A stretch of DNA of 16,599 nucleotides from a virus. Taxonomy: Duplodnaviria; Heunggongvirae; Uroviricota; Caudoviricetes. Shown one piece after another: positions 1 through 16,599 of the stretch. The notes under the pieces are model-generated. The model ran no database searches and was not told where the DNA came from. It was given only the letters and a program-made list of their open reading frames with translations. The number at the start of each line of letters is the position of its first letter. Within the stretch, counting starts at the first letter, position 1. The translations under genes were made by a program, and so were the position numbers. The stretch is from IMG/VR virus record IMGVR_UViG_2734482537_000002; one strand, 5' to 3'.

Positions 1-66
1 CTGCGTGGACTTCAGGTTGTCCTTCGCTTCGCGCGGGGTATGCCCCTTACTGCTGCCTTTACCCAT
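1..66 (-). CDS. J: Tail tip protein J, first 22 codons only; gene continues beyond the window start
   Basis: Reverse complement of 1..66 reads ATG GGT AAA GGC AGC AGT AAG GGG CAT ACC CCG CGC GAA GCG AAG GAC AAC CTG AAG TCC ACG CAG, giving MGKGSSKGHTPREAKDNLKSTQ, the lambda J N-terminus as I remember it. It lies 60 nt downstream of the I stop, as in lambda. Confidence 0.85.
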   Translation of the reverse strand, partial: MGKGSSKGHTPREAKDNLKSTQ

Positions 67-126
67 TCGTCATGCTCCATAAACGATAAAACCGCCCGGA
101 GGCGATTTCACATAAAACATTTTGCA

Positions 127-675
127 TCAGCGACCAATCACCACAACCTGACCACCGTCCCCTTCGTCTGCCGTGCTGATCTCCTGAGATACCACACGTG
201 ACCCCACGCGCATTTCACCATACAGAACAGGCATAACATTGCCCTGGGCAACCATGTTATCCAGTGAGGAGAAATAGGTGTTCTGCTTACCGTTATCCGT
301 TGTCTGTGTGCGGGGAGTTCTGGCTTTCGGTGCCAGCATCTGAGCCACACCGCCGAGCACCATACTGGCACCGAGAGAAAACAGAATGCCGGTCATACCA
401 CCGGCACCAATGGCAGCCCCCCATGCTGCAAGGGTGGCTCCGGCGGTAAAGAATGATCCGGCAATGGCGGCTGCTCCCAGGACAATCTGGAATACACCAC
501 CTGACTTGGCCCCGGCGACTCTGGGAACAATATGAATCACAGCGCCGTCAGGCAGAGCCTCATGTAACTGTGCCGTTAATCCGGACGTGCTAACATCCTG
601 CCCGGCAATACGCACCTGATACCAGCCGTCGCTCAGCTTCTGACGAAACGCAGGGAGCTGTGTGGCCATCGCCCG
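127..675 (-). CDS. I: Tail assembly protein I, C-terminal 182 codons; N-terminus lost in the N run
   Basis: ORF 127..669 translation (MATQLPAFRQKLSDGWYQVRIAG ... GGQVVVIGR) matches the C-terminal part of lambda gpI from memory. The frame stays open up to the N run at 676. The true start, about 40 codons upstream, is not visible. Confidence 0.88.
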   Translation of the reverse strand, partial: RAMATQLPAFRQKLSDGWYQVRIAGQDVSTSGLTAQLHEALPDGAVIHIVPRVAGAKSGGVFQIVLGAAAIAGSFFTAGATLAAWGAAIGAGGMTGILFSLGASMVLGGVAQMLAPKARTPRTQTTDNGKQNTYFSSLDNMVAQGNVMPVLYGEMRVGSRVVSQEISTADEGDGGQVVVIGR

Positions 676-925
676 NNNNNNNNNNNNNNNNNNNNNNNNN
701 NNNNNNNNNNNNNNNNNNNNNNNNNNNNNNNNNNNNNNNNNNNNNNNNNNNNNNNNNNNNNNNNNNNNNNNNNNNNNNNNNNNNNNNNNNNNNNNNNNNN
801 NNNNNNNNNNNNNNNNNNNNNNNNNNNNNNNNNNNNNNNNNNNNNNNNNNNNNNNNNNNNNNNNNNNNNNNNNNNNNNNNNNNNNNNNNNNNNNNNNNNN
901 NNNNNNNNNNNNNNNNNNNNNNNNN
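676..925. other. Assembly gap: 250 consecutive N
   Basis: Uninterrupted run of n from 676 to 925. It covers the expected K stop, the I start and the K/I overlap. Confidence 0.99.
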
Positions 926-1310
926 AAGCATCCCGGAACAGCGTGTAACAGTCCGTCACCCCGTGCTCAAAGCGCCGCCCGGTAAGATGTGGCACACAGC
1001 GGAACTTGTGAATCGCCCCCCGGCAGACCAGCCACCACGGCAAATCACTCTGCACCTGCAGCCGCCGGTCGGCCTCACTCAGCCAGGGCAGACCACCGGG
1101 GTGGCTGTGGACCAGTGCCACAATCTCACCCTGCATCTCTGCCTGCAGCCAGTCTTCCGGCGACATACGGAAATACGCCTCCGGCTCACCGGAGATATTC
1201 ACGCAGGGGAAATATCTTTCCCCCTCCGGCGTTCTTACCACGAAGCCGCACGACTCCGCTGGAGCACATCGCCGGGCGTGCGCCAGAATCGCTGATTCTG
1301 TCTCTGTCAT
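926..1310 (-). CDS. K: Tail assembly protein K, N-terminal 128 codons (JAMM/MPN-like motif HSHPGGLPWLSEAD present); C-terminus lost in the N run
   Basis: ATG at 1310..1308. Translation MTETESAILAHARRCAPAESCGFVV ... TDCYTLFRDA matches lambda gpK from memory. The H-x-H-x7-S-x2-D metalloprotease-like motif is visible in the sequence. Confidence 0.9.
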
Positions 1311-1315
1311 GGGAT

Positions 1316-2014
1316 TTACTGCGAAAGTTTGTTAATGGAAAGGAAGCCGCCAAAGTTGCCGACGTTATTGCGAAACTTACAGCCACTCAGGCATTTGCTG
1401 CATTTATCCTTCGTGATGTCGGACGTTGGCTGGTCATATTCATCCGCGACCGCCGGACCGTGATAACCGCACTCATCGCCGCGATAGGTCCAGGTGCAGG
1501 TGTTGGCCAGCATGATACGTCCCGGAAAAACAGCGCCATCTGTTTCCGTCGGCGTGGACAGTACAAAAGAGGCACTCACCGCGCTCAGTTCGCTGCACTG
1601 CTCAATGCGCCAGCGGCTGATCACCTCCTGCTCCGGATCGGCGTCACTGTTTCCGTTGACGAAGTTCACCGCATCCAGAAAACGGGCGTAAACCTTACGC
1701 CGGACCACCGTTCCGCCGACCAGACTCTGTAGATCTTCCGCCATCCCGGTGACCATACCGTACAGGTTAGAAACCATCAGCGTGGGGCGCGTACTGGTGC
1801 CTTTGCCATTCAGTTCAAAACCACTCCCCTGAATGGGATACGGCTGATACTGTCGCCCCTGCCAGGTGACCGGCTCACCTTTTTCGTTCTGCTCATTACA
1901 GAAAAAATAACGTTCTCCACCGACCTCTGTCAGATCGATTTCCCAGAGCACCACGCTGGCCGACTGCTCCGCACGGGTGCATTCATTCAGTGTTTCCTGC
2001 CGGATATCCTGCAT
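1316..2014 (-). CDS. L: Tail tip assembly protein L (cysteine cluster near the C-terminus)
   Basis: 232-aa ORF with ATG at 2014..2012, overlapping the M stop in a TGATG arrangement. Translation MQDIRQETLNECTRAEQSASVVLWEIDLTEVGGERYFFCNEQ matches lambda gpL from memory. C-terminal Cys-rich segment CSKCLSGCKF. Confidence 0.95.
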   Translation of the reverse strand: MQDIRQETLNECTRAEQSASVVLWEIDLTEVGGERYFFCNEQNEKGEPVTWQGRQYQPYPIQGSGFELNGKGTSTRPTLMVSNLYGMVTGMAEDLQSLVGGTVVRRKVYARFLDAVNFVNGNSDADPEQEVISRWRIEQCSELSAVSASFVLSTPTETDGAVFPGRIMLANTCTWTYRGDECGYHGPAVADEYDQPTSDITKDKCSKCLSGCKFRNNVGNFGGFLSINKLSQ

Positions 2015-2343
2015 CAGTTCACCACCTGTTCAAACTCTGCGCTGAACTCAACACGCAGCATACTGACCCGCGACGACCATTTTGCGCAGGTCACCTTTAT
2101 CTGCCGCCACTCATAAGGCGGCGTCCACAGAAAGGCTTTCCAGCCCCCGTGCTCTTCCAGAAACGACTCCAGTACCATGGCCTCCTCACGGGGGACAGAA
2201 AGCGTCACGCTGTACGTTTTCAGGTTGGCATTCAGCCCGGCAGGCGCTCGCTGGGAATAGCCATCACCAAAGCGCACCTTTCTTACAGAAGGGGCCGAAG
2301 CCACATCCATACCGGGTTTCACTTTCCAGCGGAAGGTTTTCAT
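2014..2343 (-). CDS. M: Tail tip protein M
   Basis: 109-aa ORF, ATG at 2343..2341, overlaps the H stop by 4 nt. Translation MKTFRWKVKPGMDVASAPSVRKVRFGDGYSQRAPAGLNANLK matches lambda gpM from memory. Confidence 0.95.
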   Translation of the reverse strand: MKTFRWKVKPGMDVASAPSVRKVRFGDGYSQRAPAGLNANLKTYSVTLSVPREEAMVLESFLEEHGGWKAFLWTPPYEWRQIKVTCAKWSSRVSMLRVEFSAEFEQVVN

Positions 2344-4901
2344 CGTCCACCTCCGGAGAACAGGCCACCATCACGCATCTGTGTCTGAATTTCATCACGG
2401 GCACCCTTGCGGGCCATGTCATACACGGCCTTCATCATCTGTGGACCTGGCAGACCATTCGTACCGTCGTTCTGAATCACCACGTGATTGTTCTGATTAA
2501 AATTAATGCCTTCAGCCCGCCGCATCTGCGCCGGACTTCCGGCACCGCCCACATAACCACCTTCCGCATAGCCGCGCATCAGCCGGTAGAGATTCCCCAC
2601 GCCAATCCGGCTGGTTGCCTCCTTCGTGAAGACAAATTCACCACGGTGAACAATCCCCGCTGGCTCATATTTGCCGCCGGTTCCCGTAAATCCCCCGGTT
2701 GCAAAATGGAATTTCACCGCAGCGGCCTGAATGGCTGTACCACCTGACGCGGATGCGCCGCCACCAACAGCCCCGCCAATGGCGCTGCCGATACTCCCGA
2801 CAATCCCCACCATTGCCTGCTTAAGCAGAATTTCTGTCATCATGGACAGCACGGAGCGGGTGAAGCTGCGCCAGTTCTGTTCACTGCCGGTCAGCATCGC
2901 CGCCATATTCTGTGCAATACCATCAAAGGTCTGCGTGGCTGCACTTTTAACCTGTGACATACTGTCCGTGGCGCTCTCTTCCCACTCACTCCAGCCGGAC
3001 TTCAGGCCTGCCATCCAGCTCCCGCGAAGCTGGTCTTCAGCCGCCCAGGTCTTTTTCTGCTCTGACATGACGTTATTCAGCGCCAGAGGATTATCGCCAT
3101 ACTGTTCCTTCAGGCGCTGTTCCGTGGCTTCCCGCGCTGCCTGCCGGTCAGTCAGCCCCCGGTTTTTCGCATCAATGGCTGCCCGTTTTGCCCGTTGCTG
3201 CTGTGCGAATTTATCCGCCTGCTGCGCCAGCGCATTCAGGTGCTCCTGATACGTAACCTTGTCACCAAGTGCAGCCAGCTGGCGTTTGTACTCCAGCGTC
3301 TCGTCTTTATGCGCCAGCAGGGATTTCTCCTGTGCGGACAGCTGGCGACGTTGTGCCGCCTCCTCCAGTACCGCGAACTGACTTTCTGCCTTCCACAAAT
3401 CCCGGCGCTGCTGGCTGATTTTCTCATTCGCTCCGGCATGCTTCTCCAGCGTCCGGAGTTCTGCCTGAAGCGTCAGCAGGGCCGCATGAGCACTGTCTTC
3501 CTGACGATCGCCCGCATACACCTTCACGCCGGACTGTTTCGGCTTTTTCAGCGTCGCTTCATAATCCTTTTTCGCCGCCGCCATCAGCGTGTTGTAATCT
3601 GCCTGCAGGATTTTTCCGTCTTTCAGTGCCTTGTTCAGTTCTTCCTGACGGGCGGTATATTTCTCCAGCGGCGTCTGCAGCCGTTCGTAAGCCTTCTGCG
3701 CCTCTTCGGTATATTTCAGCCGTGACGCTTCGGTATCGCTCTGCTGCTGCGCATTTTTGTCCTGTTGACGCTGTTGATCTACCCTCTTTTGGGCTGCATC
3801 CCGCTCCAGGCGTTTTTTTTCACGATCATCCCAGTAACGCGCCCGTGCTTCATCGTTAACGAAATAATCATCCTTGCGCAGATTCCAGATGTCGTCTGCT
3901 TTCTTAAACGCAGCCTCTGCCTTAATCAGCATCTCCTGCGCGGTATCAGGACGACCAATATCCAGCACCGCATCCCACATGGATTTGAATGCACGTGCAG
4001 TCCTGTCTGCCCAGGTCTCCAGCGTGCCCATGTTCTCTTTCAGGCGGCGGGTCTGGTCATCAAACCCTTTCGTTGCGGCCTCGTTCGCCGCCTGCAATGC
4101 CCCGGCTTCATCGCCGGAACGCTGCAACTGAGCAACATACGCAATCTGCTCCGCCGTCACGTTATGGAACTGGCGTGCCATCGCCGTCAGCCCCGACGTC
4201 GGGTCTGTGGTCAGCTTCCCGAAGGCTTCAGCGACCTTGTCCACCTCCACGCCGGATGCATAGGAGAAACGCGCCACACTCTGGCTGATGGACGCAATCT
4301 GAGCCTCACCGCTTACCCCCGCCTTAACCAGTGCGCTGAGTGACTCGCTGGTCTGGTTAAACGTCAGCCCTGCCGCCTGCCCGGCTCTGGACAGGACCAG
4401 CATACGATCTGCCGTCAGTCCCGCCTGATTACCGGAAAGGACCAGCGTTTTGTTGAAATCGGACAGGGTTGAGTTGCCCTGATACCAGGCATACGCCAGC
4501 GCACCGGTCGCCACCGCCAGCGAGGTGGCCCCCACCATCGGCAGGGTGATCGCGCCGGCAAGCCCCCTGAACATGGGGATCATCCCGCCGAAGGAGTCCT
4601 TAACCTGACCACCCTGTTGCAGCAGGATCAGCCAGGGATTCTGCCCCCCTGCAAGCTGCGTGGCCACGTCGGTGAACTGTGCAGGCAGCATACGCATGGC
4701 GGCTTTATACTGCCCGACGGAAATCCCCGCTTTCTGTGCAGCCAGCGCCTGTCGGCTCAGCGACTGTTCAACGACTGCCGCTGTTTTTTTCGCATCACTT
4801 TCCGTACCGGAAAAATGACGCCTGACTCTGGCCATCTGCTCGTCAAATCTGGCCGCATCCAGACTCAAATCAACGACCAGATCGCCTACCGGTTCAGCCA
4901 T
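2340..4901 (-). CDS. H: Tail tape measure protein H
   Basis: 853-aa ORF, the same length as lambda gpH. Long Ala/Gln/Glu/Lys/Arg-rich helical central region and Gly-rich C-terminal segment. Sits immediately downstream of G-T. Confidence 0.95.
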   Translation of the reverse strand: MAEPVGDLVVDLSLDAARFDEQMARVRRHFSGTESDAKKTAAVVEQSLSRQALAAQKAGISVGQYKAAMRMLPAQFTDVATQLAGGQNPWLILLQQGGQVKDSFGGMIPMFRGLAGAITLPMVGATSLAVATGALAYAWYQGNSTLSDFNKTLVLSGNQAGLTADRMLVLSRAGQAAGLTFNQTSESLSALVKAGVSGEAQIASISQSVARFSYASGVEVDKVAEAFGKLTTDPTSGLTAMARQFHNVTAEQIAYVAQLQRSGDEAGALQAANEAATKGFDDQTRRLKENMGTLETWADRTARAFKSMWDAVLDIGRPDTAQEMLIKAEAAFKKADDIWNLRKDDYFVNDEARARYWDDREKKRLERDAAQKRVDQQRQQDKNAQQQSDTEASRLKYTEEAQKAYERLQTPLEKYTARQEELNKALKDGKILQADYNTLMAAAKKDYEATLKKPKQSGVKVYAGDRQEDSAHAALLTLQAELRTLEKHAGANEKISQQRRDLWKAESQFAVLEEAAQRRQLSAQEKSLLAHKDETLEYKRQLAALGDKVTYQEHLNALAQQADKFAQQQRAKRAAIDAKNRGLTDRQAAREATEQRLKEQYGDNPLALNNVMSEQKKTWAAEDQLRGSWMAGLKSGWSEWEESATDSMSQVKSAATQTFDGIAQNMAAMLTGSEQNWRSFTRSVLSMMTEILLKQAMVGIVGSIGSAIGGAVGGGASASGGTAIQAAAVKFHFATGGFTGTGGKYEPAGIVHRGEFVFTKEATSRIGVGNLYRLMRGYAEGGYVGGAGSPAQMRRAEGINFNQNNHVVIQNDGTNGLPGPQMMKAVYDMARKGARDEIQTQMRDGGLFSGGGR

Positions 4902-5334
4902 ACCGGACTCCTCCTGCGATCCCTTCTGATACTGTCATCAGCATTACGTCATCCTCCGTCATGTCCGCCACATCCGGGGAAGCGGGGATAACTTCATTCC
5001 CGTCCGGGCCAAAGCGGACACCTCCGGCAAGCCCTGCCGCTTTCTGCATCAGCACATCATCTTCAGGCTCTTCGTCAGCCTCGCGCCGGTTCAGCAGACT
5101 GAAATCCAGCGGATGCATCTCCGGATCGCTGAAAAACAGGCTGAGCACGGTGTACGTCAGCCCGGAAAAGTGCATATCCAGCAGAACATCATGAAAATAA
5201 TGGGTACTGTAAAAGCGGTGCCAGTCGGCATACTCCGTGGATGACATCCCGGCAAGCATGGCGCGCCAGTCGGGTCGCCCCATCTCACGCGCCAGTTTCA
5301 GGGCAAAACTCAGCTCACCGTCGAACACTTTCCC
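4894..5334 (-). CDS. T: T segment of the G-T tail assembly chaperone, the -1 frame extension reached by programmed frameshift from G
   Basis: The -1 frame is open from the slippery site (5334..5328) to the stop at 4894 and reads VFDGELSFALKLAREMGRPDWRAMLAGMSSTEYADWHRFY, the lambda gpT sequence from memory. There is no independent start with a ribosome binding site. Confidence 0.88.
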   Translation of the reverse strand, partial: GKVFDGELSFALKLAREMGRPDWRAMLAGMSSTEYADWHRFYSTHYFHDVLLDMHFSGLTYTVLSLFFSDPEMHPLDFSLLNRREADEEPEDDVLMQKAAGLAGGVRFGPDGNEVIPASPDVADMTEDDVMLMTVSEGIAGGVRYG

Positions 5335-5732
5335 GCAGAAACAGGCTCTGCAGGCCCGGCGTCCTCTGCCTGTTCAGGAGCATCATTCACCACAAACTCA
5401 TACATACCGGACAGCCGGTACACCACGTTTTCAGCATGAGAAATTGCCTCTGTGGGCCAGGTGGTAAGCACTTCCTGCTCAATCTGTTTAACGGCTTCAT
5501 TCATGGACGGCATCTGCGTCTTCTTCGGATGGTTATGCCACAGGGACATCGCAACCACAAAAGCGCCGGTTCTGATGGCGTCTTCCACAGTAAACTTCCG
5601 GTTGCTGTCTGACTCCGCCTGTTCTGCCTGCCGTTTCATCAGGTCGAGATGCTCAATACGCTGCAGGGCTGACAGTTCAGAAAGCGTGACGGTCACACCG
5701 TTATGTTCAAATGATTCGGTTTTCAGGAACAT
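5310..5732 (-). CDS. G: Tail assembly chaperone G
   Basis: 140-aa ORF, ATG at 5732..5730 preceded by GGAGAG. Translation MFLKTESFEHNGVTVTLSELSALQRIEHLDLMKRQAEQ matches lambda gpG from memory. Confidence 0.95.
   Translation of the reverse strand: MFLKTESFEHNGVTVTLSELSALQRIEHLDLMKRQAEQAESDSNRKFTVEDAIRTGAFVVAMSLWHNHPKKTQMPSMNEAVKQIEQEVLTTWPTEAISHAENVVYRLSGMYEFVVNDAPEQAEDAGPAEPVSAGKCSTVS
5328..5334 (-). promoter_or_regulatory. Programmed -1 ribosomal frameshift slippery heptamer G GGA AAG (G to G-T)
   Basis: Plus strand 5328..5334 is ctttccc, reverse complement GGGAAAG. In the G frame this encodes Gly-Lys six codons before the G stop. After a -1 slip, reading continues GGG AAA GTG TTC GAC into the T frame. 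Confidence 0.9.
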
Positions 5733-5747
5733 CGCTGACTCTCCGGA

Positions 5748-6488
5748 TTAACTGGCGGTGACGTTGATTTCTGCAACCGCAGCAAACTCACCATTACCAG
5801 ATACGACCGGAATGTTGACCTTGCCTGCAGCAACACCTTTCACGGTGATGGTCATACCACTGACCGACACGGTGGCTTTTGTTTTATCCGCAGACACCGC
5901 ACGGAAGCTCTTGTCGGTTGCGCCATCCGGCTGGAATGCCACGGTCAGCGTGGTGCTCTGCCCTTTCACTACGGAAGCACTGGCGGGTGTCACCGTCATG
6001 CCGGTCGTCGCCGTCACCGTGCTGCGATCTTCTGCCATCGACGGACGTCCCACATTGGTGACCTTCACCGTGCGGGTAATCACCTCCTTCGCCGTCACCG
6101 CCTTACCGATACTGCTGACCCAGCCACGGAACACATCGACCGTGCCGTTCGGGAAGCGGATTTTATAGGCACGGGTATCACCTTCATTAAACCACGCCAG
6201 CAGCGCCTGCTGCCCCTGCTCTCCGGGCATCCACGCCAGCGTGAAGCTGGTATCTCCGGCAGATTTCTGCCCCTGCCCGGTCGCAGTCCAGTCTGCATCT
6301 TCATCATCGAGATAGCTGTCGTCATAGGACTCAGCGGTCAGTTCGCCGGGCGTCAGGTCTTTAACTTTTGCCAGACGCGACCAGTCAACGTCTGAAAGCG
6401 GGTTCGCATAAGGGTCACCGCTCCCCTTATAAACCCACAGGGTGGTCCCGGCACCTTTCACCGGCATTGTAGGATTTGGTACAGGCAT
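5748..6488 (-). CDS. V: Major tail tube protein V (with C-terminal Ig-like domain)
   Basis: ATG at 6488..6486 gives 246 aa starting [27 protein letters not shown], the lambda gpV start and length from memory. The ORF-track start 30 nt further upstream is an in-frame read-through of the U 3' end. Confidence 0.95.
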
Positions 6489-6495
6489 AGCGTCC

Positions 6496-6891
6496 TCACA
6501 TTTCATAGATAATGACATAAGTCAGATCGGCTGAACTCCACAGGCCCGCATCATCGTCGCGCCGGTAGTCATAGCCGCTGGCCACCATACTGGTGATCAA
6601 ATCTGACAGTGCCGGGATATCGCTCATCACAGGATAAATCCGGGACTCCATCCACGAATCCAGCTCTGAATCCGGCACCTGAGCAGGCAGGAAAACTTCA
6701 ATATGCAGCTCCGCCTGCCAGGTATCGCTGTCCAGCTCTTCGCCCGTGTATTCAGCGCCGGTGAGATAAACGGCAATTGCCGGAAAATCTTCCTCATCAA
6801 AAACAGCGGGGCGACCATCAAAAAGCGTCGCCCCGGTGTCATGCTTCTCCAGTGCATCCAGTACGGCTGCACGGAGTTCAGTATGTTTCAT
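6496..6891 (-). CDS. U: Tail terminator protein U
   Basis: 131-aa ORF, ATG at 6891..6889, overlaps the Z stop by 4 nt. Translation [45 protein letters not shown] matches lambda gpU from memory. Confidence 0.95.
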
Positions 6892-7466
6892 CGCTTTATT
6901 ACCATTCTCAGTTGATGCTGCAGCGCATAGCCCAGCTCTTTCGGAAGACGTTCACGCCGTATCCGTTCAATATTCTGTTTAAACGCCGTGGTCAGCGGCA
7001 CCGCCATCGGGATTTTCACCACATCAATGGGGTAACGGTTTTTCCCGGCCACACGCTGCATAACATGCCACCGGCCGTTTTTCAGTTGCTGAATAAACGC
7101 GCCGGGAATACGACGGTTACCCACCACAAGCACGCTGCCGCCACCTTTCAGGGATGAACGCTGCCCCTTTTTATGACGCCTGCGGCGGGACAGGACAACC
7201 CGCGCATTACCCAGCTTGATTACGGGCAAATCCCCCCGGTTAACTTTGATTCTGGCCTGCGGATTTTTGACCGTGGCCCTTTTCAGCCTGGCCCTTTCCT
7301 TTACCAGTTTCCGGCGTACCTTTGTCTCACGGGCAACCTGTGACGCAGACTGCGATATCGCGGATGAAGCAACGCGGTTAATGGCCATTGCGGCGGCACC
7401 GGGCACCGCCGTTTTGCTGATACGGCTGAGGTTTTCAACGGCCTGCTCAAGACCTTTTATGGCCAT
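6888..7466 (-). CDS. Z: Tail completion protein Z
   Basis: 192-aa ORF, ATG at 7466..7464. Translation MAIKGLEQAVENLSRISKTAVPGAAAMAINRVASSAISQ matches lambda gpZ from memory. Confidence 0.95.
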   Translation of the reverse strand: MAIKGLEQAVENLSRISKTAVPGAAAMAINRVASSAISQSASQVARETKVRRKLVKERARLKRATVKNPQARIKVNRGDLPVIKLGNARVVLSRRRRHKKGQRSSLKGGGSVLVVGNRRIPGAFIQQLKNGRWHVMQRVAGKNRYPIDVVKIPMAVPLTTAFKQNIERIRRERLPKELGYALQHQLRMVIKR

Positions 7467-7477
7467 ACATCCCCCTT

Positions 7478-7831
7478 TCAGCGGCGACGGTTAACGGCAG
7501 GCGGTACGCCCCGTCCAAGCCAGAGATGACAACTTCCGCCATCATCCGGCGAAACCCGATCTACCCAGAAATTTTCCTCACCGATGGTCAGCGTGTCTCC
7601 ACGCCGCAGCTGCCGCACCTCATCAGTCCGGACAAACAGGGACGGGCTGGAGCCTTCAACGCGCACGCCCTGTCCGGCATAGCTGATATTTTCAGGGTCA
7701 TCAAAAACACCACGTATCACCGCACCTGACTGCTCACCGGATGTCATGGTGGCTGACGTTCCCATGTACCCGCGTATCGTTTCATCGGCGCGGGCAATGG
7801 CAGCATCGAACAGGTTATCGAAATCAGCCAC
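7478..7831 (-). CDS. FII: Head-tail connector protein FII
   Basis: 117-aa ORF translating (M)ADFDNLFDAAIARADETIRGYMGTSATMTSGEQ, lambda gpFII from memory. The first codon is GTG (plus strand cac at 7829..7831). Confidence 0.93.
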   Translation of the reverse strand: MADFDNLFDAAIARADETIRGYMGTSATMTSGEQSGAVIRGVFDDPENISYAGQGVRVEGSSPSLFVRTDEVRQLRRGDTLTIGEENFWVDRVSPDDGGSCHLWLGRGVPPAVNRRR

Positions 7832-7842
7832 AGCGCCTCCCG

Positions 7843-8241
7843 TTATTGCATTCTGGCCAGGCCGCGCTCTGTCATTTCGGCTGCCACACCGGCAGAGACA
7901 CGAAACGCCGTTCCCGGCAGCACAAATGCCACAGGTTTATCCCGCGTGGCGTGAAGTGCATCAGTATGCAGCGTCACCAGTGCCACGACCGTGACCAGTT
8001 CAGCCGTATCCTGAATCACGGTATCCGGCTGCGCTGATACCACCTCATTTTCATGCCCGGTCAGCACATTTTCCCGGCTGAGAGGGGTGTCCTGACCGGC
8101 AGTTTCATCCGTGTCATCAAGCTCTTCTTCCAGCTCTGCCACACGAAGCGCCAGTTCTTCTTTCGTTCCCGTCAAACTGACATCGCGGTTCAATTGCTCA
8201 CCCAGCTCCTGAAGACGGGCAATCAGTTCATCTTTCGTCAT
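7843..8241 (-). CDS. FI: DNA packaging accessory protein FI
   Basis: ATG at 8241..8239 preceded by GGAGGAG. 132 aa starting MTKDELIARLQELGEQLNRDVSLTG matches lambda gpFI from memory. The ORF-track start at 8280 lies inside the E to FI hairpin and is rejected. Confidence 0.92.
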   Translation of the reverse strand: MTKDELIARLQELGEQLNRDVSLTGTKEELALRVAELEEELDDTDETAGQDTPLSRENVLTGHENEVVSAQPDTVIQDTAELVTVVALVTLHTDALHATRDKPVAFVLPGTAFRVSAGVAAEMTERGLARMQ

Positions 8242-8262
8242 GAACTCCTCCACAGAGAGAAA

Positions 8263-8280
8263 ATGGCCCCGAAGGGCCAT
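8263..8280 (-). terminator. Stable UUCG-tetraloop hairpin 2 nt after the E stop, followed by a U/C-rich tract; candidate attenuator or 3' stabiliser between E and FI
   Basis: The minus-strand RNA reads AUGGCCC UUCG GGGCCAU (7-bp perfect stem, UUCG loop), then UUUCUCUCUGUGGAGGAGUUC AUG (the FI start). The structure is read directly from the sequence; the function is inferred. Confidence 0.4.
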
Positions 8281-8282
8281 GA

Positions 8283-9308
8283 TTACGCCAGTTGAACGGA
8301 CACGAACTCATCAGGATCAGCCAGCAGCATCAGCGGTGCTGACTGAATCATGGTGAACTCACGCGCCGGATCGCCGGTGGTCACCCAGTTTTTCGGGTAA
8401 CGGGCAGAAGCGTTAATGCCTTCGCGCTGTGCGTCCGCATCCTGAATGCAGCCATAGGTGCGCAGACCGCGAGCCTGAGTGTTCCCCAGCACCATCGTGT
8501 TGTCCGGCAGGAAGTTCTTTTTGACGCCGTTTTCCACGTACTGTCCGGAATACACGACGATGGCCACATCGCCATACATTCCCTTATAGGACACCGCTTT
8601 GCCCAGGTCTTTTACCGCTGTCTCCAGCTCGGAATGAGAGCCGCGACGGGTATCCAGCTTCTCCTTGACGGCTTTGAAGGAACGGAACAGCGCCCAGCCT
8701 TTCGGGTCAAACACGATGATATTCACCACACCGCTGGCGTTCAGCGCGTAGGCTTCGATATCGTCGGTCGGGTCATACGTGGACTTGTCACGCTTGCTCC
8801 ACTCCGTGACGCCGGACTGTGTGATGTTGTTCGCCGCACTGCGGCCCATATCCACCTCAACCGGATCGAAGGCTTCACCGGTCATGGTGTATTTGCCCTT
8901 GAGCACGGCAGAAACTGCCTGCATCTCTTCGACCTGAGCAATGGCCAGCTCTTCGTCACGCATGTTCTGCATGATGATGCGACGGCGGCGGTAAGCCGGG
9001 TCCGCCAGATTCTGCGGATCTTCATCCGGCAGGCGACGCAGGGTCATCTGCGGATTCACCTCATGCTTGGGTTTGACATATCCCGGCGTAAATTCAGAGG
9101 TGGAGCCGCCACGGGAACGGATAACCTCACCGGAAACAATCGGCGAAACGTACAGCGCCATGTTTACCAGTCCCGGAATTTGTGAGAGATAGACTTTCTC
9201 CGTAGTGAAGGGATAGCTCTCACGGAAAAAGAGACGCAGAAACAGCGGATCAAACTTAAATTTCTGCTCATTTGCCGCCAGCAGCTGGGCGGTTGTGTAC
9301 ATCGACAT
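8283..9308 (-). CDS. E: Major capsid protein E
   Basis: ATG at 9308..9306 gives 341 aa starting MSMYTTAQLLAANEQKFKFDPLFLRLFFRESYPF, lambda gpE from memory. The ORF-track start 27 nt upstream is an in-frame extension. Confidence 0.96.
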   Translation of the reverse strand: MSMYTTAQLLAANEQKFKFDPLFLRLFFRESYPFTTEKVYLSQIPGLVNMALYVSPIVSGEVIRSRGGSTSEFTPGYVKPKHEVNPQMTLRRLPDEDPQNLADPAYRRRRIIMQNMRDEELAIAQVEEMQAVSAVLKGKYTMTGEAFDPVEVDMGRSAANNITQSGVTEWSKRDKSTYDPTDDIEAYALNASGVVNIIVFDPKGWALFRSFKAVKEKLDTRRGSHSELETAVKDLGKAVSYKGMYGDVAIVVYSGQYVENGVKKNFLPDNTMVLGNTQARGLRTYGCIQDADAQREGINASARYPKNWVTTGDPAREFTMIQSAPLMLLADPDEFVSVQLA

Positions 9309-9363
9309 AAAAAAATCCCGTAAAAAAAGCCACACAGGCGGCCTTTAGTGATGAAGGGTAAAG

Positions 9364-9696
9364 TTAAACGATGCTGATTGCCGTTCCGGCAAACACGGTC
9401 CGTTTTTTCGTCTCGTCGCTGGCAGCCTCCGGCCAGAGCACATCCTCATAACGGAACGTGCCGGACTTGTAGAACGTCAGTGTGGTGCTGGTCTGGTCAG
9501 CAGCAACCGCAAGAATGCCAACGGCAGCACCGTCGGTGGTGCCATCCCACGCAACCAGCTTACGGGTGGAGGTGTCCAGCATCAGCGGGGTCATTGCAGG
9601 CGCTTTCGCACTCAATCCGCCGGGCGCGGTTGCGGTATGAGCCGGGTCACTATTGCCCAGCGGCTGGTAATGGGTAAAGGTTTCTTTGCTCGTCAT
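9364..9696 (-). CDS. D: Capsid decoration protein D
   Basis: ATG at 9696..9694 gives 110 aa starting [41 protein letters not shown], lambda gpD from memory. Confidence 0.95.
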
Positions 9697-9705
9697 AAAC
9701 ATCCC

Positions 9706-10101
9706 TTACACTGGTGTGTTCAGCAAATCGTTAACGGCATCAGATGCCGGGTTACCTGCAGCCAGCGGTGCCGGTGCCCCCTGCATCAGACGATCCAGCG
9801 CAGTGTCACTGCGCGTCTGTGCACTCTGTGGTGCTGCGGCCAGAATACGGCGGGCCGTTTCCACGGTCATACCGGGGGTTTCGGCCAGCACGCGTGCCTG
9901 TTCTTCGCGTCCGTGAGCCTCCTCACAGTTGAGGATCCCCATAATGCGACTGTTTTCTGCCGCAACCGCTGCGGTGATCTGCGCGTTCACGTCCGGCTGC
10001 GCCGCGCTGGCGTTCTCGCCCTCCGTCGCTTGCACCACGCCAGTAACGTCAGCCTGCGAAGCAGTGGCTGAAACAGTTGTTGATTGAGTCTCTTTGGTCA
10101 T
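9706..10101 (-). CDS. Nu3: Scaffolding protein Nu3, nested in frame in the 3' third of C
   Basis: Internal ATG at 10101..10099 preceded by AGGAGG (minus-strand RNA caggagggcgaAUG). It gives 131 aa starting MTKETQSTTVSATASQADVT and shares the C stop. The exact annotated start in lambda is uncertain from memory. Confidence 0.75.
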   Translation of the reverse strand: MTKETQSTTVSATASQADVTGVVQATEGENASAAQPDVNAQITAAVAAENSRIMGILNCEEAHGREEQARVLAETPGMTVETARRILAAAPQSAQTRSDTALDRLMQGAPAPLAAGNPASDAVNDLLNTPV

Positions 10102-11005
10102 TCGCCCTCCTGAGAGACGGGATTTACGTGCATCCAGTGCATCACGCATGACGGTGATCGCATCGGTACTGTTAACAAGTTCATCAGCCAGTCCGGCATC
10201 AATGGCCTCCTGACCGCTGTACACTGCAGCCTCGGTATCCAGCACAGCCTGCACGGACAGGCCGGTATATGCCGACACCTTCTGTGCAAACATCCGGCGG
10301 GTTGCATCCATCCGGGACTGCAATGTTTCCCGGACATCATCCGGTAGATGGCTGTAGGGGTTGCCATCCACCTTATGGCTGCCGCTGTAAATCAGCGTGA
10401 TTTCCACGCCCTGTTTCTCCAGTGCAGCGCCGTAATTACTGTGAGCCATCATGACGCCGATGGAGCCTGTCCGGGCGGTCTGCGTGACCAGACGCCGGGA
10501 GGCGGCACTGGCAAGCAGCTGACCTGCGCTGCAGTTCATGTCATTGGCCAGCGCCCATACCGGCTTTATGTCACGCACACGGGCGATGATGTCAGCGCAG
10601 TCAAATGCTCCCGCCACCATTCCGCCCGGTGTGTCCATATCGAGCAGAATGCCGTCCACCATCGGGTCGCTGGCAGCCTGTTGCAGACGGGCGATAATGC
10701 CGTTGTAACCGGTCATCCCCGAGTACGGCTGCAGCGCCCGCGTCCGGCTGACCAGCGTGCCGGACACCGGCAGCACGGCGATGCCGTTCATTACCTGATA
10801 ACTGCGGGCCTGTCGTGGTCCGTCATCATCACCGGATAACGCCAGCGCCGCGGGTGCCTCTCCGGCAGTCAGGCTGTCGCCGGATACTGCATCCGTCAGG
10901 CAGCTGATCCCAAGCTGGCCTGCAAGCGCACAAAAGAAAACCCGCGCATAGGCGGGTTCAAGCATCAGCGGCTCATTAAAAGCCATGCTGGCAATATGCG
11001 GGAGA

Positions 11006-11025
<20 letters not shown>
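9706..11025 (-). CDS. C: Capsid assembly / prohead protease C (S49-type serine protease)
   Basis: GTG start at 11025..11023 preceded by GAGGAGGAG. 439 aa starting (V)TAELRNLPHIASMAFNEPLMLEPAYARVFF, lambda gpC from memory. Overlaps the 3' end of B by 20 nt. Confidence 0.93.
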
Positions 11026-14706
<3,681 letters not shown>

Positions 14707-14732
<26 letters not shown>

Positions 14733-15252
14733 TCAGCAACCCCGGTATCAGTTCATCCAGCGCGGCTGCTTTGTTCATGGCTTTGATGATATCCCGTTTC
14801 AGGAAATCAACATGTCGGTTTTCCAGTTCCGGAAAACGCCGCTGCACCGACAGGGGGATCCCGTCGAGAATACTGGCAATTTCACCTGCGATCCGCGACA
14901 GCACGAAAGTACAGAATGCGGTTTCCACCACTTCAGCGGAGTCTCTGGCATTTTTCAGCTCCTGTGCGTCGGCCTGCGCACGCGTAAGTCGATGGCGTTC
15001 GTACTCAATAGTCCCTGGCTGGAGATCTGTCTCGCTGGCCTGCCGCAGTTCTTCAACTTCCCGGCGCAGCTTTTCGTTCTCAATTTCAGCATCCCTTTCG
15101 GCATACCATCTTATAACGGCGGCAGAGTCATAAAGCACCTCATTACCCTTGCCACCGCCTCGCAGAACGGGCATTCCCTGTTCCTGCCAGTTCTGAATGG
15201 TACGGATACTCGCACCGAAAATGTCAGCCAGCTGCTTTTTGTTGACTTCCAT
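14707..15252 (-). CDS. Nu1: Terminase small subunit Nu1 (cosB-binding)
   Basis: 181-aa ORF, ATG at 15252..15250. Translation MEVNKKQLADIFGASIRTIQNWQEQGMPVLRGGGKGNEVLYDSAAVIRWYAERD matches lambda gpNu1 from memory. Confidence 0.96.
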
Positions 15253-15277
15253 TGTTCATTCCACGGACAAAAACAGA

Positions 15278-15332
15278 GAAAGGAAACGACAGAGGCCAAA
15301 AAGCCCGTTTTCAGCACCTGTCGTTTCCTTTC
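15278..15332. repeat. cosB R2/R1 pair: perfect 15-bp inverted repeat, the Nu1 binding elements
   Basis: gaaaggaaacgacag at 15278..15292 and its exact reverse complement ctgtcgtttcctttc at 15318..15332, separated by 25 bp. This corresponds to the lambda R2/R1 arrangement (established knowledge). Confidence 0.8.
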
Positions 15333-15371
15333 TTTTCAGGGGGTGTTTTAAATAAAAACATTAGGTTACGG

Positions 15372-15389
15372 CGAAGAAGAACGGAAACG
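15372..15389. promoter_or_regulatory. cosB R3-like element
   Basis: cgaagaagaacggaaacg, whose reverse complement CGTTTCCGTTCTTCTTCG matches the lambda R3 region from memory. The A/T-rich stretch 15341..15371 between it and R2 is where the IHF site I1 lies in lambda. Confidence 0.6.
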
Positions 15390-15429
15390 CCTTAAACCGG
15401 AAAATTGTCATAAATAGCGAAAACCCGCG

Positions 15430-15441
15430 CGCCTTCCGCCC
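15430..15441. promoter_or_regulatory. cosN core (position of the 12-nt cohesive end), variant relative to lambda
   Basis: Window reads cgccttccgccc where lambda, in this orientation, is aggtcgccgccc (reverse complement of GGGCGGCGACCT). Flanks on both sides match lambda. 5 of 12 positions differ, all in one half. Confidence 0.7.
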
Positions 15442-15640
15442 CGTAACCTGTCGGATCGCCGGAAAGGACCCGCAAAATGATAATAATTATCATCTACATG
15501 TCACAACGTGCATCTACGCCATCAAACCACGTCAAATAATCAATTATGACGCAGGTATCGTATTAATTGATCTGCATCAACTTAACGTAAAAACAACTTC
15601 AGACAATACAAATCAGCGACACTGAATACAGGGCAACCTC

Positions 15641-15874
15641 ATGTCAACGAAGAACAGAACCCGCAGAACAACAACCCGCAACATCCGCTTTCCTAACCAA
15701 ATGATTGAACAAATTAACATCGCTCTTGTTCAAAAAGGGTCCGGGAATTTCTCAGCCTGGGTCATTGAAGCCTGCCGCCGGAGACTGTGCTCAGAAAAAA
15801 GAGTTTCGCCTGAAGCAAACAAAGAAAAGAGTGACATTACTGAATTGCTCAGAAAACAGGTTAGACCAGATTGA
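15641..15874 (+). CDS. Small ribbon-helix-helix-like (Arc/CopG-type) putative DNA-binding protein; N-terminal two thirds lambda-like, C-terminus divergent
   Basis: 77-aa ORF, ATG at 15641. The pattern NIRFP (beta strand), NQMIEQINIALVQKG (helix), SGNFS (turn), AWVIEACRRRL (helix) fits the RHH fold. The N-terminal part matches the small cos-adjacent ORF at the lambda right end from memory. Transcribed opposite to the late operon. Confidence 0.6.
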   Translation: MSTKNRTRRTTTRNIRFPNQMIEQINIALVQKGSGNFSAWVIEACRRRLCSEKRVSPEANKEKSDITELLRKQVRPD

Positions 15875-15931
15875 AGCAATTTAGATAATCGTGCAGACTA
15901 CGCCCCCTCATATCACATGGAAGGTACTACA

Positions 15932-16342
15932 ATGGCTCAGGTTGCCATTTTTAAACAAATATTCGATAAAGTGCGAAATAATTTAAACTATCACTGGTTT
16001 TATTCTGAACTAAAACGTCACAATGTCTCACATTACATTTACTATTTAGCCACAGAGAATATTCATCTTGTTCTTGAAAACGATAATACGGTTTTAATAA
16101 AAGGACAGGGTAAGGTTGTAAATGTAAGATTTTCAAAAAATAAATGCCTTATAGAAGCCACCTTAAAAGGATTCAAATCAGGAGAGTTATCATTTTACGA
16201 ATACAGGAAAAATCTTGCTACAGCAGGGGTTTTCAGATGGATTACAAATATCCACGAAAACAAAAGGTATTACTATACCTTTGATAATTCATTACTCTTT
16301 ACTGAGAACATACAGAACACTACACAAATATTTCCGCACTAA
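15932..16342 (+). CDS. Hypothetical protein, 136 aa, strongly AT-rich; non-lambda cargo (moron-like)
   Basis: Open frame 15917..16342. The second ATG at 15932 has a GGAAGG ribosome binding site 7 nt upstream. GC content is visibly far below the structural genes. No recognisable catalytic or transmembrane motifs. Possibly related to small DLP12-type prophage proteins of E. coli (memory only, unverified). Confidence 0.55.
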
Positions 16343-16350
16343 ATCATAAC

Positions 16351-16379
16351 GTCCGGTTTCTTCCGTGCCAGAACCGGAC
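16351..16379 (+). other. Hairpin 8 nt after the stop of the AT-rich ORF (8-bp perfect stem, 13-nt loop), no U-tract
   Basis: gtccggtt at 16351..16358 pairs with aaccggac at 16372..16379. It is not a canonical intrinsic terminator because no T-run follows. Confidence 0.35.
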
Positions 16380-16387
16380 TCGCTGGC

Positions 16388-16597
16388 ATGATGAAATATG
16401 TGTACCCGGTAACCCCGGTGTGCATCGTTTTTGATTATTCCCGCACACTCGCGCAGAAGGAGTTCCCCGTCGGGCTACGGTCTCTGTTAATACGGGAATA
16501 CGGCGACGATTGGATTTGCCCCTATATTTCCAGACATCTGTTATCACTTAACCCATTACAAGCCCGCTGCCGCAGATATTCCCGTGGCGAGCGATAA
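16388..16597 (+). CDS. Hypothetical small protein (69 aa, or 68 aa from the second ATG)
   Basis: Complete ORF ATG ATG AAA ... TAA (stop at 16595..16597) on the same strand as the two upstream cargo ORFs. No clear ribosome binding site. An alternative 67-aa minus-strand ORF overlaps it, so the coding call is tentative. Confidence 0.35.
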   Translation: MMKYVYPVTPVCIVFDYSRTLAQKEFPVGLRSLLIREYGDDWICPYISRHLLSLNPLQARCRRYSRGER

Positions 16598-16599
16598 CC

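Follow-up and report, generated by a model that had tools for sequence, protein, structure and literature searches.

Known variation at lambda-like cohesive ends

The two halves of the lambda cohesive-end site, cosN, respond very differently to mutation. Changes at bp 7–12 have very little effect, but the symmetric changes on the left side have severe consequences (Xu & Feiss 1991, summarised in Feiss et al. 2015, PMC4669245). The published data on tolerance at bp 7–12 come from single and few-base changes. The left half is reported to be under selection (PMC4669245). This asymmetry between the half-sites arises from the anchoring of TerL via TerS bound at cosB (PMC4669245). Natural differences in the right half have been described as "common"; relative to lambda, bp 9 and 12 are changed in N15 and phiD326, and bp 8, 9, and 11 in Gifsy-1 (PMC4669245). 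Lambda TerL cuts cosN-lambda and cosN-N15 equally well, and the 2-bp mismatch formed by lambda and N15 cohesive ends lowers the viable yield about fourfold (PMC4669245). In the rest of the site, the 7-bp cosQ is highly conserved, and the flanking CG dinucleotides at both nick positions are conserved among cos sites (PMC4669245).

The cos site described here lies in a stretch of viral DNA of 16,599 nucleotides (IMG/VR record IMGVR_UViG_2734482537_000002), called the window below, and corresponds to the left arm of a lambda-like prophage that runs in reverse. The cohesive-end 12-mer reads GGGCGGAAGGCG in lambda orientation (CGCCTTCCGCCC on the plus strand at 15430–15441), and the N15 12-mer reads GGGCGGCGTCCG. 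As in N15, phiD326, and Gifsy-1, the cosN of the window differs from that of lambda within bp 7–12 only, and the left half, the flanking CGs, and cosQ are kept; with N15 it also shares the G at bp 12. It carries five changes, however, compared with two or three in those phages, and it has a true lambda-type terminase and a cosB with three R sites, whereas N15 uses its own TerS and TerL and a simple cosB. Judged by its sequence, the allele appears to fit as a more extreme member of the known class of right-half variants. When full texts were searched for GGGCGGAAGGCG, the only matches were unrelated plant and Streptomyces papers, with no paper on phages among them.

We consider it very probable that the window holds a natural, heritable allele of the lambda cohesive end, i.e., a complete cosQ–cosN–cosB site with AAGGCG in place of CGACCT at bp 7–12 that is predicted to be cut by an ordinary lambda-type terminase.

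Organization of the variant cos site

The window cosN was aligned without gaps to the annotated cos of phage DE3 and to bp 1–12 of lambda (NC_001416). The elements of the site are listed from the cosQ side to the cosB side.

15465–15471, minus strand: cosQ heptamer GGGTCCT, at -30 to -24 from the left nick as in lambda, with no indel
15442–15443, minus strand: 5'-CG-3' outside the top-strand nick (lambda bp -2, -1), conserved
15430–15441, minus strand (lambda orientation): cosN cohesive-end 12-mer, with bp 1 at 15441 and bp 12 at 15430
15436–15441, minus strand: left half of cosN (bp 1–6), GGGCGG, same as lambda
15430–15435, minus strand: right half of cosN (bp 7–12), AAGGCG versus CGACCT in lambda, holding all five differences
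15428–15429, minus strand: 5'-CG-3' outside the bottom-strand nick (lambda bp 13–14), conserved
15377–15392, minus strand: cosB R3 (lambda bp 50–65), AGGCGTTTCCGTTCTT, same as lambda, with the cosN–R3 spacing unchanged and gapless
15253–15392, minus strand: whole cosB region to the Nu1 start codon, with scattered differences from lambda/DE3

The GGGTCCT heptamer, which we take to be cosQ, corresponds to lambda bp 48473–48479. The extent given for R3, bp 50–65, is that of PMC9026076.

In an ungapped alignment of the 391-bp cos region, lambda/DE3 and the closest isolated relatives of the window (PhiR63_1, 2H10, and Turner) all read GGGCGGCGACCT. The window departs from this 12-mer at 5 of 12 positions, cohesive-end bp 7, 8, 9, 10, and 12 (window 15435, 15434, 15433, 15432, and 15430), while bp 11 is the same in both; every difference thus falls in the cosB-proximal right half. 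A preliminary description of this DNA had reported five differences clustered in one half-site, and the alignment agrees on both points. It had also allowed that the lambda reference might in fact read like the window; the lambda sequence it gave proved to be correct, so this way out is closed.

Such a cluster is beyond chance, given that the window and lambda are 97.4% identical over 14.5 kb and that only about 0.001 clusters of at least five mismatches per 6 bp are expected at this identity. Across the same 14.5 kb there are just two other patches of at least five mismatches in six, inside FI and H. The FI patch lies at the equivalent of lambda 7225–7242 and the patch in the tape-measure gene H at the equivalent of lambda 12873–13020, and both look like short mosaic or hypervariable segments.

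The nick context in the window is ...TTACG/GGGCGGAAGGCG/CGCGGG, with both flanking CG dinucleotides kept. On the cosB side, the differences from lambda/DE3 are single bases at bp 35, 71, 73, 78, 97, 102, 134, and 137, with none in R3 bp 55–63. The likeness to lambda thus takes in the architecture and spacing of the site, cosQ, cosN bp 1–6, the flanking CGs, and R3, together with 17 collinear morphogenesis genes, and the difference lies at bp 7–12. The preliminary description had called the surrounding cos lambda-identical. This is accurate for the defined functional elements, but the 391-bp region as a whole is just 94.1% identical to lambda and 96–97% identical to the other isolated lambda-like phages.

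One way to read five clustered substitutions is that they abolish bottom-strand nicking, in which case this would be the packaging-defective cos of a cryptic prophage and the allele would persist through vertical inheritance of the prophage. The sheer extent of the change speaks for such a defect, as five of the six right-half positions are altered, exceeding any variant named in the literature, and the twofold rotational symmetry of the 16-bp cosN drops to 8 of 16 bp from 10 of 16 in lambda and N15. Against it, every element of the site known to matter is intact. The state of the packaging genes and the occurrence of the allele in other elements, taken up below, also bear on this reading, which we judge improbable.

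Terminase and morphogenesis genes

The genes that adjoin the cos site on its two sides are as follows.

15917–16342, plus strand: DUF1398 gene, on the cosQ side of cos, on the strand opposite the late genes
15641–15874, plus strand: YlcI/YnfO (DUF3950) gene, directly on the cosQ side of cos, on the strand opposite the late genes
14707–15252, minus strand: Nu1, small terminase subunit, 181 aa, 98.3% identical to lambda Nu1 (Pfam Phage_Nu1, E = 2.4e-101)
12807–14732, minus strand: A, large terminase subunit and cosN-nicking enzyme, 641 aa, 99.4% identical to lambda gpA (Pfam GpA_ATPase and GpA_nuclease)

The Nu1 start is at cos position 190 in the window versus 191 in the lambda reference, and gpA differs from its lambda counterpart at four residues. 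These identities confirm the close match of the Nu1/A terminase to lambda that had been noted initially. Beyond A come W, B, C, D, E, FI, FII, Z, U, V, G, T, H, M, and L, reaching about position 1319. The 17 genes of the Nu1–L block all have their full length, show 94–100% amino-acid identity to lambda, and contain no stops or gaps, so the head and tail genes of the window offer nothing to the idea of a defective element. In 43 of the 47 variant loci that have a 181–182-aa lambda-type Nu1 and an A frame whose stop codon lies in the fetched DNA, gpA is full-length (638–641 aa). The proportion of intact terminase genes is no higher at canonical sites, which argues against decay of the packaging function.

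The far end of the window, at about 130–1310, covers the lambda K–I region. The window contains no DNA that matches lambda 14516–14896; only residues 1–80 of lambda K can be aligned, and the alignment of lambda I begins at residue 42. The open reading frames there (633–1310 and 127–669, minus strand) are intact but of different length, and the K/I junction is therefore read as a mosaic replacement.

A changed cosN could also be matched by a changed enzyme. Under this alternative, the allele would represent a new nicking specificity that co-evolved with an altered terminase endonuclease, and the discreteness of the allele, with few intermediates (9 versus 84 AAGGCG), can be cited in its favor. 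The terminase sequences tell otherwise. A search of 41 variant-linked and 38 canonical-linked gpA/Nu1 pairs for a gpA or Nu1 residue associated with the allele found none. Identity of gpA between the two classes is 99.1%, compared with 99.0% and 99.2% within them, and four gpA and four Nu1 sequences are identical between variant and canonical classes, meaning that the same proteins are found with both alleles. Published TerL data likewise show no discrimination between right-half sequences (PMC4669245). A co-evolved specificity is accordingly very improbable in our assessment, and the diversity of small subunits found with AAGGCG (see below) points the same way.

Recurrence of the allele

The variant was searched for with a 37-mer probe that could be seeded by variant-bearing DNA only, and a matching canonical probe was run alongside. 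The exact allele is present in 155 of 5,426 complete E. coli genomes, including ETEC H10407, at 166 places, of which 150 are chromosomal and 16 are on plasmids. The canonical probe found 7,413 places in 4,101 complete E. coli genomes, 19 of them on plasmids. Within these complete genomes, the variant therefore makes up 2.0% of lambda-type cos sites on chromosomes (150/7,544) versus 46% on plasmids (16/35), an enrichment with an odds ratio of 41.5 (Fisher's p = 4e-18).

Other collections also hold the allele. About 80 IMG/VR contigs carry the same 12-mer, and six IMG/VR loci match the window exactly from -60 to +72 around the site. In PLSDB there are 23 variant plasmids, from E. coli, E. albertii, E. 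fergusonii, and Shigella sonnei. A scan of species-representative genomes with a flank-pattern search gave a single match, in Escherichia sp. E1V33. Among 50,697 phage records, two deposited genomes have the allele, PhiR46_1 and YDC107_1.

A sequencing or assembly error, which the preliminary description had proposed for this GC-rich site, is refuted by this recurrence of an identical 12-mer across hundreds of independent assemblies. The base composition of the site is the one thing in favor of an error, and it stands against 155 complete E. coli genomes, some 80 IMG/VR contigs, and 23 plasmids from unrelated projects, plus the six loci whose flanks are identical to the window from end to end of the compared interval. 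We give an error essentially no weight.

The variant 12-mer is invariant over 31 left-flank and 13 right-flank haplotypes. A defective site inherited passively with a prophage is hard to square with a sequence that has shown no decay over so many backgrounds. A seemingly strong association of the variant with left-flank SNPs was discarded as an artefact, because the left flank had been kept constant when the canonical sample was gathered.

The canonical lambda cos 37-mer has a distribution of its own in PLSDB, where it is also found in "plasmids" of non-enterobacterial hosts, several of them lambda-sized (~48.5 kb). Examples are NZ_CP068597.1 from Paenibacillus sonchi (48,499 bp), NZ_CP104294.1 from Stenotrophomonas maltophilia (48,499 bp), and NZ_CP082339.1 from Salmonella enterica (48,502 bp). 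Further records with the canonical 37-mer are CP036489.1 from Rahnella aquatilis (49,310 bp), NZ_CP104070.1 from Alicyclobacillus fastidiosus (39,760 bp), and HM037272.1 from Bacillus thuringiensis (109,464 bp). Such "plasmids" are most likely lambda control or spike-in DNA that was assembled and deposited.

N15-like phage-plasmids and chromosomal prophages

The plasmids that carry the variant are of a recognizable type. In PLSDB, 21 of the 23 plasmids with the variant have a gene for a protelomerase, whose identity to the pEC21Z151-46K enzyme is 83% or more. Both phage records are of this type as well: PhiR46_1 (PV340565.1) has an annotated telL site and lists ECOR13 as its host, and YDC107_1 is classified in Ravinvirus. 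From the host field of its record, PhiR46_1 is presumed to be infectious. From the 46% share of plasmid-borne sites, the protelomerase genes, and the nature of the two phage records, it follows that AAGGCG is the usual cohesive end of Escherichia N15-like phage-plasmids with a lambda-type packaging module.

PhiR46_1, YDC107_1, and pEC21Z151-46K, all linear phage-plasmids of the Ravinvirus type, have the same 12-mer and the same type of Nu1/A as the window. They differ from it in the genes beside cos, where the window has a lambda-like arm with the YlcI/DUF3950 and DUF1398 genes. A chromosomal prophage of E. coli strain 582 has the same DUF3950 and DUF1398 arrangement beside cos as the window, and the gene neighborhood of the window is that of a chromosomal lambdoid prophage.

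This distribution cuts both ways for the suggestion that the window holds a cryptic prophage whose cos cannot be packaged. No integrative lambda-like phage isolate with the allele exists among the 50,697 phage records, both carriers being phage-plasmids, as might be the case if the allele were carried along in defective prophages. The allele is nevertheless usual on N15-like phage-plasmids, one of which was deposited as a phage genome with an indicator strain as its host. With the conserved cos elements and all of the head and tail genes present intact, the defective prophage offered in the preliminary description is unlikely. The variant cohesive end that it listed as another option gains support from the recurrence of the allele, the intact packaging modules, and the confinement of the changes to the mutation-tolerant half. 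Since the allele is natural, recurrent, and placed within the half that tolerates change, the most likely reading of the window cos is a site that works in packaging, and not a defective or misassembled one.

Packaging classes and intermediate alleles

In IMG/VR, the right half AAGGCG was counted 84 times. Intermediates are rare: 4 CAGGCG, 3 CAGACG, 1 CTGACG, and 1 CGACCG.

The AAGGCG core is found with three different classes of small subunit and cosB. The first class has lambda-type Nu1. The second is made up of 18 variant loci with a non-lambda right flank (GGGGAAAATCATG...) and a cosB of their own. Their 181-aa TerS shares 83% identity with Nu1 but diverges in the N-terminal DNA-binding domain, and a lambda-like TerL comes after it. 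The divergent N terminus of this TerS may be phage-21-like. Cos sites of PICI satellites were considered for these 18 loci and ruled out by the 181-aa Nu1-like TerS and the lambda-like TerL. The third class has an unrelated 175-aa TerS (MNKKNMAKSCRVSATAFDKWGV...) that starts about 160 bp from cosN, and it has the lambda left half and the first ~22 bp past cosN in common with lambda. By right half, the loci of the third class are divided as follows.

AAGGCG: L148, L158, L198, and L204
CAGACG: L156, L160, and L192
CTGACG: L201

The pairing of one core with three TerS/cosB classes is a further argument against a co-evolved nicking specificity. Because no terminase residue tracks the allele and AAGGCG is found with all three classes, the cohesive-end sequence appears, at the sequence level, to behave as an exchangeable segment and not as half of a co-evolved enzyme–site pair.

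Two individual cases deserve mention. In L089 (IMGVR_UViG_2778261513_000005), the 12-mer reads GGGCGACGACCT, with bp 6 changed from G to A, the sole left-half cosN variant in about 120 sampled sites with canonical flanks. It could be a genuinely impaired cos, as published genetics predict harm from left-half changes. In addition, two AAGGCG cos sites (L171 and L179) are found on one 56,122-bp metagenome contig, IMGVR_UViG_3300045988_113976, where their listed orientations are opposite. Two elements lying side by side could account for this, as could a misassembly.

Proposed cutting and annealing of variant ends

The natural allele described here suggests a simple scheme for packaging. Nu1 would bind the unchanged R3, R2, and R1 sites of cosB and position gpA. 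The bottom-strand nick made by gpA would fall between bp 12 and 13, and its top-strand nick immediately ahead of bp 1. The variant site should be open to cutting by an ordinary lambda-type terminase, since bottom-strand nicking is set by cosB anchoring, not by a reading of bp 7–12. The predicted products are 12-nt 5' overhangs of sequence GGGCGGAAGGCG that would anneal to each other as stably as lambda ends. With DNA nearest-neighbor parameters, predicted self-annealing is -18.6 kcal/mol for variant ends versus -19.0 kcal/mol for lambda ends, and the GC content of the 12-mer is 10/12 in both. Hybrid ends are a different matter. A lambda end and a variant end pair through bp 1–6 only, at about -9.5 kcal/mol by the same nearest-neighbor calculation, compared with about -15 kcal/mol for a lambda/N15 hybrid. 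With 6 of 12 bp paired, chromosomes that have one end of each cos type should circularize poorly.

These considerations lead to a broader proposal, which is possible but which we hold only tentatively. In it, GGGCGGAAGGCG would be a second, mutually incompatible class of cohesive end in Escherichia lambda-like elements. This class would be characteristic of N15-like phage-plasmids and would have reached about 2% of the lambda-type cos sites on chromosomes by introgression.

Implications

The allele extends the documented natural variation of lambda cohesive ends from two or three changes to five of the six right-half positions. Variation on this scale supports the view in the literature that cosB anchoring, rather than sequence reading, governs the nicking of the bottom strand. 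There are also practical consequences for genome annotation. Tools for annotation or terminus prediction that look for GGGCGGCGACCT will overlook variant sites, and prophages with a variant cosN should not be labeled as cos-defective on a missing GGGCGGCGACCT alone.

If the proposed second class of cohesive ends is real, a hybrid lambda/variant chromosome would leave a flap at the bottom-strand nick, and circularization would fail in single-crossover recombinants and in chromosomes whose packaging began at one cos type and ended at the other. The right half of cosN would then partly block genetic exchange between phages that are otherwise 97% identical, and the small number of intermediate alleles would reflect selection to match the common types. 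Should hybrid ends indeed be unable to circularize, the allele would mark a compatibility boundary that matters for lambdoid recombination, for cross-packaging in polylysogens, and for cosmid and helper-phage systems.
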